A stretch of 62,426 bases of DNA, the filler included, from Nitrospirae bacterium CG2_30_53_67 (lineage in GTDB: Bacteria > CG2-30-53-67): the NCBI GenBank assembly GCA_001873285.1. It is 7 parts of 7 records of this genome, joined end to end, with 100 filler letters (N's around TTAATTAATTAA, not from the genome) between each part and the next. Parts side by side here need not be neighbours in the genome. Positions count along the whole stretch, not along the records: positions 44,816 to 48,668 come from MNYV01000106.1; 6 more parts are not named here. The stretch is one strand, 5' to 3'. The translations under genes and the position numbers were made by a program. How positions within the stretch are numbered: the stretch's first letter is position 1; every line of letters begins with the position of its first letter. Positions 1 to 62,426 of the stretch are shown here, in pieces. The notes beneath the pieces were generated by a model. The model did no database searches. It was not told where the DNA came from and saw only the letters and a list, made by a program, of their open reading frames with translations.

Positions 1-12
1 TGTTGGAGCACA

Positions 13-225
13 AAAGTCGTGATTGCCCTGATTGTCACCCCGGAAGGCTTTCCTCCGGCCTATGAGGTCATGCCGGGCAACACCAGTGACAAGACGACCC
101 TCTCCGATTTCCCAAGCAAGATCGAGGAGCAATACGGGAAATTCGACCGTGTCTGGGTCATGGACCGAGGCATCCCGACCGAAGAGACTCTCGGAAAGAT
201 GCGAAGCTCCAAGACCCCCATTCAT
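13..225 (+). mobile_element. IS1634-family transposase internal fragment
   Basis: Translation KVVIALIVTPEGFPPAYEVMPGNTSDKTTL...RVWVMDRGIPTEETL resembles the IS1634 DDE core. Similarity is lost after about nt 225 although the ORF runs to 309. Confidence 0.7.
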
Positions 226-461
226 TTTTTGAGAATTTATTTTCCTCTTAATTTCTTCTTGGAAACACCGCAAGCGGATAGTCTTTTATCATCGAGACTT
301 CAAATCTGAAACCGTACAGAATGGCATCTGTCTGCCCAGACACCTGGCTGCAGGATTCTTATTTCTTAAAAAACAGCGAAAAAACTGGAAAACCACTTTT
401 TTCTGAGATACAATTTGAAACCTTTACCGGATGTATAACTTTATGGGCAAAACCTCTTTCG

Positions 462-779
462 ATGAAACGGTTTATTTATAAAACAGAAGTTACCGTAGGA
501 TTAATCGTAGGGGCGATCCTGACCCTGGCCATCTCCGGTTCAATCGATCTCTTTCTCCCTCTCAAATCCGGGGGGTGGTCAGAGGCCGTCCGGAAGAGCA
601 TCCATGCCTTTCTCGGCCCTCCATGGGAGAATCTTCTCCCCGTTCAAATCGCCTTCGGCGCCATAGCAATCTTCATCATCACCGGCCTGGGCGCCCTGAT
701 CGGGGCCTTGTTCGCTTTAATGCTCTCAGGATTTTTCAGGAAGATGTTCCATCTATTGGAGAAACACGAAGATGAATAA
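462..779 (+). CDS. Small hypothetical membrane protein with 2 hydrophobic segments
   Basis: ORF 321..779, likelier start MKRFIYK at 462. Two long hydrophobic stretches. Confidence 0.6.
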   Translation: MKRFIYKTEVTVGLIVGAILTLAISGSIDLFLPLKSGGWSEAVRKSIHAFLGPPWENLLPVQIAFGAIAIFIITGLGALIGALFALMLSGFFRKMFHLLEKHEDE

Positions 780-855
780 ATGCCCAGGCGGCAGCTTATA
801 TCACGTCTGATTCCGAGCCATGGGGTTCGGTATCATGACCGCCTATCTTAGGCCC

Positions 856-1599
856 TTACGGGGCCTTCCTGCCGGGATGCACCAGGGGAACGAAGCGGAC
901 CGGGAGGAGGGTTTCTCTCTCTGTTCCGGTCGGCGTCTTGGTGATCCGGATCAGGTACTGGATGAAATCCGAGCCGCCCACTGGGATGCAGAGCCGTCCC
1001 CCCACTTTGAGCTGGTCGATGAGCGGCTGAGGGATCTCCCCGGCAGCGGCCGTGACCATGATCGCGTCGAAGGGCGCCTTGTCCGGCCAACCCAGGTAAC
1101 CGTCGCCGATACGACAGGTGATGTTCCTGTATCCCAATTCCTCAAGCCGGCTCCTTGCCTTTTCACCCAGATCCGGGATCAACTCGATGGTATAGACCTC
1201 CCGCACGATCTCAGCAAGCACTGCGGCCTGGTACCCCGAACCGGTCCCCACCTCAAGGACCCGGTCATCAGGGGACAGTTCCAGGACCTCGGTCATGAAG
1301 GCCACGATGTAGGGCTGGGAGATGGTCTGTCCCATCCCGATGGGGAGCGGTCCATCTGCGTAAGCAAGATACCGATAGGCCGGAGACACGAAGAGATGTC
1401 TCGGGACATTGGACATGGCCCTGAGGACCCTCTCGTCCCTGATCCCGCTGCCGAGGATCTGCTCCTGCACCATCCTTTTTCTGGCCTCGGCATACTCCCC
1501 GGATAGGCCATGTCTCTTGATCTTCTGGTTGATGGGCGACCCGCCCAAGCCGGCAAAAAGGAAGAAAAAAAATAGAGGGAAAAAACCCAGATACCTCAT
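856..1599 (-). CDS. pcm: Protein-L-isoaspartate O-methyltransferase with N-terminal hydrophobic extension
   Basis: Motifs VPRHLFV, QTISQPYIVA, VLEVGTGSGYQAAVLAE, APFDAIMVTAA, VRFVPLV. Confidence 0.93.
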   Translation of the reverse strand: MRYLGFFPLFFFFLFAGLGGSPINQKIKRHGLSGEYAEARKRMVQEQILGSGIRDERVLRAMSNVPRHLFVSPAYRYLAYADGPLPIGMGQTISQPYIVAFMTEVLELSPDDRVLEVGTGSGYQAAVLAEIVREVYTIELIPDLGEKARSRLEELGYRNITCRIGDGYLGWPDKAPFDAIMVTAAAGEIPQPLIDQLKVGGRLCIPVGGSDFIQYLIRITKTPTGTERETLLPVRFVPLVHPGRKAP

Positions 1600-1677
1600 A
1601 ACGATTCCCCCCTTCCGTTATCTTGTATCATAATGAATTTACCGCAGAAATGCGGGGATGGCAAGGAGGAGAGAAGG

Positions 1678-1711
1678 GGTCGGACCCTCTGAACAGGGCC
1701 CGACCTTTTTT
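1678..1711. terminator. Hairpin with T-tract between the PEP-CTERM remnant and pcm
   Basis: ggtcggaccct-ctgaac-agggcccgacc followed by tttttt. Confidence 0.45.
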
Positions 1712-1723
1712 GATTGACTTGAT

Positions 1724-2445
1724 TTAGGATAACGAGCGTTTGCGTGCGAGGCCGATCAGCCCGATAAGCCCGCTCCTGATCAGGAAGAGAGACGAGGGCT
1801 CGGGCACCGGAGTCATCACCTGCGATCTGAAACGCTCCATACCGGTGGTGCTTCCCGAATAGCCAGCCAGTGAGCCGCCGGGCGCGCCGACGAAATCAAT
1901 CCGATAGGTGATGTCGAAGAAACTATCTACAGCCCAGTTGCCGCCCGTCTGTGTCAGGGTGTTGTGGCCGGGACTCGGCATGCCGAAACCTGTTCCACCA
2001 CTGATCCGCAATAAGTCAAAGTCGGGATCGCCGAGAATCTGGCCTTGCAAATATGTTGCGTCGCTGTTAAACGATTGTACAGCCAGACCGGGTGTGCGGG
2101 GGTCGTTATGTACCACCATGAACATGGGGATGGTGAGTATGGTGCTGAACCCGGACAGGCTGCCCGTTCCGGTCAGCGAGAGCGATAACATTTCCGTGTG
2201 GCATCCGGTTGCAGGGTGGTGGGCAGGCGCCAGCCACTGAACCCGCCCACGGTCAGGCCTGACGCCCAAGCGTTGGCTTGTGACCAGTCCATGAAGCCGT
2301 TAGCGTTGGCATTCGCCAGCCAGGTAATGTTGAGGTCGGTGTCGTAGACGGCCAGGCCGCCCAGGCGCGAAACCAGCGCTGCATTGGCCGCGCCCGAAAC
2401 CCCCAGAATGATAATAATTAACAGTACTTGAACGCGTTTAATCAT
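1724..2445 (-). pseudogene. Out-of-frame chimera of two PEP-CTERM proteins: signal peptide plus Lcl/DUF1566-like N-terminus, then a TEML/VDSFFD-type C-terminus with PEP-CTERM tail
   Basis: ORF 2173..2445 has a signal peptide and YDTDLNITWLANAN...GWRLPTT. ORF 1724..2269 ends VPEPSSLFLIRSGLIGLIGLARKR. The frames switch near nt 2197. Confidence 0.7.
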
Positions 2446-2701
2446 GACTTTTCCTCCTATTGGCTTTTAATCCGGCGTGAATCATAGCCCATCTATGATT
2501 GTCTGCCGGATGACATATTCTCCTTACATATCCGGATGTTGGGCAACCCTTTCGCCGGATGCCCCTCTATAGGATTGCCTGATTAAAACAAGTAACCTTT
2601 CCGCTATGATCAAAAAGATTATTCTGATCAAATAGATTGCCTATTTTAATGGTATAGTGGTTTTTTGCGGGCAAAAGTCACAAATTTTATGTTTAAAGCG
2701 C

Positions 2702-2730
2702 TTGACAATGAGTTTAGGATATGCTAATTT
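2702..2730 (+). promoter_or_regulatory. Putative sigma70 promoter of the atp operon
   Basis: TTGACA-17 bp-TAATTT with an extended -10 TG. Confidence 0.5.
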
Positions 2731-2798
2731 CTCCATACTTTATAAGATATGTCCCTTGTCAAGGGGCGCATATCGTGATTTAGAGGAGGGAAGAAAGC

Positions 2799-3227
2799 GT
2801 GCTCGGGCTTTCTCTATATCAGATACTTCCAGCCGTATTCCTCATCTTATTTCTCATGTGGATTCTGAACCTTCTTTTGTACCGCCCCATGCTGAAAAAC
2901 ATGGATCAGCGCAAGGAGATCATTGATGGGGCCGTCCGGGATGCAAAACATGCCGACCAGAAGTTGAAACAATTGCAGGAGGAATACGAGCAGGCCCTTC
3001 AGCAGGCCAGGAGGGATGCCAAGAACATATATAACAAGATTCACGAGGAGGCTTCCGCCGAAGAAAAGGAGATCCTGCAACAGGCCCGATTGAAGGCTGA
3101 AAAACTCATGGCAAAGGCCATGACCGACCTGGAAAAGGATTTCGACTCTGCAAAAGAAGAGCTTCGGTCCTATGTAGAATCCTTATCCCGCGAGATATGC
3201 GTGAAGATCTTGGGAAGGGCTTTGTGA
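2799..3227 (+). CDS. F0F1 ATP synthase subunit b'
   Basis: N-terminal TM, LLYRPMLKNMDQR, coiled coil, ILGRAL end. First gene of the atp cluster; GGAGG RBS. Confidence 0.88.
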   Translation: MLGLSLYQILPAVFLILFLMWILNLLLYRPMLKNMDQRKEIIDGAVRDAKHADQKLKQLQEEYEQALQQARRDAKNIYNKIHEEASAEEKEILQQARLKAEKLMAKAMTDLEKDFDSAKEELRSYVESLSREICVKILGRAL

Positions 3228-3844
3228 TGATCGTTTTAAAATCTACTGCATCTGGACATTCCATGTTCAGGAGGGTACAGAACATCCTTCTTCCGATCTT
3301 GCTTCTGCTGGCGGTTTCCGGTTTGGCGGCAGCTTCGGGAGGAGAGGGAGGCCATGAGGAATTCCCATCCATCTTCTCTACGGCTATGCTCTGGCGGGTC
3401 ATCAACTTTGCAGTGCTTTTTGGTTTTCTTTATAAGGTGACGTCCGGCCCTGTCCGCAATTTCATGGCCGCCCGCAGCGGGCAGATCCAGTCCGCTCTGG
3501 AACAAGCCAAGCAAAGCAAGGAGGATGCCGAGGCGAGGTACAAAGAAATCACAGGGCGTCTGGCGGGCCGGGACCAGGAATTTGAAGAGATCCGCAGAAC
3601 CGCTGTCGCCAATGCAGAAAAACTCAAGGAGCGCATCATGGAGGAGGCGCATGAAAAGGTGAATAAAATAGAAGAGAAGGCCAGAGAGTCCATCCGGCAG
3701 GAGATCAAGAAAGCAAAAGAAAGCCTGAAGCAGGAAGCGGTGGATCTGGCCCTGAAACTTTCCGAAGAGAGGCTTTTAAAAGAGATCTCATCGAGCGATC
3801 ATAAACGATTTGTTGCCTCGTATTTAAACGAGATGAAGGGTTAA
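3227..3844 (+). CDS. atpF: F0F1 ATP synthase subunit b (start uncertain)
   Basis: WRVINFAVLFGFLYK TM plus coiled coil. TGATG overlap with b'. Confidence 0.88.
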   Translation: MIVLKSTASGHSMFRRVQNILLPILLLLAVSGLAAASGGEGGHEEFPSIFSTAMLWRVINFAVLFGFLYKVTSGPVRNFMAARSGQIQSALEQAKQSKEDAEARYKEITGRLAGRDQEFEEIRRTAVANAEKLKERIMEEAHEKVNKIEEKARESIRQEIKKAKESLKQEAVDLALKLSEERLLKEISSSDHKRFVASYLNEMKG

Positions 3845-3859
3845 GGAGGATCGGTTCTC

Positions 3860-4402
3860 TTGAGTGACGCAGTCGTTTGCAGAAGATACGCCAAGGCCCT
3901 GGCCGACCTCGCGGTCGAGGAAGGGTCGGTCGATCAGATGGTGCAAAACCTCGGTAAAACCGTCCGGATGATCGTTGAGAACAGAAAATTAAAGAACTTC
4001 CTGTTTAACCCGGTATCTAAGAAGGAGAACAAACAGAAGCTTATAGACGAGGTTTCCGCTGAATTGAAAATCAGCGGGCTTCTTAAAAAGTTTTTGAACC
4101 TTCTGGCCAGGAACGACCGGCTTCCTCAGATCGAGGGAATCTATAGGGAACTTGTCCATTTTGCAGACCAGATCGGAAACCGGGCCGAGGCGGAGGTGAT
4201 GACGCCCGTTGCCCTTGCCGATGAAGACAAGGAGAGGCTCAGGTCCAAGTTGGAGGGTATGACGGGAAAGCATATCTATCTGAAGCTGAAGGAGGACCCC
4301 CGGTTGATCGGAGGGATCATTACCAGAATCGGAAGCGTGGTCTATGATGGAAGCATCAGGTCGCAAATGGCGAAACTTAAGGAACAAATTACAAAGGGGT
4401 AA
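3860..4402 (+). CDS. atpH: ATP synthase F1 subunit delta
   Basis: RRYAKAL and DPRLIGGIITRIGSVVYDGSIR motifs; operon position. Confidence 0.95.
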   Translation: MSDAVVCRRYAKALADLAVEEGSVDQMVQNLGKTVRMIVENRKLKNFLFNPVSKKENKQKLIDEVSAELKISGLLKKFLNLLARNDRLPQIEGIYRELVHFADQIGNRAEAEVMTPVALADEDKERLRSKLEGMTGKHIYLKLKEDPRLIGGIITRIGSVVYDGSIRSQMAKLKEQITKG

Positions 4403-5917
<1,515 letters not shown>

Positions 5918-5953
5918 ATTTAAACTGAACAAGAGAGGAAAAATTCCTAAGAA

Positions 5954-6817
5954 ATGGCCAGTCTACGCGACATCCGGAGGCGGATCGCCTCCATTAAAAA
6001 TACACAGCAGATTACCAAGGCCATGAAGATGGTGGCTGCGGCCAAGATGAAGAAGGCCCAGGGCGCCATATTGTCGGCACGCCCCTATGCCAAGAAGATG
6101 CATACGGTTTTATCCAGTCTGGCCGCACGGACCGGCGAAGAGGCCCATCCGCTCCTCAGGGTTCGAGAGGAGGACCGGGTGGGGATGATTGTTCTGACCT
6201 CGGACCGGGGTCTCTGCGGCGGATTCAACACGGCCATCTGCCGTCAGGCCCTGCAATTTCTTAAAGAACAAAAGCAAAAGCAGAACCAGGTCACCCTGTA
6301 TGTGATCGGAAAGAAGGGGAGAAATTTTTTCAAGAGCCGGGGCATCAGCATGGACAAGGTCTTTGTGGACATCTCAGGAAAAGTCCAATATAAAGATGCC
6401 GCGGAAATTGCCGGTGAGATGGTCGGACAATTTGAGAAAGAAGATCTGGACGTCATCTATATCGTATATAACGAATTCAAGTCGGCGATCTCACAGAGGG
6501 TGGTCGTGGAACGCCTGCTGCCCGTGGAGCCGCTCGAGATCACTCCCGAAATGAATGCCGTTGAATATCTTTACGAACCCTCTGAGCAGGATGTCCTCAC
6601 CCATATCCTGCCGAAATATGTGGAGACTCAGGTCTTTCGCGCCTTCCTGGAATCTGAAGCCAGTGAGCAGGGCGCGCGCATGACCGCCATGGATTCCGCA
6701 ACCAACAATGCCAGAGATATGATCCGCCTCCTCACGCTCAATATGAATAAAGCAAGGCAGGCCCAGATCACCAAGGAGATCTCCGAAATTGTGGGAGGCG
6801 CAGAGGTGCTGAAATAA
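5954..6817 (+). CDS. atpG: ATP synthase F1 subunit gamma
   Basis: QQITKAMKMVAAAK, SDRGLCGGFN, ARMTAMDSAT, RQAQITKEISEIVGGA. Confidence 0.98.
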   Translation: MASLRDIRRRIASIKNTQQITKAMKMVAAAKMKKAQGAILSARPYAKKMHTVLSSLAARTGEEAHPLLRVREEDRVGMIVLTSDRGLCGGFNTAICRQALQFLKEQKQKQNQVTLYVIGKKGRNFFKSRGISMDKVFVDISGKVQYKDAAEIAGEMVGQFEKEDLDVIYIVYNEFKSAISQRVVVERLLPVEPLEITPEMNAVEYLYEPSEQDVLTHILPKYVETQVFRAFLESEASEQGARMTAMDSATNNARDMIRLLTLNMNKARQAQITKEISEIVGGAEVLK

Positions 6818-6821
6818 TTCA

Positions 6822-7056
6822 GGTTCATCTCCAAAAGAGTGGTTGAAATAATCAGGGGTCAAGGATTCCGGGGGGCAAGTGAAGTGCTAAAAACATAAGG
6901 GGCCGAGGGGCCAAGGATTCAAGGGGTCGAGTGAAGCTAAAAACATCAGGGGTCAAGGGTTCCAGTGTTTATCTCTGAAAATTTTGCTTGCGTTTCAGTA
7001 TTTCACTTCAATCCTTGAACCCTGGAACCCTTAAACCCTTTTTACCCACTAGATGG
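6822..7056 (+). mobile_element. Repeat element A (MITE-like; inverted tandem 8-mers GGGGTCAA/GGATTCAA ... TTGAACCC/TTGAATCC), cut by the gap
   Basis: Left end GGTTCATCTCCAAAAGAGTGG, right end TTTTACCCACTAGATGG. Shares internal blocks with copies at 16741, 28210, 48417 and 58713. Confidence 0.75.
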
Positions 7057-7156
7057 NNNNNNNNNNNNNNNNNNNNNNNNNNNNNNNNNNNNNNNNNNNN
7101 TTAATTAATTAANNNNNNNNNNNNNNNNNNNNNNNNNNNNNNNNNNNNNNNNNNNN
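7057..7156. other. Artificial contig linker N44-TTAATTAATTAA-N44
   Basis: The same linker occurs at 25330-25429, 44716-44815, 48669-48768, 52664-52763 and 58613-58712. Confidence 0.97.
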
Positions 7157-7360
7157 TACATCGAAGGAAGGCTGACCACTAGGTCCTGGGAAGATAAAGA
7201 CGGGAACAAGCGGTATACCACTGAAGTCCGGGCGGAGAACATGATCATGCTGGGAGGTCCCGGTTCCGGTTCCGCTTCCGCCCCTGGTTCCGACCATACA
7301 GCAACTGAAAATGAGGCGCCAAGCTCCGCCTCCACGATTGAGGATGACATCCCTTTTTAG
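7157..7360 (+). CDS. ssb: Single-stranded DNA-binding protein, 3' part (5' end in gap)
   Basis: Manual translation [24 protein letters not shown]...EDDIPF*. Confidence 0.93.
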
Positions 7361-7381
7361 CCACTCAATGGGAGAAAAAAC

Positions 7382-8611
7382 ATGAGTGAGACATTAGCCA
7401 TTGTCGTAGGCGGCGGGCCCGCGCCGGGAATCAACGGCGTCATCAGCGCGGCCGGCATCGAGGCGCTCAACCAGGGCAAAACCGTGCTCGGAATCCTGGA
7501 CGGATTCAAGTGGCTCTCCAAGGGAGACACCGCCCATGTCATGCCCATCTCTCTCTCCCATGTTTCAAGGATCCATCTGAAAGGCGGATCCATCATCCGG
7601 ACATCAAGAGAGAACCCCACCAAGAGCCCTGAGAAGATGGCTCATGTGATCCGGGCGCTCAGCGAACTTAAGGTGCGATACCTGGTTACCATCGGCGGGG
7701 ATGACACGGCCTATACATCAAGCCAGGTGGAAAAGGAGGCGAAAGGAAAGATTGCGGTCTGCCATGTTCCCAAGACCATTGACAACGACCTTCCGCTTCC
7801 TCCCGGCATCCCCACCTTCGGATATGAAACAGCCCGGGAACTGGGAACAAAGCTCGTTGAAAACCTCATGGAGGATGCCAAGACCGCTGCACGGTGGTAT
7901 TTTGTCATCGCCATGGGGCGCTCTGCCGGACACCTGGCACTGGGCATGGGAACCGGCGCCGGCGCCACCATGGCCCTGATCCCCGAGGAACTGGGCAAGA
8001 CCTATTCCCTGCGCAAGGTCTTGAACATTCTGGAAGGCGCAATCATCAAACGTCTCTCCATGGGCAAGGACCATGGCGTGGCCGTGATTGCTGAAGGGGT
8101 TGCCGCTCGTCTTGACCCTCAAGAGTTCTCTTTCGTGAAGGACGCACCCAGGGATGAGCACGGCAACATCCGCTTGGCCGAAATCCCCTTCGGCACCATC
8201 CTCAAAGATGAAGTGACCAAAGATCTCAAAGAGATGGGGATCAAGATCACCATCGTGGCCAAGGACATCGGCTATGAGCTCCGCTGCAACCCGCCGACCG
8301 CCTTTGACCGCCAATACACACGAAATCTCGGGTACAGCGCGGCACGTTTTCTTCTCGACGGGGGCTCCGGCGCCATGATCTTATTCAAGGACGGGAAAAC
8401 CACCCCTATCCCCTTTGCCGACCTCATGGATCCCAAGACCGGCAAAACCCGCATCCGGACCGTGGATATCCACTCCGAAATCTACCAGACGGCCCGGCGC
8501 TATATGATCCGGCTGAATCCCGATGATCTCAAGGGGGATGCCCTCAAACGCCTGGCCGACACGGCAAAGATGAGCCCCGATGAATTCAAAAAGCGGTTCG
8601 GGGAGTTCTGA
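7382..8611 (+). CDS. pfp: Pyrophosphate-dependent phosphofructokinase
   Basis: GGGPAPG, GGDD (the Asp typical of PPi use), PKTIDND, MGR, GYELR. Confidence 0.88.
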   Translation: MSETLAIVVGGGPAPGINGVISAAGIEALNQGKTVLGILDGFKWLSKGDTAHVMPISLSHVSRIHLKGGSIIRTSRENPTKSPEKMAHVIRALSELKVRYLVTIGGDDTAYTSSQVEKEAKGKIAVCHVPKTIDNDLPLPPGIPTFGYETARELGTKLVENLMEDAKTAARWYFVIAMGRSAGHLALGMGTGAGATMALIPEELGKTYSLRKVLNILEGAIIKRLSMGKDHGVAVIAEGVAARLDPQEFSFVKDAPRDEHGNIRLAEIPFGTILKDEVTKDLKEMGIKITIVAKDIGYELRCNPPTAFDRQYTRNLGYSAARFLLDGGSGAMILFKDGKTTPIPFADLMDPKTGKTRIRTVDIHSEIYQTARRYMIRLNPDDLKGDALKRLADTAKMSPDEFKKRFGEF

Positions 8612-8665
8612 TTCTGAATAACCGAAAGAGCATTGTTCTCCTAAACCGTACAAGGAGGGGCCTTT

Positions 8666-9154
8666 ATGCAGATCCTGGAGACCGACCTGCCCGGGATCGG
8701 GAAAAAATACTCCGTCTCAACTCGATCCGACGTCACCTATTCGATCATCATCCATAATTCCGGAAAAAGAGAAATCTACAGGTTCGAAAAAGATCAAGAG
8801 ATCCCTTCGTCCGTCACCGACCTCACAGATGAGGAAGCCCGGCAGGTGGGGGCCATCCTGTCAGGCAGTTACTTCCAGCCGACCACACTGGACCGGATGG
8901 AACTGGTGATGAAAGAAATGATTATCGAATGGTACTCATTGGATGATCCGTCTGTTTTGGCGGGTCACACCATTCAGGATCTGGCCATTAGGAAAAAATC
9001 AGGGGCATCAATCATCGCCGTGCTTCGCGGTGAAAAGGTGATCCCCAGCCCGGCGCCGGAGGAAGAACTCAAGATCGGGGACACGCTCATGGTGGTCGGA
9101 AACCGCGAACAAATCCTCTGTTTCAAGAAAAACTTTTTAGGAGATGTAAAATGA
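8666..9154 (+). CDS. K+/H+ antiporter regulatory subunit (KhtT/YhaT-like, RCK_C domain)
   Basis: ETDLPGIGKKY N-terminus, LTDEEARQVGAIL, C-terminal TrkA-C domain. Confidence 0.85.
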   Translation: MQILETDLPGIGKKYSVSTRSDVTYSIIIHNSGKREIYRFEKDQEIPSSVTDLTDEEARQVGAILSGSYFQPTTLDRMELVMKEMIIEWYSLDDPSVLAGHTIQDLAIRKKSGASIIAVLRGEKVIPSPAPEEELKIGDTLMVVGNREQILCFKKNFLGDVK

Positions 9155-10341
9155 CCTGGGAGATGTTAACCGGCTCCACGGTCATTCTTATCTCCCTCTT
9201 TCTTGCGGGGAGACTTGCCCTCCACATCGGACAGTCCGTCATCCCGGCTTATATTCTTGTGGGCATATCCGCCCGCCCTCTCATCGGCCATACCCACCTG
9301 ATCCATTTCTTTGCAGAACTGGGGGTTATCCTTCTCCTCTTTTTTATCGGCATGGAATTCTCCATGGATCGTTTCTTTTCATCGGCGAAAAGAATCTTCC
9401 GGGGAGGCATCATCGATCTGCTCATCAATTTTTCTATCGGTCTTTCTATCGGATTTCTTTTGGGATGGCGCTGGCTTGATTCCCTGATCCTGGGAGGGAT
9501 TGTCTATGTGAGCAGTTCGGCCATCATTTCAAAGATGATCATCGATCAGAAACGCGCCGCCTATCCTGAAACCGAGACTATTCTCGGGATCCTGGTCTTT
9601 GAGGACCTGGTCATGGCCGTTTTCATCACCATGGTTTCCGCTGTAGCCACGACACCGGGGACAAGCCCGGTGTATCTTCTCTGGAGCCTCTCCAAGGGGG
9701 TTCTTTTCTGTGCCGCTTTCTTTCTGATTATCCGGAAGAGAAAAGGGTGGATCGACCGCCTCTACCACGTCGAATCTCCGGAACTTTTCCTGTTTCTGAT
9801 TATGGGATCCATTTTCTGCGTAAGCCTGTTCGCCCGCAGTCTGGGCCTGACGGAAGCCATCGGGGCCTTGTTTCTGGGAATGACCTTGTCCGGCACACCG
9901 CATAAACCCCGACTGGAAGCGGCGCTCATTCCTTACCGTGATCTCTTGGCCGCTCTCTTTTTCTTATCTTTCGGCCTCCAGATCAAAATACAGGAGTGGC
10001 TTGGCCTAATCCCGTTTTGCCTGGCACTGATCGGGATCTCTTTAACCGGGAAACTTATCACAGGTTATCTTGTGGGAAGGCTGGACGGACTGACACACCG
10101 GGGGGCCGTAAACACGGGCCTTTTTCTGGTGGTTCGCGGAGAGTTTTCCATCATATTGGCCGGCATCGCAACCGCCACGCCTGAAAATATCCTGTACCTT
10201 AAAAGCGTTACGGCCATCTATGTCCTGGTCCTTTCCATAATCGGCTCATGCCTCATGCAGAACACAGAACGGGTCCACGGCATGATCCACCGGATCGGAA
10301 AGTTTATTCCAGGCGCCATACCGGAAACCAAAGAATCCTGA
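9151..10341 (+). CDS. CPA2 cation:proton antiporter (KhtU-like)
   Basis: Multi-TM; ELGVILLLFFIGMEFS, SSSAII, ILVFEDL, RGEFSII. Overlaps the KhtT-like gene. Confidence 0.88.
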   Translation: MTWEMLTGSTVILISLFLAGRLALHIGQSVIPAYILVGISARPLIGHTHLIHFFAELGVILLLFFIGMEFSMDRFFSSAKRIFRGGIIDLLINFSIGLSIGFLLGWRWLDSLILGGIVYVSSSAIISKMIIDQKRAAYPETETILGILVFEDLVMAVFITMVSAVATTPGTSPVYLLWSLSKGVLFCAAFFLIIRKRKGWIDRLYHVESPELFLFLIMGSIFCVSLFARSLGLTEAIGALFLGMTLSGTPHKPRLEAALIPYRDLLAALFFLSFGLQIKIQEWLGLIPFCLALIGISLTGKLITGYLVGRLDGLTHRGAVNTGLFLVVRGEFSIILAGIATATPENILYLKSVTAIYVLVLSIIGSCLMQNTERVHGMIHRIGKFIPGAIPETKES

Positions 10342-10379
10342 GCGCATTCTGTAACGGGAACCTCTTAGATAGACACTGC

Positions 10380-11741
10380 TCAGCCGTCTTTTCTCCCGAA
10401 CTCCATTACAGGCTTCTTCATTTCCAGGATCTTTAATGCCTTTAGCAGGGCCACGGCCTCCTGAAGCTGATAGTCGGTCTCTTCAGTCTTCTTCTCTTCC
10501 TGAATCCCTGTCTTATCCTGATCCTGTTCAGGTTTCTTTACCGGTTCCGGTTCCACATCCTCCGGGGCATTGTCCAGATCGGGATTCATCAGGTGGCGCT
10601 CCAGATCCGACTCCTTGATCATATGGCCATCCTGCTCTCCGGGTTTGATAATGACCCGGTCTTCAACAACCACATCAGGCGTTATCCCCACATTCTGGAT
10701 GGACTTATCCCTCGGTGTATAATATTTTGCCGTGGTCAGGCGCAGTCCGGAGCCGTCGCTCAAGGGGATCACGGTCTGTACCGACCCCTTTCCGAAGGTC
10801 TGTGTCCCCATAATAACGGCCCGGCCCCAATCCTGAAGGGCTCCGGCCACAATTTCACTGGCGCTCGCACTCCCTCCGTTGACCAGGACGACCATGGGAA
10901 CCTTCGGAAAATCGTTACCCTCCCTGATTTTGTAATCATGCCTTTCTTCGGTGCGGCCCTGGGTGTAAACGACCAGGGTCCCCTTGGGCAGGAATTTCCC
11001 GCAGACTTCAACCGCCTGATCCAGCAGTCCGCCGGGGTTATTGCGGAGATCCAGAATCATGGAACTGATCTTGCCCTCCTTGGTCAATTGTTTCAGCGCG
11101 TTTTCGAGCTCCTTCCCGCTATCCTGCTGAAATTGGGTGAGATGAAGATACCCGATCTCGTTGTCAATCATCTTAGATTTGATGCTCTTGACATTAATGA
11201 TTGCCCGTGTGATTTCAAATTTCTTCGGCTTTTTAAATTCCCTGCGCATGATGGTCAGGGTCACCTTGGAGCCGGGCTCTCCGCGCATCATCTTGACCGC
11301 GTCCATCAGGCTCATGTCCTTGGTGGACTTGTCGTCCACGCTCAGAATCACATCGCCGGCCTTGAGGCCCGCCTTGTATCCTGGTGTGTCCTCTATAGGG
11401 GCGATAATGGTCAGCTCCTTGTCTTTGACCGCAATCTGGATCCCGATCCCGCCGAACTTCCCCTGCGTATCGACCTGGAGTTCCTTGTAGGTATCCGCAT
11501 CCATGAAAGCGGAATGGGGATCCAGGGAGTTGACCATGCCGTTGATGGCGCCGTAGATCAATTTTTTGGTATCCACATCTTCCACGTAGTTCTGCTGGAG
11601 AAGATGCAGAACTTCAGAGAAGATGTTGAGCTGCTCATAGGTCTCTGCGGTTGCCTGAACCCTCTTTCCCCTGACAACCCCTACAAAAACAAGGATCATT
11701 ATAAAAAGTATCCCTGTAATCAAAAATGGCCGCTTCCTCAT
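10380..11741 (-). CDS. S41 carboxyl-terminal processing protease (CtpA-like)
   Basis: LDPHS, PDZ domain, DLRNNPGGLL, SASASEIVAGALQD, TFGKGSVQ. Confidence 0.95.
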   Translation of the reverse strand: MRKRPFLITGILFIMILVFVGVVRGKRVQATAETYEQLNIFSEVLHLLQQNYVEDVDTKKLIYGAINGMVNSLDPHSAFMDADTYKELQVDTQGKFGGIGIQIAVKDKELTIIAPIEDTPGYKAGLKAGDVILSVDDKSTKDMSLMDAVKMMRGEPGSKVTLTIMRREFKKPKKFEITRAIINVKSIKSKMIDNEIGYLHLTQFQQDSGKELENALKQLTKEGKISSMILDLRNNPGGLLDQAVEVCGKFLPKGTLVVYTQGRTEERHDYKIREGNDFPKVPMVVLVNGGSASASEIVAGALQDWGRAVIMGTQTFGKGSVQTVIPLSDGSGLRLTTAKYYTPRDKSIQNVGITPDVVVEDRVIIKPGEQDGHMIKESDLERHLMNPDLDNAPEDVEPEPVKKPEQDQDKTGIQEEKKTEETDYQLQEAVALLKALKILEMKKPVMEFGRKDG

Positions 11742-11758
11742 GTTTTAAACCTCCGTGA

Positions 11759-12940
11759 TTATGGATGTGCAAGCCAGACCATGGGATCCTGAGGCTCTCC
11801 GTGGTATCGAATCTCAAAATACAGGGCAGGCCCTTTCAGGGAGCCTGTATCCCCGACTTTTCCTATCTTCTGTCCCTCCTGAACCCTCTCTTTGACCGAG
11901 ACCATGACCTGAGAAAGATGGGCATAAAGACTATAATACCCATCGCCGTGATCCAGAATAACCATCTGCCCGTACCCCTTGAACCAGTCGGCGAAAAGGA
12001 CATTCCCGCCATAGACCGCTTTGACATCGGTCCCTTGACCGGCTCCAATTTCTATCCCCTTGGAGAAGATCACTGTACTTTCGTTCTCATTCTTCTGCCT
12101 GCCGAAACTCGTCACCACTTCCCCATGGACAGGCCAGGAGAATTTCCCCTTGAACTTCTCAAAATCACCAAAAAAAGACTTTTTCTTCTTGATGAGCGCG
12201 TCAACCGTCTCCTGAAGAGACTTGGCCGATTGTTCCAATTCCTGTAAAAGCTCCTGCTGCGCTGTTTTTTCTTCCCGTAATTTTTTAAGCAGGAGACTCC
12301 GCTCTTCCCGCTTGGCCAGGATCTCCAGGTTCTTCCCTTTGAACGCGTCCTGCAAGGACCGAATCTTATCTTCCCGGTCCGTCAGTTCCTGCTGTTTTAT
12401 GCTGAGTTCTTCATAGACCTTTTTATAGCTCCCGATCGTCTCCCTGTCCTTTTGTGCCATGAGCTGCAGATAACGATATCGCTTCAAGAGTTCTGAATAA
12501 CTTTCGGCGGAGAAGAGGGCTTTAACGTAAGAGTATCCTCCGTATTTATAAATCTGCACCACTTTGAACGAAAGATACGACTGGAATCTTCCCATATCCG
12601 ACTTGAGACCCTCGACTTCTCCTTTAATCTGTTCCTTACTTTTTTGGATCTTTTTCAGGTGCAGGTCATACGACTCGAGCTGCTCTTCCTTCAGGGCAAG
12701 CTTCTGATCCATGTCCTGGAGCTGAGACAGGAGGCCCTTTTCTTTCCTCTCGAAGTCACGAAGGATCTCCTTTTCCCGGTCTATATTTTTTTGAAGTTCC
12801 TGGAGTGAATCCTTCTGAACTTTGATCTGTTTTTCGATCTCCTTTTGCGGCGCCGCCTGTGCCGCGCCAGGCAGGAGACAAAGTATCACAGGTAAGGTCC
12901 AAAACGCAAAGGCGGAGCATATTCGTTTCAAACCCGGCAT
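11759..12940 (-). CDS. envC: Murein hydrolase activator EnvC (coiled coil plus degenerate M23 domain)
   Basis: Signal peptide, long coiled coil, WPVHG...YGQMVILDHG...LYFEIR; downstream of ftsEX. Confidence 0.85.
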   Translation of the reverse strand: MPGLKRICSAFAFWTLPVILCLLPGAAQAAPQKEIEKQIKVQKDSLQELQKNIDREKEILRDFERKEKGLLSQLQDMDQKLALKEEQLESYDLHLKKIQKSKEQIKGEVEGLKSDMGRFQSYLSFKVVQIYKYGGYSYVKALFSAESYSELLKRYRYLQLMAQKDRETIGSYKKVYEELSIKQQELTDREDKIRSLQDAFKGKNLEILAKREERSLLLKKLREEKTAQQELLQELEQSAKSLQETVDALIKKKKSFFGDFEKFKGKFSWPVHGEVVTSFGRQKNENESTVIFSKGIEIGAGQGTDVKAVYGGNVLFADWFKGYGQMVILDHGDGYYSLYAHLSQVMVSVKERVQEGQKIGKVGDTGSLKGPALYFEIRYHGEPQDPMVWLAHP

Positions 12941-12949
12941 CCCTTCTCA

Positions 12950-13870
12950 CTATATTTTCAAGAAACGTCCCAGTGATATCAGGCTTCCAAAAAAACCCAG
13001 AAACATCCCGCCCAGTATGATCCAGAGGATCATGGATACCGGCAGAAATGAGACGGTCATGTCCTGCAGGAAGAACATCCCGGCGCTCTGCCTCAACCGG
13101 GGGATCCAGAAGTAGTAAATTCCCAAAAGGAGAAGGAGAGAAAACAACGACCCGAGCAGCCCCTGCAGAAGCCCTTCCATCAGAAAGGGCCCTTTGATAA
13201 AACCGTTTGTCGCTCCGATCAGTCTCATGACGGCCAGTTCATCCCTCCTTGCATAAACGGTCAGACGGACCGTATTGGCAATGATAAAAATAATGGCCAC
13301 CCCCAATAAGCCGCCCAAAATAAACCCCAGGAGGCGGAGGATATTCATAAAGGTCAGCAGGCCTCTGGTCCATTCCTGACCGTATTGGACCTCCTGAAGC
13401 TCTGAGATATTTCTGATTTTTTCCACCAGATGGTCAACGGCTTCCCGGTTCTGTGCAGCCTTGGAGAGCTTGATCTCAAAAGAGGCGGGCAGAGGGTTCT
13501 CATCCAGCCCTCCCAGCAGATAAACCGCATCTTCATGATCGGACTGTAACCTTTTCAGGGCCTCTTCTTTGGAAACATATTCAACTTTTGAAACCTCCGG
13601 ATTCTCCCAAAGAATTTTTTTCATATCATCCAACCGGCCTGAAGACGTCCCATCCTTGATATACGCGGTAATCTCCACCTGCTGAACCCAGCCGGATGTA
13701 ATGTGATTCACATTGGAATAGACGATCAGGAAGGCCCCGAAGATCAGGAGCGCGAAGCCGATCGTGACGACGGCCACTACGCTGATGAATTTATTCCGGC
13801 GTACGCTTTTTAACCCCTCGTCAACAAAATAGGTCAGATCCGCTAAGAACATGACTGGCGATCCCTTCAA
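12950..13870 (-). CDS. ftsX: Cell division permease FtsX (start may be 13852)
   Basis: 4 TM; ENPLPAS, NTVRLTVYARRDELAVMRLIGAT..FIKGPF. Confidence 0.93.
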   Translation of the reverse strand: MKGSPVMFLADLTYFVDEGLKSVRRNKFISVVAVVTIGFALLIFGAFLIVYSNVNHITSGWVQQVEITAYIKDGTSSGRLDDMKKILWENPEVSKVEYVSKEEALKRLQSDHEDAVYLLGGLDENPLPASFEIKLSKAAQNREAVDHLVEKIRNISELQEVQYGQEWTRGLLTFMNILRLLGFILGGLLGVAIIFIIANTVRLTVYARRDELAVMRLIGATNGFIKGPFLMEGLLQGLLGSLFSLLLLLGIYYFWIPRLRQSAGMFFLQDMTVSFLPVSMILWIILGGMFLGFFGSLISLGRFLKI

Positions 13871-14598
13871 ATTGGCAAGTACGGATGAACCTGACTTTTT
13901 TCCTTTTCATGTTCATCAAGATTCATCTCCGTAACCGGATGGGTATCTGAAATACATCTCCCGCTCTGCAGCCGGATGACCCGTTTATTCATCCTTTCCA
14001 CCATATCCGTGTTGTGCGTCGCCATAACGATGGTCGTCCCTCGGTTATGGATTTCCTTGAGCAGGTCCATGATCTCCGCCGCCACGGCTGCATCCAAATT
14101 ACCGGTCGGCTCATCCGCCAGGAGAATGACCGGATCATTCACCACGGCCCTGGCTACGGCCACCCGCTGCTGTTCTCCTCCGGAGAGATGAAGCGGGTAG
14201 CTGTTCATCTTGTGCTGAAGACCCACACGCCTGAGCACGTCCCAGGCTCTTCGCTTGATCTCATATTTCGGCGTTCCGACGACACGCAGGACAAAGGCAA
14301 TATTGTCATACACGGTCTTGGAACGGATCAGCTTGAAATCCTGAAAGACAACCCCGATGTTCCGCCTGAGATAGGGGATGCTTCCATTTCGAAGGCGCGA
14401 TAGGTTCCGCCCATTCACCAGAATCTGGCCTTGATCCGCGCGCTCTTCGCAATAGATGAGCTTCAGAAGCGTGGTTTTCCCCGCCCCGCTCGGCCCGGTA
14501 AAAAATACAAACTCCCCTTTTCTGATACGAAGGGTGATGCCCTTCAGGGCGCTGAAATTTTTATCGTATTGCTTATCAACATCAAACATCTGGATCAT
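13867..14598 (-). CDS. ftsE: Cell division ATP-binding protein FtsE
   Basis: [39 protein letters not shown]. Confidence 0.96.
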
Positions 14599-14675
14599 GG
14601 GAAGACAACCTCAATGCTGCGGTTCACCTTAACCAAGTCTTTTCCATTTTCGGAAGCAGCTTTATGGCGGCGGAA

Positions 14676-15026
14676 CTATTCGTCGTCATTCGACAGATAA
14701 TCGAGAATGACCTCATCTAAGCTCTTCCCCGCTTTAGATACTACGGCGGCCGGAGGGGGCGGTTTCTCTTTCCCTTTTTCATGAAACTTTCCGGCCTTCA
14801 GATCCTTGATCATCTGTTTGTGCTGCTCCTTCATCAGTTCACGTACGGCGCTGTCCAGACAGTCTGCCTTTAAGATATCCGCATAACTGACCTTCCTTGA
14901 GCAGAGAATCTTCCCGGCCTTATATAAAAGCGTTACAATAACCGGGTTCTTCACTCCGTTATCTTCGGTTTGAACGTGAAAATTTTCACCCTTATAGACA
15001 AAATCCGTATTATAGCCTGTCAACAT
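14676..15026 (-). CDS. Conserved hypothetical protein (GYNTD...FHVQTED family)
   Basis: MLTGYNTDFVYKGENFHVQTED...KSLDEVILDYL resembles a small uncharacterised family of delta-like bacteria. Confidence 0.7.
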   Translation of the reverse strand: MLTGYNTDFVYKGENFHVQTEDNGVKNPVIVTLLYKAGKILCSRKVSYADILKADCLDSAVRELMKEQHKQMIKDLKAGKFHEKGKEKPPPPAAVVSKAGKSLDEVILDYLSNDDE

Positions 15027-15222
15027 AAAGAGCCAACCCATATCTTGACCGGGGGAAACCCATATCCCTTTTCTTCTCAAAAATATAGCACAGTTAACTC
15101 AGCCGTTTCAAGACCTAATATCGGCCTCATTTCTTGACGGGAGCCCTTTACTGTGATAAAGAATGGCCAATCAACCGATTTCTTAGAAATCCCCATGTGG
15201 ATTTGACTGGCAGGCAACGAAC

Positions 15223-15732
15223 ATGTCCAGGCTTTTGATCGACGGATATAACCTTTTGTATACAGCATCCTCTGCCGCGCTGAAATCCGAACAAGAGGTC
15301 GAAGATCTGATAGAGAGGCTCCGAAGGTACAAAAGGCAGAAAGCCCACACCATCACGGTGATTTTCGACGGCTATGAGCGGGGCATGCCCATCGAACGCA
15401 AGGCGCAAATCAAGGGGATCGGTGTGGTCTATTCCAGGCTTGGAGAGAAGGCGGATCAGGTGATCGAACGGCTGGTTGAACAATGCGGAGGATCCTGCAT
15501 GGTGGTCACATCCGACAGGGCGCTCTCCGATTCGGTAGAAACCCATGGGGCGGTGGTTATGGACTCTGAAGCGTTCATAGAGCGCCTGAACATAGCGGAA
15601 TATTCCGAGTTCAAAGGCGCTTTCGAAGCAGATGAATCCGAAAAGACTCCCATCCATACCAAAAAAAAAGGAAATCCAAAGAAAAAATCAAAAAAAGAAC
15701 GGGAGCGGATCAGAAAACTCAATAAATTATAA
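15223..15732 (+). CDS. NYN-domain ribonuclease-like protein (YacP/Rae1-like)
   Basis: LLIDGYNL, VIFDG, ADQVIERL, VVTSD motifs; basic C-terminal tail. Confidence 0.85.
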   Translation: MSRLLIDGYNLLYTASSAALKSEQEVEDLIERLRRYKRQKAHTITVIFDGYERGMPIERKAQIKGIGVVYSRLGEKADQVIERLVEQCGGSCMVVTSDRALSDSVETHGAVVMDSEAFIERLNIAEYSEFKGAFEADESEKTPIHTKKKGNPKKKSKKERERIRKLNKL

Positions 15733-15747
15733 CGGAAATCATAAAGG

Positions 15748-16704
15748 ATGATGATGCCCAGAGAGACGACAATCCTTACGCCGGTCAAGGCAAAGGGTAA
15801 CAGGATCGACCTCTTTCTTGCCAAATCCAGACCTGAATTAGGTCTTTCCCGTACTCGGATTCAGGAGTTGATCCGGCAAGGTCTCATCACGATCGACGGG
15901 AAACCGGTCAAGATCCACCAAAAAATCTCAGGGGAGGAAACCGTACAGATTACGATCCCGGAAATCCGCCCGCTCAATCTGCTCCCATCGGACATCCCCT
16001 TCGGCATCCTCTATGAAGATGCCGACCTGATTGTGCTGAATAAACCCTCGGGGATGGTGGTTCACCCGGCCCCAGGCAACAGGGAAGGGACACTCGTCAA
16101 CGCCCTGCTCTATCACTGCAAGGACCTCTCAGGAATCGGGGGCGTGGAACGTCCCGGCATCGTGCACCGCTTGGACAAGGATACCTCGGGCGTGATGGTC
16201 GCAGTAAAAAACGATCGGACACACCATGCTCTTGCGGCGCAGATTAAAGCCCGGAAGATTAAGAAGATCTATGCGGCCGTGGTCCAGGGGGAAATAAAAA
16301 AGGACTCTGACTCCATCGTGGCTCCGATCGGCAGGCATGACCGGTTTCGGAAAAAAATGACGGTCCGTTTGATAAAAGGAAGAGAGGCCATCACCTTTTA
16401 TCAGGTTGAGGAGCGATTTGAAGGATATACACTCGTCCAGGTCCGGTTGAAAACCGGAAGAACCCACCAGATTCGTGTGCATTTTTCTCATGTTCACCAT
16501 CCGGTTGCCGGTGATCCGGTTTATGGAGGGAAACATTTCCAGAAGATCCACCATCATGGAAGGGAGATGGCCGTCAAACGGCAGATGCTCCATTCCCGTC
16601 TGCTGGGCTTCATTCATCCCGGAACTGGAAAATATATGGAGTTCGAAGCGGAGATCCCGCCGGATATGCAGGAGGTTATCGGCTTTCTCAGGGGCCGGGC
16701 ATAA
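15748..16704 (+). CDS. RluA-family pseudouridine synthase (RluD-like)
   Basis: S4 domain, NKPSGMVVHP, HRLDKDTSG, TGRTHQIRVH. Confidence 0.93.
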   Translation: MMMPRETTILTPVKAKGNRIDLFLAKSRPELGLSRTRIQELIRQGLITIDGKPVKIHQKISGEETVQITIPEIRPLNLLPSDIPFGILYEDADLIVLNKPSGMVVHPAPGNREGTLVNALLYHCKDLSGIGGVERPGIVHRLDKDTSGVMVAVKNDRTHHALAAQIKARKIKKIYAAVVQGEIKKDSDSIVAPIGRHDRFRKKMTVRLIKGREAITFYQVEERFEGYTLVQVRLKTGRTHQIRVHFSHVHHPVAGDPVYGGKHFQKIHHHGREMAVKRQMLHSRLLGFIHPGTGKYMEFEAEIPPDMQEVIGFLRGRA

Positions 16705-16740
16705 GCTGCAAGGGCAGGTACAATTTATTGTTTTTGCTAT

Positions 16741-16851
16741 AGTGGAAAAGAAGGGGGCAAGGGGTCCAGTGTTTTTCTTTGAAGATTTTGCTTGTGTTTC
16801 AGTATTTCACTTGAATCCTTGACCCCTGGAATCCTTGACCCCTGGAATCCT
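16741..16851 (+). repeat. Repeat element A, partial copy
   Basis: The block gaagattttgcttgtgtttcagtatttcacttgaatccttgacccctggaatcc closely matches the copies at 6977-7030 and (reversed) 28365-28418. Confidence 0.75.
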
Positions 16852-16879
16852 ATACTCTTGAAAAAGGAGGCATGCTTTT

Positions 16880-18559
16880 TTGGCGCACAAGAAAAAAATA
16901 CAAGGAAACACCCTCGGGTTAAAACCGAGCCAGATCCAGGCACTGGACAGGATTTACCGGAGGAGAATCCCGCCGGACCGGGTGATCACAGAAGAACTTG
17001 CCCGGTACCTCACGGAACTCTCTTATGAGATCGGAAGACAGATCGGCGTCCTCACGGACCGCAAAGGGAACATCCTGACCGCGGTGGTCGGCGACCGGCG
17101 AGGGATCCTGATTCCGGATCTCTCATCCTATCGCGTCTCGATCACCCGGCTGTGCGGTCTTAGGCTGATTCATACCCATCTCGGAAGCGAGCCCTTGACC
17201 AAGGATGATCTGACCGATCTCTCTCTGCTGCGTTTAGATCTGATCGCAGCGATTACGGTCGGAGAACGGGGACTCCCGGGTCTTGTCCATATGGCCCATC
17301 TTGCGCCCCGCAAAAATCATGGCGACCCCTGGAAGGTCTTACCCCCCCTTTTGGTTCATCAGATTCCCATCCGGTTTTCAGACTGGATCCAGGATCTGGA
17401 AAGCGAGATCACCAGATCTCAAACCGCAGCCGGAACCCAAAACCGGAAAGACCGGGCCATTCTGATCCGGATCACCACCGGCAGATATGCCGACGCACAG
17501 GATTCCATCGAAGAACTCAAGGAGCTGGCCCGTACGGACGGGATTCATGTATTGGACACTGTCATACAACAGCTTCCAAAGGTCCATCCCAAATTCGTGA
17601 TGGGAGAAGGGAAGATCAAGGAGATCATCATCTCAGCCAAACAATCCGGTGCGGACCTGATCGCCTTTGATCAGGAATTGACCCCGGGCCAGGCCCGCTC
17701 CATCGCCGATCTGACCGATATGCGCGTCATTGACCGTACCCAGTTGATTCTGGATATATTCGCCCAGCACGCCAAGACCCGAGAAGGAAAGGTTCAGGTG
17801 GAGCTGGCACAACTGCATTACCTCCTCCCCCGTCTGACCGAGAGAGACTCGGGCCTTTCAAGATTGACCGGCGGCATCGGAGGCAGAGGGCCCGGAGAAA
17901 CCAAACTCGAGATCAGCCGGCGGCGTACCAGGGAACGTATCCAGCGGCTTGAAAAGGAATTAAAACAGATCAACCTTGCGAGAATGCAGCGCAGGGCAAG
18001 CAGGATCCGCAAAGAGATCCCGATCATCTCCATCGTCGGATATACCAATGCCGGCAAGTCTACCCTGCTGAATGCCCTGACTCAAAGTTCGGTCCTGGTG
18101 GAAGACAAACTTTTTGCCACCTTGGATACCGCCGCCAGGCGGCTTCGATTTCCACGTGAACGGGATGTGATCATGACGGATACCGTGGGTTTTATCCGTG
18201 ACCTGCCTGAAGACCTTTTTGGAGCCTTCAAGGCCACGCTGGATGAACTCCATGATGCCGACCTCCTTCTCCATGTTGTGGATCTGCCAAACCCGCACTT
18301 TGAGGACCATATCCGGGCCGTGGAAAAAATCCTATCAGATCTCAATCTCCTTTCCGTTCCAAGCCTTTTGATTTTCAACAAGATCGACCTCATGGATAAG
18401 AGACTGGCGGCAAATCTCTGCAGGCGCTACAACGCCATCCCGGTCTCTGCAGCATTGAAGGAAGGATTGACCGAGGTTACGAAGAGAATAGAGAAAACCA
18501 TCTGGGGGAAAGCTCATATGAGGAGAGCCGTGAAACCCGGGGGAAAAACAGCTTTATAA
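16880..18559 (+). CDS. hflX: GTPase HflX (long N-terminal form)
   Basis: DRTQLILDIFAQHA, GGRGPGETKLE, GYTNAGKST, FATLD, DTVGFI. Confidence 0.95.
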   Translation: MAHKKKIQGNTLGLKPSQIQALDRIYRRRIPPDRVITEELARYLTELSYEIGRQIGVLTDRKGNILTAVVGDRRGILIPDLSSYRVSITRLCGLRLIHTHLGSEPLTKDDLTDLSLLRLDLIAAITVGERGLPGLVHMAHLAPRKNHGDPWKVLPPLLVHQIPIRFSDWIQDLESEITRSQTAAGTQNRKDRAILIRITTGRYADAQDSIEELKELARTDGIHVLDTVIQQLPKVHPKFVMGEGKIKEIIISAKQSGADLIAFDQELTPGQARSIADLTDMRVIDRTQLILDIFAQHAKTREGKVQVELAQLHYLLPRLTERDSGLSRLTGGIGGRGPGETKLEISRRRTRERIQRLEKELKQINLARMQRRASRIRKEIPIISIVGYTNAGKSTLLNALTQSSVLVEDKLFATLDTAARRLRFPRERDVIMTDTVGFIRDLPEDLFGAFKATLDELHDADLLLHVVDLPNPHFEDHIRAVEKILSDLNLLSVPSLLIFNKIDLMDKRLAANLCRRYNAIPVSAALKEGLTEVTKRIEKTIWGKAHMRRAVKPGGKTAL

Positions 18560-18608
18560 CCCTATAGCGAGACACGATGGAACTCGCTGAAATTTAAAAA
18601 GGAGTAAC

Positions 18609-19871
18609 ATGTCTTTTTTCAAATCCCTGTTCGGACGAGATGCAGAAACCTATAAGAAAAGGGGAGAGGCCTATATGTCATCCGGCCGATGGGGAGAGGC
18701 GCGCCTGGAACTGGATAACGCCCTCCGGCAATTGAAGGATCCAAAGGACCTTAGAAGACAGGAAATCGAGAAAAAAATCGAAGAGGCCACCTGCCGTCTG
18801 GCACGGTCCCATGAAGAGGAAGGGGATCATCTCCGGGACTCCGGACTCCTTAAGGAGGCTTTCGAACATTACGAACTGGCCTTGTCACTTTTTGAAAAGC
18901 AAGAAGACCTGCAGAGGGTGGAAAAAAAATTGGCTGCTGACCTCGCTTCATCCTCGTCTTCGCCTTCAAGATTTTTCTTGGATGAACACCTTGCCGGTCC
19001 CCAGCCTTCTCACCCTCAAACACCGGCGCACATCGAGGGAAACCCTCTGGAGTATTTCGAAGTTCTTGTGAATACTCTAAATTCCGATATCGCAGAAGAA
19101 TACCGCGCCCTGGGAGAAGATTTCGCTTTGGCTTATGTCTACGCCAACCATGGAGATTTTAAGACAGCCATTGAATATTATGAAAAGGCATTCATGAAAC
19201 ATCCTGAGCAGAGGGTGTTACTCAAAGAGATGGGGAGAGCTTTTCTTTTTCAGGGGGAGATCCCATCGGCTCTCAATAAACTGGCCTCGGCCCGAAACCA
19301 TCTCCCGGACGATCTGGATTTGTCTTATCTTCTCGCCTCGGCCTATACTGAAGATCATCATTTAGAAGCGGCCATGGCCATCCTCCAGGAAGTTCAAAAA
19401 AAACATCCCGAAGAGATCGAAGCATTTCTGATGATGGGCGACCTCTATGTCAAAGGCGGCGAAACGGCGAAAGCCGGAGAGGTCTACCATGAGGCCTTGA
19501 AGGTCGCGCCTGAATCTTACGAAGCCCATAGCCGGCTTGGGGCTTTGGCGCTTTCACAGGGAGACAAATCTCTTGCCATGACGCACTATGCTGAAGCTGT
19601 GGAACACGGAAGCCATGTTCAGGATATGGTCATTCTATCCGACCTCTACCTTCAAGAGGCGGGAGATTTAGACAGCGCCCTCGGATTATTGAATAAGGCC
19701 CTCTATTACGACTCGCAGAGACGCTGGTTCTACCTGGTGCGGATTGGAGAAGTCTATCTAAAAAAGGGCTGGAATGACAAAGCACGAGAGGTCCTTGAGC
19801 AGGCCCGAGATCTGGTCCCCCAGGACCAGAAGGAGGTTTTGCAGAAGATCAACGCTTTCTTGGAGACATGA
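18609..19871 (+). CDS. Tetratricopeptide-repeat protein
   Basis: Repeated helical TPR-like motifs (AIEYYEKA, AGEVYHEAL); GGAG RBS. Confidence 0.8.
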   Translation: MSFFKSLFGRDAETYKKRGEAYMSSGRWGEARLELDNALRQLKDPKDLRRQEIEKKIEEATCRLARSHEEEGDHLRDSGLLKEAFEHYELALSLFEKQEDLQRVEKKLAADLASSSSSPSRFFLDEHLAGPQPSHPQTPAHIEGNPLEYFEVLVNTLNSDIAEEYRALGEDFALAYVYANHGDFKTAIEYYEKAFMKHPEQRVLLKEMGRAFLFQGEIPSALNKLASARNHLPDDLDLSYLLASAYTEDHHLEAAMAILQEVQKKHPEEIEAFLMMGDLYVKGGETAKAGEVYHEALKVAPESYEAHSRLGALALSQGDKSLAMTHYAEAVEHGSHVQDMVILSDLYLQEAGDLDSALGLLNKALYYDSQRRWFYLVRIGEVYLKKGWNDKAREVLEQARDLVPQDQKEVLQKINAFLET

Positions 19872-19928
19872 GACAAAAAAACCGATGGAGCACCCTTCCG
19901 GTACTTCTTAACCGCGTTGCGGCTCCTT

Positions 19929-22013
19929 CTACCCTAAAGGAAACTTGAGAACAAACTGGCTCCCCCTGTTGGGTATGCTGCTTACCTCTATGTCTCCGCC
20001 ATGGGCCTCCATGATGGTTTTGCACTGGTAAAGACCGATCCCAAGCCCTTTCTTCTTGGTAGAGATAAAAGGCTTGAAGAGCCGGCTTCTTATAAACTCT
20101 TCGGTCATTCCTATTCCATTGTCCAGAAATTCAACATGGACGCACCCATTCTTCGAATATGAAGAGACCTCAATCCTTCCCCTTCCTGCAGGAAGGGATT
20201 GAATAGCATTCAGCGTCAAATTTACAAGGACTTTCTTGACATACTCGGCGTCAGCCTGAATCTGCGGGAGGTCGTTTAAATCCGTTAAAATTTCAAGCCC
20301 CTTGATGCTTCCCGCCTTGGTGCTTTCCAAGACTTCCGTAATCAGCCGGTTGATGTGGACTGGGTTTTTCTTTATCTCCAGCTTTTTGGGAAGTGTGGAG
20401 AGCTTTTCAATGAGTTCCTTCATCTTATCCACGGTGTTCAGCAGCGTGGAGAGGAGATCCTTTTGAAATTCCGGTTTATCCATGTTTTGCTCGGCATTTT
20501 GGAGAACAAGTGAGATGGAGGAGACCAGATTTTTCATATCATGAACCAGGAATGAGGAGATCTTATGAAAGGATTCCGTCTCTTTGGTGACCGCCACCTC
20601 CTCTATCCATTTTGCGCTGGCAATAGCGCCGGCAGCCTGATGGGCAATGATCTTCAGGAGTTCATAATCCTCTTCGGAATAATCTCCTCCATTCATCACG
20701 CCACTTAAAGTGATCATCCCCTCAAGCTGATCACCCGTTCGCAGGGGGACTACCATGGCAATCTTAAAGCGCTTAAAGAAATCTTCGTGGCGGCTGAGAA
20801 TATTCTGGACATCAGGATCTTTGGACTCGAGAGGTTCCGAGTGGTGCAGTAAATATTGAACCAAAGGGGATTCTTCCCGCAGCAATTCAGCTTTTTTAGG
20901 GAGATTCCTGCTCTTGCTAAAACAAAGATCGCCGCTTCGTTCATTATACAGCCATATGGAGACCTGATTGACCCAGAGCGTCTCGGTAATCATCTCGATG
21001 ATTTTGAGAAGAAGATTCGGAAGGTCATGAGCTTCGCTGATCTTCCGGGTGAACTCATTCCATTCCAGACGATAGTCATACTTGTAACGGTAGAAATGAA
21101 CATTGACAAAACGTTTTAATCTTTTTTGCAGATTTGAGGAGAGAAGAAAAACGGCGAGAAGAATCAAGGTGAATGATACGAATGTTGCGGTCAGGAGCAG
21201 ATCCCAACGGCCTCCGATACTTCTGACCAGATAGCCCAGAATACCGATCACCAGAAGGTAAAGTCCAACTCCAAAGGCCGCAACCGAGGTATAGACCACG
21301 TGACGGGAAACAAAGATATCCACCTTCAGCAAGCGGTGCCGGATCACGGCAAATGAGATCATTCCCCAGCAGATCGCATAGACAACGAATCCTGCCAGCA
21401 GGAGATCCAGGTGGATCGAATGGTAGAGCAGAAGGATGCTCCCCAAAAAGAGCGAATAGAGGCTGCCGGATGTAATACCCAGCAAAAGGAACTTCAGCCT
21501 TTCTCTCTGGATCCCATGGATGGCACGATACGTCTGCTCCATCTGCAGGAAAATAACCAAAAGGCTCAGGATCAGGTAGACACTGAAGGCGGCGCCGACA
21601 GGGCCGAAGAGAATGATCCATTTGCCCGAGACCAGACTGATTGCTTGAAGAAAGCCCGGATTGAATGCATATAAGGAGAATAAAATGCCGGCAAAACTCA
21701 CAGCGGGAACGGCCACTTTTTTAAATCCCCTGAAAAATGGGAACGGCATCTGAATGTGGTGAAAGGAGAAGAGAACAACGAGGATGGGATTCAGTGAGGC
21801 GAAGACCAGAGATCCTCTCAGATAGACCATGTCAATTCCGGAAGGAAGCCATCGCAAAGCCATGAAGAACGAGAATGCCATGAGGCTTTGCAAGATAGCC
21901 GCTCCGCCCAGGGCATAAGCTGCCGTCTTCTTTCTGCTCCGGGTCAGGAGGAGGATCCCGACGGCCAAAGAGACTATGGCCAGGATGCTTGAAAGCAAGG
22001 AATAGATATTCAT
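19929..22013 (-). CDS. prsK: PEP-CTERM system histidine kinase PrsK-like (multi-TM, GAF, HisKA, HATPase)
   Basis: FVNVHFYRYKYDYRLEW, SFLVHDMKNL, NAEQNMDKPEFQKD, GLGIGLYQC. Confidence 0.85.
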   Translation of the reverse strand: MNIYSLLSSILAIVSLAVGILLLTRSRKKTAAYALGGAAILQSLMAFSFFMALRWLPSGIDMVYLRGSLVFASLNPILVVLFSFHHIQMPFPFFRGFKKVAVPAVSFAGILFSLYAFNPGFLQAISLVSGKWIILFGPVGAAFSVYLILSLLVIFLQMEQTYRAIHGIQRERLKFLLLGITSGSLYSLFLGSILLLYHSIHLDLLLAGFVVYAICWGMISFAVIRHRLLKVDIFVSRHVVYTSVAAFGVGLYLLVIGILGYLVRSIGGRWDLLLTATFVSFTLILLAVFLLSSNLQKRLKRFVNVHFYRYKYDYRLEWNEFTRKISEAHDLPNLLLKIIEMITETLWVNQVSIWLYNERSGDLCFSKSRNLPKKAELLREESPLVQYLLHHSEPLESKDPDVQNILSRHEDFFKRFKIAMVVPLRTGDQLEGMITLSGVMNGGDYSEEDYELLKIIAHQAAGAIASAKWIEEVAVTKETESFHKISSFLVHDMKNLVSSISLVLQNAEQNMDKPEFQKDLLSTLLNTVDKMKELIEKLSTLPKKLEIKKNPVHINRLITEVLESTKAGSIKGLEILTDLNDLPQIQADAEYVKKVLVNLTLNAIQSLPAGRGRIEVSSYSKNGCVHVEFLDNGIGMTEEFIRSRLFKPFISTKKKGLGIGLYQCKTIMEAHGGDIEVSSIPNRGSQFVLKFPLG

Positions 22014-22081
22014 GACTTTATCTGAATGAATTTACGGAAATTTTGTTTATTATGGCATAGATCGCAAAACGCGTCTATAAG

Positions 22082-22116
22082 AAAAAAGAGGCAGGAGAGA
22101 TTTCTCCTGCCTCTTT
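22082..22116 (-). terminator. Intrinsic terminator after the surface-protein gene
   Basis: 14-bp stem aaagaggcaggaga/tctcctgcctcttt with a U-tract on the minus strand. Confidence 0.75.
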
Positions 22117-22130
22117 CAGGATCAAGAGGT

Positions 22131-25001
22131 TTATCCCTTTCTCGTCCGTCTCAATACCAAGAGGATGAATGGGGGGATGAAGAGAAGGAATCCATCCGGG
22201 ATACTCCCGTGGTTTTGTGAAACTCGGCATCCGCCGCCGCCACCACCGCCGCCGGAACCGGCTGCCGGACTATCGGCGGGCGCGCTTATGGCCTCCTCCG
22301 GCTCCGAGATAAAGCCGGGGTCCTCGATGATGCCGTTTGCGATGTGGTCTGTATCACCCACACCGCCATCGGCCAGGGTAAATGACATGATATTTCCGGA
22401 AACCATGGCATCCACCTGAGTATAACCGATGTTCGGATCGTACTTCCAATACTGGGAATTCTTTTTAAAATTCCGGCCAATGATGACCTGCACGGTTACC
22501 GTTTCACCGACATTGATATCTCTCAGCTTGAACTGCAGGCCGCCATATCTTAATGGCACCGAAGGTTTCCACCTCTCCGTTAAGATGGCATCAGGGATAA
22601 ACGCCGCATCCGTGATACGGCAGCCGTTTCTACCGACCTTCAAGGCCATCTTCCCGATCTTCCCGACAAAGGAAGCGATGGTCTCATCCTTCCTGTCGGG
22701 TATTCCATTCCCATCCATATCTTCTCTTGACTCTTCAATGTCCGGGATCCCGTCATTATCCGAGTCAGGATCCAGGGCATTGATGATCCCGTCTTCATCC
22801 GTATCTTCCGGGCTATTCATGTTTCCAATCTCTTCCGAGTCAGTAATGCCGTCCTGATCACTGTCGGTGAGATTCGGGTTCAGTCCAATACTCGTCTCCT
22901 GTATATTCGTGAATCCGTCTCCGTCCTGGTCACCGAGCGGCCCATCCGTATCATCTTGATCAATATAGTTGGGAGCGCCGTCTCCATCAACATCTCCCAT
23001 TCCTTCATCTTTATCAGAATGGCCGTCATTATCCGAATCGGTATCCAGGGCGTCGATGATCCCGTCTCCATCCGAATCAAGCGGCCATGGAAGTGATCCG
23101 AATTCTGTTCCGTCATCCATCCCGTCACCATCAGAGTCCGCAAGGTTGGGATTCATCATATAGGTGACCTCGGTCGAATTATTGATCCCGTCTTCGTCCT
23201 GATCACCGAGCGGCCCATCACTATCGTCTTTATCGATATAGTTTAGAGCGCCGTCGCCGTCAACATCTCCTGCCCCTTCAATACTGTCGGCTTTCCCGTC
23301 ATTATCCGAGTCGAGGTCCAGGGCATCGATGATCCCGTCTCCATCCGTGTCCAGAGGAGTCAAGAGAGATCCCCACTCTACAAAATCGGAGATCCCGTCC
23401 CCATCCGAATCTGCTGACTGCGGATTGAGGCCATATTTGATTTCAAGCTCATCCGTCAGACCATCGTTGTCGGCATCCTGGGTGGAAGAAGGATTGGCCA
23501 CACTGATGGTTATGGCTGAACTCGCCTGTGCTCCGCCGTTATCCGTCACGGTCAACGTTGCCGTGTAGGTACCGGCGGCGCTGTAGGTGTGAGACGGGTT
23601 CGTGCTCGTAGATGTCGAGCCGTCGCCAAAATTCCAGCTATAGGAAACAATCGTCCCGTCACTGTCCGAGGCCGAGGCTGTAAAGCTTACGGCCAGCGGG
23701 GCCGTGCCGCTTGAGGGCGAAGCCGCGATGGATGCCGTGGGGGCCTGGTTCGGCGCAGAGACCACGATCTGTTTCGTGGCCGAGCCCGTGGCCCCGCTGT
23801 TATCTGTGACCGTAAGGGTTACGGTGAAGGTCCCGGGGGAGTCAAAAATATGTGAGGGATTTTGAATATTTGCGCTTGACCCGTCCCCAAAGTTCCATGT
23901 ATAATTTGTAACCGTTCCATCAGTATCGGCGCCGGTACCACTAAAGCTGACCGAAAGGGGCGCAATCCCTTCGGTCGGCGTGGCGCCGATTGCCGCCGTG
24001 GGCGGCACATTTGTCGGCGGAGGCGCCGCCTCGACCACCACCAATACCGTATCCGGATTGCTCTGCAACTTGCCATCGCTGACCACGAGCTGAAAACCCA
24101 GGGTCTGTCCCGAAACAGCCGTTGTTACCGAGAAGAAGGGGGTGGCCGTAGTCCCTCCCATCAGGTTCACGAAGGAACCTTGCGTTTGTGTCCAGGAGAA
24201 AGTCAACGCATTGCCGTCCGGGTCCGAACTTGAAGAACCGTTCAGGGTTACCTGGACGCTCCCTTGGGACAATTGTGATTGGGTCACGCTCATATCCGGC
24301 CCGGCATTGGCTGTCGGAGCATGGTTCACTGAAGGCGGAGGAGAGACCACAACGATTTGAACACTGTTCAGGCCGGTTGCTCCTCCATCGTCAGTAACGG
24401 TAAGAGTGGCCGTGTAGTTTCCAACTGAACCATAGGTGTGCGTGGTATTTTGTGATGACGAATTTGATCCGTCTCCAAATGACCATGAATAGCTCGATAC
24501 CGTTCCATCAGTATCGGCGCCGGCGCCACTAAAGCTGACCGAAAGGGGCGCAATCCCTTCGGTCGGCGTGGCGCCGATTGCCGCCGTAGGCGGGCTGTTG
24601 CCTACAGGATCAACCGCCGTAATCTCATTCGAATACCCGCTTTCATTAGAACTCGTATCATAGGCAGTTACCGCAATATAATACGTCGTCCCCGTGGTCA
24701 GGCCGGAGAGGGCAAATGCCGGGTTTGAGGGGTCGGCAAGCGATGATACGGGTACGGTGATCGGCGAGTCGCCTTGTGCCAGGCCCGCACCGTCGTAAGG
24801 CGCTCCGGATTGATCCGTGTCATAGTAGATCTTATACCCGGCAAGGTCCGTGCACGGCGTCCCGTCCGCATTCGTTGTGGAAGGCTGCCAGGCCAAGGTA
24901 ATCGAGGCCTCCGCCCTATTTGTTCCAGCAGAGATAATAATAAAGAAAAAAAGTGCGAAGATCCCTTTGGCCAACCCATCTCTTAATGCAATATGTTTCA
25001 T
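22131..25001 (-). CDS. Large surface/adhesin-like protein: signal peptide, FN3, four PKD-like domains, TSP3-like DxDxDG repeats, choice-of-anchor-U-like domain, Gly-rich-Cys-TM-basic sorting tail
   Basis: Start MKHIALRDG at 25001 with RBS. WSFGDG/WNFGDG PKD motifs, many DSDGDG repeats, LADGGVGDTDHIANGIIEDPG, GGGGGGGGC...LLFIPPFILLVLRRTRKG. Confidence 0.85.
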   Translation of the reverse strand: MKHIALRDGLAKGIFALFFFIIISAGTNRAEASITLAWQPSTTNADGTPCTDLAGYKIYYDTDQSGAPYDGAGLAQGDSPITVPVSSLADPSNPAFALSGLTTGTTYYIAVTAYDTSSNESGYSNEITAVDPVGNSPPTAAIGATPTEGIAPLSVSFSGAGADTDGTVSSYSWSFGDGSNSSSQNTTHTYGSVGNYTATLTVTDDGGATGLNSVQIVVVSPPPSVNHAPTANAGPDMSVTQSQLSQGSVQVTLNGSSSSDPDGNALTFSWTQTQGSFVNLMGGTTATPFFSVTTAVSGQTLGFQLVVSDGKLQSNPDTVLVVVEAAPPPTNVPPTAAIGATPTEGIAPLSVSFSGTGADTDGTVTNYTWNFGDGSSANIQNPSHIFDSPGTFTVTLTVTDNSGATGSATKQIVVSAPNQAPTASIAASPSSGTAPLAVSFTASASDSDGTIVSYSWNFGDGSTSTSTNPSHTYSAAGTYTATLTVTDNGGAQASSAITISVANPSSTQDADNDGLTDELEIKYGLNPQSADSDGDGISDFVEWGSLLTPLDTDGDGIIDALDLDSDNDGKADSIEGAGDVDGDGALNYIDKDDSDGPLGDQDEDGINNSTEVTYMMNPNLADSDGDGMDDGTEFGSLPWPLDSDGDGIIDALDTDSDNDGHSDKDEGMGDVDGDGAPNYIDQDDTDGPLGDQDGDGFTNIQETSIGLNPNLTDSDQDGITDSEEIGNMNSPEDTDEDGIINALDPDSDNDGIPDIEESREDMDGNGIPDRKDETIASFVGKIGKMALKVGRNGCRITDAAFIPDAILTERWKPSVPLRYGGLQFKLRDINVGETVTVQVIIGRNFKKNSQYWKYDPNIGYTQVDAMVSGNIMSFTLADGGVGDTDHIANGIIEDPGFISEPEEAISAPADSPAAGSGGGGGGGGCRVSQNHGSIPDGFLLFIPPFILLVLRRTRKG
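23911..24593. repeat. 95-bp near-identical direct repeat (23911-24005 and 24499-24593) between two PKD-coding segments
   Basis: Manual alignment gives 3 mismatches. Confidence 0.85.
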
Positions 25002-25014
25002 AATACTTCCCCTA

Positions 25015-25054
25015 AAATAAAAAAGCCGCCAAGAAGGATGATTCCTCTGGCGGC
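25015..25054 (-). terminator. Riboswitch expression-platform terminator
   Basis: gccgcc-agaggaatcatccttctt-ggcggc plus U-tract; overlaps the P1 3' strand of the aptamer. Confidence 0.75.
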
Positions 25055-25190
25055 CCGGCTGACATGAAATACAGTGTCGGTGATCCGTGATCAGTGCCAG
25101 TAAAATCACGGACACTTAATCACTCACACTGTTTCTGACGTCCCGTAACTCTGCGTCCCACGGTTTCCCGTGGTTTGCTCTGAGCAAAGG
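25044..25190 (-). ncRNA. GEMM-I (c-di-GMP-I family) riboswitch, A20 variant, with long P3 extension
   Basis: Minus strand CCUUUG-CUCAG-A-GC-AAACCACGG-GAAA-CCGUGG-GACGC-AGAGUUACGGGAC...GUCAGCCGGGCCGC-CAGAGG. GNRA loop, P1 and a compensatory GAC/GUC pair are present. Confidence 0.85.
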
Positions 25191-25240
25191 AGCTATGTTG
25201 CCGATTGCTTATGACATGGCATTCAACTCCGCAATGGGGC

Positions 25241-25285
25241 AAATAAAAAACCCATCACACCGCGAAAGGCATGATGGGTAAAAAA
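25241..25285 (-). terminator. Second intrinsic terminator in the same leader
   Basis: acccatca...tgatgggt stem; T-tract follows on the minus strand. Confidence 0.7.
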
Positions 25286-25458
25286 TTCCAAGGCGTATGT
25301 GCGCCTAAATTTTCCACCACTTCGGGATGNNNNNNNNNNNNNNNNNNNNNNNNNNNNNNNNNNNNNNNNNNNNTTAATTAATTAANNNNNNNNNNNNNNN
25401 NNNNNNNNNNNNNNNNNNNNNNNNNNNNNACATTTTTTTGAGCATATAGAATAAAGTA

Positions 25459-25474
25459 CGCAAAATATATGCCA
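25459..25474 (-). promoter_or_regulatory. sigma54 (-24/-12) promoter pointing into the gap
   Basis: Minus strand TGGCAT-ATATT-TTGCG (GG-N10-GC) in an AT-rich intergenic region. Confidence 0.7.
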
Positions 25475-25593
25475 TAAAAAAAGTTTTTAAAGTTTTTGGG
25501 GGTTAAATTAACTAACATCTTGTGTTTAAAAGAATTTTCCTAAATTATTCTGTAGGTTGGCAAGAATATAAAAATATTATAATTTGAGAATAA

Positions 25594-25629
25594 GAGAAAA
25601 GTTTTTCTCAAAAAAGGAAAAACTTTTCC
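25594..25629. promoter_or_regulatory. Two palindromic putative enhancer (bEBP) sites
   Basis: GAGAAAA-GT-TTTTCTC and GGAAAA-AC-TTTTCC, centres 21 bp apart, 130-150 bp upstream of the sigma54 motif. Confidence 0.5.
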
Positions 25630-25672
25630 ATATCTGAGTAAATTGACATGTATGAAAATAAAGGATAAAGCA

Positions 25673-26044
25673 TCAGTGGATGTACTTCTTGACCACTTCC
25701 AGAAGGGTATGGGACTGGATCGGTTTGGCGATATAATCGTTTGCGCCCAGGGCGAGACCTCTTTTCTTGTCTTCTTCAGCGCCTTCGGTGGTGATGATGA
25801 TGATCGGGATGCTCCGCTTCTTTTCGTCGTTTCGTATTAAACTGACGAGCTTCAGCCCGTCCATAACCGGCATGTTGATATCGGTCAGGATCAGATCGAA
25901 GTTCTGACCGGAGAGTTTCTTCCATCCGTCGACGCCGTCCGTTGCCTCCACCAGGCTGCAATCAGAGAGCCTTTTGAGGGAGAAGATGATCAGCTGCCTC
26001 ATGGTGGGCGAGTCCTCAACGATCAGAATGTTGTGCTTTGCCAT
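25673..26044 (-). CDS. CheY-like single-domain response regulator
   Basis: ILIVEDS, LTDINMPVMDG, ITTE, YIAKP. Confidence 0.93.
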   Translation of the reverse strand: MAKHNILIVEDSPTMRQLIIFSLKRLSDCSLVEATDGVDGWKKLSGQNFDLILTDINMPVMDGLKLVSLIRNDEKKRSIPIIIITTEGAEEDKKRGLALGANDYIAKPIQSHTLLEVVKKYIH

Positions 26045-26079
26045 GCCCTCTGCTCCTTCATGATAAAGGGGTCCTCATC

Positions 26080-26101
26080 CCTGCCTGTCGCGGCAGACAG
26101 G
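26080..26101. repeat. Short CCTGYCTG...CAGRCAGG palindromic (REP-like) element
   Basis: cctgcctgtcgcggcagacagg; same termini as the in-frame insertion at 51355. Confidence 0.5.
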
Positions 26102-26102
26102 T

Positions 26103-26957
26103 CTACTCAGGTTTCCGCTCAGGTGTTTCGGTCAGAAGGTCCAGAAAACCCTGAATCGTCGAAAGTTTGCGTTCCGATTGCGAATAAAGTTTTGCGCTGT
26201 AAATGGCGGTGGCCGCATGGCTCGCCAGAAGATTGAAGAGTTCGTAGTCGATGTTCTTGAACTGCTCCTTCTGAACCAGGAGACTGTAAATGACCAGCAG
26301 GCCGATGACGCTCTCTTTGATTTTCAACGGCACGCAGGCAACCGGTTTTTCCAGATCAATTTCCCCGCGCTTGATCATGCTTTCTGAAAAATAACTTTCG
26401 CCGTTCTTGGCCACTTCACCGATGATCCCTTGACCGATCTTGATGTTCTTGACCTGATGGACCTCGATCCCCTCCGCGGCCACGGTAGCCATCTCGTTGT
26501 GTTTCTCGTCCAGAAGCATGAGACAGAAGGTCTCGGCGCCGACCAGGTTGATGACGATCTCCAGGACGATCCGGAGCACTTCTTTATAGTCCAGGGTTGA
26601 ATGAAGCTGATGGCTTGCGATATAGAGATTGGCCAGGTTGTTGTTTTCTTCCTGCACCACGATATACCGGTCCGCGAAATCCTTGTTCTCTTTTTCGACC
26701 TCTTCGTGTCTTTTCAGCAGGCGCTCCTTGTCATCTGCAAGGGCTTTGATCTCCTGTTCCATTTTCGCCAGGCGGTCATGCAGATTTGCATCCTCGCCGC
26801 CGGTCTGGATTTGTTCTTGCATCTGCATGATTCTGTAACGGAGCTTCTCATTCTCATCCATCAGCTCTTTGGTGAATTCGGCTCCTTTATAAAAGACCTG
26901 AAGAAACTCTTCTCCCTTATGCCGGGGCCATTCTCCTGGGATTTTTTTCTCCGTCAT
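26103..26957 (-). CDS. Coiled-coil plus GAF domain protein of the chemosensory cluster
   Basis: N-terminal coiled coil, NNNLANLYIASHQLHSTLD, GAF-like C-terminus (GIIGEVA, CVPLK, LASHAATAI). Confidence 0.8.
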   Translation of the reverse strand: MTEKKIPGEWPRHKGEEFLQVFYKGAEFTKELMDENEKLRYRIMQMQEQIQTGGEDANLHDRLAKMEQEIKALADDKERLLKRHEEVEKENKDFADRYIVVQEENNNLANLYIASHQLHSTLDYKEVLRIVLEIVINLVGAETFCLMLLDEKHNEMATVAAEGIEVHQVKNIKIGQGIIGEVAKNGESYFSESMIKRGEIDLEKPVACVPLKIKESVIGLLVIYSLLVQKEQFKNIDYELFNLLASHAATAIYSAKLYSQSERKLSTIQGFLDLLTETPERKPE

Positions 26958-27104
26958 AAAATCATAACTCCTTGCATTGGGTCTTTATCTCCATGCCCCC
27001 TTTGAACCGGGAGAAGGGGAACCTGTATCGGATGCGATTGTGTTATAGGATCGTATAGGTCTATGCTATCCCAAAAGTCCATAATAATCAAGAAAATTAA
27101 ACAG

Positions 27105-28223
27105 TTATAGGTTGTCCCCGCTGCAGATGGATAAAATCTTGTCCGTGATGTCTCCCAGGCCGAGAATATGGTCAACGACCCCTTCTTTGATCGCTTCAGC
27201 CGGCATCCCGAAGACGATGGCCGTCTCCTCGGACTCGGCTATGGTTTCCCCGTTCATTTGCTTGATGGCCTTCATGCCGAGTTTCCCGTCATCCCCCATA
27301 CCGGTCAGAAGGACCCCCAATGTCCGGCTTCCATAAATGGCGGAGGAGGATTCCATCATGGCATTGACCGAGGGGACGAACTTATCCTGTTCTCTCTGCG
27401 GGCCGAGGGTGACGCGGACGATGCCGTTATACTTTTTGAGGGTCATGTTCATCCCGCCCGGCGCGATCAGAACAAGGCCCGGGCGGACTTCATCCCCCTC
27501 TTCGGCTTCTTTGACGTCCAGTGCGCACGATTCGTGCAGGCGCTCGGCAAAGAAGTGGGTAAAGCTTGGAGGCATGTGCTGGACCACGGCAACGGCTGAA
27601 GGAAAGTTTGCCGGCAGCCGCGTCAGAATCGTCTGCAGGGCGGGAGGGCCGCCCGTGGATGCGCCGATCGCCACCAGGTCGATTTGAGATTTTGAAGCCG
27701 AAGCAAGAACCGGCGCCTCCTTCACCCGTTGAACCCGGCGGGAATCCAGCCGGTCCGTGATTTTGTCTATCTTAAGGCTTCGAAGCGCCGTAAGTTTCTC
27801 GATGAGCGTCTCCTGGATGAAGGAGAGCTCCGGGCTGATCTTCCGGGTCGGTTTTACAATAAAGTCAACAGCGCCGAGATCCAGGGCCTTCAGAATATTC
27901 TCCTCGGCGCCTGCAGAGCTGATGATCATGACGGGCGTGGGCTGGTTGTGCATGAGCCAGCGAAGGAACGTGAACCCGTCCATCTCCGGCATCTCAAGAT
28001 CGAGTGTAATAAAATTCGGCTTAAGACGGATAGCCATGGTAATGGCTTCCTGCCCATTGTAGGCGGTGCCCACCACCTCTGAATCCGGCAAAGAGTTCAG
28101 GGCGTTCGAGATGAGGCGCATCGAATAAGCGGAATCATCCACCACCAGGGCCCGAATATGTTTCAAGGACATTTTCTCCGGCATCTCTTGGTCTTTCCTT
28201 CTAATATCCGGTTCTTCTCCCAT
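27105..28223 (-). CDS. cheB: Chemotaxis response regulator methylesterase CheB (start may be 28184)
   Basis: REC domain plus GASTGG, QHMP, LTGMGDDG, FGMP. Confidence 0.95.
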   Translation of the reverse strand: MGEEPDIRRKDQEMPEKMSLKHIRALVVDDSAYSMRLISNALNSLPDSEVVGTAYNGQEAITMAIRLKPNFITLDLEMPEMDGFTFLRWLMHNQPTPVMIISSAGAEENILKALDLGAVDFIVKPTRKISPELSFIQETLIEKLTALRSLKIDKITDRLDSRRVQRVKEAPVLASASKSQIDLVAIGASTGGPPALQTILTRLPANFPSAVAVVQHMPPSFTHFFAERLHESCALDVKEAEEGDEVRPGLVLIAPGGMNMTLKKYNGIVRVTLGPQREQDKFVPSVNAMMESSSAIYGSRTLGVLLTGMGDDGKLGMKAIKQMNGETIAESEETAIVFGMPAEAIKEGVVDHILGLGDITDKILSICSGDNL

Positions 28224-28523
28224 CTATCGGGTGAAAAAGGTTACGCTTCGCGTGTACCGCTTTTCTCCATTTTTGTCGTTAGATCCCGGCATCTCCTTGA
28301 ATCTATTCTTGACGGGCCGGGACCGTCTGCGACGGCTGCTACACTGAAGTATCTTGGGGTCCCAGGGGTCCAGGGGTCAAGGATTCAAGTGAAATACTGA
28401 AACACAAGCAAAATCTCCAGAGAAAAACCCTTAAACCCTAGAACCCCCGGCCCCTTATTTTTTTAGCACTTCACTTGACCCCTGGAATCCTTGAACCCTT
28501 GACCCCTGATTTTTTCACCCACT
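28210..28523 (-). mobile_element. Repeat element A between cheR and cheB
   Basis: Minus strand AGTGGGTGAAAAAATCAGGGG...8-mer tracts...TTTTCACCCGATAGATGGGAGAAGAACC. Confidence 0.75.
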
Positions 28524-29365
28524 CACGGCTTCTGGTACACCATGTCGTTTTTCAGGTGTTTGAGACGGAACGCCGTGGACAGGTTGATCAGGGATTCCGA
28601 ATGACCGACGAGGAGGTAGCCTCCTCCGTTCAGTTGTCTCTCAAAATGCGATATGACGTTCTTTTTGGCTTCCTGATCGAAATAGATGATGACGTTCCTG
28701 CAGAAGATGACATCCATCTTCCCGAGCAGAAATATCTTGGTGCTGTCGAAAAGGTTCAGGTATCCGAAATTGACCAGTTTTCTTACCGGGTCGATGATCC
28801 TCTTTTTATCATTGGCATCCATAAAGTATCTCCTGATGTATTCTTCCTTGGTGGTCCTGAAAGAAGACTTGCCGTATTCTCCTTTCCTCGCAACCTGCAG
28901 GACGCGGTGGCTGATGTCGCTTGCGAAGATTTCGACGTCCCATCCGCTGAAGAGTTGAGATTCGAGAATGAGCATGGCGATGGTATGGGGCTCCTCGCCG
29001 GTTGAACATCCTGCGCTCCAGATCCTGAGAGACCGGTCCCCCTGCTTCATCTTCTTCTCCTTGAGTTCCTGGAGGATCTCTTCAGAGAACGCCTTGAGCT
29101 GTTGTTCCTCTCTGAAGAAGTAGGTCTCATTGATCGTCAGGATATCTATGATGGAGCTGAGTTCATCGGATCGGTTCTTATCGTACATGAGGAAATAGTA
29201 ATAATCCTGGAAATCCCTGAGCTGGTGCATGGAGACACGGTTGGACAGGCGCTTCTCAAAAAAGTATTTTGAGTTGTCGTCGAATGTAAGGCCGCAAAAC
29301 TTGTAAATGAGCTCTCTCATCAACCGATAGGTGGAGTCGCTCATGGAATAGGTCTGATCGAACAT
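28523..29365 (-). CDS. cheR: Chemotaxis methyltransferase CheR
   Basis: TINETYFFRE, IWSAGCSTGEEP, DVIFCRNVIIYF, GHSES. Confidence 0.96.
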   Translation of the reverse strand: MFDQTYSMSDSTYRLMRELIYKFCGLTFDDNSKYFFEKRLSNRVSMHQLRDFQDYYYFLMYDKNRSDELSSIIDILTINETYFFREEQQLKAFSEEILQELKEKKMKQGDRSLRIWSAGCSTGEEPHTIAMLILESQLFSGWDVEIFASDISHRVLQVARKGEYGKSSFRTTKEEYIRRYFMDANDKKRIIDPVRKLVNFGYLNLFDSTKIFLLGKMDVIFCRNVIIYFDQEAKKNVISHFERQLNGGGYLLVGHSESLINLSTAFRLKHLKNDMVYQKP

Positions 29366-31369
29366 CTAATTCCTCGTCAGCTTCTGCACGGCGATCTCGG
29401 CGGTCTTCCGTATCAGCGGATCCGGATCGTTCTTGATGATATCTTTAAGATAGAGCAAGGCCCGAGGATCTCCCAGAAGGCCCATGGCCTCCACCGTTGC
29501 GTTCCGTTCACTCCAGTCGGAGGAATCGAGCAGGTAAAGCAGGGATTCGAAAGCGGCAGGGTTCCCGTTCTTTCCGAGGGCCAGGATGGCCGCCCTTCGG
29601 ATTTCCTTGTCCGTGTGTTCCAGTTTCTTGAGCAGGACCGGGAATACACGCCGGTCCTTTTTCCCGGCTAAAACCTCGATGATCGCGATCTCTACCGGAG
29701 GAATATTTTCTTTTAGCATGGGGATCAGGGCGTCCAGGGCCTTGTCGTTTCCGATCTTCCCGAGTCCCTTCACGGCGGCACACCGGATCCAGATGTTTTC
29801 GTCCTGAAGGATCGAGGTCAGGACCCGGACGGCCTCGTCGGTTTGGAAATGACCCAGGGCCATGGCTGCTGAAAGACGGACGTCCGGCTCTTCGTCGGAA
29901 AGGGCATGGATCATCCCTTCCTGAGCCCGGCCGCCCCCGATTCGGCCGAGGGCCGTAGCCGCCGCTTTTCTCACATCGGGGTCTTCGTCCTTCAGGGCAA
30001 AGACCAGAGGATCCACAGCCTCCTTAACGCACAGATCGCCGAGCAGGATGGCGGCGTTCTTGCGGTATAGGACGCTCGGGTCCGAAAGGAGTGAGATCAG
30101 CCTCGGGATGCATGACCGATCTCCGATTTCATGCAAGGCCATGACGGCCGCATTCTGGACGTCGGGATAAGGATCGTTGAGCAGGGGAATGATCTGTTCT
30201 ACAGTGATCGGATCCTTCAACATCCCGAGCGCCATGGCAGCCGACTGCCTGACGTGACCGTTCTTGTCCTTGAGCATGGGGATCAGTCTGCGCACGGTCT
30301 TGACGTTTCCGATCCGGCCGATGACATGCGCCGCCCCTTTTCTGATTAATTCGTCCGGGTGGTCCAGCGCCTGAATCAGTTCCTGTTCAGCCGAGGCCCC
30401 GATATGCTGAAGGGCCTCGATCGTGACCTCGTGGAAATCGAGATCACCCAGGATATCGATCAGATAATGGACGCACTTGGGATCCCCGAGAAGCCCGATC
30501 ATCCGGATTGCCGCCAACCGTATGGAAGGATCATCCTCCTGTATCGCCTCGATGAGGCCGTCCACGCCTTCACCGCCTACGGATTCCCTGAATTTTTGAA
30601 GCGTTTCCGTCCCTTCGGGAGAGCGTTTCATGATCTCGGCCACCCCGACCACGGCCGCATTACGCACGATCCGTTTTTTGTCCTGAATAAACGGGACGAT
30701 GGCGGGGAGCGCCTCCGGATTGCCGAGCCTCCCTAACGCCTCCACGACCGGTTTTCTGAGCGCCCGGTCAGGGATGAAGGCCAAGAGGCGGGAGACGGCC
30801 CGGTCATCCCCCAGTTTCCCTATGGCCTCGATGGCGGAGAACTTGAGCAGGAAATCGTCTCCGGAGAGGACATCGAGGAGCGGGTCCAGAGCCTTCGCGT
30901 CTCCGATCTTGCCGAGGTTTTCCGCGGCGGACGCACGGACGTTCTCGCTGGTGTCCTTGAGGGCCTCGATGATGGGCTCCACGCTTCTGGGATCCCGGAT
31001 ATCCCCCAAAATATCGATGGCAAACTTCCGGATATCGTGATCCGGGTCCTTCACCGCATGGCAAAGAGAAGGAACTGCCGCAGATCCGATACGGATCAAG
31101 GCCTCCGCGGCCGAGTTTCTCATCCCGGCATTGTCCTCGGAGCGCAGGGCGAGGATCAGATTCGAGATCACCTCCTCGATATCGGGCATCTGTAACAGGG
31201 ACTGGATGGACGCCTTTCTGATCCTCCAGTTCCCGTCCCCCAGCAGCCGGGTCAGAGGAATAATGACACGCCTGTCCTGAAGCCGGCCCATTTTCTCCGC
31301 CGCTCCCCTCCGGACCTCCGGATCCCCTGATTCGATCTCTTTTAAAAGCGCTTCTAATTGATCAGACAC
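29366..31369 (-). CDS. HEAT-repeat protein
   Basis: Many LxDxxxxVRxxAAxALG repeats. Likely GTG start at 31369 with GGAGG RBS. Confidence 0.88.
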   Translation of the reverse strand: MSDQLEALLKEIESGDPEVRRGAAEKMGRLQDRRVIIPLTRLLGDGNWRIRKASIQSLLQMPDIEEVISNLILALRSEDNAGMRNSAAEALIRIGSAAVPSLCHAVKDPDHDIRKFAIDILGDIRDPRSVEPIIEALKDTSENVRASAAENLGKIGDAKALDPLLDVLSGDDFLLKFSAIEAIGKLGDDRAVSRLLAFIPDRALRKPVVEALGRLGNPEALPAIVPFIQDKKRIVRNAAVVGVAEIMKRSPEGTETLQKFRESVGGEGVDGLIEAIQEDDPSIRLAAIRMIGLLGDPKCVHYLIDILGDLDFHEVTIEALQHIGASAEQELIQALDHPDELIRKGAAHVIGRIGNVKTVRRLIPMLKDKNGHVRQSAAMALGMLKDPITVEQIIPLLNDPYPDVQNAAVMALHEIGDRSCIPRLISLLSDPSVLYRKNAAILLGDLCVKEAVDPLVFALKDEDPDVRKAAATALGRIGGGRAQEGMIHALSDEEPDVRLSAAMALGHFQTDEAVRVLTSILQDENIWIRCAAVKGLGKIGNDKALDALIPMLKENIPPVEIAIIEVLAGKKDRRVFPVLLKKLEHTDKEIRRAAILALGKNGNPAAFESLLYLLDSSDWSERNATVEAMGLLGDPRALLYLKDIIKNDPDPLIRKTAEIAVQKLTRN

Positions 31370-31430
31370 GGGTTTCCTCCATAGTAGAGATAAATCGCTC
31401 AAGCCGTTCAAAGGGTTCAAACTGGTCAAA

Positions 31431-32255
31431 TTACGAAATCCCATGCACGGTCCTGTTTTTATTCATCAGGGCTTCAATTTCATTCTGAAGCAGCCTTCTG
31501 CAGTAATCCGGCTGGAACTCCGTAAACCGCTGCTTCATCATCTCCGCGCCCTCCTGCAGTTCCGGGGCCAGTCTCTTTTCAAGATCGCCGTTTCTGATCC
31601 CCTCTTCCACCTTCTTCTGGTTGTAAAGTGCGATATCGGAGATGATGATCCTGGCCAGCCGCTTGCTCTTGTTCCTGACCTCTTCAGGCAAGGTCTCCTC
31701 GAATGTCCGTTCTTCAACCCCTGACTTCCGGACGGGTTCCACCCTGGCCGCCTCCTCTCGGAACCGGCCGGGCAGAAGGTTTCGCACCTTGTAGAGAAGT
31801 TTATCCTGGATATGATGGGCTTCGATGTAGTCGTCGGCGCCGTACAGGGATTCGGGTAATCTCTTGTAGCGGGCCTTGTCGTAGACGGCCGTTAAAAGGA
31901 TGATGCGGATGTCCTGCGTCAGGGGGTCCGACTTCAGGATCTCCGCCAGCTCAAAACCGAATATCTTCGGCAGCGCCACATCCAGGATGACCAGGGAGGG
32001 ATGAAGCCGGCGGATCTTTTCAAGCGCCTCTTCACCGTCTTTCGCAAAGATGAGATCAAAAGGTTCCATCTCAAAGAGATCCCTGATGGATGAGCAGAAG
32101 TCCGCGTCTTCCTTCCCGACCAGGATCCTCGGCCTTTCCGATGCAATGGTAAAGACATGCTTGCAGCGGGAGCAGCGCAGACGGATCTCCCGTTTGGTGA
32201 ACTTGGACGGATCGATCTTGTAGCGGGCCCCGCATTGCTCACATTGTATAATCAT
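31431..32255 (-). CDS. Zinc-ribbon (MJ0042-like) plus atypical receiver domain protein
   Basis: CEQC...CSRC finger, REC-like ILDVALP/GADDYIE, C-terminal RLARIIISDIALYN. Confidence 0.8.
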   Translation of the reverse strand: MIIQCEQCGARYKIDPSKFTKREIRLRCSRCKHVFTIASERPRILVGKEDADFCSSIRDLFEMEPFDLIFAKDGEEALEKIRRLHPSLVILDVALPKIFGFELAEILKSDPLTQDIRIILLTAVYDKARYKRLPESLYGADDYIEAHHIQDKLLYKVRNLLPGRFREEAARVEPVRKSGVEERTFEETLPEEVRNKSKRLARIIISDIALYNQKKVEEGIRNGDLEKRLAPELQEGAEMMKQRFTEFQPDYCRRLLQNEIEALMNKNRTVHGIS

Positions 32256-32283
32256 GAAAAACTCCATGTCAAAAGCCGGACGG

Positions 32284-35163
32284 TCAGGCCGTTTCTCTCT
32301 CCGAAAGGGCCATCATCTCTTCGATGCCCGCATAGTCTTTGTCCTCGGCAGGGATAAAGCAGTTATACTCGTATTCGACGGCTTTAATAATATTCCGATC
32401 CTCGGTCTTCTCCTCGTCCAGATGGAGCAGGGCCTGGGTAAGCGCCTCCGCTGTTTCCGGATCAAGGTCCTGCCTGACGCAGAAATTGAACTCCGGGATG
32501 TCGTCGGAGACTTTCAGTATCTTCAGACCTTTGGAGACGAACTTGTTGGCCATGGGCTCCAGCAGACCGCCGGCATCTACGTCCCCGTTGACAATCGCCC
32601 AGGCCACTGCATCATGGCGGCCGAGAAATGTGTATTCCCTCAATTCCGAAAGGGGAATATTTTCTTTGAGCAGCATGGCCTTCGGCACGAGATAGCTGGA
32701 CGTGGATTTTTTGTCGCCGAACCCGAATTTCTTCCCTTTGATTTCAGAAACCGACCGGATATGAGAGACCTCCCTGACGGCAATCACGGAACGGTAGAAC
32801 GGACTGTGGTTCCGTACGGCCTTGAGGATGACCCGGCTTCCGTAGAGTTTTTTGGCTTCCAAATAGGTGGATGGCGTCATATAGGCGATGTCTGTTTTTC
32901 CGGTACCCAGGTCCCGGATGGCGCTTTCGAAATCCTTGGCTACGAGGATCTGGACCTTCTTTCCCAGTTCCTTCTGCAGGCGCCGCGCCAGCGGGGTGAA
33001 CTTGATCTGCATCTTGACTTCAGACTCCAGGGGGACGACTCCCAGGACGATCGGCTTTTCCTCGGAGATGAAATGAAAATTGTGCACCTCTTTCTGCAGT
33101 TCCTCGTTATGAATGGCAAGAGAGCCGATCGCCGTATTCAAGTCGTCGGTCAGGTTCATGTTTTCTTCCGTAATAATCCGTATCCTTTCAATGGCCCGGC
33201 CGATCTGTTCGCTCCCTTTCCTGTGCTCCTGGATAGCCTTGTTGATCTCCTGGATCTTGTTGAAGAAGTTCTCGATCTCCGCACTGATGATCTTGCTTCC
33301 TTTGGTTTCCTCGTTCAGGGATTTTCTGAGTTCATGAGTGAATTCCCTGAGCTTCTCCACCATCTCCCGGATGATTCCTCCGCCCTTGCTTTGTTCATGG
33401 ACTGCGGCCGTAATCTGGTGCACCATATGGTTGATGTTCTGAACCTCGGAGTCCACGTAGGCGACGGATTTCACCTGCTCGATGGCGGCGTTCTCGATCT
33501 TACATGACATGTCGCTTGCCTTCCTGGATTGATCCAGGATCAGCTCCAGGGCCCGTTTTGTCTCTTCGGACAGGGAAACCCCCTCCTTGACCTGCTTGAC
33601 GCTCTGGCGCATGGCCTCGGAAACGCCCTTGGTTTCTTCCTGAACGCTCGAGATGACTTTCTCGATCTGTTCAATGGAGGAAGCGGTCCTTTCGGCCAGG
33701 GCCTTGATCTCATCGGCCACCACAGAGAACCCCTTTCCATATTCGCCGGCCTGCGCCGCAATGATGGATGCGTTCAATGCCAGAAGATTGGTCTGGTCGG
33801 CCACCTCGTCGATCACATTCAGGATATCTCCGATCTCTTCGGACCGTTGATTCAGGGATTGGATCATCCGGTCCGTGTCCTCGACCGTGCTCCGGATGCG
33901 GCTCATCCCCTCGATCGTTTTCTGTACGGCCATAATTCCCTTCTCGGAGGTTTCCGTGGTGTTCTTCTGAGATAGGGCCGCCGATTCCTTGGCCATTTGT
34001 TCCACTTCCTTGATGGATGCATTGATCTCGGAGACCGACGAAGTCGACGTATCCACCGAAGTGCTCAGTGAGTTCAGATTTTCCTGGATCTGTCCGATGG
34101 ACACGACCATCTCGTTGATAGAGGATGATGAGTTATCCACCAGGCTCAGAAGTTCCTGAACCTGTCCCGAGATCTGATTGACGGAGCTGTCCATCCCCTG
34201 GATGGAACTCGACGACTCCTCGGCGGACCGCGTGAGGCTTTGCACATTGGATCCGATTTCATTCAGGGTGGCGTTCATCTCGAAGGCCGAGGAGGATGTC
34301 TCGTCCGTGGCATTGGCCTGGACCCGCGTCCCTTCATAGATCTCCATGTGGCAGTTGCGGATCAGGCGGGTGGCATTCTCGCAGTTGTCGGCGGAGGCCT
34401 CGATCTTGTTGAGGACTTCCTTGTGTTTTTCAAGAAAACAGTTGAAGAGATAGGCAATCTTGGGGAAGGGATAGATCGAACCGATCCAACCCCTGACATT
34501 CAAGGAAATCGTGCTCCCGAGGTCGAAGCGGTTCTGGTTCAGGAGGATCAGGTTATCCCGAAGGGTCAGGAGGCGCCTCCGTATCTCACCCGCGAAGAAA
34601 TTCTCCAGCAGGATGACCAGCAGAAGGGCCGCCGCCGTCATGAAGAAAATCAGGATAGGAGAGAGAGGCCGGTATGCCATAAGCGCTGATAAGGCCGCCT
34701 CCTGAGCCTTCGAGGACGCTGTTTCCATATTCCCGACTTCATTCAGAAACCCTTGATAGGCGGCGGTGAGTTGATCGAAATGGATTTTGGAGATGTCCTG
34801 CTCAAGGAACGTGTCCGTTTCCGAAATACGGTCTTTCCACCTGTTCCAAGCGGACTCGCCGAGGCCGTTCAGAAAATCCTTGCTGCGGGATTCTTCAATC
34901 AGAGCAGCGGCCTGGTGAAGGGTTTTTCTCAGGTCCGAGATCAACGACGGGTTCGGGGCGCCGCCAAGCCTCTCGCCCAAGCCTTTCCATGTTTTATCAA
35001 GGGAAGAGAATTGGGATGCAAGGGTTTCATACTGCTCCACGGTTTGAATGCGTTTCTCCATCACCCTCGATGACTGCGTCTGCTGATAGCCGAGCCACAA
35101 AATGAGAGCGCAGAGGATCAAGAATGGAGCGGATGCTTTCAATCGTTCATTCATCTTCGGCAT
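32284..35163 (-). CDS. Methyl-accepting chemotaxis protein with C-terminal phosphate/phosphite/phosphonate-binding (PhnD-like) domain
   Basis: 2 TM; hairpin [38 protein letters not shown]-terminal [45 protein letters not shown]. Confidence 0.85.
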
Positions 35164-35182
35164 GGAAGGGTGCCCTCCTGAT

Positions 35183-37651
35183 TTATACCTTGAATGTGTC
35201 AATTTCACTTTGCAGACGCTCAACCTTTTCAGCCATGTCGCTGATCGCTTGGGTCATCTCCTGAACCTGCTGGGCATTCCGTTCAGCGATCTGCTCGATG
35301 GTTTTGCTGTTGGACAGAACCTCCTGGGTCTTTTCCGTCTGAGACACGGTGAATTTCGAGATCTCCTGAGTTTTATAGTTGGTCTCTTCAATGGCCTTGG
35401 CGATCTGGCCGCTTCCCTTGGCCTGTTCCTGCATGGCCCGGCTGACATGATTGATCATTTCACGGATCCGCTCGGTGTTTTCAATAATCTGTTTGGATCC
35501 GACTTTCTGTTCCTGGGTTCCTTTGTTGATCTGGCGCAGAGATTCGGTGATCTTCTCCACCGCCTTCTTCACCATCTGGCTCCCCTTGCTCTGCTCGATG
35601 GCCGCATGGGCGATCTCATTGACCATGGTCCTGGAATGGTCCACGCTCTCCATCATCTGGAGGAGCGCCTCCTTGGCCTGCAGAGAGAGGTTCATTCCAC
35701 GGGTGATGCTCCCGGAACTGACCTCCATGGACTGGACAGCCTCCTCAGCCTCTTTTTGGACGCTTCGGATGACTGCTGAAATATCCTTGGTGGAGGCTGC
35801 GGACCGTTCTGCGAGGGCCTTGATTTCATCGGCCACAACCGCGAAGCCTTTGCCGTGTTCTCCGGCCTGCGCCGCGATGATGGCCGCGTTCAGGGCCAGA
35901 AGATTGGTCTGGTCGGCCACCTCGTCGATGACCTTGAGGATCTTGCCGATCTGCACGGATTTTTCCCCGAGCCGCTTGATCACCCTGGCGGACTCTTCAA
36001 AGGTCTCTTTGATTTTGACCATTCCCTCCTGGGTCTGGGTCACGGCGGTCATCCCCCCCTCCGCCTTGGAGACGCTTTGTTCGGAAATCTTCAGGGAGTT
36101 CTTCGCGTTTTTCTCGACTTCCTGAATGGAACGATCAATCTCCTCGGTGAATGAAGCCGTCTGGTCCGCGTTGGAAGAAACGGAAACGATGTTGTTTGAA
36201 ATCTCGTTGATGGAGCCGACCATCTCGGAAATCGAAGAGGAGGTTTCTTCCACGGCACTGGAGGCATGCTTGGCGTTTTCCGCGACCTCGTCGATGGAGG
36301 CGCTCATCTCTATGATGGAGGATGAGGCCTCCTCCGTATGTGACGCCAGATTTTTTGCATTGTCGGCGACCTGCCGGTTCATCTGGTCCATGGCGGTTAT
36401 GGAGACGGAGATCTCCTGTAGGGATCCCCCCTGCTCCTCGGTTCCGGCATTCAATTTTTCCGTATTCCGGGAGATCATCCGGGACGATTCGGAGACGCTC
36501 TTCATGGTCTCTTTGATCTCCCGGACGATCCCCTGTATGTTGATGATGAAAGTATTCATCCAGTCGGCAAGTTCCTTGATTTCGTCATTAGATTGGACTT
36601 CGATATGTCTCGTGAGGTCCCCTTCTCCACCTGCAATATCCTTGAGGATATCCACCATGTGAGTGATCGGACGGGTGATCCCCTTGGAGAAAAGGATGGC
36701 GATGGCCGGAATCAGAATCAGACAGAAAACGCCCACCAGACTGAGTTGTCTGCCCAGATGGTAGACCGGCGCAAAGGCCGTGGCGCGGGGGATGGAGAGG
36801 ATGACGGACCAGTCCGGCCCCTTCCCGTCCTTGTAGCCGGAGGCGTGCGCAAATCCGGAGAGATACGTCTTCCCGTCCCTGCCGGATTCCACCAGGAACC
36901 CCGCTCCGCCGGCCATGACCTTTTGAAGAAAGGGGTCGTCAGACGGAAAGAATTTCCGGACGGCGCCTTCGGCTGAGACGAACTGGAAGAGAACGCCGCC
37001 CTTATCATCAACGACAGTCAGACAGCCGTCTCTCAATTCTCCTTCTTTCCCCTCGTTCATGAGTCTAACTGCGCCGGAGAAGCTCTCCCAGCCGAACGTT
37101 GAGACAAGGACCCCGATAACCGAGGATCGGTCCGAGGCGTTATGGATCGGCTGGACGATGCCGATCAGGTTTTCCTGGGCGTTGCCCTGGGCATGGACAG
37201 GGCCTATATAAGGGACCCCCTCCATAACTCCCTTTTGGAACCAGGCCTCTTTTGAGACATCCATCCCGGTCCGGTACTTGTTTGCTGAAGCGATGACCAC
37301 TCCCTTGGCGTTCACGCAGAAAAGCTCCCGGTAGAGCCCGGCATGCTTTTCGGAGATCTCCGAAAGGGACGAGGCGATCCTCCCGTCCGGGTCCCCCCTC
37401 AGGACGTCCTGCATCACGGCCGGACCGGCCCATGAGCGAAGGTCCGTGGAGCGTTCATAGAGGTCCCTGTCCATGGAATCGATGACGTACGCTGCGTCCT
37501 TCTGAAGGCTCCGGCCGGTCACCTGGCTCAGGGTGGAGACGCCGACCCTGAAGGCCAGGGTCCCTGCCAATATGAGGGGGATGAAAACCAGAGAAAGGTT
37601 CAAGATCAGAATCTTGTGACGTATTTTCATGGAAATCATTTTTTTATTCAT
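35183..37651 (-). CDS. Methyl-accepting chemotaxis protein (Cache-like sensor, HAMP)
   Basis: 2 TM; HAMP ([17 protein letters not shown]); [30 protein letters not shown]. Confidence 0.93.
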
Positions 37652-37752
37652 GCTGTCCTTCGAGATAAAATGGGTCTTGTCCTCCTTCGGACGGCCAAGA
37701 CCAGATTGATGGAATCCTTAGCGGCTCTGTTGATGAACAGGACCCCTTGTTC

Positions 37753-38256
37753 CTACTCCATCTTGATGATCTCATCAATGTTCATGATGATCATCATCCG
37801 GCCCCTGTATTGCCCTATGCCGGTGATATATTCCGCCTCCAAACCCTTGATCATGGGAGGCGGAGGCTCAATGGATTTCTCAGGGATCTGCGCCGCGCTG
37901 GTGATCGCATCCACCAGAACGCCGACCTGCTCATCGTCATTCTTCAATACGATAATCCGGGTCTTTCCCGTGATTTCCGTCAGCGGGAGGCCCATCTTTT
38001 TCTTGATATCGAAGATCGGAACGATGTTCCCCCTCAGCGAGAGGATGCCCAGGATATACGAAGGCGCCCTCGGAATAGGAGTCAGCTCGAAGAAAGGAGT
38101 GATCTCCTTGATTCTCATGATATCAATGGCGTATTCCTCCTCGCCGAGCTTGAAGCCCATGACTTCCGTCATCCGGTCATGAACGGATTCTGCAGCAGTC
38201 TCTTCCATTCCGGCGGCAGGCGCCGCTTCCTGCTCTTTTGGGGTTTGATCCGTCAT
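37753..38256 (-). CDS. cheW: Chemotaxis scaffold CheW
   Basis: FKLGEEEYAIDI, IPRAPSYILGILSLRGNIVPIFD, GVLVD. Confidence 0.93.
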   Translation of the reverse strand: MTDQTPKEQEAAPAAGMEETAAESVHDRMTEVMGFKLGEEEYAIDIMRIKEITPFFELTPIPRAPSYILGILSLRGNIVPIFDIKKKMGLPLTEITGKTRIIVLKNDDEQVGVLVDAITSAAQIPEKSIEPPPPMIKGLEAEYITGIGQYRGRMMIIMNIDEIIKME

Positions 38257-39233
38257 TTTTCAGCCTCATCCTCATGGACCGTGATGGATTCCATGCAGTC
38301 TTTCGACACGGTCACTCTGTTCTTGCCGCTCTTCTTGGACTCGTAAAGGGCCCGGTCGGCTTCCATGATGACCGTATCAATGGTATCGGTCTTGTTTTCC
38401 AGAAAACAGGATATGCCGCAGCTCAGTGTGACGTTGATCTTGTCTTCGTTGATCTGAAAGGGTTTCCCCGCCACTTCCTTGCGGATCTTCTCGGCCACGT
38501 TCTCGGCGCCGGTCAGCGAGACCTGGGGGAGAAGCACGGCGAACTCCTCACCGCCGTACCGGGCCAGCATGTCCGTGCTCCGGATGGTTTTGCCGATCCG
38601 GATGCAGATGTCCATCAGGATCTGGTCGCCTGCCTGATGGCCGTAGGTGTCATTCAGCGCCTTGAAGTTGTCAATGTCCATCAGCAGGAAGGAGAGTTCC
38701 GTCCGATAGCGCTTGGCGCGGCTGATTTCATTCAACATCATCTTCATCAGGTGCCTTCGATTATAGATCTGGGTTAAGGCATCGGTGATGGATAAAGTGG
38801 TCAGGCGCTTGTTCGCCTCCAGGAGCTCGTCCTGAAGGAGCTTGAGCTTCAGGTGGAGGCGCACCCTCGCAAGAAGCTCAAAGTCATCGAAAGGCTTGGT
38901 CAGGTAATCACTCGCCCCTTGTTGCAGGCCGAGGTTTTTCTTCTCCTGCTCTTCTTCCGCGGTCAGCATAATGATCGGAATGCCCTTCAATTCCGGATGG
39001 CCCTTGATCATCAGCAGCAGCTTGAAACCGTCGATCTGCGGCATGACCACGTCACAGAGGATCAGATCGATCTTGTGTTCCAGGAGTTTCTTGTAGCCGT
39101 CGATTCCGTTCTCGGCTTCATAGATGAAATCGAAGAGGCCTTTTTCGGAACTGAGGACCTTCTTGATTTTCGTACGGATGGTTTCCGAGTCATCCACAAT
39201 CAGAATGGATGCGGTCTGTTTTTCTCCGGTCAT
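38253..39233 (-). CDS. REC-GGDEF diguanylate cyclase (WspR-like)
   Basis: Receiver domain, DIDNFKALNDTYGHQAGD, RSTD I-site, RYGGEEF active site. Confidence 0.93.
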   Translation of the reverse strand: MTGEKQTASILIVDDSETIRTKIKKVLSSEKGLFDFIYEAENGIDGYKKLLEHKIDLILCDVVMPQIDGFKLLLMIKGHPELKGIPIIMLTAEEEQEKKNLGLQQGASDYLTKPFDDFELLARVRLHLKLKLLQDELLEANKRLTTLSITDALTQIYNRRHLMKMMLNEISRAKRYRTELSFLLMDIDNFKALNDTYGHQAGDQILMDICIRIGKTIRSTDMLARYGGEEFAVLLPQVSLTGAENVAEKIRKEVAGKPFQINEDKINVTLSCGISCFLENKTDTIDTVIMEADRALYESKKSGKNRVTVSKDCMESITVHEDEAEK

Positions 39234-41287
39234 CAGAATTTCCCCCCTTGAGTGGATTCCTCAATGAGAGATCCGACGTCCAGGACCAGGACGGCCCTTT
39301 TGTCGCCGAGTTCCGTCGCGCCGGCGATCCCGGGTATTTTCTTCAGCGTTTTGCCGATCGGCTTGATGACGATTTCATGTTTGTCGATGAAGTCGTCGAC
39401 GATGATGCCGATCTTCTTTTCTGCAAGGCCCGCCACCACGATCTTCGTCTTATTTTTATTGGAGTGATTGCTTTCCGGATTCAACGGACTCAACCCGAAG
39501 ATTTCCTGGAGGCGCAGCAGCGACAGCGTCCGGTCCCTGAGCTTGATGACCTCTCTTTTCTCCACGGTCTGAATCGAGTTCTTCGCTACAATCAGGTTTT
39601 CAGAAACGGCATTCAGGGGGATGGCAAATATCTGGTCCGAGCATCGAATGATCAGGGCCGGAATGATCGCCAGGGTGATCGGCAGGGTGATGGTAAAAAG
39701 CGCCCCTTTGCCGACTTGGGTTTGGATATCCACCATCCCGCCCAGCTTGGTGATGTTCTTTTTGACAACGTCCATGCCGACCCCGCGTCCTGAGATCTCG
39801 CTCACCTTTTCAGCCGTGCTGAAACCCGGCAGGAAGATATACTTCAGAATCTCTTCCTCGCCGGGGGTTTCGCCTTCCTGGACCAGCCCTCTTTCCACGG
39901 CTTTCTTTAAAATCTTCTCCGGGTCGATCCCGGCGCCGTCGTCCTCAACCTCGACGACGACGTGGTTTCCCTTCTGATAGGCTGTCAGCCTGATCATCCC
40001 CTCGGCGGGTTTCTTAAGGCGTTTTCGCACGTCCGGGGATTCAATGCCGTGGTCGATGGCGTTCCGGATGATATGCATCAGGGGATCGGCGATATCCTCG
40101 ATGACCAGTTTGTCGAGTTCCGTATCCTCTCCGGATGTCTTGAAGTTGATCTTCTTGTCCGAAGATTTGGAAAGCTTACGGATCATCCTGGCCAGGCGGT
40201 TGAAGATCTGGCCGATAGGGATCATGCGGACCTCCAGGACCCCCTCCTGCAGTTCAGCGAGTCTCCTTTCGAGTGAATCGACGGCCTTCTGAAGGTCGCC
40301 GGTCAGAGTGGATAAGCCTTGGCGCTGCCTCATCTCCTTCAGAATCCTTTGCAGCATATTCTTGCTGAGAATCAGTTCCCCGACGAGGTTCATGAGGTTG
40401 TCCAATTTGTTGATATCCACCCGCACGGTCTTCGTGAGTCCACGGATGTCGTTGATGAAACTGTCCTGTTCCGAGGCCTTCTCCATCTGAGGCGCCGGTT
40501 CGGCCTTGAGATCCTTGATGTCGCCTTCCTTGAGATACTGGATCTCGTTTATGGTCGTGTTTTCGTTGGTGACGATCTCCTTGATCTCTTTCTCACCGCA
40601 TAGGGCGCCCAGGATGATGTTGAACTGGATGCCCGCCTCCGGGCTCGTGCCCGTTGAGGGAAGCGTGGTGATGATCTCCCCCTGCTCGGAGAGATCTTTG
40701 GTGAGCCGCTGCAGGTCCTGATCAAACGTGGTCAGATCGAAGTTGGCCTTGATCTCAAAGAGACGAGACCCCTTGCGGACATTTTCCATCAGGCGGTGTT
40801 CTTCGTACTCGGTCAAAACCTCCAGGATGGCTGACGAGAGATTGATATCGTCCAGGCCCGCTTTCTTGCCGGATTCCTCTTCATGGTCTCCGTGAAGGAT
40901 CTTGTCGATCGTGGATAAGGCCTGAGTGATATCCATCTGGTCGTTGCCTTCGCTTCCGATCCGGGTGATCAGGTTGTTGAGGGCCTCAAGGCTGGAGAAG
41001 AGCCCGTCCAGGACACGGCTGCTCAGTTCCAGCTTGCCCAGCCTCAGGCTGTCAAGGAGGTTCTCCAGGTTGTGGCTGAGTTCGGATACCTTGCTGAAAC
41101 CCAGCATGCCGGACAACCCTTTCAGGGAATGCGCGCCCCGGAATATACTGTTCACGACTTCGGGGTTGACGTTGGACTTTTTCATGCCTTCTTCGAGTTT
41201 GACAAGATTGTTCCCGATGCTTTCGAGAATATCCTCACTCTCGGCAAGAAATTCAGTCACGGCTTTTTCCTGTCCCTTTTCAGTCAT
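39233..41287 (-). CDS. cheA: Chemotaxis histidine kinase CheA
   Basis: HPt IFRGAHSLKG, HIIRNAIDHGIE, GFST, SGRGVGMDVV, C-terminal CheW domain. Confidence 0.97.
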   Translation of the reverse strand: MTEKGQEKAVTEFLAESEDILESIGNNLVKLEEGMKKSNVNPEVVNSIFRGAHSLKGLSGMLGFSKVSELSHNLENLLDSLRLGKLELSSRVLDGLFSSLEALNNLITRIGSEGNDQMDITQALSTIDKILHGDHEEESGKKAGLDDINLSSAILEVLTEYEEHRLMENVRKGSRLFEIKANFDLTTFDQDLQRLTKDLSEQGEIITTLPSTGTSPEAGIQFNIILGALCGEKEIKEIVTNENTTINEIQYLKEGDIKDLKAEPAPQMEKASEQDSFINDIRGLTKTVRVDINKLDNLMNLVGELILSKNMLQRILKEMRQRQGLSTLTGDLQKAVDSLERRLAELQEGVLEVRMIPIGQIFNRLARMIRKLSKSSDKKINFKTSGEDTELDKLVIEDIADPLMHIIRNAIDHGIESPDVRKRLKKPAEGMIRLTAYQKGNHVVVEVEDDGAGIDPEKILKKAVERGLVQEGETPGEEEILKYIFLPGFSTAEKVSEISGRGVGMDVVKKNITKLGGMVDIQTQVGKGALFTITLPITLAIIPALIIRCSDQIFAIPLNAVSENLIVAKNSIQTVEKREVIKLRDRTLSLLRLQEIFGLSPLNPESNHSNKNKTKIVVAGLAEKKIGIIVDDFIDKHEIVIKPIGKTLKKIPGIAGATELGDKRAVLVLDVGSLIEESTQGGKF

Positions 41288-41367
41288 CTCTTCTCCTGCG
41301 TTTCCAGATCATTCAGACCGTCTCCGGTTTTTCGGAATATCAAACAGGATACCATCCTGTATAAGCC

Positions 41368-41742
41368 CTATTCCTCCTTCAGCAGTTTCTTCACTGAATT
41401 CTGTAATGCGTCAGGGGAGAAGGGTTTGGTGATGTAGTCGTCCGCTCCCAGGGACATCCCCTTCTTTCTGTCCTCTTCGGCCTTTTCGGTGGTGACAATG
41501 ATCAAGGGGGTATCCTTATAGGTCGGGTGTTTCTTCACGAAGTTGACCAGCTCGAGGCCGTTGATATCCGGCATGTTGATGTCGGTGATGATCAGATCGA
41601 AGGATCGTCCCGGTAAAATCTTCAGCGCCTCAAAACCGCTTGAGGCCTCCGTGATCTCATAGTCCCCCAGATCTTCCAGAGTGGATGCAATGATGGACCG
41701 CATGGTCGCGGAATCTTCTACAATCAGGATGGATCGTTTCAC
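41368..41742 (-). CDS. CheY-like response regulator
   Basis: GTG start at 41742 with GAGGAGG RBS; ILIVEDS, ITDINMPDING, YITKPF. Confidence 0.92.
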   Translation of the reverse strand: MKRSILIVEDSATMRSIIASTLEDLGDYEITEASSGFEALKILPGRSFDLIITDINMPDINGLELVNFVKKHPTYKDTPLIIVTTEKAEEDRKKGMSLGADDYITKPFSPDALQNSVKKLLKEE

Positions 41743-41757
41743 AGGATTCCCCTCCTC

Positions 41758-41922
41758 AGTGGTCCTGTTCGTAAATATGGTGACGTACAGAGAGTGTCGT
41801 AGGGCGGTCTCATCAAGGCGCGCGACTGAGGCGTACCCTCTGTGGTACACCGCAAGGAGCGGAACGCCGAGGAGACAGTTCTACGACACTCGAATGCCAC
41901 TGTATTTACGAATAGGGCCACT
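41758..41922. mobile_element. MITE-like element C1 (20-bp TIRs, structured core)
   Basis: agtggtcctgttcgtaaata ... tatttacgaatagggccact (18/20 inverted match); internal IR gagtgtcgtag/ctacgacactc. Confidence 0.75.
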
Positions 41923-41979
41923 AATAGTGTCCATGCTCTCTTGCGGCCGTAAAGGCGAATGCAGAATAGAACGATCATT

Positions 41980-43299
41980 TTAATGTCCTTGCATATCCTG
42001 GAGCCTGCTCTCCAGCAGAGACCGGTCCAGTACAAAACCCGCCTGGATGATAAAAATCTCCAGCGCCCCGATATCCCCGATCGGGCTCCCGTGAAGGCCG
42101 TTATCTCCATAAAGCAGGGCGATCACCCGGTTATTGCTGACCAGAGGGAGAACCACGGACTCTTCCGGCGCCTCCCCGCCTAAATTCCCGCTAAGATACC
42201 GGTCCCATGACTTGTTCTCGTTCAGAGATCCTTGAACCTTGTAACGGGCTCGGATGGCCGATGCGAGAAAGGAATCGCTCTCGCTCGGGATCAGGACATT
42301 GCGGATCCGGTCATTGGCCGCGTTGTCCTCCCCAGGGAGCCCGAACTGTCCGAACCCTCGGATTTCCCTTTCCCGGACCACAAAGAGAGCGGCGCGGTTG
42401 AGGAATTCGCCGGCATACCGCAGGATCAGGAGCAAAACCTCTGAAAGGCTGCTTTCGCCTTTAAGCTCCTCCACCATGGATTTCAGAGACGACAACCCGT
42501 CCGATGTTTCCCCATCCGCCCGTTCCGGTTCCAGGTCTTCGCCCACTTCAGACATCAACTGTTCTAAAAAACTCAATTCTTCCTGCTCTTTCTTCCCGGC
42601 CGCGGCCCCCGCCCCCGAAACCTCGGCCTTGTCCATCCCGATCTCGTCCTGGATCGATTCCCAGAGCCCATCGGGATGGCCGGTGTTGTCCTGGGGCGGA
42701 GCTGCGGGACCGGCCTCCACGAGTGAGACCGGAGTCTTCTCCATCAGGGAAGAAAATCCAATGGCCTTCATCTTCTGATCCTTTTGCTGTTTGCGGTGCT
42801 TCTCTTCATCCAGGAGCCGTAATCCTTCTATGATCAGATGCTGGGTTTCGATCCCCTGCTCCAGGATCAGTTCAGCCCCGTTGGGCGGCAGGACCTCACT
42901 CGGAGCGGAGAGGAGCTCGAACTGAAAGTGCCCTTCCTCCCAGCCCAGAAGCTCAAGGATGATGGTCTGTATATATCCCCTGAGGTTCGCCTCCATCTGC
43001 TCCCGGGAGATGATATGCTTATGAACCAAAATCGAGCCGAAAGGCGCCCTCGTTGTTCTTTGGGCTTCTATGACCATTCTCTCATCCTTATCGGTCATCA
43101 GTCCCTTGGCCTTGAGCACGGATCCAAGCGTCATCTTGTTCCGGGTTGAGGAGGCCTTGATGACATTTCCGTTCAAAAAGGTGATTGAAGCCTTATCCTC
43201 TGATGTAGCGATATTTAAAACGCCAGTCCTCTTGCTCAGGCTGACAATCTGAAAAATATCTGTAAGGGGCAAATCTGCTAAATTTCCGACAAGACTCAT
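41980..43299 (-). CDS. DUF4388-domain protein with C-terminal GAF-like domain
   Basis: MSLVGNLADLPLTDIFQIVSLSKRTGVL, LLGWEEGHFQF, EGLRLLDE; C-terminal LPLVSNNRVIALLYGDN. Confidence 0.85.
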   Translation of the reverse strand: MSLVGNLADLPLTDIFQIVSLSKRTGVLNIATSEDKASITFLNGNVIKASSTRNKMTLGSVLKAKGLMTDKDERMVIEAQRTTRAPFGSILVHKHIISREQMEANLRGYIQTIILELLGWEEGHFQFELLSAPSEVLPPNGAELILEQGIETQHLIIEGLRLLDEEKHRKQQKDQKMKAIGFSSLMEKTPVSLVEAGPAAPPQDNTGHPDGLWESIQDEIGMDKAEVSGAGAAAGKKEQEELSFLEQLMSEVGEDLEPERADGETSDGLSSLKSMVEELKGESSLSEVLLLILRYAGEFLNRAALFVVREREIRGFGQFGLPGEDNAANDRIRNVLIPSESDSFLASAIRARYKVQGSLNENKSWDRYLSGNLGGEAPEESVVLPLVSNNRVIALLYGDNGLHGSPIGDIGALEIFIIQAGFVLDRSLLESRLQDMQGH

Positions 43300-43354
43300 C
43301 TATGGCCAGTCCATTTCAGCCGGGCATCAGGTTGGCTCGGGATGACCGGGAATT

Positions 43355-43512
43355 TTGACGGCTTCGTAAAAAGTCCGTCTGCGGCGTTGCGCTTCATTCT
43401 TCGTCATTGCAGCGTACTTCTAAGTACGCCTCATTCCTCAGAATTCGCGCGCCTTGCATCCGGAGCTTTTTACTGTGCCGTCCCACTTGTGGACTTTTTA
43501 CGAGTCCATCAA
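43355..43512. mobile_element. MITE-like element C2 (22-bp TIRs)
   Basis: ttgacggcttcgtaaaaagtcc ... ggactttttacgagtccatcaa (19/22 inverted match). Confidence 0.8.
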
Positions 43513-43576
43513 TTGTGGATATTTCCTTGTTTCCCCCAGGGATGGTATGGAACTTTTTCTATCATGAATCGATACT

Positions 43577-43632
43577 TTTAATCCAGCGGGAACTCCCCGC
43601 CTTTACAGGCGGGGAGTTCCCGCTGGATTAAA
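43577..43632. repeat. Perfect 26-bp inverted repeat with 4-nt loop
   Basis: tttaatccagcgggaactccccgcct-ttac-aggcggggagttcccgctggattaaa. Confidence 0.9.
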
Positions 43633-43845
43633 CCCGTTTTCCTCTAAATTCAAACGATTTGAATCGGCTGTAATACCTTGTATTATAGAATATTTATATC
43701 ATTTTATGCCCTGGAAGTAAAGTCAATAATTTCTTAATCATTTATTGACAGTTAATTTCGAGTTCTTCCCTGGAATGGAAGGCTCTCGTGCATATTTTTT
43801 TTGTCATTTTATCCGGGGAGTGATATATAGGGAGAAACAGACAGG

Positions 43846-43891
43846 GGTCTATCTCAAAGAGTGAGTGAAAACATCATATGGGAGAAGAACC
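43846..43891 (+). repeat. Collapsed copy of element A (left and right ends only)
   Basis: atctcaaagagtgagtgaaaacatca joined directly to tatgggagaagaacc. Confidence 0.55.
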
Positions 43892-43896
43892 AAAGC

Positions 43897-44715
43897 ATGA
43901 AGTACCTTATCCTCGGTACCGCCGGGCATGTGGATCATGGAAAGACGGCTCTGGTCAAGGCATTGACCGGTGTGGACACCGACCGTCTTGAAGAAGAGAA
44001 AAAGAGGGGGATCACGATCGTGCTCGGTTTTGCCGAGTTGGAGCTTCCGGGTGGGGTTCAAGTCGGGATCGTTGACGTGCCGGGCCACGAACGGTTTGTC
44101 AACCAGATGCTTGCCGGCGTCGGGGGGGTCGATCTTGTCATGCTGATCATTGCAGCGGATGAAGGGATCATGCCTCAGACACGGGAACACTTTGACATCT
44201 GCCGCCTCCTCAACATCCGGAGGGGGCTGACCGTGATTACCAAAACCGATCTGGTAGACGGGGACTGGCTGCAGCTGGTCACCCAGGATGTGGAGGCGCT
44301 GACTCAAGATACCTTTTTGCAAGGCGGGGGGATCTATCCCGTCTCCTCAAAGACCGGGCAGGGGATACCCGAACTCATAGAGGGGCTCAGCCGGATTTGT
44401 GAGGGTGTGGAACCGAGGGGGAGCGCCGGGGTTTTCCGTCTTCCCGTTGACCGTGTCTTTACCATGAAAGGATTCGGAACCGTGGTGACCGGAACGCTCG
44501 TATCCGGAAGCGTAAGAAACGGCGAGACCGTGGAGATCCTCCCCAGAGGCCTGACAGCCAAGGTCCGGGGGATTGAGGTCCACGATAGACCCGTAAACCA
44601 GGCCTTGGCCGGCCAGCGCACGGCCCTGAACCTTCAGGGGATCGAAAAAGACCGGATCGAACGGGGGGATACCGTGACGGCGCCAGGCCTTCTGAGCCCG
44701 ACCTTTATGGTAGAC
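43897..44715 (+). CDS. selB: Selenocysteine-specific elongation factor SelB, 5' part (cut by gap)
   Basis: [55 protein letters not shown]. Confidence 0.93.
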
Positions 44716-44815
44716 NNNNNNNNNNNNNNNNNNNNNNNNNNNNNNNNNNNNNNNNNNNNTTAATTAATTAANNNNNNNNNNNNNNNNNNNNNNNNNNNNN
44801 NNNNNNNNNNNNNNN

Positions 44816-45106
44816 AACCACATCCGGGAACATGTTACCCCGGATGAGATAGTGTAGCACCCGCCCACGTGGGCGGGTGAGGATTGAAACAGATGAGTGC
44901 AGATTGCATTTATACAAGTGCAAAAGTAGCACCCGCCCACGTGGGCGGGTGAGGATTGAAACCACATCCGGGAACATGTTACCCCGGATGAGATAGTGTA
45001 GCACCCGCCCACGTGGGCGGGTGAGGATTGAAACTTAATAGAACCCCGGTCTAAACTGCTCCCGACCGGGTAGCACCCGCCCACGTGGGCGGGTGAGGAT
45101 TGAAAC
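44816..45106 (+). CRISPR. CRISPR array, trailer end: four complete 37-bp repeats GTAGCACCCGCCCACGTGGGCGGGTGAGGATTGAAAC and four 35-bp spacers; 5' part lost in the gap
   Basis: Identical repeats at 44854, 44926, 44998 and 45070. Palindromic stem and ATTGAAAC 3' end typical of class 1 repeats. Subtype not determinable, no cas genes in the window. Confidence 0.95.
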
Positions 45107-45124
45107 GCCAATGATCGCCGCACA

Positions 45125-45153
45125 ATGTTCCCCGCACGTGCGGGGATGAACCG
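45125..45153 (+). CRISPR. Solitary type I-E-like repeat ATGTTCCCCGCACGTGCGGGGATGAACCG
   Basis: 29 bp matching the I-E consensus GTGTTCCCCGC-N4-GCGGGGAT(G/A)AACCG. Confidence 0.75.
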
Positions 45154-45297
45154 AGGACAGGCCCGACCAGACAATCCACCCTTCGACAGGCTAAGGGTGA
45201 CAATTGTCATGGTGAGCTTGTCGAACCATGGATTCCCCGATCCAGTCGGGGAATGACGCTCTTAGAGAAATATTTACCCATAAATTTGTCGCACACC
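45154..45297 (+). mobile_element. Element B (nested-REP MITE), copy lacking the left TIR
   Basis: Shares aatcca-[cccttcgacaggct...gtcgaacca]-tggattccccga...ggggaatgac and the ataaatttgtcgcacacc end with the 47190 and 62174 copies. Confidence 0.75.
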
Positions 45298-45488
45298 ATG
45301 AGGATTGAAACATCTTGATTTTGCTTCTCTGCACTGATAGATTAAGCGAAACAGACGCAGATGAAAAATGGATCTTATTTAAATCTCGAATCCGAATCTG
45401 GAAAATTTGTATAATGATTTAATATCTGGATTCCCTGTACCCACGGGTCATAGACGATCCACGTGGGGAATGACGTCTCTTGTTTCAA

Positions 45489-47210
45489 ATGGAAACCTTG
45501 ACGCACAACAACATAACGATCTTCTTTCTCTCTCTGGGTATCCTGCTGGCCTCGGCGCGGCTTCTCGGTGAGATCGCCCACCGGCTTCACCAGCCCGCCG
45601 TGCTCGGCGAGATTCTTGCGGGAATCCTCCTGGGGCCGACCGTCCTCGGATTCTTCGCGCCGGACGTGAGCGCCAACCTGTTCCCCAAGGGAGGCCCGGT
45701 CGCTGTCGGGATTGACAGCCTGACCACGCTCGCCATCGCCCTCTTTCTTCTGGTATCGGGAATGAAGGTGGATCTTTCCACGGTCTGGCGCCAGGGTCGT
45801 TCCGCCCTCACCGTCGGTATCACAGGCATTGCCGTTCCCTTTTTGATGGGCTTCTGCTCGGCCTGGGTTGCGCCGAAGCTTCTGGGGAGCGAACCCGGGG
45901 CGGATCCGCTGATCTTTTCACTCTTCTTCGCCACGGCTCTTTCGATCTCCGCTCTTCCTGTGGTGGCCAAGATCCTCATGGATATCAATATTTTTAAAAC
46001 GGACCTCGGTATGATCATCGTGGCCGCTGCAATCTTCAATGACCTGATCGGATGGATCATCTTCGCTCTCATCCTCGGCATGATGGGGGGATCGAATTCA
46101 GGACCCGGCCTGTGGCAGACGATCTGGCTGACCTTGAGCTTTGTCGCCCTGATGCTGACTATCGGGCGATGGCTGATCGACCGCATTCTCCCCTGGGTCC
46201 AGGCGCACACAAGAGGGCCCGGCGGCATCCTGGGCTTTTGCATCTCGGTTGCCCTCCTGTGCGCCGCCTATACCGAATGGATCGGCATCCACGCAATCTT
46301 CGGCGCCTTCCTCTGCGGTGTGGCCCTGGGAGACTCGCCCCATCTGCGGGAACACACGCGTACCACGTTCGATCAGTTCATCTCCTTCATCTTCGCACCG
46401 CTCTTTTTTGCCAGCATCGGGTTGAAAGTCAATTTCATTCAAAACTTCGATTTCCCCCTTGTCCTCACCGTTCTTGTGATCGCCACGGCAGGAAAGGTCT
46501 TCGGCTGCGGGTTCGGGGCGATCTGGAGCGGACTGACGCGTAGAGAGGCATGGGCCATCGGTTTCGGCATGAACGCCAGAGGCGCCATGGAGATTATCCT
46601 CGGCCTCCTCGCCCTTCAAGCGGGGATCATCAGTGAACGCATGTTCGTGGCCCTGGTCATCATGGCCATATTGACATCCATGACAAGCGGAACGGCCATA
46701 CAGAAGATCCTCCGCCGTAAGAAACCTCTCCGCGTCACCGATTTTCTCACACCCAAAGTCTTCATGAAAGACTTTGAAGCGCTGAACTCTCAGGAGGCCA
46801 TCCGGAAGCTCTGTGCAGTCGCCTGCCAGGGGGCTGATCTTGACGATGAAGCTGCAAGCGAGGCCGTCTGGAAGCGGGAACAGATCGTCTCCACAGGCGT
46901 GGGAAACGGTGTGGCCATTCCCCACGCCCGCATCGACGTTCTGAAGCGGCCCCTCCTCGCCCTCGGTGTCGCCAAAAACGGCGTGGATTTCAACGCCCCG
47001 GACGGAGAGCCCGCCCGCCTGATTTTCCTGATTCTCATCCCCGGGCATGATCCCGAGTCGCAGCTCGAACTCCTCTCGGATATCAGCCGCACCTTTCTGG
47101 AGCCTGCCATGGTCAAGCGGGCGCTAAAAACGGAGAACTACACCGAACTGCTCGCCCTGATCAACACCGCCGAACCGGCGATACAGGACGGGTTTGTGAC
47201 AAACTTATAG
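45489..47210 (+). CDS. Cation:proton antiporter fused to a PTS EIIA(Ntr/Fru)-like domain
   Basis: QPAVLGEILAGILLGPT, FAPLFFASIGL, MNARGAME; C-terminal REQIVSTGVGNGVAIPHAR and DFNAPDGEP. Confidence 0.88.
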   Translation: METLTHNNITIFFLSLGILLASARLLGEIAHRLHQPAVLGEILAGILLGPTVLGFFAPDVSANLFPKGGPVAVGIDSLTTLAIALFLLVSGMKVDLSTVWRQGRSALTVGITGIAVPFLMGFCSAWVAPKLLGSEPGADPLIFSLFFATALSISALPVVAKILMDINIFKTDLGMIIVAAAIFNDLIGWIIFALILGMMGGSNSGPGLWQTIWLTLSFVALMLTIGRWLIDRILPWVQAHTRGPGGILGFCISVALLCAAYTEWIGIHAIFGAFLCGVALGDSPHLREHTRTTFDQFISFIFAPLFFASIGLKVNFIQNFDFPLVLTVLVIATAGKVFGCGFGAIWSGLTRREAWAIGFGMNARGAMEIILGLLALQAGIISERMFVALVIMAILTSMTSGTAIQKILRRKKPLRVTDFLTPKVFMKDFEALNSQEAIRKLCAVACQGADLDDEAASEAVWKREQIVSTGVGNGVAIPHARIDVLKRPLLALGVAKNGVDFNAPDGEPARLIFLILIPGHDPESQLELLSDISRTFLEPAMVKRALKTENYTELLALINTAEPAIQDGFVTNL

Positions 47211-47388
47211 ATAACCATTCTCTCGGAGAGCGTCATTCCCCGACCCCTTGATCGGGGAATCCATGGTTCGACAAGCTCACCATGACAATTGCCACCCTGA
47301 GCCTGTCGAAGGGTGGATTGTCCGGTCGAGCCGGACAATGACAAACATATGTAATCCTGATGTGTACCCATAAATTTGTCGCAGACCC
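47190..47388 (-). mobile_element. Element B (nested-REP MITE)
   Basis: TIRs gggtttgtgacaaa / tttgtcgcagaccc. It supplies the last codons and the stop of the antiporter gene. Confidence 0.8.
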
Positions 47389-47496
47389 GATTGTCCGGGG
47401 TGACTTGACAACCCAGCGGTCTCCTGATAAGGTTACATCCTCACAGCTTAGATTAACTAAATATAACCGGCTGGAATAAGCAACATCACGGTGGTC

Positions 47497-48441
47497 ATGG
47501 ACCCAAGAATTGCTGTATTGATCCCATGTTTTAATGAAGAGGCCGCAATCGAAAAGGTTGTCGGAGATTTCAGGGAGGTCCTGCCCCAGGCGGAAATCTA
47601 TGTTTACGACAACAACAGCACGGATCATACCGCGGAGGCCGCCCGGAAGGCCGGAGCGTTCGTCAGGCATGAATCACACCAAGGCAAAGGATATGTGGTC
47701 CGCCGTATGTTCAGAGAGGTGGATGCGGATATTTACGTCATGGTGGATGGAGACGGCACCTATCCGGCCGATGGTGTCCATTCACTCATCCGGCCGGTTT
47801 CTTCGGGCAAGGCGGATATGTGTGTTGGAAGCAGGATAGCAGATAAAAACAGCGAGGCCTTCAGAACATTTCATGTCGCCGGGAACCATCTGGTAAAGAA
47901 TGTCGTGAACCGGCTATTCGGATCAGATCTGTCCGATATTCTTTCCGGTTACCGCTGTTTCAATCACCATTTTGTGACCTCCATACCTCTGCTGAGCAGG
48001 GGGTTTGAGGTCGAAGTGGAAATGACGATCCAGGCGCTGGACAAGGGGCTGGTCATCCAGGAAATCGAGCTTCCCTACAGAGAGCGGCCTTCCGGAAGCT
48101 CGTCTAAACTTCGCACTTTCAGAGACGGATTTCTTGTGCTTTTGACCATATTTAATATTTTCAAGGATTACAAACCCCTTGCCTTTTTTTTCGCGGTCTC
48201 TATCCTTCTCCTCCTCCTGAGTCTTGTTCTTGGATGGAACGCCTTCCATGAATTTTCCGCTGACGGCTGGGTGATTCATCCTGCAGCCTCGGTTGCGGCC
48301 GCATGCCTGGCTGTCTTCTCCGTCGTTTCCCTGGTCACAGGCATTCTTCTGGATACGATTAACAGACGCTACAAAGAATTGTATGTTTTGATGACGCGCC
48401 GTTCTCCTGATTATAAGGATCATCTCCAAAAGAGTGGGTGA
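47497..48441 (+). CDS. Family 2 glycosyltransferase (polyprenol-phosphate sugar transferase-like) with 2 C-terminal TMs
   Basis: LIPCFNEE, YDNNSTD, MVDGDGTY, DILSGYR, GFEVEVEM, SKLRTFRDG. Confidence 0.9.
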   Translation: MDPRIAVLIPCFNEEAAIEKVVGDFREVLPQAEIYVYDNNSTDHTAEAARKAGAFVRHESHQGKGYVVRRMFREVDADIYVMVDGDGTYPADGVHSLIRPVSSGKADMCVGSRIADKNSEAFRTFHVAGNHLVKNVVNRLFGSDLSDILSGYRCFNHHFVTSIPLLSRGFEVEVEMTIQALDKGLVIQEIELPYRERPSGSSSKLRTFRDGFLVLLTIFNIFKDYKPLAFFFAVSILLLLLSLVLGWNAFHEFSADGWVIHPAASVAAACLAVFSVVSLVTGILLDTINRRYKELYVLMTRRSPDYKDHLQKSG

Positions 48442-48668
48442 AAACATCAGGGGTCAAGGGGTCAAGGATTCCAGGGGTCAAGTGAAGTGCTCAAACACTA
48501 CAAGGAGTTAAAGGAAGGGCCCCAGTCTTATCAATTATGCTTGGAGATTTACAAATTGCGAATTGGAGACACAAGTATTACTCGCTGGAGATCTTGGTTA
48601 TATCAGGGATGAGAAGTTAATGAGACTCAAGAGGGATATCGAGGAGGTTGAGCGGATGCTCAAGGCAT
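48417..48668 (+). mobile_element. Element A left arm carrying a four-helix-bundle gene remnant (cut by gap)
   Basis: ggatcatctccaaaagagtgggtgaaaacatcagggg, then the 8-mer tract, then the coding remnant. Confidence 0.75.
48487..48668 (+). pseudogene. Four-helix-bundle (23S rRNA IVS protein / Avd-like) gene with internal deletion and frameshift
   Basis: MLKHYKELK..QSYQLCLEIYK, frameshift near 48556, then CELETQVLLAGDLGYI...EVERMLKA. The central SQIRRAAVS..SNIAEG segment is missing. Confidence 0.75.
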
Positions 48669-48768
48669 NNNNNNNNNNNNNNNNNNNNNNNNNNNNNNNN
48701 NNNNNNNNNNNNTTAATTAATTAANNNNNNNNNNNNNNNNNNNNNNNNNNNNNNNNNNNNNNNNNNNN

Positions 48769-49068
48769 GCCTTCTTCGACCTCGATGGCAACAACCTCGT
48801 CCACCTGGGCCATACTTACCGAGATGCTCGGCTTGCAGTTCCGCGCCAGGCTGTTGATCTTAGCCTTCAGGTCGTTGGTCAGGTGCTCGCCGCCTACGGT
48901 CCCGTCATTCCGAACACCCAGAAGGAGTGTCCCTCCCCTCGCATTCGCGAAGGCTACGATGTCTTCGTCGATGCGGGAGGTGTATTTCTCTTTAAATTCC
49001 ACGGTGAGGCCTTCGCCCTCACAGATGAGGAGTCTTACTTTGTCGCTATTCATCTCTGCGGTTCCCAT
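48769..49068 (-). CDS. Schlafen/AlbA_2-domain protein, 5' part (cut by gap)
   Basis: EGEGLTVEFKE, IVAFANARGGTLLLGVRNDG. Confidence 0.85.
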
Positions 49069-49071
49069 GAT

Positions 49072-49182
49072 TCACGCCTTTAACTCGCCCGTTGAGCGTT
49101 TGAACTCCAAACTGCAATCTTTCGCCCTCGCGCACGCGGGCGGCCAGTTGTTTAACGTTGGCGGGGTTCTGAGGTCCGTCAT
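49072..49182 (-). pseudogene. Frameshifted N-terminal remnant of a second AlbA_2-like gene
   Basis: ATG overlaps the helicase stop; fragments KQLAARVREGE / LEFKRSTGELKA lie in shifting frames. Confidence 0.5.
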
Positions 49183-52100
49183 GGACGCTTCCCTCCATAA
49201 GGAGGCTGTTCCTCCCGCAGCATCATCGGTTTGGTCATAGCGTTCACTGATAGATAGTAGTGAGCGACTTTGCTCACCTCATGCCAATCCAGCCGGGCAG
49301 GGTCTTTTATTGGTTCCTGGAGTTGGGGTTGTATACTGCAATTGGTCACGACGTAGAGCCAATAGCAGTCCCGTCGGTCTTCCGCAACTCTTCGTTCGTT
49401 TGGGGTGAGAAGAACCGTGCCGGTTGCCTCGCCGATGCCCTTTACTTCTATGAGCCGAAGCTCGCTGGAATCCAGGTCAAGGCTGGTCATATCATAGCCA
49501 AGGTTCTTTTCGTGTACGTCATAAACCAGGCGTCCCTGTGCTTTCTCGAATTCCATAACCACACTCATGGCAATGGCTTCGGTTTCAAGATTGGGCCGTA
49601 GATTCTTGACCTCCGGGCTTTCGCGATCCGGATGGGGAAGAACAAGCACGCTTGTTATCCGCTCTATGCCTTGAAGCGATAGGCTTTTCTGACGGGCAAA
49701 ATCCTGGCGCCGGCTCTCCCTTCGCGCAAGGAGCTCGGCATGGCGGGTCTCTGCCTGGGCAAGGCGTCCTTCGGCTCCCGGAACCTTCTGATCCACTTCG
49801 GATGCCGCTCTGCCGATCTCTTCATCGGCCTTCTGTAAAAGTTCCGTGAGTGAAAGCTCCACGTGAGAGGAGACTCGTTCTATTTCAGATATTCGTTCAT
49901 CACGAACTTCGTCAATAAAGGCCCGAAGAACGTTTTCGTGGAGCCACTCGGTCACTTCGTGGCTCGCAGGAACACTGGCAAGTTCAACGGAAGCTTTGGC
50001 TGGAGTAAAATTGCCCAGCATTCCCGGTTCCTGTTGGCGTATTGTGCCGTTGTCTGCCACTTCTACGCAGAAAAGTCGTTCGTGGATGGTCTTGCCAAGA
50101 CCGTCAACAACGCGGCCTCGATAAAAGTCCACCCGGGTCGGTGCATCATGTTGAAGAGAAAAGAAGCTGGCCCCCTGGCCAAACGCCGGCTGTGACAAGG
50201 ACAAGGCATGGCGCCGTAGTGCTTCAAAAAGCGGGTGGCCGGGGGTCACCCATTCCAGGTTATTGTTCTCGGCTGTTTGGCGGTCTGCGGATAGGCGCGG
50301 GTATTTGACTGCCAATGAAGGGAGTTTCCAGTCGGAATCCCTCTCATAGTTTTTTAAGACCATGGGAGTCTTTACGGCCTCGAAAGTATGGGGGAGGTGC
50401 TGAACCGGCTTTAATTTCAAGGGGACATACTCGGACGCCTCTTGAATGAAACGGGCTATGGTCTCCGGAACGACACGTCTCTCCTGCGCCCTCGCCCGAC
50501 GCTCGATGAGCATTTCGAGGTTAAGCTTTTTTGAGGCAAGTCCCTCAAGGGCATTCCGGCAGATAGATCGAAACTTCTCTTCGTCAACGTTCCTGAGAAG
50601 GCGATCCTCCAGGTCTGCATCGCCCAGTCGTCCTGCGTAATAGTCTCGAAGGACACGCTCTACGTGTGCTGCCGGAAGGACCTCGCCGACTACATTGAAG
50701 ACCGCATCATCATCGAGGGCATTGCGGATCTCCTGAAGTTTATCAAGAAGCCTTTGGAGAACTCGGCCCTCAATCGTGTTGGTTGCTACAAAATTGAAGA
50801 TGAGGCAGTCTTTCCGTTGTCCGTATCGATGAATTCTACCCATTCTCTGCTCGAGACGGTTTGGGTTCCATGGAATATCATAGTTGAAGAGGATGTGGCA
50901 GCACTGCAGGTTGATACCTTCCCCGGCCGCCTCGGTAGCCACAAGAATTTGAATGTCTCCATCTTTGAACTGCTGTTCAGCATGGAGCCGCGTACCGGTT
51001 TCATCTCTTGATCCGGGCTTCATGCCGCCGTGAATCGAACCGACCTGGAAGCCCCACTCTTTGAGGCAATCTATAAGGTAGTAGAGGGTGTCTTTGAATT
51101 CCGTGAATATGAGAAGCCGTTCCTTTGGATGATCAAAAAAGCCTTCCTGCTGCATGAGTTCCTTGAGGCGAGAGAGTTTTGCCTCTGCACCAGATTTTTC
51201 AACTCCTTTTGCCTGCTCCTCAAGCCTCTTGAGGTCCTCTATTTCCTCCTGGATCTGGTCCGCGTTGCCGGCCAATGTGATGGCGTCCAGCATCTCCTCC
51301 AAACGTTCTCGCTCACTCTCTTCCATCTCCTCGATCTCTTCGGGGTCGGGGAGACCTGCCTGCGCCGCGCTGCCGCACAGCGCGGCAGGCAGGTCCGGCG
51401 GAGCTATGAGGGAAAGTTCCCGGGCGCGTTTGAGGCCCTCTTCCAGGCGTCTGGCCCGATTTTCCAAGGAATGGCGCATGGCGTGGGTGCTTGAGGCAAG
51501 GCGTCGCTGGTAGAGCGACATTAAGAATCCAACGGCTCGAGAACGGGGATCGTCACCTTGAGCAGCGGCCTTGGCGCTTTGTAGTTTCACAAAGCGTGTA
51601 ACATCCCGGTAGAGTTCAAATTCAGGCCCGTCGATCTGGAAATCCACGCTGTGGGTGATGCGTTTTGTGAATATCTTCTCCGCTGCCCAGGTTCCGTCCG
51701 GCCGTCGCTCCGGGAAATAAACCATTGCTTCCTTGGTCCGTCGCAAGTAAAAAGGCGCTCTTCTCCGTTCCATGGCCTGCCGGATGGATTTGACATCGGC
51801 ATACACATCGGTATCCAGAAGCTGCAGGAAGAGGCTGAAGTTTTCCGGGTCTCCTTTATGAGGCGTGGCTGTAAGCATGAGAAAATGATCCGAGGTATCA
51901 CGCAGAAGTTCGCCGAGAGCGTAACGGGCCGTCTTCCGGGCGGGTGGGCTCCAGGACATACGATGTGCCTCATCCACAATGATCAAGTCCCAGTTCACTT
52001 GTCGAAGACCGGGGAGGATCTCCGAACGCTTGGCAAGGTCCAGAGAGGTGATGACATGATTCTGTTCCAACCACTGATTCACGCCGAACTGGTCCCGTAT

Positions 52101-52658
52101 GTTGGAACCCTTCAAAACCAGGAATTTCTCATCAAACTTCTCCTTAAGCTCTCTCTGCCATTGGAAGGTGAGGTTCGAAGGGCAGACGATCAGGACTCTT
52201 TCGGCAAGGCCTCTGAGCTTGAGTTCTCGGATAAGAAGTCCTGCCATGATGGTTTTCCCGGCGCCGGCATCATCTGCCAGGAGGAACCGCACCCGGGCAA
52301 GTTTGAGCAGGTAGTCGTAGACAGCTTCGAGTTGGTGCGGCAGAGGATCAACCCGGGAAATCGAGAGACCAAAATAAGGATCGAACTCGTAGGCAATCCC
52401 AAGGGAATAGGCTTGAAGCCCAAGGCGCAGGAGTTTCCCGTCACCTTGATAATTAAACTCCGAATCTATGATGGTGAGGGTCTCTATATCAGTGGAGGTC
52501 AGAGTCACACTCCGAAATCTTTCCGACTTCGTGCCCACAAGCCCGGCAACCCAACTGTCCGGTCCATTGATTCGGACAGTCTCCACCCGCATGGGCTCAT
52601 TGAAGAGCGCGCCGGTCAGGATTTGGCCTCTTCGTATTGGAGCGGCTTGGTCGGTCAC
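49179..52658 (-). CDS. SNF2-family helicase with C-terminal DUF3883-like (NOV_C) domain; defence-island type
   Basis: LLADDAGAGKT, VDEAH, LTATPH, EAAGEGINLQ, PWNPNRLEQRMGRIHRYGQ; C-terminal NLGYDMTS..RLIEVKG..LTPNE..YWLYVV. Confidence 0.9.
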   Translation of the reverse strand: MTDQAAPIRRGQILTGALFNEPMRVETVRINGPDSWVAGLVGTKSERFRSVTLTSTDIETLTIIDSEFNYQGDGKLLRLGLQAYSLGIAYEFDPYFGLSISRVDPLPHQLEAVYDYLLKLARVRFLLADDAGAGKTIMAGLLIRELKLRGLAERVLIVCPSNLTFQWQRELKEKFDEKFLVLKGSNIRDQFGVNQWLEQNHVITSLDLAKRSEILPGLRQVNWDLIIVDEAHRMSWSPPARKTARYALGELLRDTSDHFLMLTATPHKGDPENFSLFLQLLDTDVYADVKSIRQAMERRRAPFYLRRTKEAMVYFPERRPDGTWAAEKIFTKRITHSVDFQIDGPEFELYRDVTRFVKLQSAKAAAQGDDPRSRAVGFLMSLYQRRLASSTHAMRHSLENRARRLEEGLKRARELSLIAPPDLPAALCGSAAQAGLPDPEEIEEMEESERERLEEMLDAITLAGNADQIQEEIEDLKRLEEQAKGVEKSGAEAKLSRLKELMQQEGFFDHPKERLLIFTEFKDTLYYLIDCLKEWGFQVGSIHGGMKPGSRDETGTRLHAEQQFKDGDIQILVATEAAGEGINLQCCHILFNYDIPWNPNRLEQRMGRIHRYGQRKDCLIFNFVATNTIEGRVLQRLLDKLQEIRNALDDDAVFNVVGEVLPAAHVERVLRDYYAGRLGDADLEDRLLRNVDEEKFRSICRNALEGLASKKLNLEMLIERRARAQERRVVPETIARFIQEASEYVPLKLKPVQHLPHTFEAVKTPMVLKNYERDSDWKLPSLAVKYPRLSADRQTAENNNLEWVTPGHPLFEALRRHALSLSQPAFGQGASFFSLQHDAPTRVDFYRGRVVDGLGKTIHERLFCVEVADNGTIRQQEPGMLGNFTPAKASVELASVPASHEVTEWLHENVLRAFIDEVRDERISEIERVSSHVELSLTELLQKADEEIGRAASEVDQKVPGAEGRLAQAETRHAELLARRESRRQDFARQKSLSLQGIERITSVLVLPHPDRESPEVKNLRPNLETEAIAMSVVMEFEKAQGRLVYDVHEKNLGYDMTSLDLDSSELRLIEVKGIGEATGTVLLTPNERRVAEDRRDCYWLYVVTNCSIQPQLQEPIKDPARLDWHEVSKVAHYYLSVNAMTKPMMLREEQPPYGGKRP
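51355..51393. repeat. 39-bp palindromic REP-like element inserted in-frame in the helicase
   Basis: cctgcct-gc-gccgcgctg-ccgca-cagcgcggc-aggcagg; adds LPAALCGSAAQAG. Confidence 0.7.
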
Positions 52659-52764
52659 AGTTCNNNNNNNNNNNNNNNNNNNNNNNNNNNNNNNNNNNNN
52701 NNNNNNNTTAATTAATTAANNNNNNNNNNNNNNNNNNNNNNNNNNNNNNNNNNNNNNNNNNNNG

Positions 52765-52893
52765 CTTACGCCCTATGAAACCGGTTCAGGCGGATGGGCC
52801 GCATCCCAGTGGGTAAAGAACGGGGAGCATATCGTGAACGCCGGGCTTCTCATTGCCCTCGCAGTTCTGATCTCCAGGTATTTCGCTTCGTAG
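52765..52893 (+). CDS. C-terminal end of a membrane protein (5' part in gap)
   Basis: Open frame LTPYETGSGGWAASQWVKNGEHIVNAGLLIALAVLISRYFAS*. Confidence 0.4.
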   Translation, partial: LTPYETGSGGWAASQWVKNGEHIVNAGLLIALAVLISRYFAS

Positions 52894-52919
52894 GATTCTC
52901 TCGGCCAAAAAACCCTTCT

Positions 52920-53090
52920 CACCACAGAGCACACAGAGAAAAACTTCCTTGGCAAAAAGCAAGAACAAAACTTCACCGCAGAGACGCGGAGGACGCAGAG
53001 AAGAGATCTCTGGGTTAAAAGCTAAAAACAAGAAATCTCACCGCAGGGACGCAAAGAAATACAACAACTCTCCTACAGAGAACATGGAGA
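52920..53090 (+). repeat. Array D: about 55-65-bp tandem units beginning CACCRCAGAG
   Basis: Unit starts at 52920, 52974 and 53039. Confidence 0.75.
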
Positions 53091-53122
53091 AAAAGCATTC
53101 ATCGGCACGGGTTGGTCTGAGA

Positions 53123-53421
53123 TTACCGGTAGGCTGAATCATGATCCGGGTGAAGGGATACAAAGGGTGTTTAGCACGGCGTGCCGATCGTTCTTGTCCA
53201 GTTCAAACAATCCTTCAAGAAAAATCGGGTTATTGACATCCATGCGGACCTTGCTTTTATTTCCGGATGGCTTCACTCAGTTTCGGGAGGTCGGTTTCTG
53301 ATGGTCTTTTTTCCCGTGCCCAGGCCAGTCCGTGATCTATTCGCCTCCTTGCAGGTTCTTCGTGGATCCGGCGTTCATTGTCTGGAACAAACTCCCCGGT
53401 TCGAATAATCTTCTTGCTTAT
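53123..53421 (-). pseudogene. Degraded toxin-antitoxin-like gene pair
   Basis: AGGAGG RBS then ATA-started IIRTGEFVPDNERRIH..IDHGLAWAREKRPSETDL* (53257-53421), followed by frameshifted KVRMDVNNPIF / LFELDKNDRHAVLNTL / SLHPDHDSAYR*. Family recalled from memory, not searched. Confidence 0.55.
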
Positions 53422-53519
53422 GATTCCCTCCCTTGCAAAAAATACTTGATTTAATTCCCCATTTTATATATATTTAGGGTATTCTATTCCCTTAGATTAT
53501 AATTAATTGGAGACTAAAC

Positions 53520-54659
53520 GTGCCGATTATTCCTCGGACAATCCAAAAAAATATTGAAAATCATCTATTTAAGAAGAAGGTGGTCATTATCTACGGTCCG
53601 AGACAGGTGGGCAAGACGACTCTGATCAAAGAGATACAGAAGAAATACCCTGAAAAATCAACCTACCTGAACTGTGATGAGCCGGATATACGCCAGGCCT
53701 TGACACAAGTTACGTCCACGGAAATCAAGGAGTTCATCGGCAGGAACAGGCTCATTTTTGTTGATGAGGCGCAGAGGGTGAAAAATATCGGCATCACTCT
53801 GAAAATCATGGTGGATCAACTTCCGGACGTACAGGTCTTGGCCACGGGCTCTTCATCTTTTGATTTGTCGAACGAGATCTCCGAACCCCTGACAGGGAGA
53901 AAGTATGAATTTCACCTCTATCCCTTTTCCCTCGAAGAGATCTCCGCCATCTATTCGGATATTGAAATTCAGAGAATCCTTGAAAGAAGAATGCTCCTCG
54001 GGATGTATCCGGAGATTGTTCAGGCCAAGACCGAGGCGGAAGGAAAATTAAGGAGTCTCACCCATAGCTATCTTTATAAAGATGCCCTTCAGTACCAGAA
54101 GATCAAACACTCTGAAGTTTTAGAGAGGCTGCTGCAGGCCCTGGCCCTGCAAATCGGTCAGGAGGTCTCCTACACCGAGCTGGCCGGGATTGTCGGAATA
54201 GATAAGAAGACCGTAGTAAGTTATATTGAAGTTCTGGAAAAGGCCTTTATTATTTTTCGTCTTGGGCCTTTCAGCCGAAACCTGAGAAATGAATTAAAGA
54301 AGCTCAGAAAGATCTATTTCTTTGATACCGGCGTCAGAAATGCCCTGATCAACAATTTCAACCCCCTGAATCTACGCGGGGACATCGGAAACCTGTGGGA
54401 AAATTTTATGATCAGTGAGAGGATCAAGTTTAACCAGAACCATGGGATCGCCAAGAATATCTATTTCTGGAGGACTCACGGACAGCAAGAGATCGATTAT
54501 CTGGAAGAAGCCCAAGGGAAACTTCACGGCTTTGAATTTAAATGGAACCAGAAAAACTATCGGGCGCCCCGCGTGTTCCTGGAGGCCTATGCCGGAAGTA
54601 ATGTGAAGGTTATCAACAATAAGACGTATAGGAGTTTTATCAGCGAGCGCGGTTTGTGA
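53520..54659 (+). CDS. AAA_14 ATPase with DUF4143 C-terminus
   Basis: GPRQVGKT, FVDEAQR, TGSSS, EPLTGRK, KIYFFDTGVRN, LWENF, YFWRT..QEIDY. Confidence 0.9.
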   Translation: MPIIPRTIQKNIENHLFKKKVVIIYGPRQVGKTTLIKEIQKKYPEKSTYLNCDEPDIRQALTQVTSTEIKEFIGRNRLIFVDEAQRVKNIGITLKIMVDQLPDVQVLATGSSSFDLSNEISEPLTGRKYEFHLYPFSLEEISAIYSDIEIQRILERRMLLGMYPEIVQAKTEAEGKLRSLTHSYLYKDALQYQKIKHSEVLERLLQALALQIGQEVSYTELAGIVGIDKKTVVSYIEVLEKAFIIFRLGPFSRNLRNELKKLRKIYFFDTGVRNALINNFNPLNLRGDIGNLWENFMISERIKFNQNHGIAKNIYFWRTHGQQEIDYLEEAQGKLHGFEFKWNQKNYRAPRVFLEAYAGSNVKVINNKTYRSFISERGL

Positions 54660-54680
54660 TGCCTGGTTAAAAGCAAGATT

Positions 54681-54938
54681 CACCGCAGAGGACGCGGAGA
54701 AAAATCTGCAGGGTGAAAAGCTAAAGACAAGGCTCTCACCGCAGAGACGCAGAGGACGCGGAGAAGAGATCTCTGGGCTAAAGCTAAAAACAAGAAATCT
54801 CACCACAGAGCACACAGAGAACGCAAAGAAGAACCTGCTTGGTGAAAAGCTAAAGACAAAGCTCTCACCGCAGAGGCGCGGAGGACGCAGAGAAAGGCTT
54901 ACTTGGCTATATAGCAGGGTTAAAAACCATTTCACCTC
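54681..54938 (+). repeat. Array D, second copy (4-5 units)
   Basis: Unit starts at 54681, 54737, 54801, 54866 and a degenerate one at 54933. The 54737 unit is nearly identical to the 52974 unit. Confidence 0.8.
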
Positions 54939-54963
54939 CATAAGAATTCTTTAGTAACAAGAA

Positions 54964-56049
54964 TTACTCATACTTCTCAAAAAGCTTCCCCCAGCGTGTC
55001 TTTCGGATCTCTCCGATTCTCTTCTTCCCTATCAAAGGATACCAGTAGAGGTCATGATAAAGCCGGGACGCGGCGTAGGACCATGGGACCAGGAAGGTTC
55101 GCAGCATGAGCTTTTCCAGGGGTTTCAGCCACCCGTGGTAGATCAATTTTTGCCCCCGGCTGGCCAGCGTGTTCTCATGGCCGTGAAAGTGAAAGTTCAC
55201 GCCGGAGATATCCTCGCCCACCACTTCAATCTCTGCGGGGTCGCCGACGCCGAGCCCCCGTTCGTGGGCCAGTCGGATGAATTTCAGGGAGAGGGGATCA
55301 AATCCCATCATCTTTGCGGCAATGGCGTCGATGGCCACTTGGTCCGCGCCGGCAAGGATGTAATTTTTTTCCAGAGGGACCATGCACCTCGGCCCGGGCC
55401 CGTCCCCGGCAAGGGTCCCATCCATGACAGCGAAGATCCCGGTGTGGATCTCCTTCTGGATCATGAGAAGATCCACCAGGGTTTCATGGATCACACTGTG
55501 GGTCCAATGCCGTTTTTCGTTCAAGAGCCCGCCGAAGGCGTTCTTCATGGCTCCGGTCATGGTGGTGAAGACATGGGTCTTCATGGTGGGAAGATGGATG
55601 ATGTTCTCGCCGATAAACCGCTTGGGAATCTTGATTCCATCCGGAAAGATCTTGTCGAGGACCAGCAGTTTTCCTTTGGGCTCGTAGCGTATCCACTCTT
55701 CTCCTTCGTAGAGATGGATGTTCCGCAGCCCGTACTTCTCCACGATCGGCTTGTGCTTGTTGTTGATTTCCCCCTTCTTGGCCGAGACCACCACGGTCCG
55801 GTTGTGGCAGGCATGCATGAGCTCCCGGGAGTAGCCGTCCAGAAGCAAGGTCCGGATCACGCCCTCCAATTGCCAGGGCGGCGTGGAGCACGCCGGGAAA
55901 TAGACCTCCCAGGAGATATTGATTTTGAGCGCGGTGTCCTTGTCCTTGGGCAGGAACGTTTCATATTCCGCAAGGCGCAAGAGCCTCTTATAATCTTCCA
56001 GTACGGTCTCCGGCCTCGTCTTAAGGACAGCAACTTTTGGTTTCATCAT
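54964..56049 (-). CDS. DUF362-domain protein
   Basis: LKINIS, LPTMKTH..TTMTGAMKNAFG, VMDG..GDGPGP, DQVAIDA. Confidence 0.82.
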   Translation of the reverse strand: MMKPKVAVLKTRPETVLEDYKRLLRLAEYETFLPKDKDTALKINISWEVYFPACSTPPWQLEGVIRTLLLDGYSRELMHACHNRTVVVSAKKGEINNKHKPIVEKYGLRNIHLYEGEEWIRYEPKGKLLVLDKIFPDGIKIPKRFIGENIIHLPTMKTHVFTTMTGAMKNAFGGLLNEKRHWTHSVIHETLVDLLMIQKEIHTGIFAVMDGTLAGDGPGPRCMVPLEKNYILAGADQVAIDAIAAKMMGFDPLSLKFIRLAHERGLGVGDPAEIEVVGEDISGVNFHFHGHENTLASRGQKLIYHGWLKPLEKLMLRTFLVPWSYAASRLYHDLYWYPLIGKKRIGEIRKTRWGKLFEKYE

Positions 56050-56067
56050 GGCCTTCCCATTCAGCTT

Positions 56068-56937
56068 TCATTGATATAGAACTGCCAACACGACAACAAC
56101 CCACAAGATGACATTGAGCATCATCGGCTTATCGCTGAGCATGATTTGTGCGGGATTTCCCCCCCGGTCCTTCTGATGCACCAGATAAAGATAGCGGAAG
56201 ATGCCGTAGAGCACGAAGGGGACGGTATAGATCAGATTTGAAGTCTGGAACTTTTCAACGGTCTCTTCGGATACGGTATAGAGGGCATAGGACATGACCG
56301 TAGAGGCCGTCACCACTGCGATCATTTGATCGAGGAAGTAAGGGCTGTACTGAGAAAGGACTTTGCGCGATGACACAGCGCCGTTTTCCTGCAAGATGAG
56401 TTCGTGACGCCTTTTCGAGAAGCCGAGGAATAGGGCGATGAGGGCCGTGCAGATCAGCACCCATTGGGACGTCGGCACATCGATGACCGCTGATCCGGCC
56501 AGCACACGAAGCACAAAGCCGGCCGAGATGGTCATGACATCAATAATGACAAGCTCCTTCAAGATGAAAGAGTAGAGGAGATTCAAGGTAAGATATATCA
56601 GGAGGATCGCCGCGAAACCGGAGGACAGAAACCAACTGACGCCGAGACAGAGGCCGGAAAGGAGAATCGCCGAAACCACTGCCGTCATGACCGAAAGCCT
56701 GCCGGAGGCGACGGGCCGTGCTGCTTTTTTCGGATGAGAACGGTCTTCTTCAATGTCTTTCACGTCATTGACCAGGTAGATCGCCCCGGATGCGCCGCAG
56801 AAAATGAGAAAGCCGAGGAAGGCTCTAAAAAACATCTCAAGATCAAGAAGGTTTTGCGAAAAAAGCAGGGGGGCCAAGACAAAGAGATTTTTTATCCACT
56901 GTTCAGGCCGCATGGAAATGATGATGGCTTTGAGCAA
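56068..56937 (-). CDS. UbiA-family prenyltransferase (decaprenyl-phosphate phosphoribosyltransferase-like)
   Basis: MRPEQWIKN, YLVND..D..EDRSHPKK..RPVASG, GFVLRVLAG, KRRHEL, YGIFRYL. Confidence 0.88.
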   Translation of the reverse strand: MLKAIIISMRPEQWIKNLFVLAPLLFSQNLLDLEMFFRAFLGFLIFCGASGAIYLVNDVKDIEEDRSHPKKAARPVASGRLSVMTAVVSAILLSGLCLGVSWFLSSGFAAILLIYLTLNLLYSFILKELVIIDVMTISAGFVLRVLAGSAVIDVPTSQWVLICTALIALFLGFSKRRHELILQENGAVSSRKVLSQYSPYFLDQMIAVVTASTVMSYALYTVSEETVEKFQTSNLIYTVPFVLYGIFRYLYLVHQKDRGGNPAQIMLSDKPMMLNVILWVVVVLAVLYQ

Positions 56938-57167
56938 GGAAGAGACTCCTCCATATTTTCCGGATCGTTGAGACGGCCGGACACGCCTGTTTTGGTGCGC
57001 TCACTCGACCTCTTGCGGTAGGCCGAACCGAATGATATTTTCAATCATTCTCTCTATATCCCGCCAAAATGTAAAGAACAATTTTCCAAATGAACGGAGC
57101 ACGTCTTGCCTTTTGCTATCTCTATCTTTTCTCTGTGTCCTGGTTTATTGTTGTCAAGCATTTTTTC

Positions 57168-57356
57168 TTTTTCTTGTCTTGGCATTTAGCCCGGAATCTC
57201 TTCCTTTGCGACCTCCGCGCCTCTGTGGTGAAGAGGTCTTGGTTTTCGTTCTTACCTAAAAGGCCTTTCCTCTGCGGTCTCTGTGTGCTCTGCGGTGAAT
57301 TCTTTGCCTTTGCCTTTGCCTTTGCCTTTAGCTATCTTTAGCCTTTCTCTGTGGTG
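57168..57356 (-). repeat. Array D, third copy, including (TTTGCC)4
   Basis: Minus-strand CACCRCAGAG starts at 57356, 57297 and 57230. Confidence 0.75.
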
Positions 57357-57367
57357 CGTCTTGTCTT

Positions 57368-58468
57368 TCACCCCCCCTGAAAGCGCCTCATGCGGATGTT
57401 CAGGATCAGCCCGGCTGCGATGAAGAGGGTGATCAGGGCCGAGCCCCCGTAGCTGATGAAGGGGAGGGGGATGCCTACGACCGGGAAGACGCCTGAGGTC
57501 ATCCCGATGTTCACAAAGACATAATAGGCGATCATGCTGACCAGCCCGGTGATGGTCAGCATGCTGAAGTCATCATAGGACTTGAGGGCGAAGCTGATTC
57601 CCCAGAACACAAAATAGGCAAAGAGCAGGACCAGGATCAGCACGCCGATAAAACCGGTCTCTTCGGCGATGACCGAGAAGATGAAATCCGTATGCTGTTC
57701 CGGGATAAACCGGAGCTGGCTCTGTGTCCCATGGAGAATCCCCTTTCCCAAAAACCCGCCGGAACCGATGGCGATCTTCGATTGGATGATGTGGTACCCG
57801 GCGCCGCTCGGGTCCATGGCAGGATTGAAAAACACCAGGATTCTCTGCTTCTGATAATCCTTGAGGAAGCGCCAGAGGAAGGGGACCGCACCAAGCGAAG
57901 CAATCCCACCGGTAAGAAGGATCTTTATGGGAATGCCGGCTATAAATATCAGGGTCAGTGAAATAAGCATCAGCATCAGCGTGGTTCCCAGGTCGGGCTG
58001 CCGGGCAACCAGAATCAGGGGGATGCCGATCAGGATACCCATGACCCCGTAATGGCTGAGGGTGATGATCCCGCGGTCACGGGCATCCGAAATATATCTG
58101 GAGAGGGCCAAAATCAGGGCGATCTTGGCAAACTCCGATGGCTGGAGGGTCAACGGCCCGATGTCGATCCACCGCTGCGCCCCCATACCCGTCCTCCCTT
58201 TGAAGGCTACGATGATGAGCAGGAGGACTGAGACCGTATAAATCACATACGCATAGCGCTGGATGGTCTGATAATGAATAGAAACCGTTACCAAGAGAGC
58301 AATGAGCCCAAACCCGATCCAGTTGAGCTGTTTTAAATAGAGGGCCGACGGCGGACTCCCGGCAAAATGAGAGGCGCTGTAGATGGCCCCGACCCCGATC
58401 AAAGAAAGAAAAAGGATCAGAAATAAAAACCCGAAATCAAAATGTGTAATCAGCCTGCGGTCGAGCAT
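57368..58468 (-). CDS. rodA: Rod shape-determining protein RodA
   Basis: GAQRWI, QPSEFAK, QPDLGT, YQKQRI, GYHIIQSKIAIGSGG, PEQHTDFIF, SYGGS. Confidence 0.95.
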   Translation of the reverse strand: MLDRRLITHFDFGFLFLILFLSLIGVGAIYSASHFAGSPPSALYLKQLNWIGFGLIALLVTVSIHYQTIQRYAYVIYTVSVLLLIIVAFKGRTGMGAQRWIDIGPLTLQPSEFAKIALILALSRYISDARDRGIITLSHYGVMGILIGIPLILVARQPDLGTTLMLMLISLTLIFIAGIPIKILLTGGIASLGAVPFLWRFLKDYQKQRILVFFNPAMDPSGAGYHIIQSKIAIGSGGFLGKGILHGTQSQLRFIPEQHTDFIFSVIAEETGFIGVLILVLLFAYFVFWGISFALKSYDDFSMLTITGLVSMIAYYVFVNIGMTSGVFPVVGIPLPFISYGGSALITLFIAAGLILNIRMRRFQGG

Positions 58469-58475
58469 GGTGGTC

Positions 58476-58612
58476 TTACCTTTTTTTTACAGGTTCTCCG
58501 CTAACCCCAACCAGGTTTTCAGCCTGTGAAAGATGCATATCGGACGGCAGGGATGCAGGCCTTAATTCCGGCGGGGGTTCCACCATCCGCCCGGTCTTTT
58601 TGAAATAGGCCT
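58476..58612 (-). CDS. C-terminal tail of the upstream gene, probably penicillin-binding protein 2
   Basis: Open frame AYFKK...PVKKR* ending 7 nt before rodA; mrdA-rodA order is usual. Confidence 0.45.
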
Positions 58613-58712
58613 NNNNNNNNNNNNNNNNNNNNNNNNNNNNNNNNNNNNNNNNNNNNTTAATTAATTAANNNNNNNNNNNNNNNNNNNNNNNNNNNNNNNN
58701 NNNNNNNNNNNN

Positions 58713-58903
58713 GCTTTTTAAAAACTCAAGGGTCCGATGGGTCAAGGGGCTTAGGGTCCAAGTGAAAAGCATAGAAAAAACTGAAAGGTAACAGAAATCA
58801 AAAAAACCACTTGAATCCTTGAACCCTGGAACCCTTGAACCCTGGATCTCTATAGGTTCTTGAATCCTCGAACCCTTTTTACCCACTATATGGGAGAAGA
58901 CCC
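58713..58903 (+). mobile_element. Element A, right part (cut by gap)
   Basis: Inverted 8-mer tracts and the end tttttacccactatatgggagaagaccc. Confidence 0.72.
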
Positions 58904-58933
58904 AAAAATAATTAATAATTTGATCTTTTAAAC

Positions 58934-58962
58934 TTGACATTTTTCTTTAAATTTTCTATAAA
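58934..58962 (+). promoter_or_regulatory. sigma70 promoter of rplM-rpsI-argC-argJ
   Basis: TTGACA-17 bp-TATAAA. Confidence 0.7.
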
Positions 58963-58999
58963 TACTAATTCTGATTCTGTTAATTGGAAGGAGTTTTTC

Positions 59000-59431
59000 A
59001 TGAAAACCTATATGGCCAAAAAGGAAGAACAGTCCCGGAAATGGTATATTCTCGACTTACAGGATGCCGTTTTGGGGCGAATTGCAACACGGATCGCCAT
59101 GATTCTGAGCGGGAAAAACAAGCCCACTTACTCTCCTCACGTGGATACCGGGGATTTTATGATCCTCACCAATGCGGACAAGGTCCGCTTAACCGGCGAT
59201 AAAATGGAGAAGAAGATCTATTATCATTATTCAGGTTACCAGGGCGGATTGAAGCGGATCACGGCCGGGAGGCTCCTCGAGACTCACCCGGAACGCCTCA
59301 TCATCCATGCCGTACGCGGGATGCTTCCCAAAAACCGGCTGGGACGAGCCATGCTGAAAAAGCTGAAGGTCTATGCCGGGCCTCATCACCCGCATGAGGC
59401 GCAGAAACCTGAACAGATTACGCTGACATAA
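59000..59431 (+). CDS. rplM: 50S ribosomal protein L13
   Basis: [47 protein letters not shown]. Confidence 0.98.
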
Positions 59432-59449
59432 CAGGGGAGGTTTTGTTTT

Positions 59450-59845
59450 ATGGATCAAGCACGTATTTATGCAACCGGAAGAAGAAAGAACGCCTCGGCC
59501 AGGGTTTATCTGTCGGAAGGTCCCGGCAAGGTGATCATCAACCGCATGGATATGAAGGAATACCTCGGTGGACGTGAAACCCTGAGCATGATGGTCCATC
59601 AGCCTTTTGAATTGACGGAAACCCTCGGCAAGTTCGACGTCCTGGTCAATGTAGAAGGAGGGGGGGCATCCGGACAGGCAGGGGCCATCCGTCACGGCAT
59701 CTCCAAGGCCCTCTCCACGTTGGATGCCAAATACAAGGCCGTCCTGAAAAAGGCGGGCCTGCTGACGCGCGATCCCAGAAAAAAAGAACGGAAAAAGCCC
59801 GGCCAGCCCAAAGCAAGGAAGAAGTCCCAATACTCCAAACGTTAA
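59450..59845 (+). CDS. rpsI: 30S ribosomal protein S9
   Basis: [43 protein letters not shown]. Confidence 0.98.
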
Positions 59846-59851
59846 AAACAG

Positions 59852-60892
59852 ATGATCAAAATAGCCATAGCCGGAGCCACGGGGTATACGGGTTCTGAAC
59901 TCTTGCGTCTGCTTTACCTGCACCCGGACGTTAGGGTCATCAGAATCACCTCGGAACAGCATAGCGGGGAGCGCCTCTCCGAGGTCTTTCCGCAGTTCGG
60001 AGATCTCATGGATCTCACCTATGAGACTCTAAACCCGGAAACCCTGGTCAAAGACGCGGATCTAATCTTTCTGGCCCTCCCTCATACCCTGTCCATGGAG
60101 ATCGTGCCGAGGATCCTGAAAAACGGAACCCCTTTGATAGACCTGAGCGCGGATTTCAGGCTCAAAGACGCCTCTCTCTACAAAACATGGTACCAAGTTG
60201 AACACACGGCCCCCGACCTCCTGGCCCGGTCGGTCTATGGTCTTCCGGAACTCTACAGGGATGCCATCGTTAAGACGCGGTTCCTGGCCAATCCGGGATG
60301 CTATCCTACCTGCGCCATCCTTGGGCTTGCGCCGCTCATCAAGGGAGGTTTCATCCAAAGACAAGGGATCGTCATTGACGCCAAGTCCGGTGTCTCCGGC
60401 GCAGGGAAGTCACCCAAGCCGCACCTGCATTTTCCAGAGGCCAATGAGTCCCTGGCCGCTTACCGGATCGGGGAGCACCAGCATACACCCGAAATCGAGC
60501 AGGAGATCTCCCGTCTTGCGGAGGAAAAAATCACGCTCAGTTTCACCCCCCACCTGATCCCTATGAACCGGGGGCTTCTCTGCACTTCCTACGGCATGCT
60601 GAACCGGAAGGTCTCCACCAAAGACATGGTGGAGACCTACAGGGCCTTTTACAGGGACGAGCCCTTTATCCGGATCCATCAAGACGGATCCCTGCCCAAT
60701 ACACGGGATGTGCGGGGGACCAACCGCTGCGACATCGGGCTCAAGGTGGATGACCGGACCGGCAGGGTCATTGTAGTCTCCGTCATTGACAATCTGGTCA
60801 AAGGAGCCTCAGGACAGGCGGTCCAGAACATGAATCTCATGATGGGAATCAGGGAAACAACCGGACTGGATCTTCCACCGCTCACCCCATGA
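59852..60892 (+). CDS. argC: N-acetyl-gamma-glutamyl-phosphate reductase
   Basis: GATGYTG, DLSADFRL, ANPGCYPT, SGVSGAG, HQHTPEI, DNLVKGASGQA. Confidence 0.97.
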   Translation: MIKIAIAGATGYTGSELLRLLYLHPDVRVIRITSEQHSGERLSEVFPQFGDLMDLTYETLNPETLVKDADLIFLALPHTLSMEIVPRILKNGTPLIDLSADFRLKDASLYKTWYQVEHTAPDLLARSVYGLPELYRDAIVKTRFLANPGCYPTCAILGLAPLIKGGFIQRQGIVIDAKSGVSGAGKSPKPHLHFPEANESLAAYRIGEHQHTPEIEQEISRLAEEKITLSFTPHLIPMNRGLLCTSYGMLNRKVSTKDMVETYRAFYRDEPFIRIHQDGSLPNTRDVRGTNRCDIGLKVDDRTGRVIVVSVIDNLVKGASGQAVQNMNLMMGIRETTGLDLPPLTP

Positions 60893-62142
60893 AGAAAGAC
60901 ACCATGCCGCCTCAGGTCCGATCTCGACATCGCACTCTGATCAAACCGGTCCGCGGAGGGATCACTGCGCCCGCAGGGTTCCTGGCCAATGCCGCGGCAT
61001 GCCGGATCAAAAAGGTTGATAAACCGGATCTCTGTCTGATCTTCTCTGAAGTCCCGGCTTCGGCCGCAGGGGTCTTCACGCGTAACCGGGCCGTGGCCGC
61101 GCCAATCCTCTGGACACGAAAGATCCTGCAGAGGCCGATCCTCAGGGCCGTCATCGCAAACAGCGGAAACGCCAACGCCTGCACCGGATTAAAAGGGCGC
61201 CATGATGCTGAAGCCATGGCCCTGCATGCCGCCGCCGCATTATCTATCCGCAAACAGGAGGTTGCCGTGGCCTCCACGGGTGTGATCGGTCTTCCTCTCC
61301 CCATGGACCGGATCATCCCCAAGATCCCGGGTCTTGCCAAGTCGCTCTCAAGATCCGGGGGCGCCCTTGCCGCCCGCGCCATCATGACCACGGATACACG
61401 GCCGAAAACCGCATCTTTCGAGTGGATGACAGGCGGGAGAAAAGTGCGTATCGGAGCCATGGCCAAAGGCTCCGGCATGATCCACCCCGACATGGCCACC
61501 ATGCTGGCCTTTGTGACGACCGATGCGGCCGTGAATCCGCAAACGCTCGCATCCGCCCTGAAAGAGGCCGTGGATGAATCCTTCAACCGGATCACGGTGG
61601 ATGGGGATATGAGCACCAATGACATGGTGCTGGTCCTCGCGAACGGGCTCTCCGGCGCCCGCATTCACAAGCGGAATCTCCTCTCATCCGGTTTTCAGCA
61701 GGCCCTCAATCAAGTCTGCCTCGGCCTCGCCCTCTCCATTGTAAAAGATGGAGAGGGAGCGACCAAATTCGTGACCATCCGGACCCTCCATGGGAAAAAC
61801 AAGAAGGACTGCATCACCATCGCCAGGAAGATCGCCTGTTCGAATCTGGTCAAGACCGCCCTTTTCGGAGAGGACGCCAACTGGGGAAGGATCATGGCCG
61901 CGGCGGGCGCATCCGGCGTCCCCATCCATCCGGAGAAGATCGATATCTTCTTCGATGAGATTCCCATGGTCCGGCGGGGCGAGGGACTGGGAACCCGGCA
62001 GGAAAAGAAGGCGGGCCGGATTCTCAGGAAGAAAGAGTTCGTGATCACCGTGGACCTTCACATGGGAACCTCCTCGGCCGAAATCTACACCACGGATCTC
62101 TCCCTCGATTATGTGAAGATCAACGCGGATTATCGCTCGTAG
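60889..62142 (+). CDS. argJ: Bifunctional ornithine acetyltransferase
   Basis: NSGNANA, STGVIG, IMTTDT, KGSGMIHPDMATML, DGDMSTND, DGEGATK, NWGRI. Confidence 0.97.
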   Translation: MKKDTMPPQVRSRHRTLIKPVRGGITAPAGFLANAAACRIKKVDKPDLCLIFSEVPASAAGVFTRNRAVAAPILWTRKILQRPILRAVIANSGNANACTGLKGRHDAEAMALHAAAALSIRKQEVAVASTGVIGLPLPMDRIIPKIPGLAKSLSRSGGALAARAIMTTDTRPKTASFEWMTGGRKVRIGAMAKGSGMIHPDMATMLAFVTTDAAVNPQTLASALKEAVDESFNRITVDGDMSTNDMVLVLANGLSGARIHKRNLLSSGFQQALNQVCLGLALSIVKDGEGATKFVTIRTLHGKNKKDCITIARKIACSNLVKTALFGEDANWGRIMAAAGASGVPIHPEKIDIFFDEIPMVRRGEGLGTRQEKKAGRILRKKEFVITVDLHMGTSSAEIYTTDLSLDYVKINADYRS

Positions 62143-62173
62143 CACATTTTTAATTCGATTTACATTCGATTTA

Positions 62174-62359
62174 GGGTCTGCGACAAAAATGCCTGTCCTC
62201 CGACTGGACAATCCATGGTTCGACAAGCTCACCATGACAATTGTCACCCTGAGCCTGTCGAAGGGTGGATTCCCCGATCAAGCCTGCCCTCGACTGCGAT
62301 CGGGGGTCGGGGAATGACGCTACCAGAGAAATATTTACCCATAAATTTGTCGCACACCC
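62174..62359 (+). mobile_element. Element B (nested-REP MITE), complete, with 9-bp flanking duplication
   Basis: TIRs gggtctgcgacaaa / tttgtcgcacaccc; ttcgattta at 62165-62173 and 62360-62368. Confidence 0.85.
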
Positions 62360-62426
62360 TTCGATTTACATCCCCTTGAAAATCTGTTATGATTTAATTG
62401 ATTTTTCATTGGAGTTTGAAATGGAT

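Follow-up and report, generated by a model that had tools for sequence, protein, structure and literature searches.

Introduction

Eroded arrays, orphan arrays and degenerate terminal repeats are familiar features of CRISPR loci. The trailer end of an array gathers damaged, non-functional units, and CRISPR repeats are prone to recombination. Two other kinds of described element are also relevant to the locus studied here. The first are the solitary repeat units (SRUs) and RNA anti-CRISPRs (Racrs) of phages and plasmids. According to PMC10651486, an SRU is by definition located on a mobile element. SRUs frequently follow a promoter closely, and 83% match the subtype of the CRISPR-Cas system of the host itself. 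The same paper describes repeat mimics, encoded by phages, that inhibit CRISPR-Cas. The second are standalone repeat-like elements and regulatory mini-arrays, namely CreA, crlRNA and scaRNA. According to 10.1101/2023.03.03.530964 and PMC9458426, they originate from the repeat of the host itself, and their target is a promoter with partial complementarity. Finally, PMC4524480 presents recombination as a force in array evolution.

Here, we analyse a 29-nt sequence (the 29-mer), a single type I-E repeat located in the trailer of a type I-C-like array. Like SRU and Racr elements (PMC10651486), this is a lone repeat that matches a subtype, has no cognate cas genes beside it and is predicted to have a repeat-like fold. 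Unlike those elements, it is at a chromosomal site, syntenic between two species, within the trailer of another array, and has no promoter-like site directly upstream. There is also a likeness to CreA, crlRNA and scaRNA (10.1101/2023.03.03.530964, PMC9458426), in which a good proximal repeat precedes a short spacer-like segment and an unusual distal repeat, and which are kept among close relatives. However, the distal repeat of the present locus is heterologous and a target was not found. In contrast to the units of eroded arrays, the 29-mer carries no damage and belongs to another subtype than its array (I-E within I-C-like).

There are precedents for solitary repeats, for eroded trailers and for the recombination of arrays. 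In the open-access full texts that we searched, we did not find the combination of a perfect repeat of another subtype in an array, hybrids in relatives and mirror-image cases in another phylum. Nor did these texts describe mixed I-E/I-C arrays. Our preferred reading, to which we give a probability of roughly 0.7, is that the 29-mer is the fossil of recombination between arrays of different subtypes, preserved in the decayed trailer end of the I-C-like array, and now inert.

The array and its chromosomal setting

The source is a metagenome-assembled genome (MAG) of 183 contigs (2.37 Mb, 95% complete). The window, by which we mean the whole 62,426-nt (62-kb) stretch of DNA analysed, is not one genomic stretch. 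Rather, it consists of contigs chained by six N/TTAATTAATTAA/N linkers. Contig C78 (3,853 bp) corresponds to window positions 44816-48668 and the array starts at its edge. Hence, contig C75, which lies to the left of the linker and carries a translation-factor gene, is not the genomic neighbour of the array. No phage or plasmid genes are on the 3.85 kb of C78. The features of the locus are as follows.

44716..44815, no strand: artificial contig linker (N run, TTAATTAATTAA, N run)
44816..45106, + strand: trailer-proximal end of the type I-C-like CRISPR array, with four exact 37-nt repeats and 35-nt spacers
45107..45124, + strand: 18-nt linker between the last 37-nt repeat and the I-E repeat, a putative truncated spacer
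45125..45153, + strand: single type I-E CRISPR repeat, 29 nt, with palindromic stem and 3' handle region, sense relative to the array
45153..45297, + strand: copy of a dispersed, modular, MITE-like element, 145 nt, with the 5' part missing (from BLAST against the genome and flank comparison)
45299..45311, + strand: remnant of the 37-nt repeat, its last 13 nt, exact (13/13), one base after the element
45304..45408, + strand: trailer conserved with the sister species (94/105 identical), beginning at ATTGAAAC
45480..47210, + strand: flanking chromosomal gene for a Na+/H+ exchanger fused to a PTS EIIA-2 domain

The 37-nt repeats (37-mers), at 44854-44890, 44926-44962, 44998-45034 and 45070-45106, have no mismatches in any of the four copies, and none was found in 100 shuffles. 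On the + strand, the 37-mer matches the Rfam family CRISPR-DR9 with 56.1 bits, where the threshold is 45 bits. One spacer sequence is present twice, as the partial first spacer (44819-44853) and as the third (44963-44997). A further contig, C101, terminates in the same 37-mer on the opposite strand, followed by a leader-like region rich in AT, then cas2, cas1 and the terminal part of cas4. This layout indicates that the array is transcribed on the + strand and that C78 carries the trailer end. The sole promoter-like site within 44816-45600 is inside the array, at 45028-45057.

A complete syntenic locus is present in the only other species of the genus (G005). Here, the order is cas5, cas8, cas7, cas3, cas4, a Bro-N gene, an ORF, a RhuM gene, a second ORF, cas1, cas2, the leader, 28 repeats, the trailer and the exchanger-EIIA gene. 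The repeat differs from the 37-mer by one base, and the Na+/H+ exchanger-EIIA orthologue that flanks the array is 84% identical. The cas1 and cas2 of our genome are 97% identical to those of G005. The Cas1 protein of G005 matches the I-C type model TIGR03640 with 517 bits (cut-off 385 bits). For Cas5, Cas8 (Cas8c) and Cas7 the best matches are also I-C models, with scores below the cut-offs. The cas5-8-7-3-4 gene order of G005 is unlike the textbook I-C order. In our own 183-contig bin, the cas5, cas8, cas7 and cas3 genes of the host locus are missing, and a search of the genome for Cas6 (PF01881) or a RAMP gene found neither. Based on the repeat family with its ATTGAAAC 3' end, the adjoining I-C-type cas1, and the set of Cas5, Cas8, Cas7 and Cas3 without Cas6 (read from G005), we classify the host CRISPR system as type I-C-like.

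Identity of the 29-mer

At up to 3 mismatches, the window has a single copy of the 27-nt core of the 29-mer (45127-45153), and 100 shuffles produced none. At the same tolerance, the 26-nt core has one copy in the whole genome. Two loose matches to the hairpin pattern elsewhere in the genome (on C25 and C122) were taken as chance; the flanks of that on C25 lack array structure.

In a collection of species-representative genomes, the exact 27-mer is present at 18 loci, of which two (L015 and L021) overlap on one contig. At 13 of the 18 it is repeated, between 2 and 47 times, mostly with a spacing of 61 nt. The other five have the 27-mer once: L011 and L022 with an adjoining variant second copy, and L010, L023 and L027 solitary within ~300 nt. 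The full 29-mer, including the initial AT, matches the repeat of seven Nitrospirota/Nitrospiraceae array loci (L013, L014, L015, L017, L019, L021 and L024). Four of five genomes with this repeat have a Cas6e/CasE gene (PF08798, 120-180 bits) at a distance of 0.7-4 kb from the array; one of these four genes has internal stops. Rfam gave no CRISPR family match for the 29-mer at E values up to 1. Hence, by its length of about 29 nt, by the ~32-nt spacers that accompany it in arrays elsewhere (the 61-nt period), and by its association with Cas6e, the 29-mer has the hallmarks of type I-E. We conclude, from sequence comparison, that it is to be classed as a genuine type I-E CRISPR repeat. The first-pass annotation of this DNA had described a full 29-bp I-E-type repeat, in the same orientation, 18 nt past the last 37-bp repeat. 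The sequence, together with the array and Cas6e associations elsewhere, confirms this description.

The same annotation had drawn attention to a core, CCCGC..ACGT..GCGGG, shared by the two repeats. The three motifs are indeed in both, in the same order. They are contiguous in the 29-mer, and split by CC and GG in the 37-mer. The longest exact string common to the two repeats is 6 nt. The hairpin of the 29-mer is kept in the predicted centroid fold. Note that the z-score of -3.6 for 45070-45320 is dominated by the repeat and the MITE-like element.

One possible origin for the unit is capture. In this scenario, the array's own Cas1-Cas2 would have taken a spacer, albeit over-long, from foreign DNA with an I-E array. 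The unit begins exactly where a perfect repeat ends, and I-E arrays with the same repeat are present in at least one of the same aquifer runs (see below). However, the linker and 29-mer amount to 47 nt (18 + 29), compared to 33-36 nt for complete spacers. Furthermore, they are followed by a truncated mobile element and 13 nt of repeat, not a full repeat. Capture would also leave the hybrid repeat of G005, described below, unexplained. We consider this origin quite unlikely. The length of 47 nt, against spacers of 35 nt, equally upholds the earlier statement that the unit is not one ordinary spacer.

A different proposal is that the 37-mer, a short spacer of 18-20 nt and the distal hairpin form a crRNA-like regulatory mini-array, of the CreA/crlRNA kind, which would guide the I-C-like Cascade to repress a promoter that it matches in part. 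The arrangement of a perfect proximal repeat, short spacer-like stretch and aberrant distal repeat resembles that of the mini-arrays, with their degraded distal repeats, in 10.1101/2023.03.03.530964, and the architecture is conserved across strains. Conversely, a target for the short spacer was found neither in the genome nor in the G005 cas locus. The longest matches to the 18-nt linker are 11-12 nt elsewhere in the genome and 9 nt in the G005 cas locus (BLAST E values of 3.8-15), as expected by chance. The partial complementarity between spacer and promoter that marks CreA/crlRNA elements was not found for the linker. Moreover, the distal unit is a heterologous repeat, not a degraded host repeat, and a unit of this form is missing from the sister species. 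We regard the mini-array as very unlikely. In exact searches of a viral contig collection, neither the 18-nt linker nor the 27-mer was found at any locus.

The downstream element and the terminal repeat

The I-E repeat and the element downstream overlap by one base (G at 45153). We describe the dispersed element as MITE-like, given its many short non-coding copies and the inverted ends of full copies. Its modules have 26-38 copies in the genome, on 22-29 contigs, and a fuller copy is at about 47191-47387. The copy at 45153-45297 has no left inverted terminal repeat, and no left arm. Unlike other copies, it starts mid-element. Since the left end is missing, and the 29-mer is directly abutted, a deletion probably joined the I-E repeat to the interior of the element.

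The hairpins of the element (TTCCCCG, 7 nt, CGGGGAAT) are somewhat like the I-E repeat. The pattern TTCCCCG-N4-9-CGGGGA has 60 strand-wise matches in the genome, nearly all within the element, and a different hairpin holds the equivalent position in other element copies. Taken with the direct abutment, this could suggest that the 29-mer is a mere variant module of the element. We find this highly improbable. The 26-mer core has a single copy at up to 3 mismatches, compared to 26-38 copies of the modules, and the 29-mer is identical (29/29), 3' handle included, to CRISPR repeats of unrelated phyla. The first-pass annotation had raised the question of whether the 29-mer is a regular part of the dispersed element; unique in the genome, it is not.

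Past the element are the final 13 nt of the 37-mer. A weak CRISPR-DR9 match (17.3 bits, E value of 0.67) covers 45288-45311. The 13-nt remnant marks the old terminal repeat of the array. Because the 29-mer is between the last intact 37-mer and this remnant, it sits inside the array, as had been claimed, with the conserved trailer further downstream.

The junction in metagenomes

A 31-nt trailer pattern retrieved five metagenome contigs (L043-L047) from five different assemblies. All five have an identical 409-nt tail, with no mismatches, that comprises the linker, 29-mer, truncated element, 13-nt remnant and trailer. Upstream of the tail are four different spacer sets, including two different terminal spacers. 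In addition, the Logan contigs of four aquifer/groundwater runs cover each of the 30 bins, and the interval 45129-45223 is bridged by one such contig. Among the listed runs with this sequence, none is recorded as RNA. Note that Logan contigs break at repeats, no single listed piece covers the whole stretch, and the case for the junction rests mainly on the five JGI contigs.

Might the junction be an assembly chimera, formed at a CRISPR array within a metagenome bin? The array adjoins a contig end and contains a duplicated spacer, whose order is not the same as on another contig. Even so, the junction is identical in 5/5 separately assembled metagenome contigs. The two repeats also share an exact string of at most 6 nt, which is too short to mislead an assembler. 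A chimera is thus extremely unlikely. We conclude that the junction is real and fixed in the population. The first-pass annotation had asked for reads across the junction; contigs of five metagenomes cross it.

The same runs also contain the repeat in another context. A contig of run X2 has two copies of the 29-mer with 30 nt between them. In run X4, depth on the 29-mer repeat is far above that of its flanks. The presence of arrays with this repeat, in at least one of the same aquifer runs, makes a horizontal source plausible.

A hybrid repeat in the sister species

The 27-mer was not found in G005 at up to 3 mismatches. The trailer region of G005 does contain a hybrid repeat, 29 nt in length, at L042:17728-17756. 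The first 20 nt are those of the 37-mer family and the last 12 nt match the I-E 3' end at 11 of 12 positions. The hybrid is 383 nt past the last repeat, and 214 nt ahead of the conserved ATTGAAAC trailer. A string of this kind would be expected from a crossover within the shared ACGTG/GGG core. Alternatively, a short deletion between the two stems of the arrangement seen in the window could have generated the same product. Since the hybrid is at the equivalent site, I-E material was probably there before the two species split. It also points to one or more recombination events between the cores of the two repeat families in this lineage.

These data bear on an earlier proposal that two arrays fused via their shared core. 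The proposal is supported in part, in that fusion itself holds. A join inside the core does not describe the window, which has the 37-mer, 18 nt and then a whole I-E repeat, but is seen in G005 and in an unrelated Nitrospiraceae locus (L012, see below). Hence, we infer the recombination mechanism from the sister species and from other phyla; the join in the window is not itself a hybrid repeat.

The G005 insert between the array and trailer is 626 bp in length. It is unique in G005 and absent from G000. It includes an ORF of 91 amino acids, with only a sub-threshold RNHCP match.

Type I-E machinery and possible functions

Pfam searches of our 95% complete genome did not find CasE (Cas6e), Cas7e or Cse1. 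Similarly, CasE and Cas7e are absent from 9/9 genomes of the family, and these nine are all the genomes of the order in the collection. The 29-mer repeat is present in one of 14 genomes of the phylum, namely our own. Note that the I-E searches with Pfam matched Thermus, but not E. coli, among the control genomes, and that MAGs are incomplete. The PF08798 matches in four of five repeat-bearing genomes indicate that the CasE search is sensitive for this variant. However, cas5, cas8, cas7 and cas3 of the host's own locus are unbinned in the 183-contig MAG, so missing genes are weak evidence. I-E arrays and cas genes were not found across the phylum. Hence, a vertical I-E ancestor is unsupported, and we infer that the repeat arrived horizontally. 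With a single copy at up to 3 mismatches, and I-E cas genes not found, our genome does not present what a functional I-E array or system would.

We also considered whether the 29-mer could be a functional I-E unit. The hairpin RNA transcribed from the array would then be a host repeat mimic, titrating the Cas6e/Cascade of I-E systems on invading plasmids or phages, or would serve an unassembled host I-E system. The unit is in the sense orientation, directly downstream of an array equipped with a leader, cas1 and cas2. Its sequence is perfect and shows no variation in 5/5 metagenome contigs, while spacers turn over. A stable hairpin is predicted. Repeat mimics encoded by phages inhibit CRISPR-Cas (PMC10651486). 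Conversely, I-E cas genes were found in neither the genome nor the family. The sister species has kept only the hybrid, with a point change, and a promoter-like site is absent directly upstream of the 29-mer. A host-encoded decoy against foreign CRISPR is without precedent in the open-access literature that we searched. We judge such a role to be rather improbable.

Two suggestions of the first-pass annotation can be considered in the same light. The idea that one pre-crRNA feeds two Cas systems has no support from the searches above, with no Cas6e, Cas7e or Cse1 in the genome and no Cas6e or Cas7e in the nine family genomes. The idea of a captured solitary repeat, acting as a decoy or RNA anti-CRISPR, also fails to find support. 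Racr and SRU elements are located on mobile elements and would be expressed as small RNAs from promoters of their own. Here, the only promoter-like site is within the array, the site of the 29-mer is chromosomal, the exchanger gene and trailer are syntenic with G005, and the repeat is absent from viral contigs. Nor does the 29-mer match the subtype of its host: the host locus is I-C-like and a cognate system, with I-E genes, was not found.

Mixed arrays in Nitrospirota

An I-E 3' end, followed 40-70 nt on by an I-C tail, was found in 3/401 Nitrospirota genomes (G014, G125 and G208); the reversed control pattern was found in none. The G014 locus, on a Nitrospiraceae MAG contig (L012), has three I-E repeats, a 32-nt spacer, a 31-nt hybrid, a 34-nt spacer and a 37-nt I-C-type repeat. 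The hybrid (782-812) has the I-E 5' arm and the I-C-type 3' end, and the I-C-type repeat is at 847-883. In G125, two I-E repeats are followed by a 34-nt spacer and two I-C-type repeats. In G208, the array has seven or more I-E repeats and terminates in the 3' half of an I-C-type repeat. Among the trailer-side ORFs scanned were those for CstA and a histidine kinase (G125), and for radical SAM, RNase III and fatty-acid synthesis proteins (G208), with no cas genes. We conclude that mixed I-E/I-C arrays recur, and that the minority family is at the trailer end.

Like the locus in the window, those in G014, G125 and G208 have two repeat families in tandem, in the same orientation, about one spacer apart. 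The minority family is at the trailer end, beside housekeeping genes, and the hybrid crossover, as in L012, is in the GC-rich stem. Unlike in the window, the I-E units are upstream and the I-C relics downstream. The I-C-type repeats also differ from the 37-mer.

The opposite order (I-C tail, 10-40 nt, I-E start) was matched in 3/401 Nitrospirota genomes, by near-identical strings. These matches were discounted; the locus inspected (L056) is without array structure.

Origin and fate of the 29-mer

Our preferred reading, recombination followed by decay, involves several steps. DNA with an I-E array would have become attached to the terminal units of the I-C-like array, both in the same orientation. 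The repeat of this DNA is identical to that of Nitrospirota MAG arrays, and one or more of the same aquifer runs contain arrays with it. The two palindromic, GC-rich repeats would have recombined, illegitimately or through microhomology, before the split of the two species in the genus. Such joins survive at the trailer because arrays are extended at their leader end. A MITE-like element would then have inserted next to the I-E material. Subsequently, a deletion would have removed everything between the first I-E repeat and the middle of the element, leaving one repeat. I-E genes, if ever acquired, would since have been lost. Today, read-through from the array would make the 29-mer the 3' tail of the pre-crRNA, where it would fold into a hairpin. 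None of the enzymes that the assembled genome encodes would be expected to process the 29-mer as an I-E repeat, so an immune function would not be expected.

CRISPR trailer ends are usually dismissed as junk. Here, the trailer is legible. The 29-mer, the hybrid of the sister species, and the three mirror cases in another phylum suggest that arrays of different subtypes recombine, and that the trailer records the event. This bears on the swapping and loss of CRISPR-Cas loci. There are also practical implications. Where two families share a locus, annotation tools may mistype the array or the 'solitary repeat'. Searches for anti-CRISPRs call for similar caution, since a lone repeat is not necessarily a phage-style repeat mimic.

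Some function of the intact hairpin seems unlikely. We attach a similarly low probability to a broader conjecture, according to which I-E and I-C-like arrays fuse repeatedly, in register, via their similar GC-rich palindromic stems. One leader would transcribe both, and the unit would be kept because its RNA acts, either by titrating the Cas6e/Cascade of I-E systems on mobile elements or as a structured 3' end for the last I-C crRNA. If this were so, the turnover of subtypes at a locus could be read from trailer ends, and among the heterologous relics would be some that the host has exapted as repeat mimics. One observation is a counterpoint to the reading of the 29-mer as a relic: it is letter-perfect (29/29), next to a trailer that has diverged by ~10% between the two species. 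Estimated from the trailer identity of 94/105, the neutral chance of zero changes in the 29-mer, in one lineage, is ~1 in 4. The intact 29-mer is thus compatible with a relic, and also with selection, and is not a strong objection to the former.

Isolated copies of the I-E repeat and genes adjoining hybrid repeats

In other genomes, the I-E repeat occurs outside long arrays. Exact matches are solitary and intergenic in a Desulfuromonadales MAG, an Accumulibacter genome and a Deltaproteobacteria MAG (L010, L023 and L027). In two further genomes (L011 and L022), it belongs to a two-copy mini-array, beside a variant second copy. Such solitary and paired repeats may be relics or regulatory units.

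Hybrid repeats, where 37-mer or I-C sequence is joined to I-E sequence, adjoin or overlap small reading frames in the sister species (G005, CRISPR-cas locus L042) and in a Nitrospiraceae MAG:

L042:17494-17769, 91-aa ORF with CxxC...CxxC motifs, running into the hybrid repeat
L012:1035-1314 and L061:1794-2258, small ORF and Phd/YefM antitoxin gene (PF02604), adjoining the Nitrospiraceae hybrid mini-array

For the 91-aa ORF, the match to RNHCP was weak (E 0.008, under the cut-off). The 626-bp insert surrounding it is single copy within the sister-species genome. The small ORF beside the Nitrospiraceae mini-array is, from the appearance of its sequence, presumably HigB/RelE-like.

A dispersed MITE-like element

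A modular MITE-like element is abundant in the Nitrospirae genome under study, with dozens of sites. Those in the window are:

45153-45297, MITE-like element
about 45409-45475, MITE-like element
47191-47387, MITE-like element

The element has terminal inverted repeats of around 23 nt, as judged by eye, and a quasi-palindromic core. Its hairpin modules consist of TTCCCCG, 7 nt and CGGGGAAT, and their likeness to I-E repeats is superficial. Copy numbers of the element's modules are 26-38 in the 2.4-Mb genome.

Spacers of the I-C-like array and cargo in the cas operon

One 35-nt spacer is present twice on C78, the contig carrying the array:

44819-44853, first copy of the spacer
44963-44997, second copy of the spacer

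Spacer order also differs between C78 and the metagenome contig L046. The duplication and the differing order stem from heterogeneity among strains or else from a loop in the assembly where the contig ends. In the arrays of three metagenome contigs from the same species (L044, L046 and L047), a single sequence recurs in variant form among several spacers. It opens with CGGGATTGGCC, CAGGATTGGCC or CGGAATCGGCC and then runs on as ..GGAAGGGAAA... These spacers suggest repeated acquisition from one variable target.

In both species, Bro-N and RhuM-family genes occupy the interval between cas4 and cas1. These genes are mobile-element-type cargo within the cas operon:

L008 (own genome, contig C101) 2195-3510, Bro-N and RhuM-family genes
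L042 (sister species) 9929-13124, Bro-N and RhuM-family genes

Composition of the window

Seven MAG contigs (C73, C74, C75, C78, C79, C80 and C83) are chained in the window by N/TTAATTAATTAA/N linkers:

7101, linker
25374, linker
44760, linker
48713, linker
52708, linker
58657, linker

Proximity across any linker is without meaning. One gene is broken off by a contig end:

43899-44715, GTPase gene at the end of C75

We take the N-terminus of this GTPase to resemble the selenocysteine-specific elongation factor (SelB).
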